Of a stretch of 64,000 nucleotides of DNA, positions 1 to 64,000 are shown in pieces (position 1 is the stretch's first letter; every line of letters begins with the position of its first letter). The DNA is taken from the NCBI GenBank assembly GCA_910587235.1, contig CAJUKD010000002.1, forward strand, positions 52,943 to 116,942. The letters are read 5' to 3'. Made by a program: the position numbers and the translations under genes. The notes beneath the pieces are model-generated. The model was not told the origin of the DNA, did no database searches, and was given only the letters and a program-made list of their open reading frames with translations. Source of the stretch: an uncultured Muribaculaceae bacterium (GTDB lineage Bacteria; Bacteroidota; Bacteroidia; Bacteroidales; Muribaculaceae).

Positions 1-124
1 AATCGCTCAACCTTACGGGTTTAAGATCTTTATCTGTAAGAAGAAATTCAGGAGCTTCGCTTCCTACGACCGGCACTTCGCCGTATGTATGACAAGGATT
101 GCCGGAAAAATAGATTGTACGCAT
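1..124 (-). CDS. tpx: thiol peroxidase (Tpx), N-terminal part only; the gene runs off the left edge
   Basis: Not in the ORF track. Manual minus-strand translation from the ATG at 124-122 gives MRTIYFSGNPCHTYGEVPVVGSEAPEFLLTDKDLKPVRLSD. This has the typical Tpx N-terminus (GxP..v.Ge.P.vGs.AP.F.L....l..v.Lsd). Confidence 0.7.
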   Translation of the reverse strand, partial: MRTIYFSGNPCHTYGEVPVVGSEAPEFLLTDKDLKPVRLSD

Positions 125-150
125 TTCTTATGTTTTTATTAATTCATAAT

Positions 151-1371
151 TCATTTGCCGGCAGAGGCCGTAGCGCTCAGTGCCGCTTTCTCTATAACAA
201 GCGATCCGAGATTTTTGTTGAACCCTATAGCAAGATCCACAACCTTGGAATCCGGCGCACAGAACAGCAGCACCGGAGTCGTATTACCTACCCCGCAGTC
301 GCGGGCAAAACCGCCGCAACTTACAAGCGTCGTTTCACCTGACATATCTTCCCGTCCCATGATTTCAATAACATCATCGGCCCGTTTGTCGAGAAACGCC
401 CATACAATATCGACCTGCATCGGGAGCGAGGCCACGGCATCCCGCACAGAAGCTATGACCTGAGGCGTAGATCCGACACCTGATTCAAGAAAAGCCACTA
501 CCGTCGGACGGTCAAGCGGCGTATTTGCGGCATGATGGCGACGTTCGCGTCCGAGATCGTAAGCATTAAAGGCCGGCAATTTGCGTCCTGTCAGATTTTT
601 AAGAGAAAATGTACTTTCCCGGTAAAGCCCGAAAGCCTCAGGATAGCGTCCGAGCAGTTCTTTCTGGTCGATAGCACCACGCAATCCCGGCTCAACTCCG
701 TCATAACGCGCCTCAACACTCTGCTCGCTTATCTGCCCCGGATTATTCTCAAATGATATACGGCGCGGCATCTTTGTATCGTAGTCGAGAACATAGACAT
801 ATTCAAGACAGTCATAGCCGTTTAGCCTCCGTACACCCCGCACCACAGTCGAACGCCGCCCGTCAGTAAGTGTATCCGCCGACAATCTGTAAATATAACT
901 ATCGTCAGAAGCCATATTTATGAAATGTTTTCCTAAAAACTGCGGAATCAGATCAGCGAACTGGCTTTGGCTCTGGACTCCGCTATCCGCAGTTCCACGT
1001 GGGGCAAACGGAATCGGATCTTCAGAATAATGATACTCCTGAAGCCGTCCTTCACGATAGCGGTAATGCTCGCCTGAAAAATATGCCGAAAAGCCGCCAG
1101 TACGTCCTGTTGGTGTAGCAAGCGACCAGTCTATCAGATAGTCGCACGGAGCAAGACTGTCATTCCGTGCCTCCGGTGCGAAACTTTCGAAAGCCACCTC
1201 GTAGCTCACCGGCTCCGAACGCGACGGCATCAGCACCTCATAAGAGCATCGGCCCGCACAAGCTTCCATAGCGGCAAGGGTAGCCCCTATGCCTTCAAGA
1301 GTAGGTTCCGAAGCCATAGCGCCTTCGACAGCAGCTACCGTAAACGCAATTATAAAAAACTTTGATCTCAT
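151..1371 (-). CDS. secreted two-domain protein; the C-terminal part looks like a thioredoxin fold without a CxxC motif
   Basis: Start moved to the internal MRSKFFIIAFTVAAVEGAMA signal peptide (ATG at 1371). The C-terminal 130 aa (PTVVAFLESGVGSTPQV...TTPVLLFCAPDSKVV) follow a thioredoxin-like beta-alpha-beta pattern. GVGST occupies the position of WCxPC. Confidence 0.55.
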   Translation of the reverse strand: MRSKFFIIAFTVAAVEGAMASEPTLEGIGATLAAMEACAGRCSYEVLMPSRSEPVSYEVAFESFAPEARNDSLAPCDYLIDWSLATPTGRTGGFSAYFSGEHYRYREGRLQEYHYSEDPIPFAPRGTADSGVQSQSQFADLIPQFLGKHFINMASDDSYIYRLSADTLTDGRRSTVVRGVRRLNGYDCLEYVYVLDYDTKMPRRISFENNPGQISEQSVEARYDGVEPGLRGAIDQKELLGRYPEAFGLYRESTFSLKNLTGRKLPAFNAYDLGRERRHHAANTPLDRPTVVAFLESGVGSTPQVIASVRDAVASLPMQVDIVWAFLDKRADDVIEIMGREDMSGETTLVSCGGFARDCGVGNTTPVLLFCAPDSKVVDLAIGFNKNLGSLVIEKAALSATASAGK

Positions 1372-1561
1372 TTTCGATTGGCATAATGATGATGAATATA
1401 CATATTTAAGGCTCATGCCACATATTCAGGCACACCTTATATAAATAAGAAACAATGAAAGCGCACTATAGTTCACACCTGCATCCGCAAAAAGGAAAAG
1501 GCAACGGCAATAAGTGGGCTGCAGCTCCGTTATTCTTATACATAAATTAATAAATCCAATT

Positions 1562-2245
1562 ATGAAACGTTTTCTGCTCGCCATGTCCTTATTCTCAGCA
1601 GTAGCCGCCATTCCGGCTGCCGCACAGACGGAAATATTCAATAATCCCGACAACCGTCCCTTCTGGGGCATACGTGCGTCAGCCGACGTTTCATTTCCAG
1701 GCAACTACAAATCGAAGTTGCTATCACTGAAAATGTTCTCTCCCGGCACAGGATTTTCAGTCGGAGCAATATACAATCTGCCTCTGGTCGCCAATTTATA
1801 CTTCGAACCGGGTCTGAATTTCTATTTCGACACATACCGTTTCTCCGATCTCGTGGTCGGCAACAGCGACGAATCATTGACCGAATCCGACCCGCCCGTC
1901 CACAAAGCCGGATTCCGTGTGCCACTGATGTTCGGCTACCATTTCGACATATTCCCCAACAACGGAGGGATAAGCATTTTCACAGGTCCCGAGGCATCGC
2001 TCGGAGTATCGGCGAAAGTGAAATTCAAAAACGAGGAACTGCGCGACGAACCCGGCGACCTTTACGGCCGGGAAAGCGACATGCGACGATTCGACCTCGC
2101 CTGGCGCATCGGGGCCGGAATAACCGTAGGCAAAGCATGGTTCTCAGTAGCCGGATCTTTCGGCATGACAGACCTTTGCAAGCTCGAAGACATATCTTTC
2201 CGCGAGAACAGGCTCTACATCACCCTCGGCTACAATTTCAGATAG
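1562..2245 (+). CDS. small outer-membrane beta-barrel protein (OMP_b-brl/OmpW-like)
   Basis: Signal peptide MKRFLLAMSLFSAVAAIPAAAQ. Alternating hydrophobic beta-strand pattern. C-terminal ...YITLGYNF-R, typical of a barrel terminal strand. Confidence 0.65.
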   Translation: MKRFLLAMSLFSAVAAIPAAAQTEIFNNPDNRPFWGIRASADVSFPGNYKSKLLSLKMFSPGTGFSVGAIYNLPLVANLYFEPGLNFYFDTYRFSDLVVGNSDESLTESDPPVHKAGFRVPLMFGYHFDIFPNNGGISIFTGPEASLGVSAKVKFKNEELRDEPGDLYGRESDMRRFDLAWRIGAGITVGKAWFSVAGSFGMTDLCKLEDISFRENRLYITLGYNFR

Positions 2246-2270
2246 CCGGACGCAACCAAACACCTGAAAA

Positions 2271-4703
2271 TTGAAGAGAAAACTCACCGCATACATAATC
2301 TGCCTTGCCGCGGCGCTGACAGCAGCCGCGGCAGGCGGCTCTGTGAAAATAGCCGGACTCGTAACCGACGAAAACAACGAGCCGCTCGAATTCGCCACAA
2401 TCCGCATAGCCGGCAAACAACTCGGCACCACCAGCGGACTCGACGGCAAATACACCCTCAATGTCCCCGAAGCCGACACCATAAGAGTGATATTCTCGTG
2501 CATAGGCTATGAGGAATCGACACGCCGCCTTATTGGAGCAAAAAAAGAAGCCACAGTCAACGTCAAGATGACACCGGCCACCTACACCCTCGGCCCTATC
2601 GAAGTCACCGAGTACCAGAAGCAGACCAACACAGTGCAACGCATCGACGGCTCGGCCTATAAACTCGCGCCCGACGTAAGCGGAGGCAGCGTCGAGTCAT
2701 TACTGACAACAATGGCCGGCGTAAGCTCGAACAACGAGATGTCGAGCCAGTACAACGTCCGTGGCGGAACATACGACGAAAACAGTGTGTACATCAACGG
2801 CATAGAAGTCTATCGCCCTCAGCTCGTCAGCTCCGGACAACAGGAAGGTCTGAGTATCATCAACCCCGACATGGTTGGCGACATAGCCTTTTCCACCGGC
2901 GGATTCTCGGCGCAGTACGGCGACCGCATGTCCTCCGTACTCGACATAACATATCGCGAACCGGAATCTTTCGAAGGCGCTGCCGGACTGAGCCTTATGG
3001 GCGCGAATCTTGCAGTAGGTTCCAGCAGCAAGCGCTTCACACAGCTCCACGGCATCCGTTACAAAAGTAATTCATCGCTTCTCGGCTCTCTCGACGAGAA
3101 AGGCGAGTACGATCCTAAATTCTTCGACTTCCAGACAAGCATGACCTACACTTTCAGTCCCAAGCTGAAAGCATCCGTACTCGGCAACATCGCCGTCAAC
3201 AACTACCGCTTCATACCCCACAACCGCACGACCAACTTCGGCACATCGACCGACGCCAAACAGTTCACCGTCTACTTCGACGGCCAGGAAAAAGACCGTT
3301 TCGAAACCTATTTCGGCGCCCTGACACTGAACTACCGCCTCAACAAAGGAAACGAATTCGCACTACTTGCTTCAGGCTACCTGACCAACGAACTCGTCGC
3401 CTACGATATATCCGGCGAATATTGGCTCGACCAGGCAGGAACATCAGGCGACGGCAACAACGGCAACGAGGGTGGTGTCGGCGGCGAACTCGGCGTAGGA
3501 CGCTACCACGAACACGCCCGCAACCGCATGCGCGCATCCGTATTCTCTCTCGGACTTCGCGGCGCAAGCTCCATCAGCCGCCACAACCTGAGCTACGGAC
3601 TGACCTACAACCACGAATCGATCTACGACCGCTCGCGCGAATGGGAACTGCGCGACTCGGCAGGATTTTCACTGCCCGCCGATCCCGACGCCGTAAAAGT
3701 GATCTACAACCTCTCGTCGAACAACGACATAACCTCTAACCGACTCTCATTCTACGTCCAGGACACATACCGCCTGAGCAGCCGCATAGGATATTTCAAC
3801 TTCAACGGCGGCCTTCGCTTCTCCTACTGGGATTTCAACCGCGAGTTCCTCGTAAGTCCGCGCGTCAGCGTGGGATTCGTCCCCGATGCCGCACCAAGGC
3901 TGACCATGCGCTTCGCCACCGGACTCTACTACCAGTCGCCATTCTTCAAGGAATACAGGCAGCCGGTCGAGGACGCCAACGGCAATATATCGATAATGCT
4001 GAACCGCGACATAAAATCCCAGCGCTCATATCAGATAATACTCGGTGCCGACTATACATTCCGTGCATTCAACCGCCCGTTCAAAATATCAGGCGAAGCA
4101 TACTATAAACTCCTCGGCAACCTGATCCCATACGAGGTCGACAACCTCAAGATCGTATATTCGGGCATAAACCAGACCCACGGCTTCACCACCGGCGTCG
4201 ATTTCAAACTCTTCGGACAATTCGTTCCGGGTTCCGACTCATGGCTCAGTTTCTCGCTGATGAAGACCCAGGAAGAGCTGAACGGCGTCAAAGTCCCGCG
4301 ACCGACCGACCAGCGCTACAGCGTGGCCCTGTATTTCACCGACTATTTCCCCAAATTCCCGAAACTCAAATTCAATCTACGAGGCATATTCTCCGACGGC
4401 ATGCCCGCCACAGCCCCACGCGGCAGCCGCGACAAAGGCTACTTCCGTGCACCCGCCTACAAACGCCTCGACATAGGACTCGCCTACGCCCTTCTGTCAG
4501 AGCGCAAAGAAGGCGAGCCGCAGCGAAACGGATTTTTCCGTCACTTCAAAAGTATATGGCTCGGACTCGACGTATTCAACCTCCTCGACATCAGTAACGT
4601 CAACAGCTATTACTGGATAACCGACGTCAACGACATACAGTACGCCGTGCCGAATTATCTGACACGTCGCCAGTTCAACGTCCGTCTATCGGTTGATTTC
4701 TAA
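2271..4703 (+). CDS. TonB-dependent receptor with N-terminal carboxypeptidase-regulatory-like domain
   Basis: 810 aa with a TTG start. Signal peptide, then GLVTDENNEPLEFATIRIAG (CarbopepD_reg-like). Plug-domain motifs follow (SVESLLTTMAGV, NVRGG, VYINGIEV). Long barrel ending in F. Confidence 0.85.
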   Translation: MKRKLTAYIICLAAALTAAAAGGSVKIAGLVTDENNEPLEFATIRIAGKQLGTTSGLDGKYTLNVPEADTIRVIFSCIGYEESTRRLIGAKKEATVNVKMTPATYTLGPIEVTEYQKQTNTVQRIDGSAYKLAPDVSGGSVESLLTTMAGVSSNNEMSSQYNVRGGTYDENSVYINGIEVYRPQLVSSGQQEGLSIINPDMVGDIAFSTGGFSAQYGDRMSSVLDITYREPESFEGAAGLSLMGANLAVGSSSKRFTQLHGIRYKSNSSLLGSLDEKGEYDPKFFDFQTSMTYTFSPKLKASVLGNIAVNNYRFIPHNRTTNFGTSTDAKQFTVYFDGQEKDRFETYFGALTLNYRLNKGNEFALLASGYLTNELVAYDISGEYWLDQAGTSGDGNNGNEGGVGGELGVGRYHEHARNRMRASVFSLGLRGASSISRHNLSYGLTYNHESIYDRSREWELRDSAGFSLPADPDAVKVIYNLSSNNDITSNRLSFYVQDTYRLSSRIGYFNFNGGLRFSYWDFNREFLVSPRVSVGFVPDAAPRLTMRFATGLYYQSPFFKEYRQPVEDANGNISIMLNRDIKSQRSYQIILGADYTFRAFNRPFKISGEAYYKLLGNLIPYEVDNLKIVYSGINQTHGFTTGVDFKLFGQFVPGSDSWLSFSLMKTQEELNGVKVPRPTDQRYSVALYFTDYFPKFPKLKFNLRGIFSDGMPATAPRGSRDKGYFRAPAYKRLDIGLAYALLSERKEGEPQRNGFFRHFKSIWLGLDVFNLLDISNVNSYYWITDVNDIQYAVPNYLTRRQFNVRLSVDF

Positions 4704-5152
4704 GACGTATAGCTCAGCCGTTCGATAAGCGCGGCCATATTTATGATAGGCATCGGATGCTTCGACAGAGGCGTTCCGGCAAGTCTTACGGCCATCATTC
4801 CGCGCAAAGCACCGACAGCGATACCGAGCATCATCGACATTAGCGGAGTAGCTATCCTCATTTCACCGCCTTCGGGATATTCGATATACGATTCAAGATC
4901 TTCGACATCGAATGTCGCCACTACAGAACATACGGCCAGATGTGTGCGTATCAGATACACCTCAGCCGTGTAGGAGCATGTCACAACAATGCTTATACGC
5001 CCCGATGCAAGATCGGGCAGAACTTTCACCTTCATGTCCACATTCACCTGCGACATCGGATTGAGCCGGCGCAACGCGCGGCGGTTGACAGCCGTGGCGT
5101 CGGAAAGCTCGCTGAGCGCATGCAACTGAACATTCATTTCGTTACTTTTCAT
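4700..5152 (-). CDS. hypothetical protein (150 aa), no signal peptide
   Basis: ORF only. Its 3' end overlaps the convergent TonB-receptor stop by 4 nt. A weak resemblance to SecB-like beta-sheet-plus-helix proteins is speculation. Confidence 0.4.
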   Translation of the reverse strand: MKSNEMNVQLHALSELSDATAVNRRALRRLNPMSQVNVDMKVKVLPDLASGRISIVVTCSYTAEVYLIRTHLAVCSVVATFDVEDLESYIEYPEGGEMRIATPLMSMMLGIAVGALRGMMAVRLAGTPLSKHPMPIINMAALIERLSYTS

Positions 5153-5276
5153 TATACTTCTCGAGGCTTTTAAGCCCTTTTATATGTTAATTTTATCCAA
5201 ATTACACAGCACATTAAATCTTAATGCTATCTTTATGCACCTTAAATATTCTACGCCATAAAACTACAAAATTATC

Positions 5277-6797
5277 ATGGATAAACAATCAACTTTATGT
5301 AAAAATCGCGTACAGGCATGGCTCGGAAAATCGCCCTCCGAGTTCACACGCGACGACATTGTCCGCTTCGTCACCGCCAACGACATCAGGATGATAAACT
5401 TCATGTACCCTGCTGCCGACGGACGTCTGAAGACCCTTAACTTTGTTGTCAACAACCTCGCATATCTCGAAAACATTCTTACATTGGGCGAACGCGTCGA
5501 CGGCTCGTCGCTCTTTCCTTTCATCGAGGCCGGAAGTTCCGATCTCTACGTCGTGCCACGCTACCGCACCGCATTCGTCGACCCCTTCGCCACCGACATT
5601 CCCACCCTTACCATGCTCTGCTCATTCTTCGACAAGGACGGGCACCATCTTGAAAGCGCGCCGGAATATACCCTCGACAAGGCATGCACCGAATTCACAC
5701 GCGCCACAGGCCTGACATTCGAGGCAATGGGCGAACTCGAATACTACGTCATAGCTCCCGACCCGGCCGTATTTCCCGCCACCGACCAGCGCGGCTACCA
5801 TGAATCGGCTCCTTTCGCCAAATTCAACGACTTCCGCGCCCTGTGCATGACCTACATAGCAGAAACGGGAGGACAGATAAAGTACGGCCACTCCGAAGTA
5901 GGAAACTTCACGCTCGACGGCATGATATACGAACAGAACGAAATCGAATTCCTGCCCGTCGACGCACGCGATGCCGCCGACCAGCTTGTTCTGGCAAAAT
6001 GGGTGATACGTAATCTGGCCTGGCGCCATGGACTCGACGCGACATTCGCCCCTAAAATCACAGCAGGAAAAGCCGGATCAGGCCTGCACGTCCACATGCG
6101 GCTGATGAATCCCGACGGCACAAGCGCCATGACCGCACGCCCCGGAAGCGTAAGCGGAGCACGCCTGCGCGGCATTGCCGGACTGATGGATCTCGCGCCT
6201 GCACTGACAGCCTTCGGCAACACCAACCCCACTTCCTACTTCCGCCTCGTGCCGCATCAGGAAGCACCCACAAGCGTATGCTGGGGCGACCGCAACCGAT
6301 CCGTACTCGTCCGCGTGCCTCTGGGCTGGACCGGTGACGCCAACACCATGTGCAGCCTCGCAAACCCCACCGACGACAGCACTCCGCTCGACCCGGCCGA
6401 AGCCGCACGCAAACAGACGTTTGAAATACGCTCGGCCGACGGTTCAGCCGACGTTTACATGTATATTGCCGCCCTTGCCGTAGCTCTGCGCCACGGGTTC
6501 GAGATGCCCGACGCCCTTGAGGTCGCAGAACAGACATACGTCGACGTCGACATACACCGCAGCGAAAGCGGCGACATCGCACGCCGCCTCGCATCTCTGC
6601 CCGTCGACTGCAACGCTTCCGCCGACTGCCTCGAGGCTCGTGCCGACATCTTCACCGCCGCAGGAGTTTTCAGCGAAAAAGCCATCGCCGGCACCTGCGC
6701 GCGCCTGCGTGCCTACGACAGCGACGAAGCCCGACGCGCAATGTCCGATCCCGGACTGATGCTCGAACTTGTGCGCCGCCACTTCCACTGCGGCTGA
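5277..6797 (+). CDS. glutamine synthetase family protein (about 500-aa form)
   Basis: N-terminal beta-grasp region (INFMYPAADGRLKTLNF, DGSSLFPFIEAGSSDLYVVP) and catalytic-domain motifs (KYGHSEVG, GSGLHVHMRL, NPTSYFRLVP). Confidence 0.85.
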   Translation: MDKQSTLCKNRVQAWLGKSPSEFTRDDIVRFVTANDIRMINFMYPAADGRLKTLNFVVNNLAYLENILTLGERVDGSSLFPFIEAGSSDLYVVPRYRTAFVDPFATDIPTLTMLCSFFDKDGHHLESAPEYTLDKACTEFTRATGLTFEAMGELEYYVIAPDPAVFPATDQRGYHESAPFAKFNDFRALCMTYIAETGGQIKYGHSEVGNFTLDGMIYEQNEIEFLPVDARDAADQLVLAKWVIRNLAWRHGLDATFAPKITAGKAGSGLHVHMRLMNPDGTSAMTARPGSVSGARLRGIAGLMDLAPALTAFGNTNPTSYFRLVPHQEAPTSVCWGDRNRSVLVRVPLGWTGDANTMCSLANPTDDSTPLDPAEAARKQTFEIRSADGSADVYMYIAALAVALRHGFEMPDALEVAEQTYVDVDIHRSESGDIARRLASLPVDCNASADCLEARADIFTAAGVFSEKAIAGTCARLRAYDSDEARRAMSDPGLMLELVRRHFHCG

Positions 6798-6882
6798 TTC
6801 GCGGATCCCGCGTAAACATAGAGGGGCGGATCGGTGTTTGAATCATATATTCATCATGTTTCATCACAGATCCGCCCCTCCT

Positions 6883-8202
6883 ATGTCAAGACTGATTCTG
6901 TTATCCGTTGCCGTTGCGCTTTCAGCATGCGCCACCGCACATGCCGCACGACCACTTATCGATTGCCAGAACGATTCTTTGGCCGCAAACACCAAAATAA
7001 TACACATCGACGGCCGACCGGCTCCCGAACAGGCGAAAACCTATGTCGACTCAATCCGAAAACGCATAGCCACATTCTACTACGACCAGTTCAGGCACTT
7101 TTCCGATCCCGCCGCACCCTATTTCCTCTTTATGAGCAAAGACGCACAACTCGCCATGGGCATAGGCGGATGTGTGCGTATGCGCGCGTTCTACGACTGG
7201 GGCGGAGCCATCCCGGCCTCAGGCTTCGCTCCGAAACTGATACCCATGACACCATCGCCTACCAACATGCGACACTTCGGCACAACACCTGCCGGCACTG
7301 CATTATTCTTCCGCGTACTCGGTCGCAACAAGACCCTCGGCGACTACCAGCTATACATCCAGTGCAACTTCAACGGCTATCAGTCACGCGATTTTCATCT
7401 TGAAAAAGCATACGCGACGATCAACAACTTCACCATAGGCTATGCGTCATCCACATTCAGCGATCCCGCGGCACTCCCGCCGACCGTCGATGCTCAAGGT
7501 CCAAACAACAAAATATCACCGACATCAGTACTCGTACGCTACATGCCGACATTCAAACAACGGTGGTCTGTAGGCATATCGGCCGAAACGCCCGCCACGG
7601 CAATAGCCGACGACGGCGTAAACACAAAGCGCGTCAGCGACTGGATGCCTGACTTCGCAGCCCTGGCCCAATACCAATGGGCACCGGGACAACACGTGCG
7701 TCTTTCCGGAATAATCCGCACCCTATCCTATCGCGACCTCATCGCACAGAAAAACCACAACAAAATCGGATGGGGAGTGCAGCTCAGTTCCGTAGCCCAT
7801 ATCACCGACCGGCTGACAAGCTATGTCACCGGCTCCTACGGCCACGGCTATGCCGGACTCGGAGGCGACCTGCTTATAGGTAGTTACGACCTCGTCGGAA
7901 TACCCGGCCGGACGGGCGAACTGTACGCTCCCGCATCTTTCGGATGGTGCCTCGGTCTGCAGTACAACTTCATGCCAAACCTTTTCATATCGGCATCGGC
8001 AAGCCAGAACCGTTATCTGCCCGCACATGCAATCGACGGCAACGAATACAAATGGGGGATGTTCAGCGCTGTCAATATCTTCTGGAACATGACACCGCGT
8101 ATGCAGATAGGCGCCGAACTCGACCTCGGATGGCGCCACAACTTCAACGGCGCGCAACGCATGGCACGCCGCATCGGCGCCATGTGCCAGTTCTCATTCT
8201 GA
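6883..8202 (+). CDS. putative outer-membrane porin-like beta-barrel
   Basis: Start moved to MSRLILLSVAVALSACATAHA (ATG 6883). Alternating-strand pattern and terminal MCQFSF. The family is not recognised with certainty. Confidence 0.5.
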   Translation: MSRLILLSVAVALSACATAHAARPLIDCQNDSLAANTKIIHIDGRPAPEQAKTYVDSIRKRIATFYYDQFRHFSDPAAPYFLFMSKDAQLAMGIGGCVRMRAFYDWGGAIPASGFAPKLIPMTPSPTNMRHFGTTPAGTALFFRVLGRNKTLGDYQLYIQCNFNGYQSRDFHLEKAYATINNFTIGYASSTFSDPAALPPTVDAQGPNNKISPTSVLVRYMPTFKQRWSVGISAETPATAIADDGVNTKRVSDWMPDFAALAQYQWAPGQHVRLSGIIRTLSYRDLIAQKNHNKIGWGVQLSSVAHITDRLTSYVTGSYGHGYAGLGGDLLIGSYDLVGIPGRTGELYAPASFGWCLGLQYNFMPNLFISASASQNRYLPAHAIDGNEYKWGMFSAVNIFWNMTPRMQIGAELDLGWRHNFNGAQRMARRIGAMCQFSF

Positions 8203-8267
8203 ACCGCCTAAGCATCGGACACCATCAGTCCGCCCGCTATGTAATGCAGGGACATTCCGCGCTCTTA

Positions 8268-8864
8268 TCAATCGTCCGTACACACGCCGTCGATGTCCGT
8301 CAGGCGTTCGCGTAGTCCGGATGCATGGTCGGCACGGATACGCAAAGTCATTGAGCATGAGTTGTCGAACTGCTGGCTGACAATCTCGGCCTCGCTGTTC
8401 TTGACAAGGCGCATGACGTCGTTCATCGCCAGATAAGGAAACGTGAAAGCGACGTCGGCCATATCATGCCGCTCGACGATCTCGCAAGCCGACAAAGCCT
8501 CGCGGGCAGCCTCGCGGTAAGCAGTGATAAGCCCCGACGTGCCGAGCTTTATGCCGCCGAAATAGCGAACCACGGCAATAGCCACATTAGTCAGCCCGAA
8601 AGAATTTATCTGCCCGAGTATGGGCTTGCCGGCAGTACCCGACGGCTCGCCGTTGTCGTTGCTCATAAATTCCGTACGCGCCGAACCTATCATGTAGGCC
8701 CAGCAGACATGCCGCGCGTCGAAGTATTTCTTCTGCACTTCCGCAATACGGGCCTTCGCCTCCGCCGCCGTAGCTACAGGAAAAGCGAAAGCAAGGAACT
8801 TGCTCATCTTTTCCTTATAGATACCCTCGCCGGGTGCGGTTATGGTACTGTAGGTATCGGCCAC
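8268..8864 (-). CDS. YigZ/IMPACT family protein (UPF0029)
   Basis: KMSKFLAFAFPV...AKARIAEVQKKYFDARHVCWAYMIG...DNGEPSGTAGKPIL is the characteristic YigZ N-domain signature. Confidence 0.8.
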   Translation of the reverse strand: MADTYSTITAPGEGIYKEKMSKFLAFAFPVATAAEAKARIAEVQKKYFDARHVCWAYMIGSARTEFMSNDNGEPSGTAGKPILGQINSFGLTNVAIAVVRYFGGIKLGTSGLITAYREAAREALSACEIVERHDMADVAFTFPYLAMNDVMRLVKNSEAEIVSQQFDNSCSMTLRIRADHASGLRERLTDIDGVCTDD

Positions 8865-8871
8865 GACACGC

Positions 8872-9627
8872 TCAGATTATTTCTACATCGGCTTCGAGGC
8901 GCTGGCGCACGACCTCGTACATCATCACGCCCGCAGCCACTCCGACATTGAGCGAGCCTATATGGCCGAACATCGGAATTGACACAGGTGTGTCGCACAA
9001 AGCAAGCACCTCGGGCGATATGCCGACGTCCTCGGCACCCATCACCAGAGCTACCGGTCCGGTATAGTCGCCGCGTGTATAGTTGACATCGGCTTTCTCC
9101 GTGGCAGCGACAATCTGGTAGCCGCTGTCCTTGAGATAAGCCACGGCATCGCGCAGCGAAGCTTCGCGGCACACGGGAACATGCAACAACGCTCCCGCAG
9201 ATGTCTTGACAGCATCAGCACCCACGCTCACACTGCCACGTTGAGGAATCACGATCGCATTCACGCCGCAGCATTCCGCCGTGCGGGCCATAGCTCCGAA
9301 ATTGCGCACATCGGTGATTCCGTCGAGAACAAGTATAAAAGGCAGAACACCGTCTTCATATAGCGTAGGCACTACAGTGCCGAGTCTGCAGTAGGCTACA
9401 GCCGAAAGGACGGCGATAACACCCTGATGATTTTTGCGCGTGATCTTGTTGAGTTTTTCCAAAGGCACACGCTGCACGGGAATGTGGCGCTCGCGGGCAA
9501 GGCTGAGCAATCCTGCCGACGCGTCGCCGCGAAGATCTTTCTTTACGTAGAGTTTGTCAATTGTCTTGCCGGCCTCGATGGCTTCGAGCACGGAATGTAT
9601 GCCAAAAATGTATTCGGAGCTGTCCAT
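8872..9627 (-). CDS. rlmB: 23S rRNA (guanosine-2'-O)-methyltransferase RlmB (SpoU/TrmH family)
   Basis: IFGIHSVLEAIEAG substrate-binding N-domain. SPOUT motifs NHQGVIA, LDGITDVRNFGAMARTA, LVMGAEDVGIS, IPMFGHIGSLNVGVAAGV. Confidence 0.85.
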   Translation of the reverse strand: MDSSEYIFGIHSVLEAIEAGKTIDKLYVKKDLRGDASAGLLSLARERHIPVQRVPLEKLNKITRKNHQGVIAVLSAVAYCRLGTVVPTLYEDGVLPFILVLDGITDVRNFGAMARTAECCGVNAIVIPQRGSVSVGADAVKTSAGALLHVPVCREASLRDAVAYLKDSGYQIVAATEKADVNYTRGDYTGPVALVMGAEDVGISPEVLALCDTPVSIPMFGHIGSLNVGVAAGVMMYEVVRQRLEADVEII

Positions 9628-9645
9628 GATTCTTTTTGTATTATA

Positions 9646-11400
9646 TTATTTAATATGTATGCGGCCGGCAGCGGCAAGCAGTGAACGCGCGTTTGCCAGA
9701 GCCGCAGGGTCGGAAGGATTGCCGCTGAGCATCAGAGCAAGTTCGGCAGCACGCTCGTCGTCGGCAAGGCGGCGTATGCGTGTGGTCGTCGACGACTCGT
9801 CATCCTCTTTGTAAACCTTGAAGTGCGCCGTGCCCATCGAGGCCACTCCCGGCAGATGGGTTATGGTGATCACCTGTATGCGGCTGCCGATTCCGGCCAT
9901 CATTGCGGCCATGCGGTTGGCAATGTCGCCGGAAACTCCGGTGTCCACCTCGTCGAAAATAATCGACGGCATCTGCATGTTCTCCGCCACAATCGACTTG
10001 ATCGTAAGCATAAGTCGCGAGATTTCGCCGCCGGAGGCGCCTGCGGCCACAGGCACAGGCTGCTGGTTCTTGTTGAAGGCGAAAAGAAATTCTATATCGT
10101 CGAAACCGTCGGGACCGAGTTTTCCACGGGTCAGTGACACGACACAACAGAGATTGTGCATTCCCAGCGGAGCCGCACGCTCTTTCAGCAAGGCGGCAAA
10201 AGACTCAGCCGTCGCCGCACGCATCTCCGACAGTTGCGTAGCCAGTTCGACTGCCGATTTCTTGGCGCGGCGCGCGGCCAACTCAAGCCTGCCGAGCACA
10301 TCCTCGCTGTTGCTTATAGCCTCCAGTTTGGAAGCCATATCGTCGCGCAGCTTGAGCAAAGCGGCTATAGAATCGGCATGATGCTTCATTTCAAGGCTGT
10401 AGATGGCCCCGAGGCGCTCTTCCACCTCTTCGAGGCGTCCAGGGTCGGACTGCAGGCGTGCGTCGTAGTCGGCAAGACTGTCGGCTATGTCGGCGACCTC
10501 TATCCGCGCCGATTCCAGACGTCCGGCCAGCGAGCGGAAAAAATTGCCTCCGGAGTCCGGATCGTCCGTCGCATCCTCCGATATGTCGGAATCCGGATCG
10601 GCATCGCTGTCGCCGGTTCCGAGGCGCGAGGCAATCGACTCGCAGGCACCCGCGGCATCGCGCAGAGCCTCGACAGCATTGCTTTCCCCGCCGGCAAGCG
10701 GAGCTATGGCTTCGGCAAGAAGTTCTTTTATATCACCTACATTCGACAACAGCTCGCGCTCGGCCTCAAGACTTTCCTGTTCTCCGTCGTGCAGGTCGAG
10801 TCCTTCGAACTCTTCCAGCTGGAACGACAGATATTCGGCATCGCCGGCATTTCGGCGTATCAGATCGCGGGTATCCGTGTATTTCTTTAAAGCCCGGCGA
10901 TAGGCGGCATAGGACTCGGCATATTTTTCCTTAAGTTCTCCGTTTCGCGCCAGACTGTCGATAATGGAAAGCTGGTAAGCGGGATCAGCTATAAGAAGAT
11001 TTTGATGCTGCGAATGGATATCGACCAGACGCATGGCAATATCACGCAGGAAAGCGAGAGTCACCGGTGTGTCGTTGACAAAAGCCCGCGAACGTCCGCC
11101 GGGCGAAAGCTCGCGGCGCAGGATGCAGACATCGCTGTCCGTATCAAGTTCGGCACGCCGCAGCACATCGTTGAATCCTGCGATGGAACTGATATCGAAC
11201 TCAGCTTCTATCACCGACTTGGCATCGGCGTTGCGTATGGCTTTCAGGTCGGCACGCCCGCCGAGCAAGAGCGACAACGCACCGAGTATTATCGATTTTC
11301 CGGCTCCAGTTTCGCCTGTTATTATGTTAAGCCCCGCTTCGAAATTTATGTCGATTTTCGATATAAGGGCATAATTGGCTATATGAAGGCTCTTTATCAT
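9646..11400 (-). CDS. recN: DNA repair protein RecN
   Basis: Walker A GETGAGKSIILGAL, a long coiled-coil middle, the SGGE signature (ASGGEISRLML) and Walker B IIFDEVDTGVSG. Confidence 0.95.
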   Translation of the reverse strand: MIKSLHIANYALISKIDINFEAGLNIITGETGAGKSIILGALSLLLGGRADLKAIRNADAKSVIEAEFDISSIAGFNDVLRRAELDTDSDVCILRRELSPGGRSRAFVNDTPVTLAFLRDIAMRLVDIHSQHQNLLIADPAYQLSIIDSLARNGELKEKYAESYAAYRRALKKYTDTRDLIRRNAGDAEYLSFQLEEFEGLDLHDGEQESLEAERELLSNVGDIKELLAEAIAPLAGGESNAVEALRDAAGACESIASRLGTGDSDADPDSDISEDATDDPDSGGNFFRSLAGRLESARIEVADIADSLADYDARLQSDPGRLEEVEERLGAIYSLEMKHHADSIAALLKLRDDMASKLEAISNSEDVLGRLELAARRAKKSAVELATQLSEMRAATAESFAALLKERAAPLGMHNLCCVVSLTRGKLGPDGFDDIEFLFAFNKNQQPVPVAAGASGGEISRLMLTIKSIVAENMQMPSIIFDEVDTGVSGDIANRMAAMMAGIGSRIQVITITHLPGVASMGTAHFKVYKEDDESSTTTRIRRLADDERAAELALMLSGNPSDPAALANARSLLAAAGRIHIK

Positions 11401-12332
11401 TTCTCAGCACCTTTTTTCAGTTGGTCGAGCCTTGTCTGCTGTTCTGTAGGATAGATAGGCTCCAGGAGATTATAGACCTTGTTGCGCTCCTCGGCGGGAG
11501 CTTTGGAATAAATATTTACCAACTCGTCGAGTTTGGCATCCTTGAACATCGAAAGCATGACGGACATAGGCTGGACATCATAAATTTTACTCACTTCGCC
11601 GAGCGATTCCGTAACGGCTGAACGACCCTTGTCAACCGACACCGACATCTGGTCGAGTCCCTGTCGGTGATACTTATAATAAAGGTCGCGTATTCCGGAG
11701 GTCGCGGGATCGGTAAACCCGCTTAGCACGGCGCTGCGGTTCTTGGAATCCTCGAAAGCTTTCCAGCCGGTTTCTCCCGATGACTGCGCCATCTGCACTA
11801 TCTGCTTCAGCCGTTCCCAGTAAGGCTCGCCGCCACGGGGCGAAAACGAGTCGAAATCGACGGCAAGGAAAAGATAGACATAGAAATTGACTATCGCCGT
11901 CAGCTGGCTCTCCATATTGTTTAAGGAAAAAACCAGAGGCTCACCCTCGCGGTAAGAAAACTCTATCTTGGTATCCTTGAAATTTATAAGCGTCGTGGTA
12001 TAGGAACTGTTGTAGACCGGACGCAAGGACTGCACCTGCAGGTCGCCCTTGATCACGTCGTCGGTATATTCCTTGACCGTCAGAAAAAAGCGGCATTCGA
12101 TCTTTTCATTGGCGGCAAACTGGGCGTCGGTGAACACCGTCGTATTGATATACTCCGTGAGAGCCGTCTGCAATGTTTCGAACACCGACTTGTTCGTGCC
12201 GTTTATCTGGTCGGAATTGACAGTGACCGTACAGTTCAGTTCCTGCGCGCCGGCTACGCAAGCGGCAGAAAAGAAGAGGGCGGCGGCAAAACAGCGGTGC
12301 AAAGGTCGGACAAAGGAGAGAGTAAAAGTCAT
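11397..12332 (-). CDS. DUF4835-family secreted protein (family linked, as I recall, to type IX secretion as PorD)
   Basis: Signal peptide, then QELNCTVTVNSDQINGTNKSVFETLQ. The conserved Bacteroidota synteny coaBC-DUF4835-recN is present. Its stop overlaps the recN start. Confidence 0.6.
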   Translation of the reverse strand: MTFTLSFVRPLHRCFAAALFFSAACVAGAQELNCTVTVNSDQINGTNKSVFETLQTALTEYINTTVFTDAQFAANEKIECRFFLTVKEYTDDVIKGDLQVQSLRPVYNSSYTTTLINFKDTKIEFSYREGEPLVFSLNNMESQLTAIVNFYVYLFLAVDFDSFSPRGGEPYWERLKQIVQMAQSSGETGWKAFEDSKNRSAVLSGFTDPATSGIRDLYYKYHRQGLDQMSVSVDKGRSAVTESLGEVSKIYDVQPMSVMLSMFKDAKLDELVNIYSKAPAEERNKVYNLLEPIYPTEQQTRLDQLKKGAEK

Positions 12333-13534
12333 AGTCTTGTTATGGCGTCGATTATGTCGGCGGCAACTTCATCTTTGGATTTCAGGTCAAAAATCCCGTC
12401 AGGCCGTCCGTCGGCATACTGTATTGATATTTTGTTAGTATCGGTTCCGAATCCGGCGCCGGCATCGGCCAGCGAGTTCACCACAATCATGTCGAGGTGC
12501 TTGCGCACCAGTTTTTCGGCGGCATGTTCGGCGGCATTGTCGGTTTCGAGGGCAAAACCGACAAGAATCTGCCCCGGACGCTTGCGCGAGCCGAGCGTGG
12601 CGGCAATATCGGGATTCTTCACAAGTTTTATTTCATCGAAATCGCAATGCTCGCGTTTGATTTTACGTCCGGCGCACTCCGCGGGAGCATAATCGGCCAC
12701 CGCAGCGGCCATGATGGCTATATCGGCATCGGCGAAAGCATCCTCGCAGGCCGCAAGCATCTCACGCGCAGATTCGACAGCGACAACTTTCACCGCCGGA
12801 TCATCAATACTGATTCCGACAGGACCGCTGACAAGCGTCACCTCGGCACCCTCGGCAGCGGCACGGCGTGCTATCGCATAACCCATCTTGCCTGTGGAGA
12901 AATTACCTATATAACGAACCGGATCTATTCGTTCGCGTGTAGGGCCGGCGCTTATCAACACTTTCCGGCCTTCCAGACGCCTGCTTCCGCAGCCGTCGAA
13001 GAACGCGTCGAGCACAGCGACGATTTTCTCCGGCTCCTCCATGCGACCCTTACCCGTCAGATGGCTGGCAAGTTCGCCCGAAGCAGCCTCGATAATCCTC
13101 ACACCGTCGGCACGCAACGTAGCGAGATTGCGCGTAGTCGACGGATGCGCCATCATGTCGAGATCCATGGCCGGAGCCACAAACACCGGACATTTGGACG
13201 AAAGATAAGTTGTTACAAGCATATTGTCGGCAACGCCTGTTGCCATCTTGGCGAGCGTCGACGCTGTGGCCGGAGCCACGATCATGGCATCGGCCCACAG
13301 ACCCAGATCGACATGCGAGTGCCACTCGCCGCTGTTGGCCGTGAAGAATTCGCTGATGACAGGGCGGCCTGAAAGAGCCGACAGGGTCACGGGCGTTATG
13401 AATTCCTTGCCGTTGGGTGTGATTACAACCTGCACCTGCGCGCCGGCCTTGACAAGCAGACGCAAAAGCATGGCCGATTTGTAGGCGGCTATGCCTCCGG
13501 TGATTCCGAGTATTATATTCTTGCCTTCAAGCAT
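12329..13534 (-). CDS. coaBC: bifunctional phosphopantothenoylcysteine decarboxylase / phosphopantothenate-cysteine ligase
   Basis: N-terminal flavoprotein domain (ILGITGGIAAYKS, APATASTLAKMA) and C-terminal CoaB domain (ISAGPTRERIDPVRYIGNFSTGKMG, AAAVADY). Confidence 0.95.
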   Translation of the reverse strand: MLEGKNIILGITGGIAAYKSAMLLRLLVKAGAQVQVVITPNGKEFITPVTLSALSGRPVISEFFTANSGEWHSHVDLGLWADAMIVAPATASTLAKMATGVADNMLVTTYLSSKCPVFVAPAMDLDMMAHPSTTRNLATLRADGVRIIEAASGELASHLTGKGRMEEPEKIVAVLDAFFDGCGSRRLEGRKVLISAGPTRERIDPVRYIGNFSTGKMGYAIARRAAAEGAEVTLVSGPVGISIDDPAVKVVAVESAREMLAACEDAFADADIAIMAAAVADYAPAECAGRKIKREHCDFDEIKLVKNPDIAATLGSRKRPGQILVGFALETDNAAEHAAEKLVRKHLDMIVVNSLADAGAGFGTDTNKISIQYADGRPDGIFDLKSKDEVAADIIDAITRL

Positions 13535-13547
13535 TGTCGGTTACGTC

Positions 13548-14315
13548 TTATTTTCCTCTTGCGCGGAGGCGTATTCTGGTGAAAGCGTTTTTGGTGTTCT
13601 GGGTGAAATCGCCCTGCATTATCCAGCTGTAATAGCCGGGATCGCGCGCAAGCACCTCTTCGGCAATCTGCCCTTTGTATTTGCCGAAGTTGATCACCTC
13701 GCGGCGCTTGTCGTCGTAGACAAGGCGTCCCATAAGATCGACATTCCGGTTGTTGGAAGCATATTCCGACAATGCGTCGACCTCTGTCGGAAGATCCTCA
13801 TAGCGTTCGAGCTGGGCTTTCAGCACCTCGAGTGTCGCACGGGTGTCGGCGGCAGCCGAATGCGCGTCCTCGAGATTCTTGTCGCAGTAGAAACGGTAGG
13901 CGGCCACAAGAGTGCGGGGTTCGCGCTTGTGGTATATGGTCTGTACGTCGATGAAACGGGCCGCACATATATCGAAATTGATTCCCGCGCGGGTAAACTC
14001 CTGGTCGAGAAGAGGAATATCGAAACGGTTGGAATTAAAGCCAGCGATGTCGCAGCCGCTCATAAGCTGTGCCAGCGAGGCGGCGACCTGACGGAAAGTA
14101 GGCTCCGAAGCCACGTCCTCGTCATATATCCCGTGTATGGCCGAAGCCTCGGCGGGAATAGGTATTTCGGGATTTATACGGCGCGTACGTTCCACCTCGC
14201 TGCCGTCAGGCATCACCTTGATAAGCGAGATTTCGACGATACGGTCGTGCATGATGTTTGTGCCGGTTGTTTCCAGATCGAAGAACACAATCGGACGGTT
14301 CAGTTTCAGCTTCAT
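13548..14315 (-). CDS. DEDDh 3'-5' exonuclease (DNA polymerase III epsilon-like)
   Basis: Exo I FFDLETTG, Exo II AGFNSNRFDIPLL and Exo III HSAAADTRAT motifs. Confidence 0.85.
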   Translation of the reverse strand: MKLKLNRPIVFFDLETTGTNIMHDRIVEISLIKVMPDGSEVERTRRINPEIPIPAEASAIHGIYDEDVASEPTFRQVAASLAQLMSGCDIAGFNSNRFDIPLLDQEFTRAGINFDICAARFIDVQTIYHKREPRTLVAAYRFYCDKNLEDAHSAAADTRATLEVLKAQLERYEDLPTEVDALSEYASNNRNVDLMGRLVYDDKRREVINFGKYKGQIAEEVLARDPGYYSWIMQGDFTQNTKNAFTRIRLRARGK

Positions 14316-14348
14316 GTCTATGAATTCTACAGAAATTTACAGGCCTAA

Positions 14349-15479
14349 TCAGAATTCGCCTACGGTCATAGGCATCAGAAGCATCACAAGTTCGGTGTTG
14401 TCAGGCTCTTCGCCGGGGCGGAACATGCCGGGACGTCCGGCGTCGCCGAGATTCACCACCACTTCCTCGCCATGCAGCGTATTGAGAATCTCGATAAGGA
14501 ACGAAGCGCTGAAACCGATAGTCAGCTCCTGACCGGTGAACGAACAGGGCACCTGCTCCCGCGCGCTGGTGCAGAGGCTCGGGTCGCTGCTCTTGATAAG
14601 GATTTTTTCCGGCGTGATACGGAATTTCTCCAGACCGCCGTCAAGCTCGACGAATATGCCCACGCGGCGCACGGCGTTAAGCAACGCAAGACGGTCAACG
14701 GTAAGCACAAGCGAATTGTTGCGGGGAATCACACGGTTATAGTCGGGATAAGTGCCGTTGAGGAATGTGCATTGGAATGTGAAACGGTCGCTCTTGACAA
14801 TTGCGCTGCGTGAAGTCATGGTAATGTCGAGGCTTTCATCCTTGGCGAACACGTTCTTTATGACAGTAGCGGGCTTGACGGGAATGATACAGTTGCCTGT
14901 AACGCCGGGAGCCGTACGGCGGTCGATATATCGCACGAGCTTGCGGGTATCCGTTGCCACGAAAGTGATGCTTTCGGGAGTGATATCGAGGTACACACCC
15001 TGCATGATCATGCGGTACTCATCGGTGCTTACGGCAAACATGGTGTTGTCAAGACCGGTGATAAGCTGCTCTGTGGCAATGCTGAAGCTTATAGGCTCCG
15101 AATCGTTGCCGCTTACACGGAAACTGGGATACTGCTCGGCCGATATGCCTACAAAAGAATAATGGCCTGAAGCGTATGTAAGCTGTACTTCAAGAGTATC
15201 GTCATTGATATTGACGTCCACTCCCTGGTCGGGCATTTCCTTCAGAAGCTCCACAAGGCGGCGGGCACCGAGGCAAAGGCTACCGGACCCTTCGGCCTCG
15301 CTGACAGTAAGATGCGCTGTAAGGGCATTCTCCGCATCGGAGCCGGTGATAGTCAGCTTGTCGCCTTCAAGCGTAATCAGAAAATTATCGAGGATGGCGA
15401 GCGCGTTCTTGGAATTGATTACCTTGCTCACGGCCGATGTGGCGTTGTAGAGAGCTTTGCTTGCGATGTTGAATTTCAT
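14349..15479 (-). CDS. dnaN: DNA polymerase III subunit beta (sliding clamp)
   Basis: 376 aa with a three-domain clamp pattern. MKFNIASKAL...LDNFLITLEGDKLTITGSD at the start and ...LMPMTV at the end. Confidence 0.95.
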   Translation of the reverse strand: MKFNIASKALYNATSAVSKVINSKNALAILDNFLITLEGDKLTITGSDAENALTAHLTVSEAEGSGSLCLGARRLVELLKEMPDQGVDVNINDDTLEVQLTYASGHYSFVGISAEQYPSFRVSGNDSEPISFSIATEQLITGLDNTMFAVSTDEYRMIMQGVYLDITPESITFVATDTRKLVRYIDRRTAPGVTGNCIIPVKPATVIKNVFAKDESLDITMTSRSAIVKSDRFTFQCTFLNGTYPDYNRVIPRNNSLVLTVDRLALLNAVRRVGIFVELDGGLEKFRITPEKILIKSSDPSLCTSAREQVPCSFTGQELTIGFSASFLIEILNTLHGEEVVVNLGDAGRPGMFRPGEEPDNTELVMLLMPMTVGEF

Positions 15480-15550
15480 ATACGGTAGAAAATTTGTTTC
15501 TTATTCTTGTCCGGGCCTGACCTGACGCAGAAGCGGCCCATATCAATTTA

Positions 15551-15558
15551 CAAAAATA
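15551..15558 (-). promoter_or_regulatory. candidate -7 box (TATTTTTG on minus strand) for dnaN
   Basis: The plus strand reads CAAAAATA, about 70 nt upstream of the dnaN ATG. It matches the Bacteroides TAnnTTTG consensus. Confidence 0.4.
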
Positions 15559-15651
15559 GCAATTATCCGCGACTTTCACCAATGTCGCCGCCCCTTATTT
15601 TCGCGCATCGGTTAAGTGGTGTTAAAACTTGCATTTATTCAATAAAATATA

Positions 15652-15659
15652 TACTTTTG
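15652..15659 (+). promoter_or_regulatory. candidate -7 box (TACTTTTG) for the DUF4492-cydAB operon
   Basis: Matches TAnnTTTG, 48 nt upstream of the ATG at 15707. Confidence 0.45.
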
Positions 15660-15706
15660 ACATGCGGAAAACAAAAAATATCAGCATCCCCATCTGTTTA
15701 AAATAC

Positions 15707-15964
15707 ATGCTACAACCACGCAATCGGTTAAAAAATATAGCGATGTTCTACATCGACGGATTCCGCCGGATGACCGTAGGACGCAGCCTGTGGGCTTTGA
15801 TAATCATAAAACTGATTATCTTTTTCGCTGTCCTGAAGCTGTTTTTCTTCCCCGACATCCTATCCACGCGCTACTCCGACGACGAATCCCGTGCCGATGC
15901 CGTCCGCAAAGCCCTGAGCGTAGCACAAACAACTGACAATCAAACAACAGATAAAATACCTTGA
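15707..15964 (+). CDS. DUF4492-like small membrane protein preceding cydA
   Basis: FYIDGFRRMTVGRSLWALIIIKLIIFFAVLKLFFF is the pattern I associate with the small gene upstream of Bacteroidota cydAB. The start was chosen downstream of the predicted promoter; an ATG at 15743 is also possible. Confidence 0.6.
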   Translation: MLQPRNRLKNIAMFYIDGFRRMTVGRSLWALIIIKLIIFFAVLKLFFFPDILSTRYSDDESRADAVRKALSVAQTTDNQTTDKIP

Positions 15965-15968
15965 AACT

Positions 15969-17537
15969 ATGAATGAACTGTTAGGAACCGTCGACTGGTC
16001 AAGGGCGCAATTCGCCCTGACAGCCATGTACCACTGGCTATTCGTCCCGCTTACCATCGGACTGTCAGTGATTGTAGCCATTATGGAAACAATCTACGTC
16101 CGGACAGGCGACAGCCGCTGGAAAGGAATCACTAAATTCTGGATGACCCTTTTCGGCATCAATTTCGCCTGCGGAGTAGCCACAGGCATCATCCTTGAAT
16201 TTGAATTCGGCACCAACTGGTCGAACTACAGCTGGTTTGTAGGCGACATCTTCGGAGCGCCGCTGGCCATCGAAGGCATACTGGCCTTCTTCATGGAAGC
16301 GACATTCATAGCCGTGATGTTCTTCGGCTGGAACAAAGTCAGCAGGCGTTTCCATCTGGCCTCGACATGGCTGACAGCTCTGGGCGTATCGCTGTCGGCA
16401 TTGTGGATACTGGTAGCCAACGCATGGATGCAGAATCCGGTCGGGATGCGCTTCGACCCGGCACAGATGCGCAACGTAATGGACAACTTCTTCGAAGTGG
16501 CGTTCAATGCCGTAGCCATCAACAAATTTTTCCATGCCGTGTTCAGCGGATGGACTCTTGCCGGAGTATTCGTTGTAGGAGTCAGCGGATGGATGCTCAT
16601 GCGCCGCCGCAACATCGAAGCCATGCGCCGCTCCATGAAGATAGGTTCTATCGTAGGGCTGGCCGGCATACTGATGACATTCTATACAGGCCACGGCTCC
16701 GCCGTACAGGTCGCACGCGTACAGCCGATGAAACTCGCCGCCATGGAAGGTCTTTTCAACGGAGGACGCGACCAGGCCCTCGTAGGCTTCGGAATACTCG
16801 ACCCTGAATTCCGTCCCGGCGACAAAGGCGACCCCATGCTCTTCAGCATCGAAATTCCGTACGCCCTGTCATGGCTTGCAACCGGCGACCCGCATGCTTT
16901 CGTCCCGGGAATAAACGACCTGATCGCAGGACGGGCTATCGACGACAACGGCGACACCGTCCGCACCGCGTCATACGCCGACAGAATGGCCTCGGGACGC
17001 GCAGCACAGGATGCCCTGCGCGCCTACGACAACGCACACCGCAGTTCCGACATTCCGGCTATGGAAGCGGCGTCAGCCGACATAGCACGTAACTTCGGCG
17101 ATTTCGGCTACGGCTATTTCACCGATCCAATGCAGGCCGTTCCTCCGGTCGGACTGACATTCTATTCCTTCCACATAATGGTGATTGCCGGAGGCTTTCT
17201 TCTGGCCGTCCTGCTGATAATGCTTATAGTAAGCTACCGACGCCCGGCCTTGCTCGGCAAAAACTGGCTCGCATGGCTTGCGATGCTCTCCGTTCCTGCC
17301 GTATGGATATGCAGCCAGTCGGGATGGGTCACCGCCGAGGTAGGACGACAGCCCTGGGTAATTCAGAACCTGCTCCCTACATGCGCCGCCATATCCGATG
17401 TCACGGCCGCATCCGTACGCCTCACATTCTGGATTTTCGCAGCCATATTCACACTCCTGCTCGTAGCTGAAATCAGCATCATGCTGCGCTATATCGCAAA
17501 AGCATCGAAAACCGACATCGAAAACGACAACCATTAA
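15969..17537 (+). CDS. cydA: cytochrome bd ubiquinol oxidase subunit I
   Basis: LSRAQFALTAMYHWLFVPLTIGL, the Q-loop and GWVTAEVGRQPWVI motifs. Confidence 0.95.
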   Translation: MNELLGTVDWSRAQFALTAMYHWLFVPLTIGLSVIVAIMETIYVRTGDSRWKGITKFWMTLFGINFACGVATGIILEFEFGTNWSNYSWFVGDIFGAPLAIEGILAFFMEATFIAVMFFGWNKVSRRFHLASTWLTALGVSLSALWILVANAWMQNPVGMRFDPAQMRNVMDNFFEVAFNAVAINKFFHAVFSGWTLAGVFVVGVSGWMLMRRRNIEAMRRSMKIGSIVGLAGILMTFYTGHGSAVQVARVQPMKLAAMEGLFNGGRDQALVGFGILDPEFRPGDKGDPMLFSIEIPYALSWLATGDPHAFVPGINDLIAGRAIDDNGDTVRTASYADRMASGRAAQDALRAYDNAHRSSDIPAMEAASADIARNFGDFGYGYFTDPMQAVPPVGLTFYSFHIMVIAGGFLLAVLLIMLIVSYRRPALLGKNWLAWLAMLSVPAVWICSQSGWVTAEVGRQPWVIQNLLPTCAAISDVTAASVRLTFWIFAAIFTLLLVAEISIMLRYIAKASKTDIENDNH

Positions 17538-17551
17538 AAACGACACCCGAC

Positions 17552-18688
17552 ATGACAGAACTTGAATTATTACAATCATACTGGTGGCTGCTGATATCCA
17601 TACTCGGAGCCGCACTCGTTTTCCTGCTGTTCGTGCAGGGCGGACAGTCAATGCTATATTGCGGACACAACTACGGCACACGCCAGCTTATGGTGAACTC
17701 CCTCGGACGCAAATGGGAATTCACATTCACGACGCTGGTCGTTTTCGGCGGAGCATTCTTCGCATCTTTCCCCCTGTTCTACTCCACCAGCTTCGGCGGA
17801 GCATACTGGCTGTGGATGCTAATACTTCTGAGCTTCATCCTGCAGGCCGTCAGCTACGAATTCCGCCGCAAAAGCGGTAACCTCTACGGCACCCGCACCT
17901 ACGACGCCTTTCTGGTCTTCAACGGCGTAGCCGGATGCGTACTCCTTGGCGTAGCCGTAGGCATGTTCTTCTTCGGCGGACAGTTCACCGTCACCAAAAG
18001 CAACATCCTCGATGCAGCCGCTCCCGTAATATCACAATGGGCGCCGACCCACGGACTCGAAGCCATAGCCGACTGGCGTTGCCTGCTTCTCGGAGTCGCC
18101 GTATTCTTCCTTGCCCGCACACTGGCCGCCATGTACTTCGTCAACGACATAGCCGGCGACGAAGCCTTTACAGCCCGCATGCGCCGCCGCACGCTTGTCA
18201 ACGGCCTGATATTCGCGCTGCTTTTCGTAGCCTTCCTTGTTGTGCTGTTTACGGCAACAGGCTACAGCTCCACCCCCGCAGGTTTCATATCCGAGCCACA
18301 TCTCTACTTCAACAATCTGCTCCGTATGTGGTGGCTCGCCATTGTACTCATCCTCGCCGTCGCCGCAGTCCTCTACGGCATAGCCATGACCGCTTTCACC
18401 CGCTCCCGCGCAGGAATATGGTGGAGCGGCTTCGGAACAGCGGCCGCAGTCATAGTCCTGTTCTGCCTCGCCGGATACAACAGCACAGCCTACCTCGCAT
18501 CGACAACCCACCCGGCCTCGTCGCTGACTATAGCCAACAGCTCGTCGTCGCTGTTCACACTACGCGTCATGAGCGTCGTATCAGTCCTGATTCCATTCGT
18601 ACTGGCCTATATCGTCTGCGTATGGCGCAAGATGAACGCCGCACCCCTTACACCTCAGGAACTAAGCGAAGACACCCATCAGTACTAA
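17552..18688 (+). CDS. cydB: cytochrome bd ubiquinol oxidase subunit II
   Basis: Polytopic 378-aa protein immediately after cydA, with the WWLLISILGAALVFLLFVQGG start typical of CydB. Confidence 0.9.
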   Translation: MTELELLQSYWWLLISILGAALVFLLFVQGGQSMLYCGHNYGTRQLMVNSLGRKWEFTFTTLVVFGGAFFASFPLFYSTSFGGAYWLWMLILLSFILQAVSYEFRRKSGNLYGTRTYDAFLVFNGVAGCVLLGVAVGMFFFGGQFTVTKSNILDAAAPVISQWAPTHGLEAIADWRCLLLGVAVFFLARTLAAMYFVNDIAGDEAFTARMRRRTLVNGLIFALLFVAFLVVLFTATGYSSTPAGFISEPHLYFNNLLRMWWLAIVLILAVAAVLYGIAMTAFTRSRAGIWWSGFGTAAAVIVLFCLAGYNSTAYLASTTHPASSLTIANSSSSLFTLRVMSVVSVLIPFVLAYIVCVWRKMNAAPLTPQELSEDTHQY

Positions 18689-18701
18689 ACCTTCACACCA
18701 T

Positions 18702-18760
18702 CATTGAACAAAGAAAGGGAGCGGATCCGATTGCGGTTCGCTCCCTTTCTTTGTTCAATG
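18702..18760. terminator. bidirectional hairpin between convergent cydB and RNase E/G
   Basis: Perfect 22-bp inverted repeat CATTGAACAAAGAAAGGGAGCG / CGCTCCCTTTCTTTGTTCAATG (18702-18723 and 18739-18760) with a 15-nt loop. Confidence 0.7.
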
Positions 18761-18772
18761 TTTCGAGGCTGC

Positions 18773-21172
18773 TTAGGACTGCATATCCTCCATTATATCT
18801 TGACTTTTTTCTATTGTTTGAAAGTCGGGCTTCTCCTGAAGCTCGGCAATCGGCAGCAAAAGCTGCTGCTCGCCATCTGCAGCGGCAGGCAACTCCTTGT
18901 TGCGCGGCTTGCGACGGCGTGGCTTACGGCGCTGCACGGCAGCGGCGGCAGTAATCTCCGCTTCGGAATCCGGGCCGGATTCAATATCTGCATCCGCCGA
19001 CAAAGAATCCGACTCAGCCAGTGTTTCTGAATCAGAAACTGCATCAACTGCCTCTGCGGCACTTTCATCCGCAACGCTTTCCGCTACAGCCGCCTTAGAG
19101 CCGCCGCGACGGCGTCGCGAACGCTTTTTCTGCACCTCGGCCGTTTCCACTGGCACATCAGGAGCATCACACATTTCAGCCTCTGCGGCAATTTCTTCAG
19201 GCTGCACTTCTGCTTTGACAACGACTGCCTCTGCTATCGTAGCCGCCGCATCAGCCGCAATAAGACGCGCGGAATCGCTTACAGGAGCAAGCTTATCCTC
19301 CGCATCAGCAGGCTTATCGGCATTTTTCGGCCGCTCTTCTTTGGCGTCACGAACGGCATCCGCCTCCTGTGGCTGCACATCTTTACGCGCAGGCTTGGGC
19401 TGCTGCCCCTGTTTCGGTTCCGCCTTGGGCTGATTGTTCTGCGGCTTCGCAGACTGTGCCTGCTGTTTGGGCTTATCCTGCTTTTGCGTCTGAGCTTGCT
19501 GAGATTTCGGTTGCGTCTTAACCTGCTTGGAATCGTCGGACTTATCGTCTGCGCCACCTCGGTTGCGGGCTTTGTTGCGCGTCTTTTCTGTCGAGCTTGC
19601 GCTGACATCCTTTTCATCGCGCAGCGATATCTCATTGCGGTCCTTGTCAAGGACACGGAACTGAAGATAAGCGAGCGACTCATCAGGCATCACTTTGAAA
19701 GTGCGTCCGAGCTTGCGCCTCCACGTGCGGTAGAGCGATGAAAAGAGTCCGCGTTTGATATAGGCATCCACAAACGGATGTATATACATTATGAAATCCC
19801 GTGTCTTAAGTTCGTTGACAAGATACTCGAGTTTTTCGTAAAGACGGTCGGTGAAAAGTATCGAAGGCTGAACCTCACCTTTTCCGAAACACGACGGACA
19901 TTCTTCGGATGTGGTGATGTCAAGAGCCGGGCGCACACGCTGGCGCGTAATCTGCATAAGTCCGAACTTACTGAGCGGCAAAATATTATGGCGCGCACGG
20001 TCATTAGCCATTATTTCCCGCATGTGGTCATAGAGCTGCTGGCGGTGCTCGCTGCGGTTCATGTCGATGAAATCGACCACGATTATGCCGCCCATGTCGC
20101 GCAGGCGGAGCTGGCGCGCTATCTCGTCGGCAGCTCTCAGGTTCACTTCCAGCGCATTGCTTTCCTGGTCATTGGTAGCCTTGGTGCGATTGCCCGAATT
20201 GACGTCGATGACATGCAGCGCTTCAGTGTGCTCGATAATGATATAAGCTCCCGATCGGAACGAAACCGTCTTTCCGAACGACGACTTGATCTGGCGCGTG
20301 ATTCCGAAATGGTCGAATATAGGTTCGTCCTTGGAATAGAGCTTTACTATATCTTTCCGCTCGGATGCTATAAGAGTAACATAGTTGAGAATTTGTCCGT
20401 AGACCTGCTGGTCATTTACATAGATATTCTCGAACGACGGATTGAACACATCGCGGAGCACTCCGACAATACGGCTTTCTTCCTCAAAAATAAGAGAAGG
20501 GGCTTCCGCCTTCTGAGCCTTGGCGACAGCATCCTCCCAGTACTGGACAAGCGTCTTAAGTTCATGATTAAGTTCGGCCACGCGCTTGCCTTCGGCGGAT
20601 GTTCGGATTATGACGCCGAAATTCTTAGGCTTGATGCTTTCTACGAGCTGACGCAGACGCATCTTTTCTTCCGTCGATTTGATTTTCTGGGAGATAGATA
20701 TTTTATCGTTGAATGGCGTAAGCACCAGATAACGGCCGGTAAACGATATTTCAGTGGTGAGCCGCGGTCCTTTCGAAGAGATCGGCTCTTTGACAATCTG
20801 CACCATCAGCTCGCGGCCGGGGGTGAGCACATCGGCCACCGAGCCATGCTTGTCTATTTCCGGCTGGATTTTCATCCGCGACACCGACGGCAGACGTTTT
20901 TTATCCTCAAAAAGCTGGGTGAGGAAATCCGAATAAGTTGAGAAGTGAGGTCCTAAGTCAAGATAATGGAGAAATGCATCCTTTTCATAGCCAACATTGA
21001 CGAAAGCGGCATTCAGACCCGGCATAAGCTTTTTGACTTTCGCCAGATAGATGTCGCCAACGGCATAGGCAATGTTACGGGCTTCTTTCTGGAGCGACAC
21101 AAGCCGCGAATCCTCAAGAAGCGCCGACGACACCTCCGAAGCCTGTACGTCGACAATTAATTCACTTTTCAT
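18773..21172 (-). CDS. ribonuclease E/G family protein with a long C-terminal low-complexity extension
   Basis: S1 domain (GDIYLAKVKKLMPGLNAAFVNVG), catalytic core (IIIEHTEALHVIDVNSG, GGIIVVDFIDM) and Zn-link CPSC. Residues after about 520 are K/Q/P/A/E/D-rich. Confidence 0.9.
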   Translation of the reverse strand: MKSELIVDVQASEVSSALLEDSRLVSLQKEARNIAYAVGDIYLAKVKKLMPGLNAAFVNVGYEKDAFLHYLDLGPHFSTYSDFLTQLFEDKKRLPSVSRMKIQPEIDKHGSVADVLTPGRELMVQIVKEPISSKGPRLTTEISFTGRYLVLTPFNDKISISQKIKSTEEKMRLRQLVESIKPKNFGVIIRTSAEGKRVAELNHELKTLVQYWEDAVAKAQKAEAPSLIFEEESRIVGVLRDVFNPSFENIYVNDQQVYGQILNYVTLIASERKDIVKLYSKDEPIFDHFGITRQIKSSFGKTVSFRSGAYIIIEHTEALHVIDVNSGNRTKATNDQESNALEVNLRAADEIARQLRLRDMGGIIVVDFIDMNRSEHRQQLYDHMREIMANDRARHNILPLSKFGLMQITRQRVRPALDITTSEECPSCFGKGEVQPSILFTDRLYEKLEYLVNELKTRDFIMYIHPFVDAYIKRGLFSSLYRTWRRKLGRTFKVMPDESLAYLQFRVLDKDRNEISLRDEKDVSASSTEKTRNKARNRGGADDKSDDSKQVKTQPKSQQAQTQKQDKPKQQAQSAKPQNNQPKAEPKQGQQPKPARKDVQPQEADAVRDAKEERPKNADKPADAEDKLAPVSDSARLIAADAAATIAEAVVVKAEVQPEEIAAEAEMCDAPDVPVETAEVQKKRSRRRRGGSKAAVAESVADESAAEAVDAVSDSETLAESDSLSADADIESGPDSEAEITAAAAVQRRKPRRRKPRNKELPAAADGEQQLLLPIAELQEKPDFQTIEKSQDIMEDMQS

Positions 21173-21349
21173 TAGTAATGTTGGAATTTGTGGGAAGTAA
21201 GGATGATTCTGATAGATCCGGTGCGTTTTTAGCTTCGGGAACCGGAACGCACCGATGGAAATACAAAGAACAAACTTCAGCGCGGAACTATCACACTTTC
21301 AGTGTCCCCGTGCAAAAGTCTGTTCTTGTATTCTGCATTGTTTTTTTCA

Positions 21350-21400
21350 AGCTGCAAAAACCGGCGGCGCCTGTCCGGCATCACGCCGGCGTATGCCGCC
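21350..21400 (-). terminator. candidate intrinsic terminator after the bS22-like gene
   Basis: GC-rich hairpin (GGCGGC at 21363-21368 pairs with GCCGCC at 21395-21400, with an inner CCGGC/GCCGG stem), followed on the minus strand by TTTTTG. Confidence 0.45.
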
Positions 21401-21419
21401 TTTTAACGGAGCGACAAGA

Positions 21420-21509
21420 TTATTTCTTCTTGTGACGATTCTTTCTCAGACGTTTCTTGCGCTTGTGAGTAGCCATCTTGTGGCCTTTTCTTTTCTTTCC
21501 GCTGGGCAT
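21420..21509 (-). CDS. 29-aa lysine/arginine-rich protein, bS22-like small ribosomal protein (AURKAIP1/COX24-like)
   Basis: Below the ORF-track cutoff. Manual translation gives MPSGKKRKGHKMATHKRKKRLRKNRHKKK followed by a stop. It lies between HU and RNase E/G on the same strand. Confidence 0.7.
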   Translation of the reverse strand: MPSGKKRKGHKMATHKRKKRLRKNRHKKK

Positions 21510-21608
21510 TTTTTTACGCTTTTGGAGGTTAATATATTTATGTGTTGAATTCTCTGTTTCGGAGGGAGCGGAATCCGGCAATGCCGTTCCGACTGTTCCT
21601 TATCGGTA

Positions 21609-21881
21609 TTATTTCACCTCATCCATGAACACGCGGGCCGGCTTGAATGCGGGGATCTTGTGTTCGGGGATGATTATAGTAGTATTTTTGGAGATATTGC
21701 GGGCGGTCTTCTCCGAACGGGTCTTCACGATGAAGCTACCGAAACCGCGGAGATAAACGTTTTCACCGTTTGCAAGGGAATCCTTTACGACTTCCATGAA
21801 TTTCTCGATGGTGCCAAGAACGGCGGCCTTCTCGATGCCGGTGCTCTTTGAGATTTCGTTGACGATGTCAGCTTTTGTCAT
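21609..21881 (-). CDS. HU family DNA-binding protein
   Basis: 90 aa: MTKADIVNEISKSTGIEK...RGFGSFIVKTRSEKTARNI...IPAFKPA, with the canonical HU arm. Confidence 0.95.
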   Translation of the reverse strand: MTKADIVNEISKSTGIEKAAVLGTIEKFMEVVKDSLANGENVYLRGFGSFIVKTRSEKTARNISKNTTIIIPEHKIPAFKPARVFMDEVK

Positions 21882-21929
21882 TTTTTTATTTATTATACGT
21901 TTGATAATGTTGATTCAATTACCTGTCTT

Positions 21930-21954
21930 ACAAAAAAGCGGGCTACGATAGCCC
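21930..21954 (-). terminator. candidate intrinsic terminator after the HAD hydrolase gene
   Basis: Minus strand reads GGGCTATCGTAGCCC followed by GCTTTTTT. Confidence 0.5.
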
Positions 21955-22037
21955 TTCATTTTTTCGCAGTGCAAATATCGCACTTTTTTTTTAATCAATT
22001 GCAATATTTCCCAAGTTTTTTTTGAGTTATTGCTGTG

Positions 22038-22796
22038 TTATATAGTTTTTTTCGGATTTATTTCTTCTGTCTTGCAAATAATACGCGCCACTTCATCCAG
22101 CGTCCGGGCACAACCGAGAAATCGCTCCGTAGCAAAATCGACACCCGAAGCAGACTCTCCCGACGGATTGAACCACACGGCCGACCAGCCGGCGCCAAGT
22201 GCCCCGGCAACATCCGTCAACGGATTATCTCCTATGAGAACTGATTCGGTGGCACTTACGCCCGCACGCTCAAGAGCATAGCCGAAAATCCGGGGATCCG
22301 GCTTATTAATGCCTATGTCGTCGCTGAGCACAAGCGTGTCGAAATAAGAGGCTATGCCGCCAGAACACAATTTGCGGTGCTGAACCTCCTTGAATCCGTT
22401 GCTCAGCAGCCCCATCCTGTAGCCAAACCCCGACAATGCCGACAACAGCTCATCAGCGCCGGCGACAAGTCCCGTACAGCGGCCAAGCCTGTCAAGATAG
22501 TCGGCATCGAGCCTTGCCGAAGCCGCGGCAGCCTCTTCCTCGCCGCAGCCGCACATACGCAAAGGCCGCGCAAAACGCTCCGATCGCAGATAATCGCGCC
22601 CTATCGCCCCGCGATTATACGAGTCCCACAGGTCGACATTCACTGAATGATAGCAGTCAAGCCATTCCTGCAACCCGCGCTCGCGGAAAAAGCCGTGCAC
22701 CGCCGGGTCGGAATAAAAGAGTTCCGACAGCACGGCGGTACTGTTTCCGCTCATATCCCAGAGCGTATCGTCGATATCGAACCACAGATAACGCAT
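22038..22796 (-). CDS. HAD-IA family hydrolase (YjjG-like nucleotidase type)
   Basis: Start moved to MRYLWFDIDDTLWDM (DxDxT motif I), which avoids overlap with the upstream gene. Motifs LLSNG and GDNPLTDVAGA are present. Confidence 0.8.
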   Translation of the reverse strand: MRYLWFDIDDTLWDMSGNSTAVLSELFYSDPAVHGFFRERGLQEWLDCYHSVNVDLWDSYNRGAIGRDYLRSERFARPLRMCGCGEEEAAAASARLDADYLDRLGRCTGLVAGADELLSALSGFGYRMGLLSNGFKEVQHRKLCSGGIASYFDTLVLSDDIGINKPDPRIFGYALERAGVSATESVLIGDNPLTDVAGALGAGWSAVWFNPSGESASGVDFATERFLGCARTLDEVARIICKTEEINPKKTI

Positions 22797-22809
22797 CCGG
22801 CGGGACTCG

Positions 22810-23496
22810 TCACTCTTCCCTGACTCCATCATTCCCTGTCCGGTCTGCCGGAGCCTCCTCGGCAGCACCGGCTGCCGGAACCGCAACCGCCTCTTCGGCT
22901 TCGGGTTCGGTTTTCACTGTTTCAGAGTCGATGCTCGGCTCCTTTACCGATTTCAACTGCTTGTGGTTCACACGGCCTATCATCATTGATTCGACAAAAG
23001 TAGTAACACCGAAAAGCAGCAGGCAGACTCCCGTCACAAGCATTATCGAGTTATCATTGAGAGCCGGAGTCTGGAAAAACACATATACAGCCGCCGCCAC
23101 AAGAAGGATAGGCGTGATAAAAAGCCAGTTGGGCAATCGGGTCGGACGGGAACCGAACACAAGGAGAAATATCTGGAACAAAGCTCCGAAAAGAATCACT
23201 ACGCCGAATATGAAGGTGATAAGTTCCATGAACTTCGGCTTGAAAATCAGCATGGTCACACCCAGCACAAAAGCTGCGGCGCTGCTGATCCAGCCGAAGG
23301 CATGCCCCAAGGCGTTACTGCCCGACTTCTTGCCGGAACCGGCGAAAACAGCGACATTCATAAGAGATGCAACGATAAATACAATCGCAGTCACAGTCAC
23401 GACTCCTGAGGTCGTTATGCTTTTGTAAGTCAAAAGAATCAGAACACCTGCGGCCACCATGACAAGTGCCGTAAGCAATAGATTTCGTCCTTTCAT
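22810..23496 (-). CDS. DUF308/HdeD-like polytopic membrane protein with an acidic C-terminal tail
   Basis: Six predicted TM helices in repeating pairs. The tail is EPEAEEAVAVPAAGAAEEAPADRTGNDGVREE. Confidence 0.5.
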   Translation of the reverse strand: MKGRNLLLTALVMVAAGVLILLTYKSITTSGVVTVTAIVFIVASLMNVAVFAGSGKKSGSNALGHAFGWISSAAAFVLGVTMLIFKPKFMELITFIFGVVILFGALFQIFLLVFGSRPTRLPNWLFITPILLVAAAVYVFFQTPALNDNSIMLVTGVCLLLFGVTTFVESMMIGRVNHKQLKSVKEPSIDSETVKTEPEAEEAVAVPAAGAAEEAPADRTGNDGVREE

Positions 23497-23609
23497 AACT
23501 ATCTTGATTTGAAACGTAATACAAAATTACAACAATTTCCGAACATTATTGGTTGCCCTCAATACAAAAACACGCACCGGACATAATCAGCGGACACTAA
23601 AATTTTTCT

Positions 23610-23641
23610 TTTGGGAAATATGATAAATTTACATAACTTTG
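23610..23641 (+). promoter_or_regulatory. mdh promoter (TTTG-N20-TAACTTTG)
   Basis: TTTG at 23610-23613 and TAACTTTG at 23634-23641, 53 nt before the mdh ATG. Both elements match the consensus. Confidence 0.6.
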
Positions 23642-23693
23642 CCATTAGAAACAGACGACCATATAACTAACACCAACATTATACATTAAAGCT

Positions 23694-24620
23694 ATGTCTA
23701 AAATTACAGTTGTAGGCGCCGGCAACGTAGGCGCTACATGTGCTAATGTACTGGTTACAAACCAGATTGCCGATGAAGTAGTTCTGCTCGACATCAAAGA
23801 AGGCGTGTCCGAAGGCAAAGCCATGGACATCATGCAGACAGCATCTATCCTCGGCATCAACACCCGCCTGACAGGCGTCACCAACGATTATGCCGCCACA
23901 GAAGGCTCCGACATGGTTGTGATCACATCCGGCATTCCCCGCAAACCCGGAATGACCCGTGAAGAACTCATCGGCGTAAATGCCGGCATCGTGAAATCAG
24001 TGACCGAGAACATCCTCGCGCACTCACCCAACGCTATAATTCTCTGCGTCAGCAACCCAATGGACACCATGACCTACCTCATCCACAAAGTGACAGGTCT
24101 GCCCAAAAACCGCATCATAGGCATGGGTGGCGCACTCGACAGCGCCCGCTTCAAATACTTCCTCTGCCAGGCACTCGGCGCTAACGCAACCGAAGTCGAA
24201 GGCATCGTTATCGGCGGACACGGCGACACAACCATGATCCCCCTGACTCGCTATGCGGCATACCGCGGAATTCCCGCCGAAAGCATCCTTTCCGCCGAAA
24301 AAATGGAAAAAGTGGCTGCCGACACAATGGTAGGAGGCGCAACCCTCACAAAACTCCTCGGCACATCGGCATGGTACGCACCAGGTGCCGCTGCTGCACA
24401 GGTATGCGCAGCCGTCCTCCACGACCAGAAACGCATGATCTCATGCTCTGCCCTCCTCGAAGGCGAATACGGCGAAAGCGATCTCTGCATAGGCGTTCCC
24501 TGTATCCTCGGTCGCAACGGTATCGAAAAAATCGTTGAATTCGACCTCAACGACAAAGAAAAAGCTCTCTTCCACGCAAGCGCTGAAGCCGTACACAAAA
24601 CAAACGCAGCTCTTGCTTGA
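23694..24620 (+). CDS. mdh: malate dehydrogenase (LDH-like MDH)
   Basis: KITVVGAGNVGATCA Rossmann motif, ITSGIPRKPGMTREEL, and catalytic GGHGDTM. Confidence 0.95.
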   Translation: MSKITVVGAGNVGATCANVLVTNQIADEVVLLDIKEGVSEGKAMDIMQTASILGINTRLTGVTNDYAATEGSDMVVITSGIPRKPGMTREELIGVNAGIVKSVTENILAHSPNAIILCVSNPMDTMTYLIHKVTGLPKNRIIGMGGALDSARFKYFLCQALGANATEVEGIVIGGHGDTTMIPLTRYAAYRGIPAESILSAEKMEKVAADTMVGGATLTKLLGTSAWYAPGAAAAQVCAAVLHDQKRMISCSALLEGEYGESDLCIGVPCILGRNGIEKIVEFDLNDKEKALFHASAEAVHKTNAALA

Positions 24621-24657
24621 CACAACAATAAGCCGTAAACGCTTGTTACAATAAAGG

Positions 24658-24696
24658 ACGCGCGCTCCGTCAATGATACCGGAGCGCGCGTTTCTT
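24658..24696 (+). terminator. mdh intrinsic terminator
   Basis: 12-bp stem ACGCGCGCTCCG / CGGAGCGCGCGT followed by TTTCTT. It lies inside the long version of the next ORF, which supports the downstream start at 24721. Confidence 0.65.
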
Positions 24697-24720
24697 GACA
24701 AAATCAACAACGCAAAAGAC

Positions 24721-25224
24721 ATGAAACTGAAAAAGATCGCAATCTCAGCCGCATCTGTCGCCCTTATGTGCGCATGCAACGCCGGAAACACCGACTCCGC
24801 ACAGGCTGCACAGGCAGCACAAAAAAACGAAGACATAATCAAAGCGGAAACCTCCGCCGAGGAAACCGGCAGCCCCATCGCCGCCACAGCCGAAGCCGTG
24901 ACCGTGCTCGCCGACGACAACAGCTTCACACCAACCACAAAAGTAAGCCGACCGACCGTACTCGACTTCAATGCCGTGTGGTGCGGTCCTTGCCGACAGT
25001 TCGCACCGGCATTCCATGCCGCCGCCGAAAAATTTACCGGAAAAGCCGACTTCATCTCTGTCGACACCGATGCCAACCCCAAAACCGCCACCGCATTCGC
25101 CATACGCGGAATACCCACTGTCGTGATACTTATGCCCGACGGATCCACAAAACGATTCACAGGAACATCCGACATCCTTCCTGCTGAAAAATTCGACGCC
25201 ATTATCGCCGAGGTAACAAAATAG
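24721..25224 (+). CDS. thioredoxin-domain lipoprotein
   Basis: Lipoprotein-type signal MKLKKIAISAASVALMCAC, then VLDFNAVWCGPCRQF (WCGPC active site) and GIPTVVI. Confidence 0.85.
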   Translation: MKLKKIAISAASVALMCACNAGNTDSAQAAQAAQKNEDIIKAETSAEETGSPIAATAEAVTVLADDNSFTPTTKVSRPTVLDFNAVWCGPCRQFAPAFHAAAEKFTGKADFISVDTDANPKTATAFAIRGIPTVVILMPDGSTKRFTGTSDILPAEKFDAIIAEVTK

Positions 25225-25225
25225 A

Positions 25226-26560
25226 ATGACTCTTAAAGACATCATCAGCGCCATAAATTCGCGCCTGCAGATAAAAAAACTCAACGCGATGCAGGAGGCA
25301 ACGGCGGCAATAACACCGCCATGCCGACTGCTCCTTCTCGCCCCCACCGGAAGTGGAAAAACAGTCGCGTTCGCACTGCCATTCCTCCGCTCCCTTCCGG
25401 CACCCGGACGCGGACAGGTCGGCGGTGTCATCATAGCGCCATCGCGCGAACTTGTCCTGCAGATATATGAAGTTATCCGGCGAATAGCAACAGGATTCAA
25501 GACCGTAGCCTTCTACGGCGGCCATCCCATGGCCGATGAAGTCCGATCAGTCATTCCGGAGCCCGACATAATAGTCGCCACTCCCGGACGCCTCCTCGAC
25601 CATCTTAGGCGCGGAACCCTCAGCCTCGACAAAACATCCGCTCTCGTCCTCGACGAATACGACAAATCGCTCGACCTCGGCTTCGACGACGAAATGCGGC
25701 GCATAAGCGCAAGGATGAAAAACATACGCACACTCATCCTTACCTCAGCAACAAAGCTTCAGACACCCCCGCAATACCTCGACACCCGGGGGATGCGTAC
25801 TCTCGATTTCACCGGAGCCGCCGAAAAAGCGCCGGCCCCGAAACTCGACATAGCGATTGTCGAAAGTCCCGTCCGCGACAAACTGCAGACCCTCGCCGAC
25901 CTCCTCGCATCAATGGCTCCCGCATCAAGAGTGATGGTATTCGTCAACCACCGCGATGCCGCCGAGCGCATACACTCCGACATGCGCCGCCGGGGATTCC
26001 CCGCAGGACTGTACCACGGCGGACTCGAACAACAGCAGCGCGAACGGGCACTGGTAATGTTCGGGAACGGCACCACGCCCGTCCTTGTAAGCACCGACCT
26101 CGCCGCACGCGGACTCGACATACCCGCTGTCGAAGCCGTAGTCCACTACCACATGCCCGTCGACGCCGAAGCATGGACACACCGCAACGGACGCACCGCA
26201 CGCCAAGGCTCCGAAGGACATGTCTACATCATAAACTCCGAAGCCGACGACATTCCGGAATTCATACGATGGGATCACCCTTACACCCCGACGGCAACAT
26301 CCGGCGGCAATCCCGCCGAATCCCCGTGGCAGACTCTGCATATCAACGCCGGAAAAAAAGAAAAAATCTCCCGAGGCGATGTAGCCGGATTCCTGATCCA
26401 CAAAGGAGGACTACAATCAGCTCAGGTCGGAACGATAGACATACGCGACCACTGCGCATACGTAGCCGTCCCACGCGAGCTGGCGCGTGAACTCGTCAAA
26501 ACACTTATACCGCACCGAATGAAAAATACGCGCGTGCGCGTAAGCCGCATCGACGACTGA
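25226..26560 (+). CDS. DEAD-box-family RNA helicase with a DbpA-type C-terminal RNA-binding domain
   Basis: Motif I APTGSGKT, motif II as DEYD (25652-25663), SAT, HRNGRTAR, and C-terminal LHINAGKKEKISRGDVAGFL. Confidence 0.85.
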   Translation: MTLKDIISAINSRLQIKKLNAMQEATAAITPPCRLLLLAPTGSGKTVAFALPFLRSLPAPGRGQVGGVIIAPSRELVLQIYEVIRRIATGFKTVAFYGGHPMADEVRSVIPEPDIIVATPGRLLDHLRRGTLSLDKTSALVLDEYDKSLDLGFDDEMRRISARMKNIRTLILTSATKLQTPPQYLDTRGMRTLDFTGAAEKAPAPKLDIAIVESPVRDKLQTLADLLASMAPASRVMVFVNHRDAAERIHSDMRRRGFPAGLYHGGLEQQQRERALVMFGNGTTPVLVSTDLAARGLDIPAVEAVVHYHMPVDAEAWTHRNGRTARQGSEGHVYIINSEADDIPEFIRWDHPYTPTATSGGNPAESPWQTLHINAGKKEKISRGDVAGFLIHKGGLQSAQVGTIDIRDHCAYVAVPRELARELVKTLIPHRMKNTRVRVSRIDD

Positions 26561-26582
26561 ACCGGCCGGAAGCAGAAACGCC

Positions 26583-27500
26583 ATGGACAACGCACGAATA
26601 AGCATCGTAATTCCGGTCTACAACCGCGCCGGCATCGTACAGCGTACTCTCGCATCCGTCGCCTCCCAGACAGCCCGCCCGCTCGACATAATACTTGTCG
26701 ACAACAACTCCACCGACGGCACCGTCGAAGTACTCGGGCGATGGAAAAATACCGTACAGGACGATGCTTTCCGCGTAACCGTACTATCCGAAAAAAAGCC
26801 CGGAGCAGCAGCCGCGCGCAACCGCGGGCTTGAAGCCGTCACCACCGAATGGGTCATGTTCTTTGACTCCGACGACACCATGGCACCGCTCCACATCAGC
26901 CGCGCATTGCTTGTGATCGACGACAATCCCCGAGCCGACATAATCGGATGGGACGTCATGCGGCACGATCTCAAAGGCAACAGCTCCCGAAATAAATTCT
27001 CCGCCACCCGCTGCCAATGGCACTCGCTGTTCAACGGCTCCATGGCAACACTGCGATGGTGCGCACGCACCGCACTCGTACGACGCGCCGGCGGATGGAA
27101 CCCCGACATACGCTTCTGGGACGACATAGAACTCGGTGCACGCATGCTCGCGCTCAACCCCATGGCAGTACATGCCGGCAAAGAAATCACAGTATTCGTC
27201 CATGAATCCGCCGAATGTATAAGCTGCACAAGCAACGCCCCAACCCTTTCGCTGATGGAACCGGCATTGCAGAGCATAGCCCGGACACTCCCGCCCGGCA
27301 AAAAAAACTGGTGCGAGCTTAAGCGCGTAATACAGGCTGCCATATCAGCCGCCGAAGACCCCCGCGCAGCCCGCGATGTCCTGAACTCGGTCCTCGGCCG
27401 CACCTCATCGCCGGCATGGCGCATGATATGGCACGCAGCCTACACCTACACTCGCCTTGGCGGACGTGGCGCAGCAAGAATCCTGCGTCCTATGATGTGA
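26583..27500 (+). CDS. glycosyltransferase family 2
   Basis: ISIVIPVYNRAGIVQRTLASV...ILVDNNSTDGT...AARNRGLE...FFDSDD (GT-A DxD). Confidence 0.85.
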   Translation: MDNARISIVIPVYNRAGIVQRTLASVASQTARPLDIILVDNNSTDGTVEVLGRWKNTVQDDAFRVTVLSEKKPGAAAARNRGLEAVTTEWVMFFDSDDTMAPLHISRALLVIDDNPRADIIGWDVMRHDLKGNSSRNKFSATRCQWHSLFNGSMATLRWCARTALVRRAGGWNPDIRFWDDIELGARMLALNPMAVHAGKEITVFVHESAECISCTSNAPTLSLMEPALQSIARTLPPGKKNWCELKRVIQAAISAAEDPRAARDVLNSVLGRTSSPAWRMIWHAAYTYTRLGGRGAARILRPMM

Positions 27501-27560
27501 ATTGTCGCCGTATTGTCACCTGATTCAACCGGAATGTAACAGCATTGTAGCCCGTTTTGT

Positions 27561-27591
27561 TTTGGCTTCATGCGGTAAAATCGTAATTTTG
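27561..27591 (+). promoter_or_regulatory. promoter of the serine-hydrolase gene (TTTG-N19-TAATTTTG)
   Basis: TTTG at 27561-27564 and TAATTTTG at 27584-27591, 24 nt before the ATG at 27615. Confidence 0.55.
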
Positions 27592-27614
27592 CCGCCATCA
27601 GACAAAGCATAACG

Positions 27615-28826
27615 ATGAATTCAGGAATTCGATTATTTTTATCAGGACTAATTATAGCGGCAATAGCCTTAGGCGGCTTTTTCGCATGTAAAAAAATAAA
27701 GACTCACGAAACCCCGGCTCCACTGCAGCAATCTCTCGACTCCGTATTCACATCAGTATTCAGACTCCCCGATGCCCCGGGAGCAATAGTGATGATAACA
27801 AAAGACGACAGCTTGGTCTACAAACGCTCTTTCGGAATGGCAGCCCTTGACAAACCGCTGAAAATGACCGACAGCACTCTGCTCAACATCTGCTCTATAT
27901 CGAAACAATTCTCCGCTGTCGCACTCCTTAAACTCGAAGAACTGGAACTACTCTCTCTCGATGACACAGTCAAAAAATACTTCCCGCAGTACAAATCCGG
28001 AATTTTCAACAAAATAGCCCTGAGCAACCTCCTCTCCCACACGTCAGGACTACCCGACAACCGTCCTTACACCGAAGACGACTGGAAAGAATATTCAAAA
28101 ATTCACCAGAGCTGCTTCAACAACATATCCGATTTCTGCCACTACTGCCCCTGGCAGGAAAGTTGCGCTTTCTATGAAAACCTGGACACATTGAAATTCG
28201 AACCGGGAACCGCCTACGACTATCAGAACCCGACATATCAGCTCGTCCTGCCGATTGTCGAAAGCGTAACAGGAAAAAACTTCGACCTTTGGATGAAAGA
28301 GAACATATTCATGCCGGCAGGAATGACCGAAACCTATTATGTCCAGCAAGGCCGGATAATTCCACGAATGGCACATGCCTACCGACTCGCCGACTCGACC
28401 CGGCATACAAACGCATACATAAGCGAAAACGGTCGCTGGGAAGAATTCGACTACGGCGAAGCAAACTACTTCACCACAAAAGCCGACGGAGGAATATACA
28501 CAAGCGCACGCGATTTCCTCAAATGGCAACATGCTCTTTTCTCAGGAAAAATAATATCGGAAGAAGCTCTGTATCAAGCCATACAGCCGCATATAACCAC
28601 CGACATTCCGGACACCGGCTATGGCTACGGATTCTTTATCGAGGAAAAACCGGAAATGCCGCGTAAGATTTTCCACACCGGCGACAACGGAGCATTCTGT
28701 ACATACGCCGCAACAATACCCGAAAAAGGCATCAACTACATAATCTTCGCCAACCGCAACGACTGGAACCGTGAAGCGACCGTTGCCGCCACCGATTCAG
28801 TTCTTCGCGCCAACAGAATCCTATGA
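27615..28826 (+). CDS. serine hydrolase, beta-lactamase/PBP4*-like family (class C fold)
   Basis: N-terminal TM/signal. SxxK as SISKQF, YxN as YQN, and an HTG triad (FHTGDNG). Confidence 0.8.
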   Translation: MNSGIRLFLSGLIIAAIALGGFFACKKIKTHETPAPLQQSLDSVFTSVFRLPDAPGAIVMITKDDSLVYKRSFGMAALDKPLKMTDSTLLNICSISKQFSAVALLKLEELELLSLDDTVKKYFPQYKSGIFNKIALSNLLSHTSGLPDNRPYTEDDWKEYSKIHQSCFNNISDFCHYCPWQESCAFYENLDTLKFEPGTAYDYQNPTYQLVLPIVESVTGKNFDLWMKENIFMPAGMTETYYVQQGRIIPRMAHAYRLADSTRHTNAYISENGRWEEFDYGEANYFTTKADGGIYTSARDFLKWQHALFSGKIISEEALYQAIQPHITTDIPDTGYGYGFFIEEKPEMPRKIFHTGDNGAFCTYAATIPEKGINYIIFANRNDWNREATVAATDSVLRANRIL

Positions 28827-29635
28827 TCTCTCCGAAACTCGAAGTCCTGATCGCCACATTCGGCCGCGACGGCCTCGGACGGGTAATAGAAATGAACCTG
28901 CCCGAAGTCGAAGGCGTACGTTACCTCGTATGCTGCCAGAACCCCGCAGGCGAAAACCTCGACAGCGAAGCCGCACCACTGCTCCGCCGTCCCGACATCT
29001 CCATCCACTACTTCGCCGACCGCGGCTCCGCCGTCAACCGCAACCACGCATTCGACCTCGCACGCGCCCCGTACCTCCTGCTCGCCGACGACGACCTGCG
29101 CTACAAAGCCGAGGGGCTACGCCGGGTGATCGACACATTCGACTCGCACCCCGGCATCGACATAGCCACATTCCGAGCCGTAATGCCCGATCCGAGAATA
29201 CATCCCGACACCGAGCACGACCTCGACATTCCATTCCGATTCTACACACCGGTAATGTTCGAGATAGCCCTGCGACGCGACGCCGTCGAACGCATCGGAC
29301 TGCGTTTCAGCCATCTGACAGGAGTAGCCGCTCCCCGACTCGCCGCCGGCGAGGAAGACCTGCTCATTTTCCATGCTCTGCGAAAAGGGCTTAAAGGCCG
29401 CTTCTTTCCGGCAGACATTGTCGAACACCCCGGTTCCACAACATATTGGCGTCTTTACGACGACCCGCGCGTACTGCGCTCAAAAGGAGCCGTTTTCCGC
29501 ATAATCCACGGAAACATAGGAGCACTCATCCGCTACCCTATAGAAGCCCTGCGCTCGCCTGCCGGATTCTTCAAAGCGATATATTGCTACATCGACGGAT
29601 TCATCTACTCCATCATACACCGTAAAGAACTATGA
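28823..29635 (+). CDS. GT-A type glycosyltransferase (family 2-like)
   Basis: LEVLIATFGRDGL...NRNHAFDLARAPYLLLADDD. ATGA overlap with the preceding gene. Confidence 0.65.
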   Translation: MISPKLEVLIATFGRDGLGRVIEMNLPEVEGVRYLVCCQNPAGENLDSEAAPLLRRPDISIHYFADRGSAVNRNHAFDLARAPYLLLADDDLRYKAEGLRRVIDTFDSHPGIDIATFRAVMPDPRIHPDTEHDLDIPFRFYTPVMFEIALRRDAVERIGLRFSHLTGVAAPRLAAGEEDLLIFHALRKGLKGRFFPADIVEHPGSTTYWRLYDDPRVLRSKGAVFRIIHGNIGALIRYPIEALRSPAGFFKAIYCYIDGFIYSIIHRKEL

Positions 29636-30753
29636 AAGTACTGTTGATGGGCGACGCAAGCAACTACCACCGCTGCCTCGCCACAGGTCTCGCACGCCTC
29701 GGCCACAACGTCACAGTCGCATCTAACGGCTCCGGATGGATGGAAACCGCTCGCGACATCGACCTCTCGCGAAAACCCGCCGGAAAAATAGGCGGAGCCA
29801 TTCTGTGGGCGCGCCTCAACACTGTCCTGGCCTCACGCCTGAAAGGCTACGACATAGTCCATATAGCATCAAACGGCTTTGTCAGCCTGAAACCGCAGCG
29901 GATGCTGACAATATTCGACCGCCTGCGACACGACAACGGCAAGATATTCCTCTCCGCACTCGGCACCGACAGCATATTCGTCCGTGCATGCACAAAAAAA
30001 GACCCGCCCCTGCGCTACTCCGAATGGCAGCTGCCCTCAGGCCCGACAGAATGGAGCGCAAGACCCGAAGCTGCACGCGACATCTGGCTCTCCGACGAAC
30101 TTTACCGCCTCAGCGACCACCTCTATACCCATATCGACGGTATCGTGTCGGCTCTATACGAATACGACACCGTATGCCGCCACATGTACCCCGACGTACC
30201 CGTCGCCTACGGAGGAATACCGATCGACCTTAACGCGCTCCCCAGACGGACCGGCGGCAGCGACGACGACAAGCGCGCGCTGCTGCTCACCTACGCCGCC
30301 CACCGCGGGCGCGAAGGCGAAAAAGGAGCCGACATACTCCTGCGCGCAGCCCGCGAAGTAGCCGCACGTCATCCCCAAAAAGTAATACTCAGCTGCCCCG
30401 ACAACGTCCCCTACACACAGTTCATCGAAATACTGCGTCACAGCGACATAGTAACCGACCAGCTATACTCATTCACCCCCGCAACCACAGCTCTGCTGGC
30501 AATGGCTCTCGGTGCAGTACCCGTCAGCGGAGCCGAACCCGAATTCTACGACTTTATAGGCGAGAAAGAACTACGCCCTATCATAAACCCCGACCCATGC
30601 GACTTTGAAAAAACATGCAGCCGGCTCGAACGCATCGTCACCGACCGCGAACTTTTCAGATCCATACAGGCTCAGGGACGCGAATTCGTACAACGCCACA
30701 ACGACATCGACACCGTCGCGCGGCGCTTCGAAAACTTCTGGCTATCGCTTTGA
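29632..30753 (+). CDS. GT-B type glycosyltransferase (family 1/4-like)
   Basis: MKVLLMGDASNYHRCLATGLARLGHNVTV is a typical GT4 N-terminus. ATGA overlap with the preceding gene. Confidence 0.6.
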   Translation: MKVLLMGDASNYHRCLATGLARLGHNVTVASNGSGWMETARDIDLSRKPAGKIGGAILWARLNTVLASRLKGYDIVHIASNGFVSLKPQRMLTIFDRLRHDNGKIFLSALGTDSIFVRACTKKDPPLRYSEWQLPSGPTEWSARPEAARDIWLSDELYRLSDHLYTHIDGIVSALYEYDTVCRHMYPDVPVAYGGIPIDLNALPRRTGGSDDDKRALLLTYAAHRGREGEKGADILLRAAREVAARHPQKVILSCPDNVPYTQFIEILRHSDIVTDQLYSFTPATTALLAMALGAVPVSGAEPEFYDFIGEKELRPIINPDPCDFEKTCSRLERIVTDRELFRSIQAQGREFVQRHNDIDTVARRFENFWLSL

Positions 30754-31254
30754 ACCTGTCGACACCGAAATCGAATCGACCGTGATCTTGACATCGAAAG
30801 GCGTGGCCTGCGCCGCACGGTTCGATACCGACGAACGCACAAAATAAAAATTCTGCTGCACATCCCACGACGGCACATTCATCTGGCGGGTTTCCGCCGG
30901 CGGAAGTTCGCATTCCACCTCGCGCGACTGCGAGTGCAGCATCCGCCCGCTACCGTCGACATAGGTGAACGTCAGATACACCCGGCGAAGAGTATCGCTC
31001 TTCATGTTGTTCGTGACAAAAAAAGTTTCACGGCGCGAACGCAACGGCTTGTCATAACCGCGGACCGTCACAACCGACGCATCGGGAGCCGCCACAGAAC
31101 GCAACGACGAAACGTCGCGGACATCAGCCCGGACATCCGCAGCAGCCTGCGCATGAAGATTGCGGCGCGTAGTCCGTTGCGCCATCACATCGCAATCGGC
31201 AGCCGTCAGCGCGACAGCCGAAAGAACAAAAACAGAGAATAATTCGTTTTTCAT
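30742..31254 (-). CDS. hypothetical secreted protein (170 aa)
   Basis: Start moved to MKNELFSVFVLSAVALTAADC (signal peptide). Last gene of the purC-ubiE-DUF3078 string. Confidence 0.5.
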   Translation of the reverse strand: MKNELFSVFVLSAVALTAADCDVMAQRTTRRNLHAQAAADVRADVRDVSSLRSVAAPDASVVTVRGYDKPLRSRRETFFVTNNMKSDTLRRVYLTFTYVDGSGRMLHSQSREVECELPPAETRQMNVPSWDVQQNFYFVRSSVSNRAAQATPFDVKITVDSISVSTGSKR

Positions 31255-31319
31255 ATCTTTCTTTATAACAATCCTGAAACTATTTTTCCCTAATCTATAA
31301 GCGGAAATTTCTGATCTAA

Positions 31320-31886
31320 TCACAAAACCACCGGCCCGCGCGCTCCCGCCGAAGGAGGAAAGACCCTCACAGCGCCGTCAAGCCCCTCCGGCCTTGTCGA
31401 GTTCTCAACCACCGACACTCTGAACAGATAAGGAAGCCAGCGCCTCAGGCTGATGCGTTTCCCGCGGTGGTAACCCGACAGAGTAAAGCGGCCATCCTCG
31501 CCAAGCTCAAGAACATAATCATGCCCACGGCCTAACTTATCCTTGTAATCGCTGCGCAAACCCGGCGCAGTCCGCAACGAAACATCGTACACCCCTGCCC
31601 TGGCAGTCTGCCTCAACAGCCCCAGCTGAGTACCCGGCATAACCGTAAAATCAGGAGAATCGAGCAACACCACATCATACACATCCAAACTTCCCGCCCG
31701 GCGCTCTATGGCAAGCAGTGCACCGTCGCCGCTCATAAGCCACACACCCTCGACAGGCGCCAGATCAGCACGGCCGCTGAAATAAGGCGCATAATCAGCC
31801 GACAGCACAGGCCTGCCTGAAAAAGCGGCGGCCGCGGCGAAAAGAAACACCACAGCCGCCACGAATATTCTTGGAATACCCCTCAT
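31320..31886 (-). CDS. hypothetical secreted protein (188 aa)
   Basis: Signal peptide MRGIPRIFVAAVVFLFAAAAA. Its start overlaps the stop of the upstream gene (TGATG). Confidence 0.55.
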   Translation of the reverse strand: MRGIPRIFVAAVVFLFAAAAAFSGRPVLSADYAPYFSGRADLAPVEGVWLMSGDGALLAIERRAGSLDVYDVVLLDSPDFTVMPGTQLGLLRQTARAGVYDVSLRTAPGLRSDYKDKLGRGHDYVLELGEDGRFTLSGYHRGKRISLRRWLPYLFRVSVVENSTRPEGLDGAVRVFPPSAGARGPVVL

Positions 31887-33265
31887 CAGATACTTGAGAA
31901 CTTATAGGCAAAACCGATCGACAGAATTTCCTTGACCTGCAACTTGTGCCATCCCGGATCCTCGCAAGGAGGAGTCTTGCTGTCATAACGCGCATGCACA
32001 TAAATCTGCGTCGTCAGGAAACGGTTGATCTCGAACGAAACCGTATTCTCCCAGTCGCCCTGAATCTGGCCGTAGTCCGTGAAAACGAACAGACGTGACG
32101 ACAGAGATATATTGTGCATGATTTTCCATGCCACCTTGAACTCCGCGCTCGAACCTATCTTGTGCACCGTGTTGCGCCCCGGCTCTATGTTGTAGGCCGT
32201 TTCATCTATGCGGTTGTTTATACACGTCCACATATTGTAGGAAAGCGGCGCGAGCGACATATCGAACTTCACCGTCTTCTTCTGGTTCTCGTAATTGTAA
32301 GTCATACCGATACCGGCCGTCAGCTCGCCCGGCGAAAGAAATGACGAGCGCAGATCCATGCTGTTCGAGGCATACGAATTCAACAGCTGCGTCTTGAACT
32401 GGGCATTGAGTGAGTAGTACCACCTGCGGGCGGCTTTCAGACCGAACGTGGAATTTATCTGGAACAAGTCGTCCGAAATATTGTAGTCATGCACCTCGTC
32501 GTCCGGCGCGTTGTTCATGCCAAGCTTATATTGGGCCGTAGTTTCGAAAAGCAGATTGGGATGATACTCCTGGTTAAGCTTCACATTGTAGTATATATTG
32601 CCCAGCATGTTCAGGTTGTTGTTACCACCCTGATACCAGTTCGGCGACACATAAGCCTGCGAGAACTGCAGCGACGCCGTAAATGTCCGCAGCCAGTGGC
32701 GCTTCTTCACCGGTGCCACCTCGATCGTCGGAGCCACCTGGTCGGCGCCCGGCAACTCGCGTATCTCTATGGTATGATCCTCCGGATTCACAACCGCATG
32801 ATATTCCTTGGGAGCCTCCGGAAGCATCCCGACATTGTAGAACACAGCATCAGGCGATGAATAGAACAGATTATACTTCATCGTCTTCATCTTGCTCTGA
32901 AGAGCGTCATGCTCCTCTATCCAACGCATTTCGGGACGGCCCGACAGATCCGCCGAAATCATATTGTCCCCCTGCGGGAACTCATAATGATCGTAAACAG
33001 CCGGAATAAAGAAATAATCAGGAAGCGGAAGCGTGCCCACAAGCTCATCGTATGGCCGCTCATTAGCCATACTGTCGATAAGCTGGAAATACGCCGGACG
33101 TTCGGCGACACTGTCAGTCGCTATAGAAGCTGAAACATAATCGCAAGCCCGGAATGGAGTATCGACAGAGGCTGAAACCTCAGTAACATTATCCTGGGCC
33201 GAAACCGCCGGAACTGCACCGGCCAGCATGAAAGCCGCGGCAAAAAGCGCTGTTGGTCTGTACAT
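31886..33265 (-). CDS. DUF3078-like outer-membrane beta-barrel protein
   Basis: Signal peptide. QFSQAYVSPNWYQGGNNNLNMLGNIYYN is the motif I associate with DUF3078. Terminal ...GFAYKFSSI. Confidence 0.6.
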   Translation of the reverse strand: MYRPTALFAAAFMLAGAVPAVSAQDNVTEVSASVDTPFRACDYVSASIATDSVAERPAYFQLIDSMANERPYDELVGTLPLPDYFFIPAVYDHYEFPQGDNMISADLSGRPEMRWIEEHDALQSKMKTMKYNLFYSSPDAVFYNVGMLPEAPKEYHAVVNPEDHTIEIRELPGADQVAPTIEVAPVKKRHWLRTFTASLQFSQAYVSPNWYQGGNNNLNMLGNIYYNVKLNQEYHPNLLFETTAQYKLGMNNAPDDEVHDYNISDDLFQINSTFGLKAARRWYYSLNAQFKTQLLNSYASNSMDLRSSFLSPGELTAGIGMTYNYENQKKTVKFDMSLAPLSYNMWTCINNRIDETAYNIEPGRNTVHKIGSSAEFKVAWKIMHNISLSSRLFVFTDYGQIQGDWENTVSFEINRFLTTQIYVHARYDSKTPPCEDPGWHKLQVKEILSIGFAYKFSSI

Positions 33266-33314
33266 ATATCGTTGCTGTGTTTTACGTAAATTCTACAAAT
33301 AGTTGAAACCTGTG

Positions 33315-34061
33315 TTACGAAAGCGGCCTGAACGCCGTATAGAGAGTGCATGCGCCGAAAGTGAACCTGCGGAAAGCACAGTCGGCAAATCCCGCCTCCG
33401 CCATCAGAGCCAGCATGTCGCTTCCCTGCGCAACAGCCGCTATACTCTCGGGAAGATAGGAATAAGCACTCGTATCGCGCGACACCAGGCGACCCGCAGC
33501 CGGAATTATCCGTTTAGTATAGAAATTGTAGAGCGGACGCACAAGCGGCGACGTCGGAACCGACAGCTCCAGCACCACAAGCATACCGCCCGGTCTGAGT
33601 ACACGAAGCATCTCGCGGTAACCGCCGGCAATGTCCGCGAAATTCCGTACTCCATAAGCCACCGTCACCACATCCGCCGAAGAATCGGCAAGAGGCAGAT
33701 CCAGACAATCGCCTGTCATAAAGCTCACAGCCGCATCTGGAACTGCCTCCGATGCTTTTAGGCGCCCTATCTCGAGCATACCATCCGAAAGATCTATGCC
33801 CAGAATCCGTGCCGACGGAAGACGCCTTGCCATCGCAATGGCAAGATCACCCGTACCGCTGGCCACATCCACAATATCGGCCGGACACCGGGCGGCGACA
33901 CAGTCCACAGCGCGACGGCGCCATATGCGGTCTATGCCCATAGTCATCGCACGGTTCATGAAGTCGTAGGCCGGCGCGATGCTGTCGAACATATCGCGCA
34001 CCTGTTCACCCTTGGCCCGGCCGTCATCCTTGTAGGGCTTTATGCTTTCAGCCTTGTCCAA
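33315..34061 (-). CDS. ubiE: demethylmenaquinone / ubiquinone C-methyltransferase
   Basis: VRDMFDSIAPAYDFMNRAMTMGIDRIWRR and the SAM motif VDVASGTGDLA. Confidence 0.9.
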   Translation of the reverse strand: MDKAESIKPYKDDGRAKGEQVRDMFDSIAPAYDFMNRAMTMGIDRIWRRRAVDCVAARCPADIVDVASGTGDLAIAMARRLPSARILGIDLSDGMLEIGRLKASEAVPDAAVSFMTGDCLDLPLADSSADVVTVAYGVRNFADIAGGYREMLRVLRPGGMLVVLELSVPTSPLVRPLYNFYTKRIIPAAGRLVSRDTSAYSYLPESIAAVAQGSDMLALMAEAGFADCAFRRFTFGACTLYTAFRPLS

Positions 34062-34073
34062 AACACCGAAAAT

Positions 34074-35021
34074 TTACTTTGAAGTAAGCCACGCCTCAAC
34101 ATTGCGGCCTATGCGGGCGGCCGGGTCGGAATCATCGGCCTTGACAAACTTCTCGCCCGTAATACGCTCGTAAAGCTCTATATAGCGTTCCGAAATACTT
34201 TCACATATCTCAGGCGTCATTTCAGGCACCTGCTCGCCCGGACGGCCCATGAAACCGTTCTCGATAAGCCACTGGCGCACGAACTCCTTCGAAAGCTGGC
34301 GCTGGGGTTCGCCGGCAGCAAAACGCTCCTCGTAACCGTCGGCATAGAAATAGCGCGACGAATCAGGAGTATGGATTTCGTCGATAAGCATCACCCGGCC
34401 ATCGTGCTTGCCGAACTCATACTTAGTGTCGACAAGAATCAGACCCTTCTCGGCAGCCATACGGGTGCCTATCTCGAAAAGAGTGCGCGTATAGCGCTCC
34501 ATCACCTCGTAATCCTCGGCGCTGACAATTCCGCGGGCTATGATCTCCTCTCGCGAGATATTCTCGTCATGGCCGGCCTCGGCCTTGGTCGTAGGAGTGA
34601 TGATAGGCTCGGGGAAACGCTCGTTCTCGCGCATACCCTCGGGAAGACGCACTCCGCAGATCTCCCTGACACCCGACGCATACTCGCGCCAGGCGCTGCC
34701 CGTCAGATAACCGCGTATGATCATCTCGACGCGGAAACCCTCGCAACGCACTCCCGCAGTCACCATCGGATCCGGGACCGCACGCTTCCAGTTCGGAACA
34801 GCATCCGCCGTCGCGTCAAGAAACTTGGCGGCTATAGAATTGAGAACCTGACCCTTGTAGGGAATACCCTTGGGGAGAATGACGTCGAATGCCGAGATGC
34901 GGTCAGTGGCTATCATTACAAGACGGTCGCCGTCGAGAGTATAGACATCGCGAACTTTACCGTGATAGACAGCCTCCTGGCCCGGAAAATTGTAATCTGT
35001 GGAAACTAAGGTCTGTGCCAT
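34074..35021 (-). CDS. purC: phosphoribosylaminoimidazole-succinocarboxamide synthase
   Basis: 315-aa long form: [34 protein letters not shown]. Confidence 0.95.
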
Positions 35022-35068
35022 TGCTTCGAAATGATGATTGTGATAAAATAAGGCTTTTTAACCGACTG

Positions 35069-35107
35069 CAAAAGTACGAATAAGAGAGCGCAAAAACAAA
35101 TTCATTT
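35069..35107 (-). promoter_or_regulatory. purC promoter module P1 (copy 1 of a 39-bp direct repeat)
   Basis: Minus strand reads AAATGAATTTG-N20-TACTTTTG. The -7 box is at 35069-35076 and the -33 TTTG at 35097-35100. Confidence 0.55.
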
Positions 35108-35141
35108 GATTTTTGCCGAACGAAAGTACTTAAGACAAAGT

Positions 35142-35180
35142 CAAAAGTACGAACAAGAGAGCGCAAAAACAAATTCATTT
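35142..35180 (-). promoter_or_regulatory. purC promoter module P2 (copy 2 of the 39-bp direct repeat)
   Basis: 38 of 39 positions are identical to 35069-35107. The -7 box is at 35142-35149 and the -33 at 35170-35173. Confidence 0.5.
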
Positions 35181-35211
35181 CCGTTTTTATGGCGCAGCCT
35201 GTTTCATTGCT

Positions 35212-35240
35212 TTCACGTAGGGACGTGCCGCGGCACGTCT
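35212..35240 (+). repeat. palindromic intergenic element, copy a
   Basis: TTCACGTAGGGACGTGCCGCGGCACGTCT. The core GACGTGCCGCGGCACGTC (35222-35239) is a perfect 18-bp palindrome. The 29 nt are identical to 56364-56392. Confidence 0.85.
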
Positions 35241-35347
35241 TGTCAGGTTGACAGACAAAAAATGTTATTTCGCATGCCGGCAGACCTATAATTTAAAGGC
35301 ATATCGGCCAAGAGAGCGGAATCTGGATTTTTTTCGCTATTTTTGCC

Positions 35348-35355
35348 GGATAAAT
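35348..35355 (+). promoter_or_regulatory. candidate -7 box (TATTTTTG) for the DUF4199-GT2 operon
   Basis: 16 nt upstream of the ATG at 35371. Confidence 0.4.
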
Positions 35356-35370
35356 AAAAAAGACCCTACG

Positions 35371-35967
35371 ATGGAAGAAAAATCAGTTCCCCCGCCAAGC
35401 CTTATCATCAACCGCGCAGGCCACAACGGCCTTTGGCTCGGAGCATACCTGTCGGCTCTCGCTGTCGGCAGCGGCCTGTCGGCAACCGTGCCGCTGCTCT
35501 CCCTGCTCGTATGGGCGCTGACAATCTATCTGCCTTTCTACACCTACCGCATTATCGTGCGCGGCTACGCGGCATCCGATTTCCGCAGCCGTTTCGTCGA
35601 CCTGTGGGCCGAAGGCATAGTAAGCTATCTCCTCGGCAGCCTCTTTCAGGCTCTGACTGTCTACATCTGCCTACGCTTCATCGCTCCCGGATTCATTGAA
35701 ACCCAGGTCAACACCGCCATGGAAATCCTGCGCGCCGCCGCCGACCCGTCGACCATAGCCTTGGCCGACAACATCGAAAGCATCGTTGCCTCGACAGGAC
35801 TCCCCAGACCGACCGACATAGCCATACAGCTTGTGGCTTTCAACATCATCGCAGGTTTCGTGCTCTCGCTATTCGCCTCATTAGCGGCAATATCCGCCTA
35901 CCGCTCGCCCGAAAAGCGCCGCCGATACACCGAATCACACCCCGATAAAAACTCAGACAACCGATAA
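35371..35967 (+). CDS. DUF4199-like membrane protein
   Basis: Start moved to MEEKSVPPP. Four TM helices. Its position directly before a DPM1/GtrB-like GT2 is as in other Bacteroidota (from memory). Confidence 0.55.
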   Translation: MEEKSVPPPSLIINRAGHNGLWLGAYLSALAVGSGLSATVPLLSLLVWALTIYLPFYTYRIIVRGYAASDFRSRFVDLWAEGIVSYLLGSLFQALTVYICLRFIAPGFIETQVNTAMEILRAAADPSTIALADNIESIVASTGLPRPTDIAIQLVAFNIIAGFVLSLFASLAAISAYRSPEKRRRYTESHPDKNSDNR

Positions 35968-36959
35968 TGGACATCTCCGTAATAGTCCCGCTTTACAACG
36001 AAGCCGAATCGCTACCCGAACTCGAGGCCTGGATTGCCCGGGTGATGGACGCCAACCGCTTCAGCTACGAAATAATATTTGTCGACGACGGATCCACCGA
36101 CGACTCCTGGAAGGTTATCCGCCATCTTCAGCAACAGCACCCGCAGACAGTCCGCGGCGTGTCGTTCCGCCGCAACTACGGCAAATCGCCTGCCCTAAAC
36201 ACCGGATTCCGACTCGCACAGGGCGATGTGGTCATAACAATGGACGCCGACCTGCAGGACAGCCCCGACGAGATTCCCGAACTGTACCGGATGGTCACAG
36301 CCGGCGGCTACGACCTCGTGTCGGGTTACAAGCAGAAGCGCTACGACCCCCTGTCGAAGACCATTCCGACAAAACTGTTCAACGCCACGGCACGCCGCGT
36401 CAGCGGAATCCGCAACCTCCACGATTTCAACTGCGGACTCAAGGCCTACCGCGCCAAAGTCGTCCGCCACATCGAAGTCTACGGCGACATGCACCGCTAC
36501 ATCCCCTACCTCGCCAAACTCGCGGGCTTCAACAGGATAGGCGAAAAAGTGGTGAAGCATCAGGCCAGAAAGTACGGCCGCACCAAATTCGGACTCGACC
36601 GCTTCGTCAACGGCTATCTCGATCTGCTCACGCTTTGGTTCACAGGCCGTTTCGGCAAAAAACCCATGCACTTCTTCGGCCTGCTCGGCTCGCTTATGTT
36701 CATCCTCGGATTCGTGGCTGTCGCTATTGTCGGAGGAATGAAGCTATACAACATGTACAGCGGCGCCCCCTATACACTTGTGACAAACTCTCCCTACTTC
36801 TTCCTGTCGCTGACACTGATGATCCTCGGCTGCCAACTCTTCCTCGCCGGATTCATAGGCGAACTGGTAGTGCGCAACTCCAACAAACGCAACGACTACG
36901 AAATCGACGAATACCTCAACATCGACTGTCCCGTCGCCGGCGACAGAAAACAAGGCTAA
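35967..36959 (+). CDS. polyprenyl-phosphate glycosyltransferase (GT2, DPM1/GtrB/ArnC-like)
   Basis: ISVIVPLYNEAESL, IFVDDGSTDDS, ITMDADLQD, RYIPYLA and two C-terminal TM helices. Confidence 0.85.
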   Translation: MDISVIVPLYNEAESLPELEAWIARVMDANRFSYEIIFVDDGSTDDSWKVIRHLQQQHPQTVRGVSFRRNYGKSPALNTGFRLAQGDVVITMDADLQDSPDEIPELYRMVTAGGYDLVSGYKQKRYDPLSKTIPTKLFNATARRVSGIRNLHDFNCGLKAYRAKVVRHIEVYGDMHRYIPYLAKLAGFNRIGEKVVKHQARKYGRTKFGLDRFVNGYLDLLTLWFTGRFGKKPMHFFGLLGSLMFILGFVAVAIVGGMKLYNMYSGAPYTLVTNSPYFFLSLTLMILGCQLFLAGFIGELVVRNSNKRNDYEIDEYLNIDCPVAGDRKQG

Positions 36960-36970
36960 ACCTGACTATC

Positions 36971-37492
36971 ATGACTTTTAACGAAACCCTCTCGCAGCGC
37001 TACTCCTGCCGCGACTATTCCGACCGTCCCGTCGACCGCCGCCTGCTCGGCGAAATTCTCGAAGCCGCACGCCTCGCCCCCTCGGCATGCAACCGCCAGC
37101 CCTGGCGCTTCATAGTCATAGACCGCCCCGACGACACCGCCGGACGCGAAGCCGTGACAGCCGCCTACGGCCGCCCGTGGATTGCAACAGCTCCCGCCTA
37201 CATCATAGCCTGCGGCCTGCCCGCCGAAGGATGGACGCGACCTTTCGACGAACACTCACACATCGACGTCGACCTCGCCATAGCCGTCGAGCACCTCTGC
37301 CTGTCGGCAACCGAACACGGACTTGCAACATGCTGGGTCTGCAATTTCGATCCCGCCGTGCTGCGCGGCAAGCTCGGACTCGACGACAAGCTGACGCCCG
37401 TCGCCATACTGCCCGTAGGCTACCCCGCATCCGACAAAATCCCCGCAAAGAACCGCAAGCAGCCCGAAGAAATCATCACATGGCGCGACTGA
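36971..37492 (+). CDS. nitroreductase family protein
   Basis: Start moved to MTFNETLSQRYSCRDYSDRPV...APSACNRQPWRFIVI. Confidence 0.85.
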   Translation: MTFNETLSQRYSCRDYSDRPVDRRLLGEILEAARLAPSACNRQPWRFIVIDRPDDTAGREAVTAAYGRPWIATAPAYIIACGLPAEGWTRPFDEHSHIDVDLAIAVEHLCLSATEHGLATCWVCNFDPAVLRGKLGLDDKLTPVAILPVGYPASDKIPAKNRKQPEEIITWRD

Positions 37493-38034
37493 ACCGCAGC
37501 GACATACGGGCGCGACTGCGCGTGGCCGCAGCAGCAGCGGCTCTCCTCCTTCCGCTTCTATGGGGAGGCTGCAACACCTCCGGATGCCTTGAAAACCAAA
37601 GCGCGATACCCTTGGCCGGATTCTACTCTTCGGCCACCGGTGAAGCCGCCACACTCAATATCCTGCGCATCCACGGTGTAGGAGCACCCGGCGACTCGGC
37701 GATTCTGGCTTCCGGCACCGCCGCAAACCAGGTCTACCTGCCGATGCGCTCCACCGCGACATCGACCGAATGGTGCATAGCCTACACTCAGCAAGGCATC
37801 GACAAACCGGAATTCAACGACACCATCACATTCCGCTACTCCTCCATACCATATTTCGCATCGGAAGAATGCGGAGCGATGTACTACTACCGCATATCAT
37901 CCGTCGAAACAAGCACCAACCTCATCGACTCCGTGACAGTAGTCGACTCCCTTGTCACAAATGCCGACCGCATAAGCTTCAAGATTTATTTCCGCATCGG
38001 CGACGAGCCGTCAGACCTCGACATAGCGATATGA
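37480..38034 (+). CDS. lipoprotein (resembles the DUF6452 family from memory)
   Basis: Start moved to MARLNRSD...LLLPLLWGGCNTSGC (lipobox). Overlaps the nitroreductase by 13 nt. Confidence 0.5.
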   Translation: MARLNRSDIRARLRVAAAAAALLLPLLWGGCNTSGCLENQSAIPLAGFYSSATGEAATLNILRIHGVGAPGDSAILASGTAANQVYLPMRSTATSTEWCIAYTQQGIDKPEFNDTITFRYSSIPYFASEECGAMYYYRISSVETSTNLIDSVTVVDSLVTNADRISFKIYFRIGDEPSDLDIAI

Positions 38035-39011
38035 AAACATTCCGACGCCTGCATATCATCGCCCTGTGCTCTGTCGCCGTACTGATCGCCGCAATGGCGT
38101 CGGCGGCCGAACCGCCGGAATCAGCCGACGGCAGCAAGCCCGCACAACAACGCCGGCGAATGACTCCCGTCACCACGGCGGCCACAACAACACAGTCGGT
38201 CAACGAAACCCGCAACGACACCGCACGCATCAACGCCGAGCGACGCGCACGCTCGACCACCTACATAAACAAGGAAGGACGCACCGTCTACGTCGACACC
38301 GTCAGCGGTGAGGAATGGATCGACTCCCTCGCCGCAGGACGCCGCGTGCCGCCTATGAAATACCCCCTGTTCCACAGCCTGGCTGTCGGCGTCAACTTAT
38401 GGGATCCCGTAATGCGCGCTTTCGGGCAGCACTACGGCCTGGCCGACGCATGGCTTGAACTGAGCATACACAACCGCTACAACCCCGTGGTCGAACTCGG
38501 ACTCGGAAAAGCAGACTACACCCCTGCCGGACAAAACTACAGCTACCGCTCGCCCATGAGCTTCTACTTCCGTGTGGGCGCCGACTACAACTTCCTCTAC
38601 AACTCCGATCCCGCCTATCAGTTCCACGCCGGAGTGCGCTACGGCTTCAGCCCGTTCAGCTACACCGTCGGCGACGTAACCCTTGACTCTCCATACTGGG
38701 ACGAAAGCACAACATTCAGCATCCCCGCGCAGCACGCCACCGCCGGATGGTTCGAATTCTGCCTCGGCCTGCGCGTACGCCTGTGGGGACCCATATCGGC
38801 AGGCTGGAACGTCAAATACCAAACGATACTCCACGAGTCACGCGCCACCTACGGCAAACCATGGTACATCCCCGGCTACGGATCCCGTTCCGGCGCCATC
38901 ACCGGCAGCTTCTCAATAATCTACACAATTCCGTTCCACCGTGGAGGCCTGAACAAGATCAGCGACGACAATGTTGATAAGACAGAAGACCTGACTCAGA
39001 ATCAACATTAA
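38031..39011 (+). CDS. outer-membrane protein (resembles the DUF6048 family from memory)
   Basis: Start moved to MKTFRRLHIIALCSVAVLIAAMASA (ATGA overlap). A disordered linker is followed by a beta-rich region. Confidence 0.5.
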   Translation: MKTFRRLHIIALCSVAVLIAAMASAAEPPESADGSKPAQQRRRMTPVTTAATTTQSVNETRNDTARINAERRARSTTYINKEGRTVYVDTVSGEEWIDSLAAGRRVPPMKYPLFHSLAVGVNLWDPVMRAFGQHYGLADAWLELSIHNRYNPVVELGLGKADYTPAGQNYSYRSPMSFYFRVGADYNFLYNSDPAYQFHAGVRYGFSPFSYTVGDVTLDSPYWDESTTFSIPAQHATAGWFEFCLGLRVRLWGPISAGWNVKYQTILHESRATYGKPWYIPGYGSRSGAITGSFSIIYTIPFHRGGLNKISDDNVDKTEDLTQNQH

Positions 39012-39021
39012 AAAAACTTTC

Positions 39022-39780
39022 ATGAAAAAAATAATCGTCATCGGAGCATCGTCAGGCATAGGCCGGCGAATAGCCTCCGACTTCGCCCGCATGGGCTGGC
39101 GCGTAGGCGCGGCAGCACGCCGCCTCGACCTGCTCGACACCTTGAAAAAAGAACACCCCGGAAACGTGGAAACAATGGCTCTCGACGTCACCGCCGACAA
39201 CGCCGTCGAACGCTTCTACCGACTGGTCGAACTGATCGACGGCATGGATATCCTGCTCTACTGCTCAGGCACAGGATGGTACAACCCCACCCTCGACCCA
39301 TCTGTCGATGCCGCCACAATAGGAGTCAACGTCACAGGATTCACCCGCATCGTCAACGCCGCTTACTCCTACTTCAAGGACACCGCCAACCTCCATCGCG
39401 GACGCATCGCCGTCATCACCTCCATCGCCGGCACAAAAGGCATAGGCATATCGGCCACATACTCCGCCTCCAAACGCTACCAGTGGACCTATCTTCAGGC
39501 TCTCGACCAACTCGCGCACCAACAGCACGTAAACGTCGGCATAACCGACATCCGCCCCGGATTCGTCGACACCGCACTCCTTGCCAACGACCGTACCGAC
39601 TACCCGATGAAAATGAGCGTCGACTACATAGCCCCGCGCATCGAAAAAGCCATACTGACAGGCCGCCGTCGCGCCGTCATCGACTCGCGCTGGGCTGTCG
39701 TGACAGCCCTCTGGCGCCTAATTCCCGACCCACTCTGGCGCCGGCTCGAATTCCGGCATCCCACCACAAACCCGCTTTAA
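39022..39780 (+). CDS. SDR family oxidoreductase
   Basis: IIVIGASSGIGRRIA (TGxxxGxG) and YSASKRY (YxxxK). Confidence 0.85.
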   Translation: MKKIIVIGASSGIGRRIASDFARMGWRVGAAARRLDLLDTLKKEHPGNVETMALDVTADNAVERFYRLVELIDGMDILLYCSGTGWYNPTLDPSVDAATIGVNVTGFTRIVNAAYSYFKDTANLHRGRIAVITSIAGTKGIGISATYSASKRYQWTYLQALDQLAHQQHVNVGITDIRPGFVDTALLANDRTDYPMKMSVDYIAPRIEKAILTGRRRAVIDSRWAVVTALWRLIPDPLWRRLEFRHPTTNPL

Positions 39781-39837
39781 AACCCAATTACAAACCACTC
39801 CCAAACCGAACATGCCGCAACACATCGGAATTTTGAC

Positions 39838-39845
39838 TATCTTTG
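39838..39845 (+). promoter_or_regulatory. candidate -7 box (TATCTTTG) for queA
   Basis: 23 nt upstream of the queA ATG. Confidence 0.4.
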
Positions 39846-39867
39846 CGTTAAATATTCCGTTTTCAGC

Positions 39868-41091
39868 ATGGATCCGAAAGAGATATCAATAGAACAATAT
39901 AACTACCCGTTGCCCGACGGGCGCATAGCACGCCATCCGCTTGCGCAGCGAGATGCCTGCAAACTACTTGTTTCCAACACCGACGGCAGCATCGACGACC
40001 GTATTTTCAACGAACTGCCCGCACTCCTTCCCACGGACGCAATAATGGTCTGCAACAACACGCGAGTCATCAATGCCCGCGTGCGCATGAACAAAGACTC
40101 CGGAGCAGCCATAGAGATTTTCTGCCTCGAACCTGAAGCGCCCGCCGACTACGAGCGCAACTTCGCATCGACAGGACCTTGTTCATGGCAGTGCCTGGTA
40201 GGAAACTCCAAAAAGTGGAAAGAAGGAGCGCTTCACCGCCGCATCGAAGTCGACGGAAAAGGCGAAGTAGTGCTGTCGGCCGAACGCACAGGCCGCTCCG
40301 ACACGGCGTCGGTGGTCGAATTCAGCTGGAACCGTTCCGACATAAGTTTCAGCGAGATAATCGGCGCGGCAGGAGAGATTCCCATTCCGCCATACCTCAA
40401 CCGCGAATCTGAAGAGGGCGACGCCACGGACTATCAGACCGTTTTCAGCGAAATCGAAGGCTCCGTAGCGGCTCCGACAGCCGGACTGCACTTCACTCCC
40501 GAACTTCTCGAAGCCATCGACCGCACAGGCATAGAGCGCCGCGAAGTGACGCTCCACGTCGGCGCCGGCACCTTCCGCCCCGTGAAAGCAGCCATGATAG
40601 GCGGACACGACATGCACAGCGAGTTCATCACCGTAGGCCGCGACATGATAGAAGGCCTGCGCGACAAAGGCGAACGGCCTGTCGTAGCAGTCGGCACCAC
40701 TTCGGTGCGCACGCTCGAAAGCCTCTACCACATAGGTTGCCTTATCAGCCGCGGAGAGTGGACGGGCGAACTCGGACAGTGGTACGCCTACGACTCCGCG
40801 CATCCTGCACTGAGCGTGGCCGAATCCATGGAAGCCATACTCGCCCGGCTCGACAGCCTCGGCGAAGACACCCTGATGGCCCACACACGCATAATCATCG
40901 CACCGGGCTACCGCTACCGCATCGTCGACGGCATGATAACGAACTTCCATCAGCCGCAATCCACTCTGCTCCTGCTCGTGTCGGCCTTTATAGGCGACAG
41001 CTGGCGTGCGCTCTACGACCACGCCCTTGCCGGCGACTACCGTTTCCTGAGCTACGGCGACGCCTGCCTGCTTTTCCCGCACCGCCAATGA
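39868..41091 (+). CDS. queA: S-adenosylmethionine:tRNA ribosyltransferase-isomerase
   Basis: YNYPLPDGRIARHPL, IPIPPYL, YQTVFS, APTAGLHFT, VGTTSVRTLES, NFHQPQSTLLLLVSAF. Confidence 0.9.
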   Translation: MDPKEISIEQYNYPLPDGRIARHPLAQRDACKLLVSNTDGSIDDRIFNELPALLPTDAIMVCNNTRVINARVRMNKDSGAAIEIFCLEPEAPADYERNFASTGPCSWQCLVGNSKKWKEGALHRRIEVDGKGEVVLSAERTGRSDTASVVEFSWNRSDISFSEIIGAAGEIPIPPYLNRESEEGDATDYQTVFSEIEGSVAAPTAGLHFTPELLEAIDRTGIERREVTLHVGAGTFRPVKAAMIGGHDMHSEFITVGRDMIEGLRDKGERPVVAVGTTSVRTLESLYHIGCLISRGEWTGELGQWYAYDSAHPALSVAESMEAILARLDSLGEDTLMAHTRIIIAPGYRYRIVDGMITNFHQPQSTLLLLVSAFIGDSWRALYDHALAGDYRFLSYGDACLLFPHRQ

Positions 41092-42740
41092 AACACACGA
41101 CGACAGAAACAATACGTAACTCAGGCACGGCATTATTGCTGACAGCCGTATTCACCTACCTCCTGTCCGCAGCCGTCTTCGCATGCGGAGGCCGGATCAA
41201 CGGCGCAATATTCCCCGTTGCCATGGCGGCGGCGCTCGCCTCCGCACCGCTTCTGACAGGCCACACTAAAAAACGCGTCATAGCCATGTCGTCCATGCTG
41301 GCACTCGCGCTTGCGGCGACGGGCATACTTGTCGGCCACCTGCTGCCGGACTACACGAGCGACGGATGCTGGTATCATCAGGAAGGAATAGCCCTGATGC
41401 TCGACGGATGGAATCCGTACCGCGACGGCGCTCCCGAAGGCGGAGCACTGCTCTGGACACTACATTATGCCAAGAGCATGGAGATAATATCGGCGGCCAT
41501 AGCCTCTGCCGTCGGCTCGATAGAAGCAGGCAAAGCTGTAAATTTCATCCTGACCGCCGCCGCGGCATTGCTTGTCTACGATTTCGGACGACGGCACCTC
41601 GCCTCGGCAAAGCGGGCAGCCGCACTCGCGCTTACCGCAACTGCCAATCCTGTGGTAATAGCGCAATTGCCTACATACTATATAGACTATACTCTTTATA
41701 TCTACATCCTGCTGACAATCATCCTGCTTGTCGATGCTGCCGGCAGCCGGCGAACGGCGGCACCGTACCTGCTCGCAGGCGCCGTCACAGTGCTGGCCAT
41801 AGGCACCAAGTTCAACATATTTTTCATGCAGGGCGTCACACTGATTGCCGCCGCAGGATGGTGCGCCGCCACACGCCGCCGGCACGAAGCACGCACAATC
41901 ATCGTCACCGGCGCCTGCGCTCTTGCCGTCGGGCTGCTCGCAGCCTGGCATCCGTACGTCGGGAATTTCATCGGTCACGGCAATCCACTCTACCCTCTTC
42001 TGGGCGAAGGAGCGCAGGACATCATGAGCGAAAACACCCCCGACATCTATACCGGCAACCGTTTCGCCGACTTTGCCATATCCCTTCTCTATCCGGAAAG
42101 GCCGAGTTACGACGGACGTATCAACGGCTTCACCCCCCTGATGGTGCTGTTGCTCGGCATCAGCGCATTGACGGCATGTAAACTCCGCCGCGACAGCGAC
42201 AGCCGCCTGCCTCTGTTCATCATGGCCTGCGCACTGGCAAGTTGCTTTTTCTTCGACCAGTCGTGGTGGGCGCGCTACAACTGCCAGCTGTGGCTTGTGC
42301 CAGTCAGCGCCTATTTCTGCCTTCTGCGCTCCGGCGACCGGGCGCATACCCTTGTATGGTGCCGCCGGCTGACGCTTCTCTGCATCGTCGCAGCCGCCGC
42401 CGTAACAATCAGATACACCCTGCCCGCAAGCATACACCTGAGCATCTGGCAACGCAACATCTACTCGCTGCGGCGCGAAACGCCGGCCAGGATTATCGAC
42501 CTCGACCGACAGACCGCCCGCCACTTCGCCGAACAGGGCATAGACACCGAAAGCATATCCGAAAGCGAAGTCCGGCCGGGGAATATCCTCGTTGCCACAG
42601 GCTATGTGTTCAAAGGCGTATTTCCGATGATGGAAGTCACTCGCGCTGAGTGGGACAGTATGCTGAAGCATTCGGGAGGCCGTCTGCTGGAGCATCAGAA
42701 TCCGCGCCGTGCAGTACTGCCTGACCTTTCACAGCCATAG
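41088..42740 (+). CDS. polytopic membrane protein, possible GT-C-fold (ArnT/PMT-like) glycosyltransferase
   Basis: Start moved to MKHTTTETIRNSG (ATGA overlap with queA). More than 10 predicted TM segments. The first-loop motif DGCWYHQEGIALMLDGWNPY resembles the DE.RYaE..reML.sGdW..P motif of ArnT/PMT enzymes. Confidence 0.45.
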   Translation: MKHTTTETIRNSGTALLLTAVFTYLLSAAVFACGGRINGAIFPVAMAAALASAPLLTGHTKKRVIAMSSMLALALAATGILVGHLLPDYTSDGCWYHQEGIALMLDGWNPYRDGAPEGGALLWTLHYAKSMEIISAAIASAVGSIEAGKAVNFILTAAAALLVYDFGRRHLASAKRAAALALTATANPVVIAQLPTYYIDYTLYIYILLTIILLVDAAGSRRTAAPYLLAGAVTVLAIGTKFNIFFMQGVTLIAAAGWCAATRRRHEARTIIVTGACALAVGLLAAWHPYVGNFIGHGNPLYPLLGEGAQDIMSENTPDIYTGNRFADFAISLLYPERPSYDGRINGFTPLMVLLLGISALTACKLRRDSDSRLPLFIMACALASCFFFDQSWWARYNCQLWLVPVSAYFCLLRSGDRAHTLVWCRRLTLLCIVAAAAVTIRYTLPASIHLSIWQRNIYSLRRETPARIIDLDRQTARHFAEQGIDTESISESEVRPGNILVATGYVFKGVFPMMEVTRAEWDSMLKHSGGRLLEHQNPRRAVLPDLSQP

Positions 42741-43203
42741 ACTCCATAAGTTTCTTTTCGATAAGAGCGACAAAAGCGGCCTTTTTCGCCTCACGAGCGG
42801 CACGCCGGCGGTCGGCGTCGGTAACGATAAGATAGTTTTCATCGATAGGCTCGGCATCCTTGCGGCGGCGATAGCCGTTCTGAAGGCGGCGCGAAGTCAG
42901 TATTCCCTTTTTGACATACATCTCCTTATCGAAAAATCCGCACTCTACGAGCTTATCCATATCACTTTCAATTTCCGCGGGATAGCGCCGTGTCATCTCC
43001 TCCAGATCGTAGTACAGAGCGCTGTCGCACCTGACAAAATAAGTCCTTCTGCCCCGTATCAGGGACATAATTGCAAGATAGGTGACAACAGCCTCCATAC
43101 GGCCGGCGGTACGCAGCTTCCCTACTTCGGGAGTGTCGAAAAAACCGGAGTTGACAGGCAGAGCGAACATACGTGCTTTCTTTATTCTTTTCATAGCTGA
43201 CAA
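42637..43203 (-). CDS. DUF4373-like protein (phage replisome-organiser-like N-domain family, from memory)
   Basis: MFALPVNSGFFDTPEVGKLRTAGRMEAVVTYLAIMSLI... The last 35 codons overlap the convergent membrane-protein gene. Confidence 0.5.
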   Translation of the reverse strand: MSAMKRIKKARMFALPVNSGFFDTPEVGKLRTAGRMEAVVTYLAIMSLIRGRRTYFVRCDSALYYDLEEMTRRYPAEIESDMDKLVECGFFDKEMYVKKGILTSRRLQNGYRRRKDAEPIDENYLIVTDADRRRAAREAKKAAFVALIEKKLMESMAVKGQAVLHGADSDAPADGLPNASAYCPTQRE

Positions 43204-43307
43204 GATTAGGAATTAATGAATCAAGTACTGCAAAGATAATATGCGGAATCTACCGTCCGACAGAAAAACAACACCCCGGCATCAATTAACATATTTTCAT
43301 CATTCCA

Positions 43308-43337
43308 CAAAAATATCGAAAACATCTGTTTTCCAAA
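43308..43337 (-). promoter_or_regulatory. candidate promoter of the DUF4373-like gene
   Basis: Minus strand has TATTTTTG (43308-43315) with TTTG about 19 nt upstream. A second -7 box, TATCTTTG, is at 43231-43238. Confidence 0.4.
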
Positions 43338-43364
43338 ACATTTCGGCCACAAACCAATAAAACG

Positions 43365-43393
43365 CAAAAAGGAGCCGTCTTCGGCTCCTTTTT
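43365..43393. terminator. intrinsic terminator closing the ncRNA locus
   Basis: GGAGCCG-TCTT-CGGCTCC flanked by an A-run and a T-run. On the minus strand it is a hairpin followed by TTTTTG. Confidence 0.7.
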
Positions 43394-43658
43394 GTATGGG
43401 CCACACCAAAGGATGCGATGAAACTCCGAATAGACAGGATTTGAGTGCTCGCCGTCCTTTGTAATCCGCCTGGCATTAAAGCACCTCTTGCGAGGTCGGG
43501 GCCCGCCATCGGGCGACTAAGCTTGTCTCGGGATTTCAGTTTGATTTGAAGAGTTTCCCAATCTACTTTGATGTGGTATGTCTTTATGCGGGATGTGCAG
43601 CGCCGACGTGCCTCGGCACGTCCCTACTACCCTGCTGCGGCTCTCTTGCCTTTGTTTT
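43394..43658 (-). ncRNA. stand-alone structured non-coding RNA, 6S (SsrS)-like candidate; structured core about 43401-43576
   Basis: It has its own consensus promoter and its own terminator, and I found no convincing ORF in between. The core ends pair over 11 bp (CCACAUCAAAG with CUUUGGUGUGG) and then 8 bp (GAAACUCU with GGAGUUUC). They enclose A/U-rich unpaired strands and internal GC hairpins. Confidence 0.45.
43605..43627 (-). repeat. palindromic intergenic element, copy c
   Basis: Minus strand reads GTAGGGACGTGCCGAGGCACGTC, with 22 of 23 positions identical to copies a and b. It lies in the 5' leader of the ncRNA locus. Confidence 0.8.
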
Positions 43659-43665
43659 TATAACA

Positions 43666-43697
43666 CAAATTTAAGAGTTATAGTTCGTATATCCAAA
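43666..43697 (-). promoter_or_regulatory. promoter of the ncRNA locus (TTTG-N20-TAAATTTG)
   Basis: Plus strand has CAAATTTA at 43666-43673 and CAAA at 43694-43697. Both elements and the spacing fit the Bacteroides consensus. Confidence 0.55.
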
Positions 43698-43714
43698 TAT
43701 CGGGATGATTTTTT

Positions 43715-43999
43715 TCAGAAATGAAGAAACAAGGGTGTGCCTGCGCTGTGCCACAGCCCGCGTGCGGTGACTTCTCCGGAATCGGGAGGGGCTGTAAGAA
43801 GCGAAGCCCACGGCGCGGCGGATGAATCGAGTACGTAGAGCGGACCGCTGACGAAGACAGTGGAATGCGTTTCGCCTGTGAAAGGAGTGATGCGGACGAT
43901 GCCGTCCGACGCTATTTCTACCACGCTCATGGAATACTCCATGCCGCAATGAAATATTTTGTGCGCAAGATATCGGTCAGAGCCGGGATGTATTATCAT
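43715..43999 (-). CDS. hypothetical protein (94 aa), translationally coupled to the upstream gene
   Basis: ATGA overlap with the stop of the DUF4296-like gene. No recognisable motifs. Confidence 0.4.
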   Translation of the reverse strand: MIIHPGSDRYLAHKIFHCGMEYSMSVVEIASDGIVRITPFTGETHSTVFVSGPLYVLDSSAAPWASLLTAPPDSGEVTARGLWHSAGTPLFLHF

Positions 44000-44814
44000 G
44001 GCTTCAGAACGACCGAGCGCTGACGATAACGCTGGTTATAGGTGCGCGGGTTAAGACGCTTGCGCACAAGTTCGACGCTGTCGAGGCGCACTTCGGTGGC
44101 TCCGCGAGTGCTTATGTTGACATAGCCGTAGACACGCACCGGCATTTCGGTTGAATCGGAATATATCGCGACTTCGCGCCATCCGTCGCCCGAAAAAGTG
44201 GCGGCGACGTATTCCGTCCGCCGCACCGCAATTGAATCGCCATAGTCGGCGGCAAGCCCCCATACCGAATTATCCTGATGGTTGAAGAACTTCGCACGGA
44301 GTGTATAGGAGTCGCCACGTTCCCAGTTCGGGTCGGCAGGCAGTGAGAAAGTCATGATTTTCGAGGGCATACGGTCGGCCAGAGTGATATAGCGTGCTCC
44401 GGGCCAGACGTCGACCGAGTCGCCGGCCATCGATATCGCATTTTCGGCGGCTATGCGGTTGCCTGTTTCCGACAGGCGGTTTTCGAGTATCTCGATTGTC
44501 CTGTCGTAGAGAGCCATATACTCTGTGATATGATGGCCGTACCAGCTAAGCGAAGAGTCGAACTGCTCGGGGGTAATGCCATGCTTCATGTAGATGGACT
44601 GACGGAATACCTGACGCGCCGAATCGTCAGGATAATATTGCCTGTTCTGCTCCACCACGGCCTCGCCTGTGTGTATGTCGGCCATAAGGAGAGCCATCTC
44701 CTCGGGCTGCACGACCGAGGAGGGCACTTTGGAACATCCGGCAAACGACATCAGCAGCAACGCCACCGGAATGAAAGGCTTACTCAGCCCCGGTGTCTTC
44801 TGTCGCTTTACCAT
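43996..44814 (-). CDS. lipoprotein with an N-terminal DUF4296-like domain and an extra C-terminal beta-rich domain
   Basis: Lipobox LLLMSFAGC, then VVQPEEMALLMADIHTGEAV...FRQSIYMKHGITPEQFDSSLSWY. It follows lspA, as in other Bacteroidota. Confidence 0.55.
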   Translation of the reverse strand: MVKRQKTPGLSKPFIPVALLLMSFAGCSKVPSSVVQPEEMALLMADIHTGEAVVEQNRQYYPDDSARQVFRQSIYMKHGITPEQFDSSLSWYGHHITEYMALYDRTIEILENRLSETGNRIAAENAISMAGDSVDVWPGARYITLADRMPSKIMTFSLPADPNWERGDSYTLRAKFFNHQDNSVWGLAADYGDSIAVRRTEYVAATFSGDGWREVAIYSDSTEMPVRVYGYVNISTRGATEVRLDSVELVRKRLNPRTYNQRYRQRSVVLKP

Positions 44815-45469
44815 CGTTGTCGGGCATGCCTATATATTTGGCATAGAAGAGTATCACCATGGCCATACCGACAGTGATCGCCGCATCGGCCAGATTGAAT
44901 ACGGGATCGAAGAAAGAGAATGTCTTTCCGCCGATCAGCGGAAGCCACTGCGGCCAGCCGAAAGAGAAGAGCGGGAAATAGAACATGTCGACCACCAGAC
45001 CCTGGAACCAGTCGCCGTAGCCTTGGCCAAGCGGCACGATTTCCGCTACATAGGGAGGATACGGGTTGGTGAAAATCTCGCCGTAAAGCACACAGTCGAC
45101 TATATTGCCGAAGGCGCCGGCGGTGACGAGCGATACCGCGACGATATAGCCCAGGGGCATACGCAGCGACTTGACAATACGGCACAGGTACCACAGCAAA
45201 AACGCCACAAGTACAATACGGAATCCGGTGAGAAAGAGTTTGCTGCCAAGCTCGATGCCGAACGCCATGCCATTGTTCTGGATAAAGCGTAGGTGGAAAA
45301 AAGGCAGTATCTCCAGATCCTCTCCCAGATAGAAGGAGGTCTTGACCCAGAATTTCAGAAGCTGGTCAAGGGCAATCACAGCGAATATGACTGCCGCGGC
45401 AAGGTAGCCTCTGCCATGTGGCGCAGGGAAGAAAGCGAAGCCGCGGGCCATCGGGGTTCCGGATTTCAT
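44780..45469 (-). CDS. lspA: lipoprotein signal peptidase (signal peptidase II)
   Basis: IALDQLLKFWV, FIQNNGMAFG, GAFGNIVDCVLYG and VFNLADAAI motifs. Confidence 0.9.
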   Translation of the reverse strand: MKSGTPMARGFAFFPAPHGRGYLAAAVIFAVIALDQLLKFWVKTSFYLGEDLEILPFFHLRFIQNNGMAFGIELGSKLFLTGFRIVLVAFLLWYLCRIVKSLRMPLGYIVAVSLVTAGAFGNIVDCVLYGEIFTNPYPPYVAEIVPLGQGYGDWFQGLVVDMFYFPLFSFGWPQWLPLIGGKTFSFFDPVFNLADAAITVGMAMVILFYAKYIGMPDNDGKATEDTGAE

Positions 45470-45852
45470 CGGCGGTTGTTTTTCTCTTCGACGCAGAGTG
45501 TGGCGTGCGGCACTGCGCGCAGGCGTTCTTTAGGAATCAGCCGTCCTGTGGCACGGCATATTCCGTAGCTTTTGTTGTCGATGCGCTTGAGGGCGGCCTG
45601 CAGGTGGTTTATGAACTGGAGCTGACGTTCTGCCAGACGTGCGTTGGCTTCGCGTTCGAGAGTGTTGGCTCCCTCTTCAAGGACTTTGAATGTGGGCGAA
45701 GTATCGGCTGTGTCGTTGCCATCGTTGTTCATCACCGACGCACGGAGCGATTCGTAAAGTTCCGTGGCCGTTTTCAGTTTCGAGAGAATGAGCTGACGGA
45801 ATTCCTCCAGCTCTTCGTCGCTGTATCTCAGTTTATCTGTCATTTCAATCAT
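45466..45852 (-). CDS. TraR/DksA family zinc-finger regulator
   Basis: Coiled-coil N-part and C-terminal YGICRATGRLIPKERLRAVPHATLC. ATGA overlap with lspA. Confidence 0.8.
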   Translation of the reverse strand: MIEMTDKLRYSDEELEEFRQLILSKLKTATELYESLRASVMNNDGNDTADTSPTFKVLEEGANTLEREANARLAERQLQFINHLQAALKRIDNKSYGICRATGRLIPKERLRAVPHATLCVEEKNNRR

Positions 45853-45867
45853 TTTTTTAAGTAGGAA

Positions 45868-48800
45868 TCAGTCGCGGCTGATGTCGACACAGACAGCAAG
45901 GCCGTCGATGTCGAGCTGCTCGACTGTTGGCGAAGCGTCGGCGACGGGTGCCACGGCTATGGCGCGGGCAAGCACCTGTGTGGCAATATAATCGCCGAAG
46001 GATTCAACGGCCGCTTCGACTTCTTTTCCGGGTGCGAATACAAGAGTCACTGTATCAGTTATCTCGTAGCCGCGATCCTTACGGATATTCTGCACACGGT
46101 TGATGATTTCGCGGGCAAGACCTTCGCGACGCAGGGCGTCGGTCAGTTCTATGTCGAGGGCTACGGTAAGGCTGCCTTCGTTTGCCACGAGCCAGCCGGG
46201 GATATCCTCGGAGATGATTTTGACATCGGCTATATCGACATGCACGTCATTGCCGTCGATTGCTATATCTATTCCGCCGTCGCGTTCAAGGCGTGCGATA
46301 TCTTCTTTGGCAAGCCCCTTTATGAGTGCGGCCGCCTGTTTCATCGACTTGCCGAATTTCGGGCCGAGTTTCTTGAAATCGGGTTCGACGCGTTTGACGA
46401 ACACTTCATTGTCGCCGCTGACGATCTCGAGGCGCTTGACGTTGACTTCGGCTGTCACGATGTCGCTTACCGATTCAAATACACGGCGCTGCGAGTCGTC
46501 GGAAGCGGGCACGAGCATCTTTGCCAGTGGCTGGCGTACTTTCATCTTTGCCTTGTGGCGCAACGAGAGCACAAGCGATGTGAGCTGCTGAGCGGTGGCC
46601 ATCCGGAATTCGAGATCGCTGTCGATCGCCGATGCGTCGACGTCCGGGAAATCGGCCAGATGGACAGATGCGGCCGCTCCTGGACATCCGTCGGTAAGAT
46701 CGCGGTAGAGGCGGTCGCTGTAGAAAGGCGCTACGGGAGCTATAAGTTTCGACAGCGTCAGCAGGCAGGTGTACAGAGTCTGGTATGCAGCCACTTTGTT
46801 ACGGTCGCATCCGCGGCTCCAGAAACGCTTGCGGTTGAGGCGCACATACCAGTTGGAGAGGTTGTCGCAGACAAAGTCGTTGATAGCGCGGGCGGCACGG
46901 GTCGGCTCGTAGTCTTCGAGGGCTTCGGTGACAGTTCCGACGAGGGTGTTGAGCAGAGAGAGTATCCAGCGGTCGGTTTCGGGACGTTCGGCCAGCGGCA
47001 CCTGCTCCATGTCGGTGGTGAAGCCGTCGACATTGGCATACATTGCAAAGAAGTTGTAGGTGTTGGAGAGCGTCGAGAAGAACTTGCGCGATACTTCAGC
47101 CACACCGTCGGAATCATATTTCAGGTTGTCCCACGGCGATGAATTGGCCACCATGTACCAGCGCATGGGATCGGAACCGAATTTCTCTATGGTTTCGAAA
47201 GGATTGACGGCATTGCCGAGGCGCTTCGACATCTTGTTGCCGTTCTTATCGAGCACAAGACCGTTTGAAATCACAGCCTTATAAGCATTGGAGTCAAATA
47301 CCATCGAGCCTATGGCGTGGAGTGTGAAGAACCATCCGCGAGTCTGGTCGACACCTTCGGCGATGAAGTCGGCGGGGAAAAGCTCTCCGGCGTCGAATGC
47401 GTCCTTGTTCTCGAACGGATAGTGGATCTGGGCGTATGGCATCGAGCCTGAGTCGAACCATACGTCGATAAGGTCGAGTTCGCGGCGCATAGGCTCTCCG
47501 GAAGGAGAAACGAGCACTATATCGTCGACATAGGGACGATGGAGATCGATCAGTTCATAGTTTGCCTTCGAATAGTCGCCGGGCACGAATCCTTTTTCTT
47601 TCAGCGGATTCGAGGCCATCACGCCGGCTGCCACGGCTTTTTCGATTTCGTCGTAAAGCATTTCGACGGATTCGATGCAGATTTCCTCCGCTCCGTTTTC
47701 GGTGCGCCATATAGGCAGGGGAGTACCCCAGTAACGGCTGCGCGAAAGGTTCCAGTCCTGAAGATTCTCAAGCCACTTTCCGAAGCGTCCGGTTCCGGTC
47801 GATGCGGGTTTCCACTTGATGGTGTCGTTCAGCTCCATCATGCGGTCGCGCACCGATGTAGTGCGGATGAACCAGCTGTCGAGCGGATAATATACGATAG
47901 GCGCATCCGTACGCCAGCAATGGGGATAGTTGTGGACGTGCTTTTCGATGCGGAACACTTTGCCTTCTTTTTTCAGCTCCATGCAGATTTCGACATCAAG
48001 AGTTTCGTCGGTGTCGGTCTTTGCGGGATCATAGGCGTTCTTCACATATTTTCCTGCCCAGCGGGAATACTCGGCCACGTCGACGCGTTCGGCCACAAAA
48101 GCAGGGTCGAGATCCTCTATACGGAAGAAGCGTCCGGTGAAATCGACCATGGGACGGATATTGCCGTCGCGGTCGGTCATGTGGAGCGGCGGAATGTCGT
48201 TGAGCTTCGACACACGCTGGTCGTCGGCACCGAAAGTGCCGGCTATATGTACTATGCCCGTGCCGTCCTCGGTGCTTACATAGTCGCCGGGGATGACGCG
48301 GAAAGCGCCTTCTCCGGGATTGACCCAAGGCAGGAGCTGACGATAGTGGAGGCCGACGAGTTCTGTGCCGCTCACGGTGTCGACCACCTGATAGGGCACG
48401 GTTTTGTCGCCGGGTTTATAGTCCTCAAGCGCAAGTCCTTCCGCCTTCGCTCCGAAAACGGACGAGAGAAGAGCTTCGGCCACTACGACTGTTACGGGCG
48501 AGCCGTTGTAAGGGTTGTATGTCCGCACGATGGCATAGCGTATCGACGGTCCTACGCAAAGAGCCGTGTTCGATGGGAGTGTCCAGGGTGTGGTTGTCCA
48601 TGCAAGGAAACATGGAGTGCCCCATCCTTTCATGCTTTCGAGCGGATCGAGAGCCTCGAACTGCGCGATGCAGGTGGTGTCCTTGACGTCGCGGTAACAT
48701 CCCGGCTGGTTCAGTTCGTGTGAACTCAGACCGGTGCCGGCCATAGGAGAGTAAGGCTGGATGGTGTAGCCCTTGTAAAGGAAGCCTTTTTTATAAAGTT

Positions 48801-49296
48801 GTGCGAGCAGCCACCACACGGATTCGATGTAGCGGTTGTCGTATGTGATGTAAGGATCGTTCATGTCCACCCAGTAGCCCATGGAGTTGGTGAGCGTTTC
48901 CCACTCGCGGGTGAATTTCATTACCTCGCGGCGGCAGGCGGCATTGTATTCGTCGACAGATATTTTCTTGCCTATGTCCTCCTTTGTGATTCCCAGCGAA
49001 CGTTCCACGCCAAGTTCAACGGGCAGTCCGTGTGTATCCCATCCGGCCTTTCGCTTCACATGGAATCCTTTCATGGTCTTGTAGCGGCAGAAAATGTCCT
49101 TAATTGTCCGTGCCATCACATGATGGATGCCGGGCATGCCGTTTGCGGAAGGAGGGCCTTCGTAGAACACAAAAGACGGGCAGCCTTCGCGGAGTTTCAT
49201 GCTTTGCTCGAACAGACGGCTGCCGTTCCAGTCATTAAGCATCTCGCGATTTATTTCCGAGAGATTGAATCCGGAGTATTCCTTGAACTTTTTCAT
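45868..49296 (-). CDS. ileS: isoleucine--tRNA ligase
   Basis: Start moved to MKKFKEYSGFNLSE (ATG at 49296). HIGH motif as PSANGMPGIHH and KMSKS as NKMSKRLGN. 1142 aa. Confidence 0.95.
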   Translation of the reverse strand: MKKFKEYSGFNLSEINREMLNDWNGSRLFEQSMKLREGCPSFVFYEGPPSANGMPGIHHVMARTIKDIFCRYKTMKGFHVKRKAGWDTHGLPVELGVERSLGITKEDIGKKISVDEYNAACRREVMKFTREWETLTNSMGYWVDMNDPYITYDNRYIESVWWLLAQLYKKGFLYKGYTIQPYSPMAGTGLSSHELNQPGCYRDVKDTTCIAQFEALDPLESMKGWGTPCFLAWTTTPWTLPSNTALCVGPSIRYAIVRTYNPYNGSPVTVVVAEALLSSVFGAKAEGLALEDYKPGDKTVPYQVVDTVSGTELVGLHYRQLLPWVNPGEGAFRVIPGDYVSTEDGTGIVHIAGTFGADDQRVSKLNDIPPLHMTDRDGNIRPMVDFTGRFFRIEDLDPAFVAERVDVAEYSRWAGKYVKNAYDPAKTDTDETLDVEICMELKKEGKVFRIEKHVHNYPHCWRTDAPIVYYPLDSWFIRTTSVRDRMMELNDTIKWKPASTGTGRFGKWLENLQDWNLSRSRYWGTPLPIWRTENGAEEICIESVEMLYDEIEKAVAAGVMASNPLKEKGFVPGDYSKANYELIDLHRPYVDDIVLVSPSGEPMRRELDLIDVWFDSGSMPYAQIHYPFENKDAFDAGELFPADFIAEGVDQTRGWFFTLHAIGSMVFDSNAYKAVISNGLVLDKNGNKMSKRLGNAVNPFETIEKFGSDPMRWYMVANSSPWDNLKYDSDGVAEVSRKFFSTLSNTYNFFAMYANVDGFTTDMEQVPLAERPETDRWILSLLNTLVGTVTEALEDYEPTRAARAINDFVCDNLSNWYVRLNRKRFWSRGCDRNKVAAYQTLYTCLLTLSKLIAPVAPFYSDRLYRDLTDGCPGAAASVHLADFPDVDASAIDSDLEFRMATAQQLTSLVLSLRHKAKMKVRQPLAKMLVPASDDSQRRVFESVSDIVTAEVNVKRLEIVSGDNEVFVKRVEPDFKKLGPKFGKSMKQAAALIKGLAKEDIARLERDGGIDIAIDGNDVHVDIADVKIISEDIPGWLVANEGSLTVALDIELTDALRREGLAREIINRVQNIRKDRGYEITDTVTLVFAPGKEVEAAVESFGDYIATQVLARAIAVAPVADASPTVEQLDIDGLAVCVDISRD

Positions 49297-49411
49297 TTGC
49301 GTGGATGTGGAATATAAATATAAGGAGGAAAAATTCAAAAAAGGGTGTGTAGCAACAGACGCGTACACACCCTTCTTTATAAGTGCTGAAAGAGCTTCGT
49401 TCGCGCGCTGA

Positions 49412-49948
49412 TTATTCGGCGGCGGGAGCTTCTGTTTCGGCGGGTTCGGCTGCAGCTTCAGCCTCGGCTTCAGCCTTGGCGGCTGCAAGTTCTGCCTTTT
49501 TCTTAGCTACAGCTTCAGCCTTGGCCTTGTTGCGGGCTTGTTCGGCTTCGAGGCGTTCGCGGTCAGCAGCCAGACGGCTGTCGGCCATAGCGGACTTGAC
49601 AGCTGCGGTGCGGGCAGTCTTCTTTGCTTTCCAGTCATCGAAGCGGCGCTGAGCCTCAGCTTCGTCGAAAGCGCCTTTTTTCACACCTCCGAGGAGGTGC
49701 TTCATCAGCAGAACGCCTTCGTTGGAAAGGATTGTGCGTACTGTGTCGGTGGGTTCAGCGCCGACGGTCAGCCAATACAAAGCCCGTTCGAAATTAAGAG
49801 TGATTGTAGCAGGATTAGTGTTCGGATTATAAGAACCTATCCTTTCAATAAATCTACCATCTCGTGGTGCCCTGCTATCGGCGATGACAATGGGATAGAA
49901 CGCATAGTGCTTGCGACCATGACGTTGTAATCTGATTTTTGTTGCCAT
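49412..49948 (-). CDS. rpsP: 30S ribosomal protein S16 with an Ala/Glu/Lys-rich C-terminal extension
   Basis: [42 protein letters not shown]. Confidence 0.95.
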
Positions 49949-49990
49949 TTTTTGTTTGTATTGAAATTGGATTTGTATTGATTAGCGGCG

Positions 49991-50022
49991 CAAAATTACA
50001 TTTTTTTTTCGAATTGTGCAAA
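49991..50022 (-). promoter_or_regulatory. rpsP promoter (TTTG-N20-TAATTTTG on minus strand)
   Basis: Plus strand has CAAAATTA at 49991-49998 and CAAA at 50019-50022. Confidence 0.55.
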
Positions 50023-50306
50023 TTTTGCGTGCCTCGATTTCCCATTCTTTAAAATTCACACTATAACACATTGATTAACAATGCATTGCCCCCCCTATTT
50101 TCATCTTTCTTAACAGTAAAAAGGCGCTTTTTCCGCTACAGATTATCTACCTTTGCGGCAACAAAATTTTCAATTCCGGATTTATCCCGATTCTACAGAT
50201 GTTCACAATCGCACTTTACATACTTTACCTTATATTTACCATATTCTATACATATAATAAATAAGAAAGCCTCGCTCCGTTCCTCCGGCAGCCTCCGGAA
50301 AATATT

Positions 50307-50338
50307 TTTGTGTGAATTTAGGAAAAGTGTTAACTTTG
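50307..50338 (+). promoter_or_regulatory. hpt promoter (TTTG-N20-TAACTTTG)
   Basis: TTTG at 50307-50310 and TAACTTTG at 50331-50338, 25 nt before the ATG at 50363. Confidence 0.55.
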
Positions 50339-50362
50339 CACAATATATTTTTTAATGCCAGG

Positions 50363-50908
50363 ATGAAACAAGTGACTTACGAAGGGCTTACATTCGAGCC
50401 TTACATTACCCGAGAAGCCATCAACGCCCGCATCGCAGAGCTGGGCAAAGACATAACGCGCGACTGCGCCGGAAAAATGCCTCTGTTTCTTGTCGTTCTG
50501 AACGGGGCATTTGCTTTTGCCAGCGACCTGTTCCGTGCCGTCGAGGGAATCGACGCGGAAATTTCATTCATCCGCCTGAAAAGCTATGAAGGCATGGGGT
50601 CGACAGGCGTTGTAAAGGAAGTTCTGGGTCTTCATGACGACATCGCCGGCCGCACGGTAATCATCGTGGAAGACATCGTCGACACGGGCAATACCATCTT
50701 CCGTCTTATAAAGGATCTGGAAGCCAAACAGCCGGCTGAAATCAAGGTGGCCACACTGCTTTTCAAACCCGATGCGCTGGTGCGCCCCGTCAAGCCGGAC
50801 TATGTAGGCTTCAACATCCCTACGAAATTCATCATCGGCTACGGACTCGACCTCAACGGCAAAGCCCGCAACCTCAACGACATCTACGTCCTCAAAGAAG
50901 AAAAATAG
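50363..50908 (+). CDS. hpt: hypoxanthine phosphoribosyltransferase
   Basis: Start moved to [13 protein letters not shown] motif [22 protein letters not shown]. Confidence 0.9.
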
Positions 50909-50926
50909 AATCACTACACTACCGCA

Positions 50927-51514
50927 ATGTTGAATATCGTGATATTCGGTGCCCCCGGAAGCGGCAAGGGCACGCAAAGCGAACGGCTTATCCGTGACTA
51001 CGGACTTCATCACATCTCCACGGGCGAGCTCCTGCGCGACCATATCGCCCGCGGAACCGAACTGGGCAAAATCGCCGACAGCTTCATATCCAAAGGTCAG
51101 CTCATCCCCGACGACCTGATGATACGCGTTCTGGCCCACCATCTTGAAAACAACAGCGACAAAACAGCCGCCGGCGTGATTTTCGACGGTTTCCCCCGCA
51201 CTATTCCACAGGCTGAGGCACTGGGCAAGCTGCTGAAAGAACATAATACGGATGTCCATGCTGTGGTCGGACTCGAAGTGGACGAGGACGAGCTGATACG
51301 CCGCATGATAGAGCGCGGCCGCCAGTCGGGCCGCTCCGACGACAATCCGGAAACGATAAAGAAGCGTCTGGACGTGTACCACAACAGCACTTCTCCCTTG
51401 CGCGATTATTATAAAGAACAAGGCAAATACCACGCAATCGACGGCAAGGGCGACGTGGAAAGCATCTACAATTCGATCCGCGACTCCCTGGCACGCAACG
51501 GATTCGAGAACTGA
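50927..51514 (+). CDS. adk: adenylate kinase (short-lid form)
   Basis: IFGAPGSGKGTQS P-loop, HISTGELLR and GFPRTIPQAEAL. Confidence 0.95.
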   Translation: MLNIVIFGAPGSGKGTQSERLIRDYGLHHISTGELLRDHIARGTELGKIADSFISKGQLIPDDLMIRVLAHHLENNSDKTAAGVIFDGFPRTIPQAEALGKLLKEHNTDVHAVVGLEVDEDELIRRMIERGRQSGRSDDNPETIKKRLDVYHNSTSPLRDYYKEQGKYHAIDGKGDVESIYNSIRDSLARNGFEN

Positions 51515-51574
51515 ACAAAACGGATTTTCATCCGCATCCCTACTCCTCACATACCATCACCCGAATACCACGTC

Positions 51575-53308
51575 ATGGCCAAATACGAATTCGAAGGCAT
51601 ATACAGCAAGCCGCCATACGACCGGCTGTCCGAAATCTATCAGCACTCTTTCGCCGACAACTTCAATCTGCCGGCTCTGACAGATTACCTCACGGGCAAG
51701 ACTCTTAAATACGGCGATGTGGCACAACGAATAGCACGCCTGCACCTGTACTTCGAAATGGCCGGCGTACGCCCCGGCGACAAAATAGCCCTGCTGGGAA
51801 AAAACACGCCTACATGGGTGATGACATTCTTAGCCACCATCACCTACGGCGCCACCATAGTGCCCATACTGCATGACTTCACGCCGGCCGACGCGGTGAA
51901 TATAATCAACCACTCCGACGCAGTACTTCTCTTCGCCTCGGACAGCCTGATGGAGCAAATCGACTTCAACGAGATTCCAGAAATCCGCGCGGTGGTGTCG
52001 CTCGACAGCCGCAAAGTCGTGGCCGAACGGGGCTTCGTCAAGATGGGCCGCTATGTGCGCGACCATGCTGTCATAGTGAAGAACCTCAGCCGACATTTCC
52101 GCAAGCGCTATCCGAACGGCTTCAAGCCCTCCGACATACACTATAAGGATGTGGACGGCAACGCCGTGGCCGTGCTCAACTACACGTCAGGCACGACGGG
52201 CTTCTCCAAGGGAGTGATGCTCACCTACGAAAACCTGCGCGGGAACGTTGTGTTCGGCATACGCTCACGGCTGCACTATCAGGGTTCGCGCGCATTGTCG
52301 TTCCTGCCGCTGGCACATGCTTACGGCTGCATGTTCGATATGCTTGTCCCGCTGGCAGTCGGCACCCACGTGACACTGTTCGGCAAACTGCCTACTCCGG
52401 CGCTTCTGGTAAAAGCCCTGAATCAGGTGCGTCCGTCGCTGATAATATGCGTTCCTCTGATTCTTGAGAAAATCTACCGCAAGATGATCGTGCCTATGAT
52501 CACCAAGCCTTCGATACGCTGGGTGCTTGCGGTGCCGATGCTCGACAAGGCTGTCTACGCCCTTATCCGCAGCAAACTCGTGGAAGCTTTCGGCGGTTCT
52601 TTCGAGGAAGTCATCGTAGGTGGTGCCCCGCTCAATCCGGAGGTCGAGGATTTCCTTTACAAGATCAAGTTTCCTTTCACCGTCGGCTACGGCATGACCG
52701 AATGCGCGCCGCTGATAAGCTACACACCCTGGCGCCGCTTCGTGCCCGGATCGGCCGGACGCGTCCTCAAGGACATCATGGAGGCCAAGATAGTGGCCGA
52801 CCACACCCAAAGCAGCCACGACGGACGCCCTCTGGGCGAAATCGCTGTCCGCGGACTCAATGTGATGAAAGGCTATTACAAGAATCCCGAAGCCACCGAG
52901 GCTGCCCTTGACTCCGAGGGTTGGCTGCACACCGGCGACATGGGCACCATAGACAATGACGGCCGCACCATATTCATCCGCGGACGCTACAAAACCATGA
53001 TTCTGTCGGCAAACGGCCAGAACATCTATCCGGAGGAAATCGAGGCCAAGTTCAACAACATGCCTTACGTGTCGGAAAGCCTTGTGGTGGACCGCGACGG
53101 CCACCTTGTGGCGCTTGTCCACCCCGATTCGGATGCCGCCAACGAAGCCGGACTCGATGCCGCCGCGCTTGCGGAGGCCATGGAGGTCAACCGCCGCGAG
53201 GTCAACAAACTGGTGGCTCCGTACGAGAACATAGACAAAGTGGAGCTTGTTGAAAGCGAATTCGAGAAGACTCCCAAACGCTCTATACGCCGCTTCCTTT
53301 ACAAATAG
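51575..53308 (+). CDS. AMP-binding enzyme, long-chain fatty-acid--CoA ligase-like
   Basis: AMP motif YTSGTTGFSKGVML, then GYGMTE, TGDMG and RYKTMILSANGQNIYPEEIE. Confidence 0.85.
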   Translation: MAKYEFEGIYSKPPYDRLSEIYQHSFADNFNLPALTDYLTGKTLKYGDVAQRIARLHLYFEMAGVRPGDKIALLGKNTPTWVMTFLATITYGATIVPILHDFTPADAVNIINHSDAVLLFASDSLMEQIDFNEIPEIRAVVSLDSRKVVAERGFVKMGRYVRDHAVIVKNLSRHFRKRYPNGFKPSDIHYKDVDGNAVAVLNYTSGTTGFSKGVMLTYENLRGNVVFGIRSRLHYQGSRALSFLPLAHAYGCMFDMLVPLAVGTHVTLFGKLPTPALLVKALNQVRPSLIICVPLILEKIYRKMIVPMITKPSIRWVLAVPMLDKAVYALIRSKLVEAFGGSFEEVIVGGAPLNPEVEDFLYKIKFPFTVGYGMTECAPLISYTPWRRFVPGSAGRVLKDIMEAKIVADHTQSSHDGRPLGEIAVRGLNVMKGYYKNPEATEAALDSEGWLHTGDMGTIDNDGRTIFIRGRYKTMILSANGQNIYPEEIEAKFNNMPYVSESLVVDRDGHLVALVHPDSDAANEAGLDAAALAEAMEVNRREVNKLVAPYENIDKVELVESEFEKTPKRSIRRFLYK

Positions 53309-53422
53309 CTCCGCTCATTAACCTAATTTAACCACAGTGGGCTGTAACTTCCGGAAAGCGGCCGCGTCTAATTGTCTATAAACATCTATTTGCAACATAA
53401 GTACAAACCTAAATAAGTGAAT

Positions 53423-56257
53423 ATGAAAAAGCTCATTCTCCGCGGTCTGTCAGTCCTGATGCTGGCATTCACCGCAACGGCTGCCGGCCAGGCACAGGAT
53501 CTTTCCCAGATTCCGCCCCTGCCCACAGACCCCGCACTGCGCACAGGCGTGCTCGACAACGGCATGACCTATTACATCCGCCACAACAACACTCCCAAAG
53601 GCCAGGCCGATTTCTTCATCGCCCAGAAAGTAGGTTCAATCCTTGAGGAAGACAACCAGCGCGGCCTCGCCCACTTCCTTGAACACATGTGCTTCAACGG
53701 CACCAAGAATTTCCCCGGCAAAGGCATCATCAACTATCTTGAGTCGGTAGGCGTGAAATTCGGCTACAACCTCAATGCCTACACATCGGTGGACGAAACT
53801 GTCTACAATATCTCGTCGGTACCCGTCGCACGCACCGGCGTGCAGGACTCGTGCCTTCTTATCCTCCACGACTGGGCCAACGCCCTGACTCTCGACGATG
53901 AAGAAATCAACGCCGAACGCGGTGTGATCCACGAAGAATGGCGCCGCAGCAACCAGGGCGCCATGCGCATCATCGAAGAGCAGCTCCCGAAAGTATATGC
54001 CGGCGGCCGCTACGGCTACCGTCTGCCCATAGGCACGATGGAGGTGGTCGACAACTTCGACCCGCAGGTTCTGCGCGACTACTACCACACATGGTACCGC
54101 CCCGACCAGCAGGCCATCATAGTTGTCGGCGACATCGACGTGGACTACATCGAGAACAAGATCAAGGAAATCTTCGCTCCCATCCCCATGCCCGCCGACG
54201 CCAAGCCTCGCGAGTATTTCACTGTAGACGATACCCCCGGCACCATTTTCGCCATCGGCAAGGACAAGGAAATGAGCGTAGGCGCATTCGACCTTATGTT
54301 CAAATATGACCTGTTGATTCCCGTCGAACTGCGCAACACGCAGATGTACTACCCCGTCGACTACATGACGCACATGGTACAGGCCATGCTCAACAGCCGC
54401 CTTAGCGACCTTGCCAAGCAGCCCGACGCCGAATTCGCCAGCGCCCGTGTCAGCTTCGGCGATTTCTTCCTCGCCAAGACCAAAGGTGCTTTCGACGTAG
54501 AAGCATACGCCAAAGGCAACAGCATCCTGCCCGCTCTTGAAGCCGTTTACCGCGAAGTGCTCCGCGCAGCCCGCGGCGGTTTCACCGTCGGTGAGTACGA
54601 GCGTGCCCGCGCCGAATTCATCTCCCAGATAGAGAAGATGTACGAAAGCCGCAACGACCGCGACAACACCAGCTATGCCCGCGAATATGTGAAGCTTTTC
54701 ACCGAGAATATCCCCGCCCCGGGCATAGAACTCGAAAAGCAGCTCTACGACGCCATCTCGCAGATGGTTACCGTCGACCAGCTCAACACCCTGCTTCCCG
54801 AAATTCTCAAGGCTGACAACCGCGTGTTCATGGCTATGCTTCCCGACAATGAAACATTCGGATTCCCCCAGGAAGAGGAAGTGGCCGCAATCATCAACGG
54901 AGTCGAAGCCGAGGATATCGCCCCCTACCGCGACGAAATGCGCACCGATCCCCTGATTCCGTTCGACATCAAGGCCGGAAAAATCAAATCCACACGCCAC
55001 CTCGACGAATGGGATGCCACTGAATACACTCTCAGCAATGGTGTAAAGGTGATTGTTAAGCCCACCACATTCAAGAACAACGAGGTCTATTTCTGCGCCA
55101 ACGCCAAGGGCAAAGGCACATCGACCATAGATCAGAGCCTCGCACCGACGGTCAAATTCCTTGACTACGCCATCAACCGCCACAGCCTATTCAACTACAA
55201 CAGCTCAGATATCCAGAAGTATCTGCAGGGCAAGCAGGCATACGTAGACGTCGACATCGACACTTATGTCCGTCAGGTCGACGGCAACTCCACAGCCAAG
55301 GATCTGCCCACTCTGATGGAACTTATCTATGCCACATTCTCCGGATTCGACATCGCCGAAAGCGACTTCGCAGCAACGCAGAGTTCTATCTCGGCCATGC
55401 TGGCAAACCAGGAGTCTACTCCCGACTACATATTCAGCAAGAACCTGCTCAAGAGCCTCTATGCAGCAGAGTCGAAACAGGCAATCAGCACTGCCGATAT
55501 CGCTGCAGCCGAACGCGAAGCATCAGTTGAAATCGTGCGCAACGCTCTCGACAACGCCGCAGATTTCACTTTTGTATTCGTCGGCAATATCGACGAGGAA
55601 ATCTTCAAGCCTCTGATGTGCCAGTACATAGGCAGCCTGAAGGGTAACGCCAAGAAAGCCACGAAGAAATTCACCACCGACAGCGCATTCGAACTTCCTC
55701 TGGGCAACGAAACCAATTACTTCACCACAGCAATGGAAACCCCTCAGACATGGGCTTTCGTCGGTGTGTTCGGCAAGACTCCCTATACAGCCGAAAACAA
55801 GGTTCTCGCATCCATAGCCGGACAGATTCTCTCGAAACGTCTGCTCGACAAGGTGCGCGAGGAAATGGGTGCCACCTATTCCATCGGTGCCGGCAGCATG
55901 CTCACCCGCACCGGCGACGTGAACACCATAATCCAGGTTCCTTTCCCCATGAAGCCTGAGATGAAGGACGAGGTTCTCGCCGCAGTACACAGCATCATCA
56001 ACGACATGACCTCGACAGTCAAGGCTGAAGAGCTGAATCCTGTAAAGGAATACATGATCAAGGATGCCGCCGAAAGCCTCGAAAAGAACGACGAATGGGT
56101 CAACGCTATTTCTGCTACAGGACTCAACGGCGTACAGACATTCACCAACGCCGCTGATGTCATAAACGGTATCACCGTAGAATCAGTACAGAATTTCATG
56201 CGCCAGTTGCTCGATCAGAACAACTACCGCGTAGTGATCCTCGATCCTGCAAAATAA
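53423..56257 (+). CDS. M16 family zinc metallopeptidase (insulinase-like, about 940 aa)
   Basis: Signal peptide and an inverted zincin motif HFLEH (GLAHFLEHMCFNGT). The ATG at 53423 is preferred over the GTG at 53417. Confidence 0.9.
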   Translation: MKKLILRGLSVLMLAFTATAAGQAQDLSQIPPLPTDPALRTGVLDNGMTYYIRHNNTPKGQADFFIAQKVGSILEEDNQRGLAHFLEHMCFNGTKNFPGKGIINYLESVGVKFGYNLNAYTSVDETVYNISSVPVARTGVQDSCLLILHDWANALTLDDEEINAERGVIHEEWRRSNQGAMRIIEEQLPKVYAGGRYGYRLPIGTMEVVDNFDPQVLRDYYHTWYRPDQQAIIVVGDIDVDYIENKIKEIFAPIPMPADAKPREYFTVDDTPGTIFAIGKDKEMSVGAFDLMFKYDLLIPVELRNTQMYYPVDYMTHMVQAMLNSRLSDLAKQPDAEFASARVSFGDFFLAKTKGAFDVEAYAKGNSILPALEAVYREVLRAARGGFTVGEYERARAEFISQIEKMYESRNDRDNTSYAREYVKLFTENIPAPGIELEKQLYDAISQMVTVDQLNTLLPEILKADNRVFMAMLPDNETFGFPQEEEVAAIINGVEAEDIAPYRDEMRTDPLIPFDIKAGKIKSTRHLDEWDATEYTLSNGVKVIVKPTTFKNNEVYFCANAKGKGTSTIDQSLAPTVKFLDYAINRHSLFNYNSSDIQKYLQGKQAYVDVDIDTYVRQVDGNSTAKDLPTLMELIYATFSGFDIAESDFAATQSSISAMLANQESTPDYIFSKNLLKSLYAAESKQAISTADIAAAEREASVEIVRNALDNAADFTFVFVGNIDEEIFKPLMCQYIGSLKGNAKKATKKFTTDSAFELPLGNETNYFTTAMETPQTWAFVGVFGKTPYTAENKVLASIAGQILSKRLLDKVREEMGATYSIGAGSMLTRTGDVNTIIQVPFPMKPEMKDEVLAAVHSIINDMTSTVKAEELNPVKEYMIKDAAESLEKNDEWVNAISATGLNGVQTFTNAADVINGITVESVQNFMRQLLDQNNYRVVILDPAK

Positions 56258-56279
56258 AAAACTCAATAACTAAAAAAAA

Positions 56280-56317
56280 CGGCTCCGTGTCGATTTCTGA
56301 CACGGAGCCGTTTTTTT
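56280..56317 (+). terminator. intrinsic terminator of the M16 peptidase gene
   Basis: 12-bp stem CGGCTCCGTGTC / GACACGGAGCCG followed by TTTTTTT. Confidence 0.75.
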
Positions 56318-56363
56318 GTTTAGGGGTTATGGTTGAGAGATGGGAGATTAGAGAGGAGAGAGC

Positions 56364-56392
56364 TTCACGTAGGGACGTGCCGCGGCACGTCT
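56364..56392 (+). repeat. palindromic intergenic element, copy b
   Basis: 29 nt identical to 35212-35240. The palindrome core is at 56374-56391. Confidence 0.85.
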
Positions 56393-56423
56393 GATAAACA
56401 CCTGATAAGCGCCCGATAAACAT
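56391..56423 (+). repeat. three tandem 11-mers containing GATAA(A/G)C
   Basis: CTGATAAACAC / CTGATAAGCGC / CCGATAAACAT, with GATAA at 56393, 56404 and 56415 (exact 11-nt phasing). Confidence 0.8.
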
Positions 56424-56484
56424 GGAGGTTGACAGCAGGCACATACAGCAAGCAAGAATTTAAGACGTGCAGCAGAAAAAAAGC

Positions 56485-56525
56485 AAGGTTGATATCCCCA
56501 ATGGAATATCGACCTTTCTTTTTTA
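56485..56525. terminator. bidirectional hairpin downstream of the FadL-like barrel gene
   Basis: AAGGTTGATAT / ATATCGACCTT (one G-U pair), flanked by an A-run (56476-56482) and a T-run (56515-56525). Confidence 0.6.
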
Positions 56526-56563
56526 TGGCCAAGCTACCTGAGGCGGCTTATTATTTTAGCTTA

Positions 56564-58207
56564 TCAGAAGCGGAAACCTGTAGAGAGGACTACGTTGTGA
56601 TTGTTCTCTGTAAGGTCGGCTTTCGGCGCACGGATGCCGGCATAGTCGGTGTAGGCGTGGAAACTGCCTGTGCGGTGACGCCAGCTGTAGGTTGCGTCGA
56701 TATACCATGCCTTGTACCGGTAGCCGAGTCCGAAGCTGATATTCTGTGTCGTGTTGGTAAAATTATAACTCAGGTCCGTTCCGGCGGTCACAACCTCGAT
56801 GTCGCCGTTGCGTGCGGCATCCTTCACTCCTGATGTCTGGTAGTTGTAGCCGGCACGTACGCTGAAACGTGGCGTGACGCGGTATTCTGCGCCAAGACGC
56901 ACGATATTTGCGCCTTTATAGTAGTTCTTGATGTCGGAGTTTACGTATTCGTTGCTCTCGAAATTCAGGCCATAATATCCTGACTGGCTCTTAACCCGCA
57001 TTGCGTCGTAGGCCACACGCTCGTAGTCGAGGCTGACGATGGCACGGGGTCCGATGTAGAGCGAAGCGCCAACCATGAAGCGCCAAGGAGCGTTGAGGCG
57101 CGAGTCGTAGCTATAGAGCATGTTGTTTTCGTCGCCTGTATAATCGTTGCCTTTCAGAGGGTTCTGGGTGTCGGGATTGGTGCTTTCGGGAGCGCCGGGG
57201 TTATAGTAGTCGTAGTTGACCGTCGCTCCGCCCTGATGATTGAGAGAATACCATGTGGGAGTGTGGATGGCAGCACCTATGCGCAGCATTTCTATGGGAC
57301 GGAATATGACACCGAATTTCACATTGAAACCGGTTCCGGATATCCATTTCGAGTTGTTCATGGCCCAGTCAGCGCTTCCTTCGACTGTCCGCTGCGAAGG
57401 CAGGGTGTATATATCGGCTTTGTCCATGCTCTCGCTGTAGTAGACCTGACGGTTGTATTCCATATCAAGTATGCCGAAGCCTATGCCCCAGTAAAAGACA
57501 TCGCTGATGTTTCCGCCGAAATCGATATTGTATTCGTCGACATGCCCCGACTCGCGGAATGTGTACTCGGCGTCGCCTACAGTATTGTTGCCGTAAAGTC
57601 CCTTGTACTTATCGTTGTAGACTCCGTCGCCATTGATCATATAAGCATTGTAGGCCAGAATGCTCATCCAGTCGCAGTCGGAATCGAAGTATGGATTATA
57701 CTTTCCGCCGAGACTCAGGTCGGCGGCATTGGTACCGTTCGTAAACGATGCGATATAGTTTGTCATCGAACCGTCGGTAGTGCCGTTATAGCCGTGGCCA
57801 AGGCGCTCGAAAGAGGAAAGACGGCTGTAGCTCACGCCCCAGGAGAAGGAACGCAGCGTCGCGTTATTACCCAGGTTGGCAGTGCCGACATAGCCTATAT
57901 TGTCGAAATAGAACTTGGTATTGTCACGGTCGATTTTCATCGTAGGGGTGGCAGTCGAATAGTTTCGCGCCGATATATTGACGGTAGCGCCTACTTCGCT
58001 GCGACGGTATATGCCTATACCTGCAGGGTTCTGTCCGAGCGTCGAAAGGTCGCCTCCTACAGATGTGAATGCTCCGCCCATGCCGACGAAGCGCGCTGTG
58101 CCGCGCAGCTCCGAGGGCGTTACGGAATATGCGTCGACAGCACTCTGTGCCGTCGCACCGGCAGCTGCAAGAGCCGCCATAGCTGTCAGTAATATCCGGA
58201 TCTTCAT
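56564..58207 (-). CDS. outer-membrane beta-barrel of the FadL/OMPP1/PorV-like type
   Basis: Signal peptide MKIRILLTAMAALAAAGATAQS. The hatch-like N-terminus GTARFVGMGGAFTSVGGDLSTLGQNPAGIG fits the G.G.A....D.....NPA pattern of FadL/PorV families. Terminal ...VLSTGFRF. Confidence 0.7.
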   Translation of the reverse strand: MKIRILLTAMAALAAAGATAQSAVDAYSVTPSELRGTARFVGMGGAFTSVGGDLSTLGQNPAGIGIYRRSEVGATVNISARNYSTATPTMKIDRDNTKFYFDNIGYVGTANLGNNATLRSFSWGVSYSRLSSFERLGHGYNGTTDGSMTNYIASFTNGTNAADLSLGGKYNPYFDSDCDWMSILAYNAYMINGDGVYNDKYKGLYGNNTVGDAEYTFRESGHVDEYNIDFGGNISDVFYWGIGFGILDMEYNRQVYYSESMDKADIYTLPSQRTVEGSADWAMNNSKWISGTGFNVKFGVIFRPIEMLRIGAAIHTPTWYSLNHQGGATVNYDYYNPGAPESTNPDTQNPLKGNDYTGDENNMLYSYDSRLNAPWRFMVGASLYIGPRAIVSLDYERVAYDAMRVKSQSGYYGLNFESNEYVNSDIKNYYKGANIVRLGAEYRVTPRFSVRAGYNYQTSGVKDAARNGDIEVVTAGTDLSYNFTNTTQNISFGLGYRYKAWYIDATYSWRHRTGSFHAYTDYAGIRAPKADLTENNHNVVLSTGFRF

Positions 58208-58250
58208 AAGATAAATCGTTGAAAAGATTGTTTTTGATTGTCAGTTCGGC

Positions 58251-59426
58251 TTACCTGCGGCCGCGTCCTCCGCCACCGCCGCCATGCGAACCGCCGCCAA
58301 ATCCGCCACCGCCTGAACGATGTCCGCCCGAAGCTCCGCTGCCCCACGACGACGAGCGGCTTGGCGAAGACTGGTGGAAGTTGCTGCTGTTGCCCGACGA
58401 GCGGCTGTTACTGTTGCCGCTGTTATAGTTCGAACGTCCGCGACGGCCGTTGCTGCCGCTGTTGTTGTAATTATTGTCGGAAGATGAGGGACGGTACTTG
58501 TTGCCTCCGTTCTGGACAGGAGCTGTCTGATTGTTTTTGTAACGGCCTCTGCTGCCGGGACGTACGGTTCCGTTGGGAGCGATCGAAGGCGTGTTTCCGG
58601 GGCGGTAGGAATTGCCGTTCTGGCCCGGATGACGGTTACCGGATGCGCCTGAATATACAGGACGGTGCGGACGGGAAGCACCGGGAGTCGACGGACGCCA
58701 TGCATGCGACGGTCCGCCCCATCCGGGAGCGTGGCCGGGACACCATCCGTGTCCCCAGCCTGGATACCATGCGGGACCGTACCAGGGATTTCCCCATCCC
58801 CAGCCGAAATCCCAACCCCAGCCGGGAGTAAAGGACAGCGACCATCCGGGACCGTAGCCCCAGTAAGGGGAGTAATAGGGCGAATATGGTCCCCACATGT
58901 AGGAAGGCAGTCCGTATCGCCACGACCATGGCGAAGCCCACGGGTCGGAATCGACTATGTAGACATTGATGTCGGTGGGCTGCGACGATGCAGCATAATA
59001 ATACCTGAGGTCTTCGTCCTTGCTGCCACTGACAACTTCGGGATTATGATAGCGTTCGATACGTCGGGTATAGGCGAAATCGTCGTCCTCGCGAAGAGCC
59101 GACACGGAATCGGAAGTATTATAGTTTCCGCGACGGTTATATGTATCCTCGTCGATATCGAGCGGACGTGCAGGCGCCATGGCACGTTGTGCGACAGCCT
59201 GACTTGCCGGAGCGTCGATATACTCAGGATAGACATTGTTTTTGCGGCTACGGGCTATCGAATCCTGCTTCTGCCGTTCGGCGGCACGACGTTTGGCGGC
59301 CTTTGAGGGCGAGTAGTAGATGTCGTCGTCATAAAAGTCGTCGTCACCGGCAAAAACAATGACAGGAGAACCAGCAGCCACCAGGAAGAGAAGCAACCTG
59401 GAGATGTATTGATTAACTTTTTTCAT
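58251..59426 (-). CDS. secreted low-complexity protein with a Trp/Gly/Tyr/Pro-rich block and a Ser/Asn/Gly/Arg-rich tail
   Basis: Start moved to MKKVNQYISRLLLFLVAAGSPVIVFA (signal peptide, ATG at 59426). The 391-aa ORF ends GGGGFGGGSHGGGGGGRGRR. It stops 43 nt upstream of the barrel gene on the same strand, and I saw no terminator between them. Confidence 0.6.
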   Translation of the reverse strand: MKKVNQYISRLLLFLVAAGSPVIVFAGDDDFYDDDIYYSPSKAAKRRAAERQKQDSIARSRKNNVYPEYIDAPASQAVAQRAMAPARPLDIDEDTYNRRGNYNTSDSVSALREDDDFAYTRRIERYHNPEVVSGSKDEDLRYYYAASSQPTDINVYIVDSDPWASPWSWRYGLPSYMWGPYSPYYSPYWGYGPGWSLSFTPGWGWDFGWGWGNPWYGPAWYPGWGHGWCPGHAPGWGGPSHAWRPSTPGASRPHRPVYSGASGNRHPGQNGNSYRPGNTPSIAPNGTVRPGSRGRYKNNQTAPVQNGGNKYRPSSSDNNYNNSGSNGRRGRSNYNSGNSNSRSSGNSSNFHQSSPSRSSSWGSGASGGHRSGGGGFGGGSHGGGGGGRGRR

Positions 59427-59524
59427 GTTCGTGGCTGTTTTCGTTGTTTCTTCGTTTTGATTTTTCTTTGACATTATGACCGCATGGATCGCATATGGTT
59501 TAATGCGCGCGGTCATTATTTATA

Positions 59525-59532
59525 CAAAAATA
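59525..59532 (-). promoter_or_regulatory. candidate -7 box (TATTTTTG on minus strand) for the Trp-rich protein gene
   Basis: Plus strand reads CAAAAATA, about 100 nt upstream of the ATG at 59426. Confidence 0.4.
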
Positions 59533-59662
59533 ACCATTCCGTCAGAAATTACGGCCGTATTCAGACGATATGCGCCGACAATTATGTTTTTTTTACTATC
59601 GCGGACGGCCCGGCGAGCAATAAAGGCCGCCGGGCCGCGGAATCAGCTATATGTTGTCGAAA

Positions 59663-60214
59663 TCATTTCCGTACAGCAGGTCTTACTTCGTAGGCAGCCA
59701 TGGCTACGGTGAAGCCCCAGTAGATGAAAGCGATGGAAGTAAGGAATGAAACCATCAGCATATCGCTTACGTAACCGGCCTCAAGGAAGAAGAATCCTAT
59801 AAGGCAGAGAAGGATACCGTTGATCACACCGAGCCACCAGTAACGCTGACGACGTCTGGCCGCCGACGACACGAAAGCCTCTATGCCCCAGAATATAAAG
59901 ATAATAGCAAGGAAATAAGGGAATACCATCTCGGAAAGCAGTACGCTGCGCACCAGCATGAAGCCGATGAACATGTCGATCACCCCTCCGGCGAGCCACC
60001 ATCCCCAGCCACGTCCGCGGTTGGGACCCGAGGCAGCACAAAGTTGTACGATACCGGCAAGCACGAGGAGCCAGCCGAAAATCTGCGAAGCCACGGCATA
60101 GCCTGCTGCAGGCCAGATCCAGTATGCGAAGCCGCCGAGCACCAGAAGGATGCCCACCAATAGAATTACCCACCAGTAGCGGGTGGTGCCGATGTAGTTA
60201 AGGTCTGTTTTCAT
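59663..60214 (-). CDS. HdeD/DUF308 family membrane protein
   Basis: RYWWVILLVGILLVLGGFAYWIWP...LLVLAGIVQL is a repeated two-helix pattern typical of DUF308. Confidence 0.65.
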   Translation of the reverse strand: MKTDLNYIGTTRYWWVILLVGILLVLGGFAYWIWPAAGYAVASQIFGWLLVLAGIVQLCAASGPNRGRGWGWWLAGGVIDMFIGFMLVRSVLLSEMVFPYFLAIIFIFWGIEAFVSSAARRRQRYWWLGVINGILLCLIGFFFLEAGYVSDMLMVSFLTSIAFIYWGFTVAMAAYEVRPAVRK

Positions 60215-60295
60215 AATTCAGTTGTTTTTGGTTGAAAGTTCGTTGATTTTGATAATATAACACGGTGCTGTGAAAAAATGTTGGAATAAATTGCG

Positions 60296-60303
60296 TAATT
60301 TTG
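60296..60303 (+). promoter_or_regulatory. candidate -7 box (TAATTTTG) for mutS2
   Basis: 39 nt upstream of the GTG start at 60342. Confidence 0.45.
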
Positions 60304-60341
60304 CCGATTGAAACAGACCGATACAAGAAGGATCATACCCA

Positions 60342-62813
60342 GTGACATATCCCGACTCAATAGAAAAAAAGATAGGTTTCGATGCCGTCCGCGAGCATCT
60401 GAAAGCATTGTGTTCTTCCACTTTAGGCCACAGCGGCTGCGACGAAATGGCTTTCAGCGCCGACGTCGCGGAAGTGCGCCGGCGGCTTGCCGAAAGCGAC
60501 GAGATGCTGCATATCCTCGCCTCCGACGACGAATTCCCGCTCGGAGGCATCCACGACCTGCGGCGCCTGGTGGCCGAGATACGCGTTCCCGGCACCCACA
60601 TAGGCGAACAGGAACTGCCTGCATTCCGCTCGTGCATCGCCACCATGGGTGAGGTGGCGACATTTTTCCAACGTCTGCGCGACGACGAAGGCCACACTCC
60701 CTACCCTGCGCTCGATTATCTGGCCGAGGGCCTGTCGGCGTTTCCCGAAATTACCTCGGCCATAGACAGAGTGATAGACCGCCATGGCGAAATCAAGGAC
60801 AGCGCATCGCCGGCTCTGGCCGAGATACGCCGAGAACTCAATGCCATGTCCGGCACTATCAATGCCGCCATGCGCAGGGTCATGTCCGCAGCCGCCCGCG
60901 AGGGCTATCTTGAAGCCGATGCCACTCCTTCGGTGCGCGAAGGGCGCCTGGTAATCCCTGTCGCACCTATGTACAAGCGCAAGATACAAGGTATAGTTCA
61001 CGACGAATCGGCCTCGGGAAAGACAATCTACATAGAGCCTGCCGAAGTGGTTGAGGCCAACAACCGCCTGCGCGAACTTCGCATCGAAGAACGACGCGAG
61101 ATCATCCGCATACTGACGGCACTGACCGACAGTTTCCGTCCCCGCCTCGACGAAATCGCATACGGATTCCGCATCCTCGGCACATTCGATTTCATCCGCG
61201 CCAAAGCCCGATTCGCCAAAATGACGGACTCGCACATGCCGCATCTGTCCGACTCTCCCGAGCTTGAGCTCTACCATGCCTGCCACCCCATACTTGCCAT
61301 GGCACTTGAACGCCAGGGCAAGAAAATCGTGCCTCTGGATCTGACACTCGGTCCCGAACGGCGCATACTCGTTATCTCGGGACCTAATGCCGGCGGAAAG
61401 TCGGTGACGCTCAAGACCGTAGCAATAGTACAGTACATGCTTCAGTGCGGACTTCTGCCTCCTGTCTACGAAAACTCCCACATAGGGCTGATGGATAACA
61501 TTTTCCTCGACATAGGCGATGACCAGTCGATAGAAGATGACCTGAGCACCTACTCGTCGCATCTGCGCAACATGAAATTCTTCGTGACGCGCGGCAACAG
61601 CCGTACGCTTATACTTATCGACGAATTCGGCGGCGGCACCGAGCCTCAGATAGGCGGCGCAATAGCTCAAGCACTGCTCAAGCAATTCAACACAAAGGGG
61701 ATGTGGGGCATAGTCACCACGCACTACCACAACCTGAAGCAATACGCCGAGGAAACTTCCGGTCTGGTCAACGGCTCTATGCTCTACGACCGCAATCTGA
61801 TGCAGCCCACTTTCCGCCTGGCCATAGGCCATCCGGGCAGCTCATTCGCCATAGAGATAGCCCGAAAAACAGGGCTGCCGGATGAAATAATAGCAGACGC
61901 GAAAGAGATTGCAGGCTCAGACTACACGAATCTCGACAAATATCTGCTCGACATTGCCCGCGACCGCCGCTACTGGGAGAACAAGCGCACGGCAATCCAC
62001 CAGAAAGAGAAAAAAATGCAAGAGCTGCTCGACCGCTACGAGGCAGATGCCGACACCCTGCGGGCCAAACGCAAGGAAATCATCGCAGAAGCACGCGAAG
62101 AGGCACGCAAGATTCTCGAAGGCAGCAACGCGGCCATCGAACGCACTATCCGCGACATACGCCAGGCTCAGGCCGAACGCGAGAAAACCCGCGAAGCGCG
62201 CCGTAAACTACAGGAGGAACGACGGGCGCTGAACGAGGAGGCCGACGCAAGCAAAGACCCGCACCCGCTGCTCGACAAAAAACGCCGCGGCGGACCCCGC
62301 CGGCCGGACAACAGCGCTGAAAACAAAACAACAGCGGAGAAAAAAATACTTGAGGCCGGCGACAACGTGCTGCTCGACGGGGCCGGGACTGTCGGCACCA
62401 TTGAATCGATATCGGGCAAGAACGCCACTGTGGTTTTCGGACAGATAAAGACCACGGTAAAGCTCGAACGCCTGAAACCTACCATACGGAAAGCCACTGC
62501 ACCGAAAGCACAGCCTACATCCTTCGTTTCAGCCGGGACTCTTGCCGGTACACGCGAACGTCAGCTGAACTTCAAACAGGAAATCGACGTGCGCGGCATG
62601 CGTGTCGACGAAGCCGTGCAGGCGGTGATGTACTTTATCGACGACGCCGTGCAGTTCAACGCCGGCCGCGTGCGTATCCTCCACGGCACGGGCACGGGAG
62701 CGCTGCGCCAGTACATCCGCGACTATCTCGACAGCGTAGGCGCCGTACACCGCTACCACGACGAGGACGTGCGCTTCGGAGGCGCCGGCATCACGGTAGT
62801 CGAGTTTGAATGA
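60342..62813 (+). CDS. mutS2: endonuclease MutS2 (MutS domain plus C-terminal Smr domain)
   Basis: GTG start. KIGFDAVREHL, Walker A GPNAGGKS, DEFGGGTEP, and an Smr tail (IDVRGMRVDEAV...LHGTGTGALR). Confidence 0.95.
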   Translation: MTYPDSIEKKIGFDAVREHLKALCSSTLGHSGCDEMAFSADVAEVRRRLAESDEMLHILASDDEFPLGGIHDLRRLVAEIRVPGTHIGEQELPAFRSCIATMGEVATFFQRLRDDEGHTPYPALDYLAEGLSAFPEITSAIDRVIDRHGEIKDSASPALAEIRRELNAMSGTINAAMRRVMSAAAREGYLEADATPSVREGRLVIPVAPMYKRKIQGIVHDESASGKTIYIEPAEVVEANNRLRELRIEERREIIRILTALTDSFRPRLDEIAYGFRILGTFDFIRAKARFAKMTDSHMPHLSDSPELELYHACHPILAMALERQGKKIVPLDLTLGPERRILVISGPNAGGKSVTLKTVAIVQYMLQCGLLPPVYENSHIGLMDNIFLDIGDDQSIEDDLSTYSSHLRNMKFFVTRGNSRTLILIDEFGGGTEPQIGGAIAQALLKQFNTKGMWGIVTTHYHNLKQYAEETSGLVNGSMLYDRNLMQPTFRLAIGHPGSSFAIEIARKTGLPDEIIADAKEIAGSDYTNLDKYLLDIARDRRYWENKRTAIHQKEKKMQELLDRYEADADTLRAKRKEIIAEAREEARKILEGSNAAIERTIRDIRQAQAEREKTREARRKLQEERRALNEEADASKDPHPLLDKKRRGGPRRPDNSAENKTTAEKKILEAGDNVLLDGAGTVGTIESISGKNATVVFGQIKTTVKLERLKPTIRKATAPKAQPTSFVSAGTLAGTRERQLNFKQEIDVRGMRVDEAVQAVMYFIDDAVQFNAGRVRILHGTGTGALRQYIRDYLDSVGAVHRYHDEDVRFGGAGITVVEFE

Positions 62814-62846
62814 GATTAGAGATTAGAGATGAATGATTGGAGATTA
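62812..62846 (+). repeat. purine-rich GAGATTA heptamer cluster
   Basis: GAGATTA GAGATTA GAGATGA ATGATTG GAGATTA, beginning inside the mutS2 stop codon. A related tract GAGAGATGGGAGATTAGAGAGGAGAGAG is at 56335-56362. Confidence 0.7.
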
Positions 62847-62885
62847 ACGAGGTATCTCTACCGATATTATTAAAAACAAGAGATC

Positions 62886-63482
62886 ATGGAAGTAACAAGA
62901 TTACGCCAACTCTTTCTAACTTTTGCAAAAATAGGAGCGTTCACCTTCGGCGGCGGATGGGCCATGATAAGCCTTATCGAGCGCGAGGTGGTCGACAAAT
63001 ACCGCTGGATGGAACGTACAGAATTCCTCGACCTTCTTGCGGTGGCCCAGTCGATGCCGGGCATTCTGGCTGTCAACATATCTGTGGTGGTCGGCGACAA
63101 GCTGCGCGGACTCAAAGGCAGTCTGGCTGCCTCGGCGGGCACAATCATGCCATGCTTCGTCATCATCCTGCTGATAGCCATGTTCCTTACACCGGAACTG
63201 ATTATGAACAACGCGACCCTGACGGCTATCTTCAAGGGCATACGTCCCGTGGTAGTCGCCCTGATAATAGCTCCGGTCATCACCACCGCCCGGGCCACGG
63301 GACTGGGCTGGCGCCTGGCCTGGATTCCTGCCGCAGTGGCGCTGCTGATATGGTCGAAGCTGCCGGTGGTATCCAACCCTATCCTGTACATAGTCCTCGG
63401 CGGCGCCGCGGGCTATCTCCTTACCCGCCGCAAGGAGCTTGACAATATGAAAAATAAAGAAGAAAAGGAGGCAGAGAGATGA
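62886..63482 (+). CDS. chrA: chromate transporter family protein (half-size, first of a pair)
   Basis: FLTFAKIGAFTFGGGWAMISLIEREVV...AQSMPGILAVN. Confidence 0.85.
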   Translation: MEVTRLRQLFLTFAKIGAFTFGGGWAMISLIEREVVDKYRWMERTEFLDLLAVAQSMPGILAVNISVVVGDKLRGLKGSLAASAGTIMPCFVIILLIAMFLTPELIMNNATLTAIFKGIRPVVVALIIAPVITTARATGLGWRLAWIPAAVALLIWSKLPVVSNPILYIVLGGAAGYLLTRRKELDNMKNKEEKEAER

Positions 63483-64000
63483 TATACCTGCGGCTTATAT
63501 GGAGCTATCTGAAAATAGGCTTCTTCGGTTTCGGCGGCGGCTACGCCATGCTCGCACTTATCGAGAACGAGATCGTCACTCCAGGGTGGATAACCCAACA
63601 GACATTCACCGACATAGTGGCAATCTCGCAGATGACCCCCGGACCCATAGGCATCAACTCGGCGACCTACATAGGCTATGTGGCCCCGCAGGTATCGTCG
63701 CCCGCATTGGCATCGCCGCTGTGGGGCATACTCGGTGCTTTGCTGTGCACGCTGGTGGTAGTGCTGCCATCGTTCATCCTTGTCCGATATGCCGGCCACT
63801 ACATCATGCGCCACCACGACAGCGCCGTCATCAAAGGCATATTCACGGGGCTGCGCCCGGTGATAATCGGTCTTATCGCATCGGCGGCACTGATACTTAT
63901 GAACGAGCAGAACTTCGGCAGCACCACACCCGACATCATCAAGAGCGTAATTCTTTCGGCCGCAGGCCTGGCTCTGGTGCTGTTCACAAAAATACATCCG
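63479..64000 (+). CDS. chrA: chromate transporter family protein (half-size, second of the pair), 3' end beyond the window
   Basis: Not in the ORF track (no stop in window). Manual translation from the ATG at 63479 (ATGA overlap) gives MIYLRLIWSYLKIGFFGFGGGYAMLALIENEIV...ISQMTPGPIGIN. Confidence 0.8.
   Translation, partial: MIYLRLIWSYLKIGFFGFGGGYAMLALIENEIVTPGWITQQTFTDIVAISQMTPGPIGINSATYIGYVAPQVSSPALASPLWGILGALLCTLVVVLPSFILVRYAGHYIMRHHDSAVIKGIFTGLRPVIIGLIASAALILMNEQNFGSTTPDIIKSVILSAAGLALVLFTKIHP

Follow-up and report, generated by a model that had tools for sequence, protein, structure and literature searches.

Structured non-coding RNAs of the Bacteroidales-1 type were first described in the order Bacteroidales by a comparative screen (Weinberg et al. 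2010, PMC2864571), and Wehner et al. 2014, going by its citation as reference 44 of PMC7366714, later predicted that the motif is a 6S RNA. The 6S RNA of Bacteroides thetaiotaomicron has since been identified experimentally, with two classes of pRNAs detected (Ryan et al. 2020, PMC7366714), and the homologue of Segatella copri accumulates in stationary phase on Northern blots (bioRxiv 10.1101/2024.04.05.588293). A literature search found no report of direct RNA polymerase binding for a Bacteroidales 6S RNA, the evidence given being pRNA detection and growth-phase accumulation, and no paper on 6S RNA in Muribaculaceae. The canonical 6S RNAs (SsrS, RF00013) of Escherichia coli and Bacillus subtilis are encoded by independent, highly conserved, single-copy genes and form a rod-shaped core of about 185 nt with a closing stem, a large central bubble and a distal stem. 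The E. coli 6S precursor is trimmed. In B. subtilis, the precursors of both 6S-1 and 6S-2 are processed, with trimming of the 5' end (PMC10578484). A further 6S-type RNA, 6S-Flavo (RF01685), was described in another order of the Bacteroidota by the same comparative screen as Bacteroidales-1 (PMC2864571).

The window analysed here is a 64-kb stretch of DNA (64,000 nucleotides) from an uncultured Muribaculaceae bacterium. An earlier note, made from the sequence alone, had pointed to a stand-alone RNA locus in this window that resembled 6S RNA, and had proposed an Infernal comparison with the 6S and Bacteroidales models of Rfam. That comparison bore out the guess. The Rfam scan of the whole window at gathering thresholds returned a single match, to RF01693 (Bacteroidales-1, "6S-Bacteroidales RNA suggested"), which scored 114 bits (gathering score 60; E = 4e-18), and the model is covered end to end (positions 1 to 179 of 179). 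In a permissive scan of positions 43200 to 43800, the other models scored at E = 0.35 or worse and mostly recognised the terminator hairpin. RF01693 occurs once in the 2.55-Mb genome, and neither RF00013 (classical 6S) nor RF01685 has a match in the whole genome at E <= 1. Thus, no other 6S candidate is found in this genome, and the RNA is filed under RF01693 rather than under either of the other two models. The core listed in Table 1 is very probably the ssrS-equivalent gene of this bacterium, encoding the Bacteroidales form of 6S RNA (Rfam Bacteroidales-1). The note had let its reading depend on an Rfam match and on covariation of the closing helices; the match to RF01693 was obtained, and the closing helix P1 covaries, as described below.

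Table 1. Features of the 6S RNA locus, with positions given in the window.
Feature	Position	Strand	Basis or remark
-33 element TTTG, Bacteroidota-type promoter	43694-43697	-	Read in the sequence; conserved in the alignment of relatives
-7 element TAAATTTG (TAnnTTTG)	43666-43673	-	TA..TTTG positions invariant in 22 loci
5' leader of the primary transcript, ~83 nt	43579-43662	-	Span from the predicted start to the core
Leader hairpin GGC-AAGAGA-GCC, AGAG loop	43639-43650	-	Conserved in Muribaculaceae-type leaders
REP-like palindrome GTAGGGACGTGCC-NN-GGCACGTC, 23 nt	43605-43627	.	Inserted in the 6S leader
6S RNA core	43393-43578	-	RF01693 match, single copy
Closing helix P1, 5' strand CCACAUCAAAG	43566-43576	-	Pairs with 43401-43411, 11 bp
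Closing helix P1, 3' strand CUUUGGUGUGG	43401-43411	-	Pairs with 43566-43576
Helix P2, GAAACUCU with GGAGUUUC, 8 bp	43550-43557 with 43420-43427	-	MFE fold
Candidate central bubble, 5' strand UCAAAUCAAACUGAAAUCCCGAGACAA, including invariant CCGAGA	43523-43549	-	Conserved block, no supported partner
Candidate central bubble, 3' strand ACUCAAAUCCUGUCUAUUC, nearly invariant	43428-43446	-	Conserved block, no supported partner
Distal domain, long-range helices GCU/AGC, AGUCGCCC/GGACGGCG, UG/CA and CCCC/GCGG	43447-43522	-	Rfam model alignment
Distal domain, invariant AUGGCGGGCC and GGAUUACAAAGG blocks and variable tip with hairpin ACCUC-GCAA-GAGGU	within 43447-43522	-	
Intrinsic terminator GGAGCCG-AAGA-CGGCUCC with U run	43365-43394	-	Terminator scan, 13-pair stem

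The family is already known, is curated in Rfam and has been validated in B. thetaiotaomicron and S. copri, and the gene described here is an ordinary member of it. What is gained is a correct annotation of a housekeeping 6S RNA gene in Muribaculaceae, an abundant gut family; the gains are modest and consist of the mapped positions of promoter, leader, core and terminator together with a corrected secondary structure. With other Bacteroidales-1 loci, the gene shares the full-length model match, its own -33/-7 promoter, an intrinsic terminator, a single copy per genome, the covarying distal helices and closing stem, and the invariant blocks GGGAAACUC, CCGAGA, AUGGCGGGCC, GGAUUACAAAGG, CUCAAAUCCUGU and CGGAGUUUCAUC. 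It differs from the Bacteroides and Prevotella genes in its closing stem, which is of the Muribaculaceae type CCACAUCAAAG whereas theirs is of the GCCGCAUYGG type. Compared with canonical 6S RNA, a core of about 185 nt with a closing and a distal stem, probably also the central bubble, and the independent, conserved, single-copy gene are shared, but similarity is detectable neither in sequence nor with the model, and the distal domain is branched and carries invariant single-stranded blocks. The 6S-Flavo RNA has a different sequence and a shorter model (108 positions).

The silence of RF00013 at this locus, together with the lack in the literature of a direct polymerase-binding report, would also fit a structured small RNA that does not sequester polymerase and is like 6S RNA in architecture only. 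This is very unlikely, given that the B. thetaiotaomicron homologue was found together with pRNAs, the hallmark of a working 6S RNA (PMC7366714), that stationary-phase accumulation is known from the homologue in S. copri (10.1101/2024.04.05.588293), and that no other 6S-like RNA was found in the genome. Binding to the holoenzyme through the promoter-like bubble and pRNA-driven release at outgrowth should be expected here by homology. By homology with the B. thetaiotaomicron RNA, the central bubble would mimic an open promoter, and the RNA would fill the active-site cleft of the holoenzyme that RNA polymerase forms with its primary sigma factor. Unlike in the canonical systems, this factor would be the one of the Bacteroidota, with its specificity for -33/-7 promoters. 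Occupation of the holoenzyme would dampen transcription as growth slows; upon nutrient upshift, the polymerase would copy a short pRNA from a strand of the bubble, and the 6S RNA would be released.

The earlier note had described a full promoter and a strong terminator bracketing some 270 to 290 nt, and both elements are indeed present, with about 295 nt between them. The two promoter boxes are separated by a spacer of 20 nt. The window contains 7 matches to TTTG-N19-21-TAnnTTTG, against 0.31 expected from shuffles, and the full promoter is therefore not a chance match. No -7 box other than TAAATTTG lies within 160 nt upstream of the core, and the -33 and -7 boxes are kept in 22 of 22 flanked loci of relatives. 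Transcription is predicted to start about 4 to 7 nt downstream of the -7 element, roughly at 43659 to 43662, which would give a primary transcript of about 295 nt. At the other end, GGAGCCG-AAGA-CGGCUCC is followed by UUUUU (43388 to 43366, minus strand). Inspection of the alignment showed that the relatives carry, at the position of the terminator, a GC-rich hairpin of different sequence and then a T-rich stretch. From the predicted start to the terminator, the MFE fold has a z-score of -4.4 against shuffles. The short interval between the stop of the upstream 94-aa ORF (43715) and the 6S promoter (window 43700 to 43715) holds no terminator, and transcripts running on from the dksA/traR-lspA-DUF4296 genes upstream could contribute to the pool of 6S precursor.

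The downstream gene (42637 to 43203, minus strand), recognised as DUF4373-like in the note, belongs to Pfam Lin1244_N (PF14297) and has five further paralogues in the genome with 29 to 44% identity. Since it lies on the same strand, with the RNA 160 to 190 nt upstream of it, the RNA might be taken for its cis-acting leader or attenuator. However, the 13-pair terminator with its U run stands between the two, a TATCTTTG -7 box of its own precedes the gene (43238 to 43231), and the gene has no counterpart at E <= 1e-10 in 25 genomes of the same genus, yet the RNA is kept in 22 of the 24 that were searched. A leader of this gene, already dismissed in the note, is thus extremely unlikely, and we rejected this reading. 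The distribution of the Lin1244_N gene points to a family that is specific to the strain and associated with mobile elements. On the upstream side lie, in order, genes for a zf-dskA_traR protein, lspA and a DUF4296 protein (Pfam) and the 94-aa ORF, and, beyond, a 1206-aa ORF at 45868 to 49488. The suggestion of looking for homologues downstream of lspA-DUF4296 did not hold, because synteny there is not conserved: in the relatives, the DUF4296 gene is on other contigs than the 6S gene or, in one genome (G005), 24 kb away. As its neighbours vary among relatives, the 6S RNA stands on its own rather than serving as a leader, and promoter, RNA and terminator move together as a self-contained unit.

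A mechanical list of open reading frames contains ORFs of 69 and 62 aa that overlap the RNA span, neither of which has a Pfam match. A small protein could be encoded by the 69-aa ORF (43300 to 43509), the only ATG-initiated frame, which begins at the invariant ATG of ATGGCGGGCC. Against this, 9 of 22 relatives have a stop in this frame after 7 to 13 codons, the frame that covers the conserved 3' block differs between genomes, all three being used, and the 69-aa ORF runs through the terminator. The likelihood of a coding function is close to nil, and this candidate was discarded on account of the early stops and the missing Pfam match. No ORF is conserved among the relatives, in agreement with the absence of a convincing reading frame claimed before; a conserved small ORF was one of the findings that the note had named as counting against its reading. 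The 6S RNA gene is hence independent, single-copy and non-coding, in line with the 6S class.

The secondary structure was evaluated by counting pairs in two alignments, one of 23 relatives (22 of the same genus) and one of 107 Bacteroidales sequences. The 36 pairs considered were those of the two closing helices proposed in the note and of the distal helices of the Rfam model. Among the 23 relatives, 92% of cells were paired, compared with 37 to 48% in slid controls, and changes on both sides were observed at 16 of the 36 pairs, a value reached in 0 of 500 shuffles. For the 107 Bacteroidales sequences, 87% of cells were paired (39 to 50% in slid controls) and both-side changes affected 25 of 36 pairs in 440 cells, again reached in 0 of 500 shuffles. 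Both the 11-bp closing helix and the following 8-bp helix drawn by eye are present and appear in the MFE fold, and the first of them, P1, also covaries, with both-side changes at 7 of 11 pairs in the 23 relatives and at 9 of 10 pairs in the 107 Bacteroidales sequences. P2 (GAAACUC/GAGUUUC) is almost invariant, with 84 to 95% of cells paired, except for its terminal U-G pair, which is not conserved; because of this near-invariance, the comparison speaks neither for nor against P2. The distal long-range helices show both-side changes at 8 of 13 pairs in the relatives and at 11 of 13 in the larger alignment; in the Rfam model alignment, the window's own 8-bp distal helix has 2 mismatches. The core is probably a rod with a closing stem, a central bubble and a distal stem, an architecture typical of 6S RNA. 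When the core alone is folded, the MFE is only moderately better than that of shuffles (z = -2.5).

Two details of the structure had to be corrected. The region between P1 and P2 had been drawn as an 8x8 internal loop, where five to six further, almost invariant pairs can form. The potential pairs are G16-C167, A17-U166, U18-A165, G20-C162 and G21-U161, which are kept as pairs in 85 to 95% and never covary. The second correction concerns the distal hairpin GCCCG-AUGG-CGGGC, for which no pair has both-side changes and 74% of cells are paired. It is not supported because it competes with the covarying long-range helix P4, whose nucleotides it uses along with those of the invariant AUGGCGGGCC block, and it was rejected. 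The junction between P1 and P2 (RNA positions 14 to 21 and 160 to 167; window 43565 to 43558 and 43419 to 43412) is near-invariant throughout the 107 Bacteroidales sequences and would allow pairing of GAU with AUC and of GG with UC. Such a conserved, possibly non-canonical junction could be a candidate contact site for a protein, judging from the alignment. A change from U19·G163 to C·A in this region was considered as covariation (UA 41, CA 29, UG 23), but its mutual information was not outstanding and no claim is made.

The two A/U-rich strands that link P2 to the distal domain each contain CAAAUC, as had been noticed before, and would form the central bubble. Both are conserved and neither covaries with a partner, which is consistent with a bubble; parts of them are paired in the MFE fold, and their near-invariance means that the comparison cannot prove a paired or an unpaired state. 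The 5' strand is the presumed pRNA template region, by analogy with B. thetaiotaomicron (PMC7366714).

We searched for the RNA in related genomes using the RF01693 model. Matches were obtained in 22 of 24 genomes of the same genus and in one genome of another family, while in a control search of 14 reference genomes the model matched B. thetaiotaomicron only. No RF01693 match was seen in two genomes of the same genus, G002 (92% complete) and G010 (84% complete), which may reflect an assembly gap or stricter filters; a true loss is unlikely. A wider search, with a pattern built from two invariant blocks, found matches in Bacteroides, Prevotella/Segatella, Parabacteroides, Dysgonomonas, Proteiniphilum, Porphyromonas, Tannerella, Paludibacteraceae and many Muribaculaceae. 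The host of the present gene, as a member of the Muribaculaceae, thus falls within the Bacteroidales, the order in which RF01693 occurs. Complete cores of the Bacteroidales type were also seen on three MAG contigs labelled Clostridiales, Staphylococcus and Oscillospiraceae (L039, L052 and L066, respectively). L039 and L052 carry Muribaculaceae-type closing stems, and all three contigs or bins are probably mis-binned or mislabelled. Two further loci labelled Sphingobacteriales (L028) and Thermoleophilia (L031) matched the pattern and lack the P2 boxes; they may be chance matches.

The least routine feature of the locus is its 5' leader, compared here with those of Muribaculaceae-type loci, which are defined by the closing stem CCACAUCAAAG. 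The present gene has 87 nt between -7 box and core. In Muribaculaceae-type loci this distance ranges from 15 to 136 nt and is in most cases at least 40 nt, whereas in other Bacteroidales families it is mostly about 15 to 35 nt, with longer gaps in some loci. Because of this short distance, the primary transcript of most Bacteroidales begins near the closing stem. In Muribaculaceae-type leaders, the promoter is directly followed by a conserved block, GTTATAAAAnCAAAG, and then by a small hairpin with an AGAG loop. Of 48 Muribaculaceae-type leaders, 31 have an AGAG-loop hairpin with a stem of at least 3 bp about 16 to 35 nt downstream of the -7 box, compared with 2.5% of shuffled leaders. The AGAG loop is kept in 26 of the 28 distinct hairpin sequences while the stems differ widely (for instance AGCC/GGCU, GCCGGA/UCCGGC, GGCAC/GUGCC, AACGA/UCGUU and GAUGAC/GUCAUC) and covary, with 3 to 5 pair types per position. 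When pairs were counted on loop-centred segments, the inner three positions paired with their own 3' halves in 28 of 28 sequences, against a permuted mean of about 15 of 28, but pairing at these three positions was a condition for choosing the hairpins; the fourth position, which was not part of that condition, pairs in 19 of 28 (12.4 when permuted). The leader block is found nowhere else in the genome and is therefore specific to the 6S locus rather than a general feature of promoters. The spacer from the hairpin to the core varies freely in length and sequence, and the leader is absent altogether in some genomes of the same genus (G012) and in the one of another family (G025).

The present leader differs from those of other Bacteroidales-1 loci in combining the Muribaculaceae-type hairpin with a genome-specific insertion in the spacer behind it, a REP-like palindrome that is absent from the 6S leaders of the relatives. 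The palindrome is repeated elsewhere, with 34 copies in the 2.55-Mb genome compared with 0 for the reversed control; three of them are in the window, at 43605 to 43627, 35212 to 35240 and 56364 to 56392.

By analogy with E. coli and B. subtilis, the leader is most likely part of a precursor that is trimmed to a mature RNA of about 180 to 190 nt. The mature RNA might instead keep the leader, giving an extended Muribaculaceae 6S RNA of about 290 nt in which the AGAG-loop hairpin would serve as an additional functional domain. The covarying stems and the restriction of the hairpin to the 6S locus would suit such a domain, and there is no second promoter nearer to the core. On the other hand, a spacer free to vary, a -7-to-core distance ranging so widely, a tolerated REP-like insertion and the existence of genomes without any leader speak against such a domain, and 6S precursors are trimmed in the species studied (B. 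subtilis, PMC10578484), so that an extended mature RNA seems unlikely. Under the trimming reading, we tentatively propose that the Muribaculaceae 6S precursor carries a lineage-specific leader hairpin, with an invariant AGAG loop and covarying stems, that acts as a biogenesis signal setting the level of mature 6S RNA; this is possible rather than probable. Such a signal would be either a recognition site for a nuclease or another protein, or a stabiliser of the 5' end. If true, it would add a control step that is undescribed for the 6S RNA of Bacteroides and Prevotella. As the family itself is known and curated, the hairpin is the only element of the locus that is possibly new, and the long leader with its conserved hairpin offers a concrete target for studies of 6S maturation in Bacteroidota.

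Long leaders were also seen outside the Muribaculaceae. In S. copri (L097 and L137), a gap of 78 nt separates the -7 box from the 6S core and contains a GC-rich hairpin, GCACC...GGTGC, in place of the AGAG hairpin. From this long gap with a different hairpin, long 6S leaders seem to have arisen more than once in the Bacteroidales.

Follow-up and report, generated by a model that had tools for sequence, protein, structure and literature searches.

What does an exported protein with hardly any globular sequence do beside a FadL-like outer-membrane barrel? The question is raised by two genes in a 64,000-nucleotide stretch of DNA from an uncultured Muribaculaceae bacterium, referred to as the window, in which an initial annotation had placed a 547-aa barrel and, upstream of it, a 391-aa ORF. 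Both ORFs were found as placed, the barrel at 56564-58207 (-) and the upstream ORF extending over 58251-59516 (-), and the pair proved to be a two-gene module as proposed: the genes are co-oriented, conserved in Muribaculaceae and preceded by one conserved promoter region. Searches with both proteins returned relatives that were all Muribaculaceae-like among the matches listed. Each of the 70 Muribaculaceae loci with sufficient upstream DNA, the denominator for synteny, carries a homologue of the upstream protein (the partner) immediately 5' of the barrel gene in the same orientation, and this adjacency persists down to a barrel identity of 41%. Since the pair is syntenic in each of these informative loci, its conservation is far beyond chance expectation. 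The upstream ORF is intact and alignable in all 70, and its family numbers 689 representatives at E ≤1e-3, which rules out a spurious low-complexity frame; what looks like a frameshift in one locus (L053) is a stretch of N in the assembled sequence. The strictly conserved, uncharacterised pair probably forms a cell-envelope complex.

Two start codons come into question for the partner gene. The ATG that gives the ORF its maximal extent, at 59516, is located just 9 nt past the -7 box described below. The supported start is at 59426 (MKKVNQ...), because homologues begin there and the protein is likewise 391 aa long in gene calls made independently on public contigs. With this start, the gene spans 58251..59426 (-), stop codon included. 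The Sec signal peptide noticed earlier is recognisable by inspection in residues 1-26 (59349..59426 (-)), consisting of the n-region MKKVNQYISR, the h-region LLLFLVAAGSPVIVFA and a predicted signal peptidase I site between A and G of VFA/GDDD. In homologues, the signal peptides mostly terminate in A-x-A, followed by Q. A lipobox cysteine after the signal peptide was found in none of 70 partner homologues, and apart from the Sec signal no known outer-membrane export signal was recognised. Thus, the partner is predicted to be exported via Sec and signal peptidase I without acquiring a lipid anchor, and its retention at the membrane would therefore require a protein partner.

The family follows a fixed plan: behind the signal peptide come an N-terminal (Y)YDDDIYY motif and three further short motifs, then a neutral Trp/Tyr/Gly/Pro block and lastly a Gly/Ser/Asn/Arg tail of charge +19 ending in RGRR. 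Residues 27-165 (58932..59348 (-)) make up an acidic region with a family median net charge of -8. According to the family alignments and the AlphaFold2 (AF2) model, the mature N-terminus bears DDDIYY, and the region further contains a K/R-rich helix and the motifs DxDxYNRRG, F.YTRRIERFHNPDVV and VNIYV; D34, D35, D94, Y96, N97, R98 and T120 are invariant in the family alignments. Next comes a block rich in Trp, Tyr, Gly, Pro and Ser with repeats of the PGW and GPSWGW type (residues ~166-246; 58689..58931 (-)), for which the family medians are 70 aa, 40% aromatic residues, 43% G/P/S and a net charge of 0. The basic tail (residues ~247-391; 58254..58688 (-)) ends with GGGGGRGRR; here the medians are 162 aa, a net charge of +19, 53% G/S/N and 12% R, and RGRR forms the last four residues in 40 of 70 homologues. 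Overall, the protein contains 14.3% Gly, 13.6% Ser and 4.3% Trp, the latter rising to 15.8% in residues 166-260.

In agreement with the near-absence of globular sequence that had been noted, AF2 modelling with a 50-sequence alignment yielded a mean pLDDT of 50.8, with 251 of 391 residues, including the aromatic block, below 50. After the signal peptide the model contains only four short helices (residues 40-62, 93-99, 129-133 and 138-146), and some confidence is reached solely around the conserved motifs. The partner is accordingly modelled as largely disordered. Both ends and a few internal motifs are fixed while the middle is conserved in composition alone, which is the pattern of a disordered protein binding via short linear motifs. 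No Pfam domain was detected in 50 family members, and searches for an NCBIfam match and for a PDB relative were likewise negative; by these searches the partner represents a previously undescribed family. The order of an aromatic-rich and then an Arg/Gly-rich block matches the 'sticker' grammar of condensate-forming proteins, and to this extent the sequence is compatible with the condensate or adhesion role considered in the initial annotation. FUS-type proteins share this composition plan, in which aromatics are evenly spaced against a background of Gly, Ser and Pro and an Arg/Gly-rich block comes next, and such an aromatic-block-plus-RGG arrangement drives cohesive phase behaviour. The partner differs in being bacterial and extracytoplasmic, in preferring Trp over Tyr and in lacking an RNA-binding domain; the likeness is one of composition, not homology.

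The barrel gene (56564..58207 (-)) encodes a signal peptide (residues 1-20; cleavage ATA before QS) and, as read from the ORF, profile searches, AF2 and Foldseek, a protein of the FadL superfamily. The AF2 model shows 14 strands (pLDDT 74.7, pTM 0.75), and Foldseek confirmed the FadL fold that had been assigned from sequence: the best matches in the PDB were FadL of E. coli (1.7e-17) and P. aeruginosa (2.2e-17), TbuX (2.1e-15) and TodX (4.4e-15). These structural matches to FadL, TodX and TbuX share 11-15% identity at E-values of 1.7e-17 to 5e-15. Profile searches matched TbuX, CymD and TodX with similarity in the C-terminal strands, and the hatch aligned with that of TbuX. The hatch reads GMGGA...D...QNPAG, with N60, P61 and A62 invariant in 19 homologues; the signature proposed earlier (G.G.A....D.....NPA) is present, its spacing being off by two immaterial residues. 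Within the barrel, conservation is highest in the N-terminal extension together with the hatch (residues 21-70, LRGTARF.GMGGAF...QNPAG; 57998..58147 (-)): among 80 sequences the mean frequency of the top residue is 0.75-0.84 here vs 0.53-0.77 in the strands, and 0.75 in residues 21-41 ahead of the MGG motif. Compared with FadL and TbuX, the N-terminus may be longer by ~7-10 residues, an estimate from the TbuX alignment and the FadL sequence. The barrel as a whole is ~120 residues longer than FadL, mainly owing to long, partly conserved external loops with a predicted net charge of -16. The Pfam model PF03349 (Toluene_X) scores 22.8 bits, below the gathering score of 29.7, although a precomputed match is present in some homologues. 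By sequence and model, the protein is a diverged member of the FadL superfamily, belonging to a distinct long-loop clade.

Upstream of the module, the -7 box TATTTTTG (59525..59532 (-)), which fits the Bacteroidetes motif TAnnTTTG, can be read directly. Of 70 related loci, 65 have such a box ≤200 nt 5' of the first gene, whereas the spacer contains one in a single locus. Between box and start codon we noticed a bipartite element of fixed spacing, TTAAAC-N17-GTCATA (59475..59503 (-)). The family consensus T(T/A)AAC-N17-GTCTAA has exactly one exact match in 47 of 80 loci, always at the same place, and when the window is added to 70 loci, 60 of these 71 sequences match a relaxed pattern; the second half-site of the window copy, GTCATA, is two positions off the consensus GTCTAA. 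The element looks like a -35/-10 promoter of ECF sigma factors, the alternative being an operator: its -35 half ends in AAC, its -10 half is of the (C)GTC type and the N17 spacing is invariant, in keeping with the fixed 16-17 nt of ECF promoters. CGTCTAA is a published ECF -10 motif (PMC2893595, PMC6180224), and a CGT box has been published as -10 motif for ECF sigma factors of Flavobacterium. An alternative sigma factor of the ECF type probably turns on the operon, besides or in place of the housekeeping -7 promoter. The -7 box from which the pair was initially proposed to be transcribed is present and conserved; since an ECF-like element follows, it may be neither the only nor the main promoter. 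Reading the window ORFs by eye revealed no gene for an ECF sigma factor. An RNA motif or riboswitch was rejected as explanation for the leader element, as Rfam gave no match and RNAalifold predicted 0 pairs over 47 sequences. The window's own leader contains a hairpin (z = -3.7), which is unconserved.

The spacer of 43 nt between the genes (58208..58250 (-)) folds with an MFE of only -0.4 kcal/mol and is devoid of a terminator-like site, T-run or -7 box, in line with the initial reading that no hairpin or U-tract interrupts the pair. Across loci the spacer has a median length of 60 nt, and in approximately one third of other species it contains a stable hairpin, sometimes with a T-run after it. 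Therefore, the stoichiometry of the two proteins may be far from 1:1, and a relation of substrate and channel would suit this at least equally well. Approximately 250 nt past the barrel stop codon, a 19-bp hairpin with flanking A/T runs (56273..56317 (-)) is likely a bidirectional terminator common to the module and the convergent M16 peptidase gene.

How might the two proteins work together? The reading we prefer, at a probability of roughly 0.4, is that the genes encode a dedicated outer-membrane complex in which the barrel docks the conserved N-terminal motifs of the partner, by analogy with the way BamG docks BamH, and thereby holds the sticky aromatic/Arg-rich chain on the envelope. The barrel would act as a docking platform for the mature N-terminus (...YYDDDIYY) and the motifs DxDxYNRRG, YTRRIERFHNP and VNIYV, with the conserved hatch and N-terminal extension or a putative lateral opening as likely contact. 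The remainder of the partner, the neutral aromatic block and then the +19 tail, would be tethered to the envelope, on whichever side of the membrane the chain may come to lie, and may be cohesive or bind polyanions or the membrane interface. An ECF-type sigma factor would probably activate the operon, and the conserved promoter element is compatible with such an envelope function.

This proposal draws on the obligate pairing, on the short-linear-motif pattern, on Sec export without a lipid anchor, on the acidic residues near the mature N-terminus of the partner and on the conservation of barrel residues 21-70. The last point has a parallel in the Bacteroidota FadL homologue BamG, whose N-terminus is likewise most conserved and contacts BamH; BamG holds the N-terminus of BamH, and BamG2-BamH2 form a putative operon (PMC12578637). 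With BamG-BamH (PMC12578637, PMC12611786) the module shares the phylum, a 14-stranded FadL-fold barrel with a highly conserved, perhaps extended N-terminus and partner N-termini with acidic residues near the first residue. Together with Fjoh_4941-Fjoh_4940, these systems are precedents in the phylum for a barrel with a neighbouring partner. Literature on this pairing, on Trp/Gly-rich envelope proteins on FilD and on T9SS in Muribaculaceae yielded nothing relevant. The pairing, initially thought to have no characterised counterpart, is less unprecedented in view of BamG-BamH and the putative BamG2-BamH2 operon (PMC12578637). Differences are evident as well. The barrel comprises 547 aa vs ~430 in BamG and has no detectable sequence similarity to it, so that the analogy rests on fold and phylum. 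BamH is a lipoprotein and a folded scaffold, whereas the partner is non-lipidated and disordered, and the module is not known to be linked to BamA. The suggested docking site is a guess, since the AF2 model of the barrel is of low confidence in the hatch itself (pLDDT <50 for residues 31-56). The acidic external loops (-16) and the basic tail (+19) are weakly suggestive of charge complementarity, a circumstantial point. Acidic external loops are common among outer-membrane proteins.

A bolder version of the docking idea, which we consider doubtful, would have the partner reach the cell surface in non-lipidated form. Its mature N-terminus carries no fewer than two acidic residues among its first six or seven positions, which matches the rule of thumb for the export signal of surface lipoproteins (PMC12578637). 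The ...DDD... tag within the first seven mature residues might act like this Bacteroidota signal and become clamped in the lateral opening of the barrel. A brush of disordered chains rich in Trp and Arg would then coat the cell with condensate-like cohesion. It could bind mucus, capsule, DNA or other cells nearby, and an ECF sigma factor would govern its deployment. Dma of Bacteroidota similarly couples a long disordered envelope segment to an outer-membrane barrel and has a link to ECF sigma factors; it differs in that one polypeptide combines an 8-stranded barrel with an anti-sigma domain in the cytoplasm, while here two proteins, 14 strands and no anti-sigma domain are found.

The docking proposal has to be weighed against true FadL-type transport, which the retained NPA hatch motif fits equally well. 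Here, the barrel would import a hydrophobic compound as nutrient or signal, be it a long-chain fatty acid or a bile-acid-like or aromatic molecule, via hatch and lateral opening, and the partner would serve as a periplasmic hydrophobic 'sponge', hand-over factor or regulator or plug of the channel. The structural and profile matches to FadL, TodX and TbuX speak for this scenario, as do the lack of any recognised export signal beyond Sec and the 40%-aromatic block, which could bind hydrophobic ligands. However, we know of no characterised FadL/TodX transporter that requires such a partner, nor do these transporters come with an obligate partner gene. The sub-threshold Pfam score, the extra external loops, a +19 Arg/Gly tail with no evident role in lipid hand-over and the lack of synteny of the nearby acyl-CoA ligase gene also argue against import, which we consider unlikely, if somewhat less so than the surface brush.

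Alternatively, the partner could be the substrate of an export channel. The barrel would either thread it through or pass it across the outer membrane, and outside the cell it would build an extracellular or surface layer, matrix or adhesive coat, like CsgA/CsgG of curli or FapC/FapF. Disordered and rich in Gly, Ser and Asn, it resembles known substrates of ATP-independent outer-membrane export; the structural gene precedes that of the barrel, as would suit such a pair, and the intercistronic hairpin or terminator-like site in approximately one third of species would yield more substrate than channel. The aromatic-then-Arg-rich sticker pattern of cohesive low-complexity proteins and the opposite charges of loops and tail fit as well. 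Yet the hatch plugs the lumen in FadL-family barrels, none of which is known to let a polypeptide through. Curli and Fap share with the module the gene for an unfolded Gly/Ser/Asn-rich exported protein beside that of a dedicated outer-membrane protein, but rely on other channel folds: the barrel is neither of the CsgG nor of the FapF type, and Pfam searches with 50 partner members were empty. AF2 predicted no beta-solenoid, amyloid-type repeat or other beta structure in the partner, and the strong charge of the tail argues against amyloid formation. Moreover, the conserved mature N-terminus and the C-terminal RGRR would seem to resemble binding ends more than a secretion signal. We regard export by the barrel as improbable.

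The two could also be independent envelope proteins that have only a promoter in common and are coupled neither physically nor functionally; adjacent genes of a Bacteroidales operon do not always encode partners. However, the adjacency of barrel and partner is invariant while flanking genes vary: a DUF308/HdeD-like inner-membrane protein gene (59663..60214 (-); PF03729, 54.8 bits) precedes the module in the same orientation in just 43 of 67 informative loci, while MutS2 is a neighbour in 13 and the M16 peptidase gene in 1 of 80. Two loci (L070 and L077) keep the gene pair although the ECF-like element is displaced. Co-transcription as the sole tie is thus distinctly improbable. The DUF308 gene was rejected as obligatory third member on account of its variable presence; between it and the module lie a GC-rich hairpin and the promoter region. 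Links of the barrel to the acyl-CoA ligase and M16 peptidase genes in its vicinity were rejected for want of synteny in other genomes.

Finally, the barrel could itself be a subunit of a known Bacteroidota machine, BamG of BAM or PorV/PorQ of T9SS, with the upstream protein as its known type of client. Foldseek did match BtBamG (9hiv_F, 7.5e-16), FjBamG (9n2d_B) and PgBamG (9hjm_F), the N-terminus is conserved as in BamG, and there is a weak PorV_fam match (1.4e-8) to a family of FadL-like Bacteroidota barrels that bind and shuttle proteins. In contrast, the BamG chains in the PDB (9hiv_F, 9hjm_F, 9n2d_B) gave no match at E ≤10 with the family profile or the N-terminal 122 aa as query. A published BLASTP table for BtBamG gives a single match in the Muribaculaceae genome of Duncaniella sp. 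B8, aligned from residue 24 to 413 (PMC12578637), and two Duncaniella loci (L075 and L078) separately encode the 547-aa type, distinct from the B8 match; judged by sequence, Muribaculaceae possess a separate BamG. The PorV-type assignment fell at family level, with 34.7 bits for NF033709 vs a cut-off of 90, and PorV was absent from the best 50 structural matches. The partner has neither the lipobox of the surface lipoprotein BamH nor a folded C-terminal domain, and a T9SS C-terminal domain was not found in its last 145 residues, which are of low complexity with pLDDT <50 and end in RGRR. A BamG or PorV identity, rejected at the sequence level and already largely refuted, is therefore very improbable.

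In the mouse gut, Muribaculaceae rank among the most abundant bacteria, and they are common in humans; to our knowledge their cell envelope is almost unstudied. The module pairs a diverged FadL-fold barrel with a protein family absent from Pfam and NCBIfam and without a PDB relative. Should the disordered chain indeed be docked or exported by the barrel, the recently recognised role of FadL-like barrels in Bacteroidota as protein-holding platforms, known from BamG and PorV, would extend to a non-lipidated, disordered client, and the aromatic-plus-arginine 'sticker' architecture of eukaryotic condensate proteins would have a bacterial extracytoplasmic case. Were the surface brush real, it would represent a new route of protein display in Gram-negative bacteria and a new role for the FadL fold. 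The conserved ECF-like promoter provides a direct handle on the inducing signal and the remaining regulon.

The module lies on the reverse strand of the window, where the ORF of the partner (58251-59516, -), an exported disordered protein, is followed by the 547-aa ORF of the barrel (56564-58207, -), an outer-membrane protein. The two are separated by a 43-nt spacer (58208-58250, -), which folds with -0.4 kcal/mol and contains no terminator-like site, and a -7 promoter box, TATTTTTG (59532-59525, -), fits the Bacteroidetes consensus TAnnTTTG (PMC7366714). ORF positions, spacer and -7 box were checked in the window, and the two-ORF description of the initial annotation proved correct in these points. 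In-frame ATG codons are present at 59516 and 59426. The latter, yielding a protein of 391 aa, is the start codon with support, since homologues begin at the equivalent MK..., two public contigs carrying this locus were independently gene-called at 391 aa, and the ATG at 59516 is located just 9 nt past the promoter box. On the 3' side, the barrel stop codon is followed by ~250 nt of non-coding DNA and then by a perfect 19-bp hairpin flanked by A-runs and T-runs (56273-56317), which is placed where the M16 peptidase and barrel genes converge and is likely a bidirectional terminator.

Pairing of the two genes was assessed in 80 genome loci carrying the barrel, 70 of which comprise enough upstream DNA and formed the base of the count. 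A partner homologue is encoded directly upstream of the barrel on the same strand in all 70 loci, with a median spacer of 60 nt (range 25-209). What was found is conservation of the partner alongside the barrel, rather than a barrel retained next to an unconserved, frameshifted or absent partner ORF. One apparent exception (locus L053) reflects an assembly gap, as a run of N interrupts the partner tail and the RGRR end appears in the next frame. The other is L005, from the complete genome OX620685.1, where a 409-aa transposase-like ORF is inserted in opposite orientation (3231-4995) and separates the two genes, cutting away the end of the basic partner tail while leaving the barrel gene intact. 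The surroundings are far less constant than the pairing itself. Of 67 informative loci, 43 have a DUF308/HdeD-like gene upstream in the same orientation, a frequent, not an obligatory neighbour; in the window it encodes a six-helix membrane protein (59663-60214, -), and both the promoter region and a GC-rich hairpin (about 59603-59638) set it apart from the module. MutS2 neighbours the module in 13/80 loci and the M16 peptidase in 1/80. Elsewhere in the window, the Rfam Bacteroidales-1 RNA, for which a 6S-like role has been suggested, was detected at 43393-43578 (-) with 114 bits (gathering score 60).

In 65 of the 70 loci a TAnnTTTG box lies no further than 200 nt ahead of the partner gene, but only one locus has such a box within the spacer, which supports a single predicted promoter region serving both genes. 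Between the -7 box and the partner start codon we detected another conserved element, T(T/A)AAC-N17-GTCTAA, whose length does not vary. It is represented in the window by a copy whose second half reads GTCATA (59475-59503, -) and in other loci, for instance, by L004:3660-3687 and L019:3787-3814. Exact matches occur exactly once per locus and always at the same position in 47/80 loci, and relaxing the pattern recovers 60 of 71 sequences (the window and the 70 loci); the chance expectation, when one mismatch is allowed, is 0.55 per 64 kb. As the interior is unconserved and RNAalifold predicted no pairs in the 47 sequences, the element represents a DNA signal and not an RNA structure. Promoters of ECF sigma factors typically combine an AAC-type -35 with a (C)GTCTAA -10 motif at such spacing, and by its sequence the bipartite element resembles an ECF-sigma -35/-10 promoter. 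For Neisseria sigma-E, the -10 motif has been published as CGTCTAA (PMC2893595), a sequence also contained in S. meliloti RpoE1/E3 promoters (PMC6180224), and Flavobacterium ECF promoters are marked by a CGT box at -10 (PMC9723704). Alternatively, the element might be an operator, as its halves form an imperfect inverted repeat (TTAAAC versus TTAGAC), but the strictly kept asymmetry of the element favors a promoter. The gap between the -7 box and this putative ECF promoter measures 1-3 nt in 21 loci, 11-13 nt in 17 and 22-25 nt in a few, a step of ~10 nt that may reflect helical phasing. In the lineage of L070 and L077, the partner gene is not preceded by the element, which instead resides in the spacer, ~26 nt ahead of the barrel ATG (L070:4941-4968, L077:2077-2104). 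The partners of these two loci are poor in Trp (8 residues each). In the window, the element is overlapped by a leader hairpin (59470-59516, -; -18.7 kcal/mol, z = -3.7) that is not conserved across the other loci.

Stable spacer hairpins (-17 kcal/mol or lower) were found in 24 of the 70 loci (L004, L008, L009, L013, L014, L016, L017, L018, L020, L024, L027, L028, L029, L033, L037, L038, L041, L045, L067, L070, L072, L075, L077 and L080), and the 43-nt spacer of the window has no such structure. Some of them are followed by a T-run, e.g. in L024, L033 and L045, and these look like an attenuator or partial terminator; in species with a spacer hairpin, expression of the partner gene may exceed that of the barrel gene. 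In about 20/80 loci, moreover, an (A)CGTTTCAAC(T)-like motif recurs at a distance of 10-30 nt from the barrel start codon, on its 5' side, and in the window this motif reads CTTTTCAACG (58215-58228, -), and TTTCAA occurs within the 45 nt preceding the barrel ATG in 20/80 loci.

The partner has no match in Pfam or NCBIfam, none of 50 family members gave a meaningful Pfam match, and a profile covering the 140 N-terminal residues found nothing in the PDB. A full HMMER scan over 1.84 billion representative proteins returned 689 relatives with E values of 1e-3 or lower, of which 338 reach 1e-10 or lower; for the best 150 matches, which are those listed, the alignments begin near the protein N-terminus. 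Judged by sequence, the partner is a modest, coherent family, and among the matches listed all close relatives of partner and barrel belong to Muribaculaceae or like metagenome bins. In the AlphaFold2 model (50 sequences; pLDDT 50.8) 251 of 391 residues score below 50, and past the signal peptide just four short helices are predicted (residues 40-62, 93-99, 129-133 and 138-146). The alignments follow a fixed plan from N- to C-terminus. The signal peptide mostly ends in A-x-A|Q (VFA|G in the window) and the motif (Y)YDDDIYY(N/S/D)(P/A)SK starts two to four residues past the cleavage site, followed by a Lys/Arg-rich helix and then, in this order, by DVDxYNRRG, F.YTRRIERFHNPDVV and finally LxxYYY and VNIYV. 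The middle block (median 70 aa), often made up of GPSWGW-like repeats, is 40% aromatic and 43% Gly/Pro/Ser. In the tail (median 162 aa), Gly/Ser/Asn make up 53% and Arg 12%, R-P(-G) spots are conserved, and 40/70 proteins end in RGRR. Net charge runs from -8 in the head over 0 in the middle to +19 in the tail. A lipobox cysteine was sought in the homologues and is present in none.

Public records call the barrel just "outer membrane protein transport protein" or "hypothetical protein", and its scores stay below the cut-offs of Pfam Toluene_X (22.8 versus 29.7 bits) and NCBIfam PorV_fam (34.7 versus 90 bits). In the PDB, a profile built from 19 homologues matched TbuX, CymD, TodX and a FadL homologue of P. 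aeruginosa (E 1e-5 to 0.2). The AlphaFold2 model (pLDDT 74.7, pTM 0.75) comprises 14 long strands joined by long loops on the outside and short turns on the periplasmic side, bearing out the FadL side of the FadL/PorV-like barrel anticipated in the initial annotation. FadL of E. coli and P. aeruginosa ranked first in Foldseek (about 2e-17), followed by the three BamG chains from the Bacteroidota BAM complexes solved recently (7.5e-16 to 5.5e-14) as well as TbuX and TodX, with identities of 11-15% throughout; a PorV chain was absent from the best 50 matches. Across 80 sequences, residues 21-70, i.e. the N-terminal end and the hatch with its invariant motif GMGGAF...QNPAG, are most conserved (top-residue frequency 0.75-0.84), the strands reach 0.53-0.77, and the tips of loops L1, L3 and L4 vary. 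The predicted external loops (residues 142-209, 330-368 and 405-431; 57581-57784, 57104-57220 and 56915-56995) carry a conserved negative net charge with a family median of -16, compared to about +1 for the periplasmic turns. Queried with the family profile and with the 122 N-terminal residues, the PDB gave no match to any BamG chain at E up to 10. Moreover, Duncaniella sp. B8 (Muribaculaceae) has a single BtBamG match, extending from residue 24 to 413 (PMC12578637, supplementary BLASTP table), and the 547-aa type is present separately in Duncaniella loci L075 and L078. The barrel is therefore a separate long-loop clade within the FadL superfamily.

The invariant pairing, the short motifs of the partner, its missing membrane anchor and the conserved N-terminus and hatch of the barrel point to a putative physical complex of both proteins. 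The closest worked example likewise belongs to the Bacteroidota. The FadL homologue BamG has an extended, conserved N-terminus that threads the lateral opening, and BamG grips the conserved N-terminus of surface lipoprotein BamH between two barrel strands; the paralogous genes of BamG2 and BamH2 were described as a putative operon (PMC12578637, PMC12611786). In Flavobacterium, a FadL homologue is co-regulated with a neighbouring lipoprotein (PMC12045153). The barrel fold and the use of a FadL-like barrel as holder of a partner are already known, while a non-lipidated, disordered, Trp/Arg-rich partner family is described neither in Pfam, NCBIfam and the PDB nor in the full-text literature searched. 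By analogy to BamG holding the BamH N-terminus we favor docking of the partner to the barrel, with a probability of roughly 0.4.

Among the alternatives, a true FadL-type importer with the partner as periplasmic accessory protein is the strongest, albeit doubtful. An ORF 3 kb from the barrel (51575-53308, +) resembles by eye an AMP-forming acyl-CoA ligase, which is suggestive of fatty-acid uptake, but such a ligase adjoins the module in 0/80 related loci. Rather unlikely is a curli/Fap-like substrate and its channel, and it is improbable that both proteins are merely co-transcribed. A BamG or PorV role of the barrel, whose Foldseek matches include BamG, is hardly to be expected from a clade distinct in sequence.

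Returning to docking, a possible location of the partner chain at the cell surface would fit with the acidic residues beside its mature N-terminus, which are reminiscent of the export rule for Bacteroidota surface lipoproteins, with the acidic external loops of the barrel facing the +19 tail, and with the intercistronic hairpins. Electrostatic complementarity between loops (-16) and tail (+19) is possible, the evidence being circumstantial. The N-terminal motifs of the partner would bind the barrel, and docking would thereby keep both the aromatic block and the basic tail attached to the envelope.

Follow-up and report, generated by a model that had tools for sequence, protein, structure and literature searches.

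The minus strand of the analysed window, a stretch of 64,000 nucleotides from an uncultured Muribaculaceae bacterium, carries a two-gene unit in which an exported, tryptophan-rich protein is encoded directly ahead of a FadL-fold barrel. The Trp-rich open reading frame is a real, strongly conserved coding gene, and the chances appear to us about even that its product is disordered, associates with the outer membrane and serves as a dedicated partner to the barrel, whose gene begins 43 nt downstream. The barrel is already known in Bacteroides fragilis as a toxin receptor and a colonisation factor; the Trp-rich partner is so far unstudied. The locus comprises the following features, given in the order of the minus strand.

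59663 to 60214, minus strand: upstream gene of a DUF308/HdeD-like inner-membrane protein (Pfam DUF308, E 1e-14).
59525 to 59532, minus strand: Bacteroidetes-type -7 box TATTTTTG of the two-gene operon, a putative promoter proposed from its match to the consensus.
59427 to 59518, minus strand: likely 5' leader, untranslated and roughly 90 nt long, deduced from the -7 box and the conserved ATG 59426.
59349 to 59426, minus strand: signal peptide of the signal-peptidase-I type, residues 1-26, MKKVNQYISRLLLFLVAAGSPVIVFA; homologues align from the Met at 59426.
58947 to 59348, minus strand: N-terminal part with conserved short motifs, residues 27-160.
58698 to 58946, minus strand: Trp/Gly/Pro/Tyr block with 16 W in 83 residues, residues 161-243 (391-aa numbering).
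58254 to 58697, minus strand: cationic Ser/Asn/Gly/Arg tail with RPG/RGR motifs and a GGGGGRGRR end, residues 244-391 (391-aa numbering).
58208 to 58250, minus strand: intergenic spacer of 43 nt, from the sequence and a terminator scan.
56564 to 58207, minus strand: partner barrel gene, 547 aa, FadL-fold, from AlphaFold2, Foldseek and a profile search.

Translation of the minus strand between 58251 and 59516 yields the 421-aa ORF quoted in the sequence-only reading, which had followed this frame while naming two overlapping ones as competitors. The Trp-rich frame alone is open in all 78 of 78 orthologous loci; both alternative frames, 58238-58831 on the plus strand and 58241-58705 on the minus strand, are broken in orthologues and were rejected. 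Selection acts on the encoded protein, as the ratio dN/dS equals 0.09 in the Trp block, 0.17 in the N-terminal part and 0.28 in the tail, which makes the Trp block the most constrained part of the protein. These ratios were derived from 25 independent pairs of more distant sequences, since a near-identical relative differs at too few sites in the Trp block and the tail for a selection test. Translation most likely begins at ATG 59426, which is M31 of the 421-aa ORF, giving a protein of 391 aa with a signal peptide, because all homologues start at this position with MKK and a signal peptide, and because the putative -7 box would put ATG 59516 at the transcription start. The signal peptides of homologues mostly end in A-x-A followed by Q, and the window protein has no lipobox Cys. 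The conserved start and the signal peptides of the homologues agree with the earlier proposal that the protein is exported.

The composition of the protein is as extreme as the sequence-only reading had described it. Residues 191-273 of the 421-aa ORF (58698-58946) are identical to the quoted 83-mer, and they hold 16 W, 18 G, 14 P and 9 Y. In this respect the Trp block has no equal in its own genome: when every six-frame ORF of 100 aa or more is considered (2.55 Mb in total length of the genome), the runner-up 83-residue stretch has only 10 W, and the binomial probability of at least 16 W in 83 residues is 4e-16 at the genome Trp frequency of 1.03%. Tandem Repeats Finder detected no DNA tandem repeats in the Trp-rich gene, and the Trp pattern is therefore upheld at the protein level. 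Family-wide, the W-W spacing peaks at 2 and 4 residues, corresponding to a WGWGPS-like hexad, and W224 is invariant in the homologue alignment. The Ser/Asn/Gly/Arg tail is likewise as reported, with 34 G, 30 S, 20 N and 18 R among its 148 residues and the C-terminal end GGGGFGGGSHGGGGGGRGRR. Its net charge is +19 (20 K+R against 1 D+E), the homologue alignment leaves R289-P290-G291, R388 and R390 invariant, and the C-termini across the family read RGRR, GGRR or RGRH. The last 30 residues consist of Gly/Ser/His followed by RGRR and hold no hydrophobic helix as expected of PEP-CTERM, GlyGly-CTERM and their relatives; a sortase-type C-terminal sorting signal was rejected, as the C-terminus lacks a hydrophobic transmembrane helix.

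Ahead of the Trp block, the N-terminal part bears DDDIYY, a Lys/Arg-rich helix, D-x-D-x-YNRR, a D-S-V O-glycosylation-type sequon, F-x-YTRRIERYHNP and NVY. The acidic-aromatic patch (DDDIYY) and the basic helix-like patch picked out from the single sequence are both present and conserved: D34, D35 and Y37 of the former are invariant, and the latter corresponds to a helix at residues 40-63. Further invariant columns of the N-terminal part are D94, Y96, N97, R98, T120, E124 and N128, and 186 of 220 family members have a sequon no more than 60 aa beyond YNR.

The first search returned more than 371 homologues of the Trp-rich protein, and the family amounts to 1,246 clusters at 50% identity (E<=1e-3), or 304 at E<=1e-30, with a single copy of the gene in its own genome. 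The suggestion that such features are rare in a signal-peptide-bearing bacterial protein finds no support in a family of about 1,250 clusters in Bacteroidales and other Bacteroidota. The family is unnamed: neither Pfam nor NCBIfam has a model for it, and its members go by 'hypothetical protein' alone. Scans of the Trp-rich protein against Pfam and NCBIfam gave no match, and a sequence-profile search of the PDB gave only spurious Gly/Ser-linker matches to antibody fragments. Outside Bacteroidales the partner variants are lipoproteins, which argues for a membrane-anchored N-terminus; these variants carry no acidic export signal right after the Cys (CYTQ, CGSYQ).

AlphaFold2, run with 118 sequences, predicts the Trp-rich protein to be almost wholly disordered, with a mean pLDDT of 51. 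The helix at residues 40-63 is the sole confidently predicted element (pLDDT about 90), residues 158-391, including the Trp block, fall below 50, and no strands, beta-solenoid or amyloid-like fold are predicted. The likeness to sticker-spacer proteins drawn earlier stands as far as composition and predicted disorder go, with Trp/Tyr and Arg stickers near one another and Gly/Ser/Asn spacers; it places the protein in a compositional class, not a homologous family, and its extension to phase separation or fibre formation is unsupported, the model showing no beta-solenoid or amyloid-like fold, although phase separation may still occur.

The sequence-only reading was right about frame, export and composition, and the predicted disorder is in keeping with it, but it had overlooked the main context of the gene, the FadL-type barrel downstream. 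All 22 loci that extend far enough, drawn from many Bacteroidales families, have a homologue of the barrel directly downstream, and the same pairing is found in B. fragilis and, with a lipoprotein partner, in other classes of the phylum. The flanking genes vary between lineages, and the conserved unit is thus the gene pair. In 9 of the examined loci the DUF308 gene precedes the pair in the same orientation, and it is absent in Bacteroides; it appears to have its own terminator-like hairpin. The putative -7 box follows the GC-rich hairpin that trails the DUF308 gene. The terminator scan detected no terminator-like site in the 43-nt spacer, and annotated homologous loci have a spacer of 31-37 nt.

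The barrel is a divergent member of the FadL/OmpP1/TodX family (PF03349). Its AlphaFold2 model is 14-stranded (pLDDT 86, pTM 0.81), and the best Foldseek matches are BamG (9hiv_F), E. coli FadL, TodX and TbuX, with E from 1e-17 to 2e-20 and target-normalised TM of 0.60-0.65 for the four. The sequence profile of the barrel matches TbuX at 9e-6 among PDB sequences. On Pfam PF03349 the window barrel scores 22.8 bits, under the gathering cut-off of 29.7, and several close homologues have a precomputed PF03349 match. Residues 21-70 form short helices ahead of strand 1, which the AlphaFold2 model presents as an N-terminal hatch, and the NPA motif (N60, P61, A62) is invariant in 38 barrel homologues. 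Along the pairs the barrel homologues measure 520-560 aa. The barrel has long acidic extracellular loops, and the net charge averages -17 for barrel loops and +19 for tails, with a Spearman rho of -0.39 over 114 unique pairs, a value uncorrected for phylogeny. Acidic loops are common among outer-membrane proteins.

The B. fragilis locus (BF9343_1562/1563, HMPREF1080_01555/01556, BF638R_1644/1645; OmpS/OmpR, B1R-S/B1R-R) has the same two-gene order. Its FadL-family barrel B1R-S is 31% identical to the window barrel over the full length, and the upstream protein is 29% identical to the window Trp-rich protein, with a like order of blocks. The counterpart of the barrel is BF9343_1563 (OmpS/B1R-S): two published tryptic peptides of BF9343_1563 (PMC12853789) are exact substrings of members of the 90% cluster that includes the barrel beside the B. 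fragilis family member, and the length of 556 aa and the mass of 62.0 kDa also fit. The gene upstream of BF9343_1563 hence belongs to the Trp-rich family. BF9343_1563 is the receptor of the BSAP-1 toxin, in which capacity it decides strain-level competition in B. fragilis, and it is needed for gut colonisation. The barrel alone has been studied at this locus; the upstream gene, on its own, gave no toxin sensitivity (PMC4999547), by which its product was shown merely not to be the receptor, and a literature search by locus tag and UniProt accession for the B. fragilis genes returned no further papers.

The barrel gene and the adjoining part of the Trp-rich gene also diverge jointly. Within another Bacteroides species, DNA identity is 98-100% in the flanks and over the initial two thirds of the Trp-rich gene, and it drops to 56-88% in the tail-coding third and the barrel gene, which differ together as one haplotype block. 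This boundary could reflect just the fast evolution of low-complexity sequence beside a recombination tract. Within the B. fragilis group, variation in the tail and the barrel is too small to bear on this. The joint divergence within a species suggests that the partner may have a part in resistance to toxins or phages. Among 80 loci from gut metagenomes and several contigs of B. fragilis, none has a MACPF toxin gene next to the barrel; the neighbours are a cytidine deaminase, a fimbrillin-like lipoprotein and an OMP_b-brl_2 protein.

We infer the physical association, the topology and the role of each block from these patterns. The Trp-rich protein would be exported through Sec and cleaved by signal peptidase I, and its N-terminal motifs (DDDIYY, YNRR, YTRRIERFHNP) would dock on the barrel and keep the protein at the outer membrane, a retention that the lipid anchor may take over in other orders of Bacteroidota. 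The Trp/Gly/Pro block would be placed at the membrane interface or against the barrel, and the +19 tail would make electrostatic contact with anionic parts of the envelope, most attractively the acidic extracellular loops of the barrel or LPS. The gene pair is the Muribaculaceae counterpart of BF9343_1562/1563. The B. fragilis barrel serves as toxin receptor when expressed alone in B. uniformis or B. thetaiotaomicron, and its purified 1:1 complex with BSAP-1 is reported to hold no further subunit (PMC4999547, PMC12853789), so that a stable stoichiometric complex with the partner is not required for barrel assembly. The two host species may carry partner genes of their own.

An unlikely alternative to a barrel-docked partner is a surface matrix, in which the barrel exports or nucleates the disordered protein, and cation-pi contacts between Trp/Tyr and Arg form a gel, condensate or fibre coat; it carries the sticker-spacer idea of the sequence-only reading over to a bacterial envelope. 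The succession of a neutral aromatic block and a +19 Arg/Ser/Gly tail, together with the predicted disorder, would suit such a coat, as would the surface exposure of the barrel in B. fragilis (PMC12853789) and the within-species divergence of tail and barrel, which is expected of exposed parts under toxin or phage pressure (PMC4999547). FadL-fold barrels, on the other hand, have a hatch that plugs them, polypeptide translocation is not known for any of them, and the window barrel conserves both the hatch and the NPA motif; neither an amyloid-like or solenoid fold nor DNA repeats are seen, and the lack of an acidic export signal in the lipoprotein variants suggests, by the published rule, an anchor facing the periplasm.

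The same lipoprotein variants favour a periplasmic acceptor, a quite unlikely arrangement in which the barrel imports hydrophobic molecules and the Trp-rich protein, kept beneath the outer membrane, accepts the cargo or shuttles it through the periplasm, its tail reaching anionic inner-membrane lipids or peptidoglycan. The barrel retains the hatch and the NPA motif needed for transport by E. coli FadL, transport of hydrophobic molecules has been predicted for B1R-S by its depositors and by authors (PMC12853789), and the strongest constraint in the Trp block is consistent with a binding function. In P. merdae, transposon mutants of the fadL family, whose orthology to the window barrel is not established, are broadly sensitive to xenobiotics (PMC12669032). 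Substrates of FadL are thought to leave laterally into the membrane rather than into the periplasm, however, a disordered Trp/Gly block offers no pocket, and the joint divergence of tail and barrel would be left unexplained.

A bolder version of a surface role, which we regard as very doubtful, has the cationic tail threaded to or displayed on the surface, where the acidic extracellular groove of the cognate barrel would naturally bind it, forming with the Trp block a self-associating, cation-pi-bonded disordered layer on the outer membrane. [quoted passage not shown] That the two genes are mere neighbours, the Trp-rich protein having a role unrelated to the barrel or being fast-evolving low-complexity filler, could account for a barrel that works as receptor without its own partner co-expressed, but is most improbable given a pairing kept in every examined locus across orders while the flanks change, the common putative promoter and the short terminator-free spacer, the filler reading being excluded by the dN/dS of the Trp block.

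Among known systems, a close parallel to the proposed partnership is found in the Bacteroidota BAM complex, where the FadL-fold barrels of BamG-BamH and BamG2-BamH2 (PDB 9hiv, 9n2d, 9hjm; PMC12578637, PMC12611786) hold a partner instead of, or besides, transporting lipids. BamG is the top Foldseek match of the window barrel, and BamG2 and BamH2 are encoded by adjacent genes, as are the Trp-rich protein and its barrel. BamH is a folded surface lipoprotein, whereas the window partner is non-lipidated and predicted to be disordered; BamG is essential and about 400 aa long, in contrast to a window barrel of about 550 aa with a deletable B. fragilis orthologue (PMC4999547). Identity with BamG-BamH was rejected on the grounds of the deletable orthologue, the disordered partner without a lipobox and the presence in the same genome of two other FadL-like genes of BamG size (422 and 437 aa). 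PorV of type IX secretion is likewise a FadL-like barrel that binds an exported protein, by way of a terminal signal; PorV/PorQ with a T9SS cargo was rejected, the window barrel scoring 34.7 bits on NCBIfam PorV_fam against a cut-off of 90 and the partner having no T9SS C-terminal domain. A curli/Fap-type amyloid, which pairs imperfect beta-solenoid repeats with a dedicated open channel (CsgG/FapF), was rejected on the absence of predicted strands (118 sequences) and of tandem repeats and on the hatch-plugged barrel.

The RcsF protein of E. coli is exported and has a disordered segment that is associated with, and possibly threaded through, OmpA/OmpC/OmpF. The Trp-rich protein resembles it in the exported, presumably barrel-associated disordered segment, and the lipidated partner versions of other lineages extend the likeness; RcsF differs in its folded signalling domain and in its use of general porins, and there is no homology. 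A compositional likeness, again not homology, links the window protein to eukaryotic aromatic-plus-RGG domains of the FUS/hnRNP type and to the Trp/Pro/Arg-rich peptides indolicidin and tritrpticin, with which it shares predicted disorder as well as aromatics and Arg set among Gly/Ser spacers. Cationic peptides rich in Trp are known to partition into the interface of membranes. Unlike FUS/hnRNP-type proteins, the window protein is bacterial and extracytoplasmic, and has its aromatic and Arg parts in separate blocks.

The constant pairing with a constrained, disordered, Trp/Arg-rich exported protein offers a testable handle on the physiological role of the barrel. If the proposed partnership is true, the family would be among the few large, conserved, intrinsically disordered protein families active in the bacterial cell envelope, and a surface layer, if that reading were true, would add to the envelope of gut Bacteroidota a structure not recognised before, one contributing to colonisation. 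Within the family, the Muribaculaceae versions of the Trp-rich protein are richer in Trp and Asn, and poorer in Ser and Tyr, than that of B. fragilis.

The minus-strand open reading frame at 58251-59516 translates exactly as in the sequence-only reading, and the extreme composition claimed for it is borne out by recounting. The segment 58698-58946 (ORF residues 191-273) holds 16 Trp, 18 Gly, 14 Pro and 9 Tyr in 83 residues, and the 148-residue tail that follows, described as RGG-like at its end, contains 34 Gly, 30 Ser, 20 Asn and 18 Arg and terminates in GGGGGRGRR. Among the ORFs in all six frames of the entire 2.55-Mb genome, the best other one reaches at most 10 Trp per 83-residue stretch; at the genomic Trp frequency the binomial probability of the block is 4e-16. 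No tandem repeats were found in the DNA of the ORF. Translation probably does not start at the first ATG (59516): every homologue has its N-terminus aligned with ATG 59426 and opens there with a classical signal peptide, and a putative Bacteroidetes -7 box places 59516 at the transcription start. A 391-aa protein starting at ATG 59426 was therefore adopted. The transcript structure of the operon it forms with the downstream barrel gene we infer from sequence; the predicted 5' leader opens with an 8-bp inverted repeat (ATGACCGC ... GCGGTCAT) at 59473-59518 (minus strand). The features are as follows.

59525-59532, minus strand: putative Bacteroidetes -7 box, TATTTTTG
Residues 1-26 of the 391-aa protein: signal peptide
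Residues 27-160: N-terminal part
Residues 161-243: Trp block
Residues 244-391: tail
56564-58207: barrel gene (547-aa outer-membrane protein), 43 nt downstream of the Trp-rich gene

The Trp-rich frame is the sole frame open from the conserved YTRRIERFHN motif to the stop in all 78 of 78 orthologous loci. The remaining five frames reach 90% openness or more in 0-5% of these loci, and the two overlapping frames that the sequence-only reading had named as possible alternatives, both broken in orthologues, are therefore rejected. Codon-level selection, which the same reading had proposed as a check, agrees with the frame: in 25 independent orthologue pairs of 60-97% amino-acid identity, dN/dS (Nei-Gojobori) is 0.17 in the N-terminal part, 0.09 in the Trp block and 0.28 in the aligned tail. 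Differences within the Trp block fall mostly on third codon positions (847 of 1,297). Constraint within the protein is strongest in this block, which is no mere spacer. In a relative of 97% identity (ENA contig L104, 3001-4002), codon 334 changes from TAT to TAG, which would cut off the C-terminal 58 residues and with them the conserved GRGRR end; the contig is covered only ~4x, so the change may reflect either a sequencing error or a genuine truncation.

The protein matches no Pfam or NCBIfam model. An initial homology search returned more than 371 relatives of 330-440 aa, mainly from Muribaculaceae and every one annotated 'hypothetical', and a profile search of 1.84 billion representative proteins yielded 1,246 clusters at 50% identity (E<=1e-3), 304 of them at E<=1e-30. 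The gene is single-copy in its own genome. A Muribaculaceae-built profile has matches in 55 of 292 good genomes and 39 of 200 genera of the order; a profile from diverse members recovers representatives in Bacteroides fragilis, Phocaeicola, Coprobacter and Dysgonamonadaceae. The order of conserved blocks is family-wide: a signal peptide mostly ending in A-x-A followed by Q, then (D/E)DD(I/L)YY, a Lys-rich stretch, DVDEYNRR, E/F-Y-T-E/R-R-I-x-R-F-H-N-P, NVY, the Trp/Tyr/Gly/Pro block, a frequent His run, and a variable-length Arg/Ser/Gly/Asn/Thr tail with RGRR, GGRR or RGRH at the C-terminus. Spacing between Trp residues across the family peaks at 2 and 4 residues, corresponding to a WGWGPS-like hexad. 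A D-(S/T)-(A/I/L/V/M/T) sequon, the general O-glycosylation motif of Bacteroidetes, follows YNR at a distance of no more than 60 residues in 186 of the 220 members, which fits an extracytoplasmic location. Our literature search found nothing on the family beyond a gene-number mention (PMC4999547).

An AlphaFold2 model built on a 118-sequence alignment has a mean pLDDT of 51 and a pTM of 0.26, with the signal-peptide helix and helix 40-63 as the only confident elements and pLDDT below 50 throughout from residue 158 onward; the monomer is predicted to be disordered. That a protein lacking a predicted fold is under such strong purifying selection suggests that it acquires structure or function only within a complex or at a membrane. 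A secreted or surface matrix that self-assembles, close to the sticker-spacer proposal of the sequence-only reading, would fit the confirmed composition, and we consider it unlikely. Membership tests gave negative results for BamH, T9SS cargo, curli-like amyloids and proteins with a sortase-type signal.

The barrel is modelled confidently (pLDDT 86, pTM 0.81). Its closest structures are BamG of the B. thetaiotaomicron BAM complex, E. coli FadL, TodX, TbuX and other BamG structures (E 1e-17 to 2e-20, target-normalised TM 0.60-0.65), and a PDB profile search hits TbuX at 9e-6. The hatch region and NPA motif are invariant, and the score against the Pfam FadL family is 22.8 bits, under the cut-off of 29.7; by these comparisons the protein is classed as a divergent FadL-family member. 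Two further FadL-like ORFs in the genome (422 and 437 aa) indicate that it is a paralogue distinct from the essential BamG. Kinship with FadL also bears on a second alternative, in which the Trp-rich protein is a periplasmic acceptor of hydrophobic cargo for a genuine FadL transporter; this we regard as improbable. Transposon mutants of Parabacteroides merdae in fadL-family NQ542_07320 and NQ542_08455 show broad xenobiotic sensitivity (PMC12669032), which, taken as a property of fadL-family genes only, would fit an envelope-barrier role.

No terminator was found in the 43-nt spacer, and a barrel homologue lies directly downstream of the Trp-rich gene in 22 of 22 loci with enough DNA, across many families of the order, while the genes flanking the pair vary among lineages. 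That the two genes are mere neighbours is accordingly the least probable explanation, and a very doubtful one. A DUF308/HdeD-like membrane protein gene (59663-60214, minus strand) with its own apparent hairpin terminator (~59600-59640) precedes the pair on the same strand; it is found upstream in only about one third of loci (9, from Muribaculaceae and a small number of further families), and Bacteroides loci lack it. Beyond Bacteroidales, a protein with an aromatic block and an Arg/Ser tail still precedes the barrel homologue, but there it is a lipoprotein (CYTQ..., or CGSYQ...YYDxDGIY, the latter retaining the acidic-aromatic motif). These pairs extend the module to the whole phylum, and the N-terminus of the partner protein appears from them to be membrane-anchored. 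In loci L197-L203, from other orders and classes, the lipobox reads ...GCYTQ or ...SCGSYQ, and Tyr often exceeds Trp.

The B. fragilis member P0327 (WP_220392185.1, 'hypothetical protein') is followed after 34 nt by a 556-aa Toluene_X-like barrel with a calculated mass of 62.0 kDa. BF9343_1563 (Q5LEV6) is listed with 556 aa, 62 kDa and the tryptic peptides YDANGKPLYTTPGNYYGMYDDGVANFHSQER and YEENNATTVLTPETTK (Table S1 of PMC12853789). Both peptides are exact substrings of the homologous barrels P0376 and P0377, which share one 90%-identity cluster with the barrel beside P0327. This agreement in peptides, length and mass identifies that barrel as OmpS/B1R-S, and the gene lying upstream, BF9343_1562 / HMPREF1080_01555 / BF638R_1644, is accordingly the B. 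fragilis member of the Trp-rich family. The MACPF toxin BSAP-1 uses B1R-S as its receptor at the cell surface (PMC4999547, PMC12853789). According to published work, deletion of this barrel causes a competitive colonisation defect in gnotobiotic mice, BSAP-1 producers have a resistant allele of 69.8% identity, and the upstream gene alone confers no sensitivity. The toxin binds through a disordered, Arg-rich, acid-free C-terminal domain of 38 residues, whose target is an extracellular, negatively charged groove in the barrel; this charged patch is missing from the resistant allele. B1R-S is 31% identical to the window barrel over its full length, and the two Trp-rich proteins are 29% identical.

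The best-supported reading, to which we give even weight for and against, makes the Trp-rich protein a disordered partner that is dedicated to a B1R/OmpS-type FadL barrel and associated with the outer membrane. Attachment to the membrane or barrel would come from the N-terminal motifs or, in other orders, from a lipid anchor; the Trp block would be positioned at an interface, and the cationic tail would interact with anionic components of the envelope. A stable complex is countered by published observations that the B. fragilis barrel alone assembles and acts as receptor in other Bacteroides species, and that it was purified with no extra subunit reported (PMC4999547, PMC12853789). Outer-membrane barrels with dedicated accessory proteins are a known arrangement; none of the accessory proteins described so far resembles this one.

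Net charge comes to -13 for the predicted extracellular loops of the window barrel and to +19 for the partner tail. Across 114 unique pairs, loops average -17 (sd 3.9) and tails +19 (sd 8), and the two are correlated (Spearman rho -0.39, p = 2e-5), a complementarity that is only suggestive because it is uncorrected for phylogeny. In another Bacteroides species, human-gut metagenome contigs show two haplotypes, L144 and L177/L187, whose DNA is 98-100% identical over the flanks and over the initial two thirds of the Trp-rich gene. Where the tail-coding region begins, this falls to 56-88%; the divergence continues across the barrel gene and the fimbrillin-like lipoprotein gene next to it downstream, with ~97% at the last ~200 bp of the barrel, and identity is back at 99% beyond the block. 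The barrels are 78% identical, and the partner proteins differ only in the tail. The block independently repeats the published B. fragilis pattern, in which tail and barrel travel together, and resembles the BSAP-1 sensitive/resistant polymorphism; no toxin gene is visible on these contigs. On two other contigs, L134 and L135 (5442-7019 in each), a predicted lipoprotein of 525 aa that matches nothing in Pfam, NCBIfam or the PDB lies between a 94%-identical B. fragilis-type barrel and a cytidine deaminase gene. This is the position of BSAP-1 in strain 638R, and the lipoprotein could be another strain-specific toxin or accessory gene.
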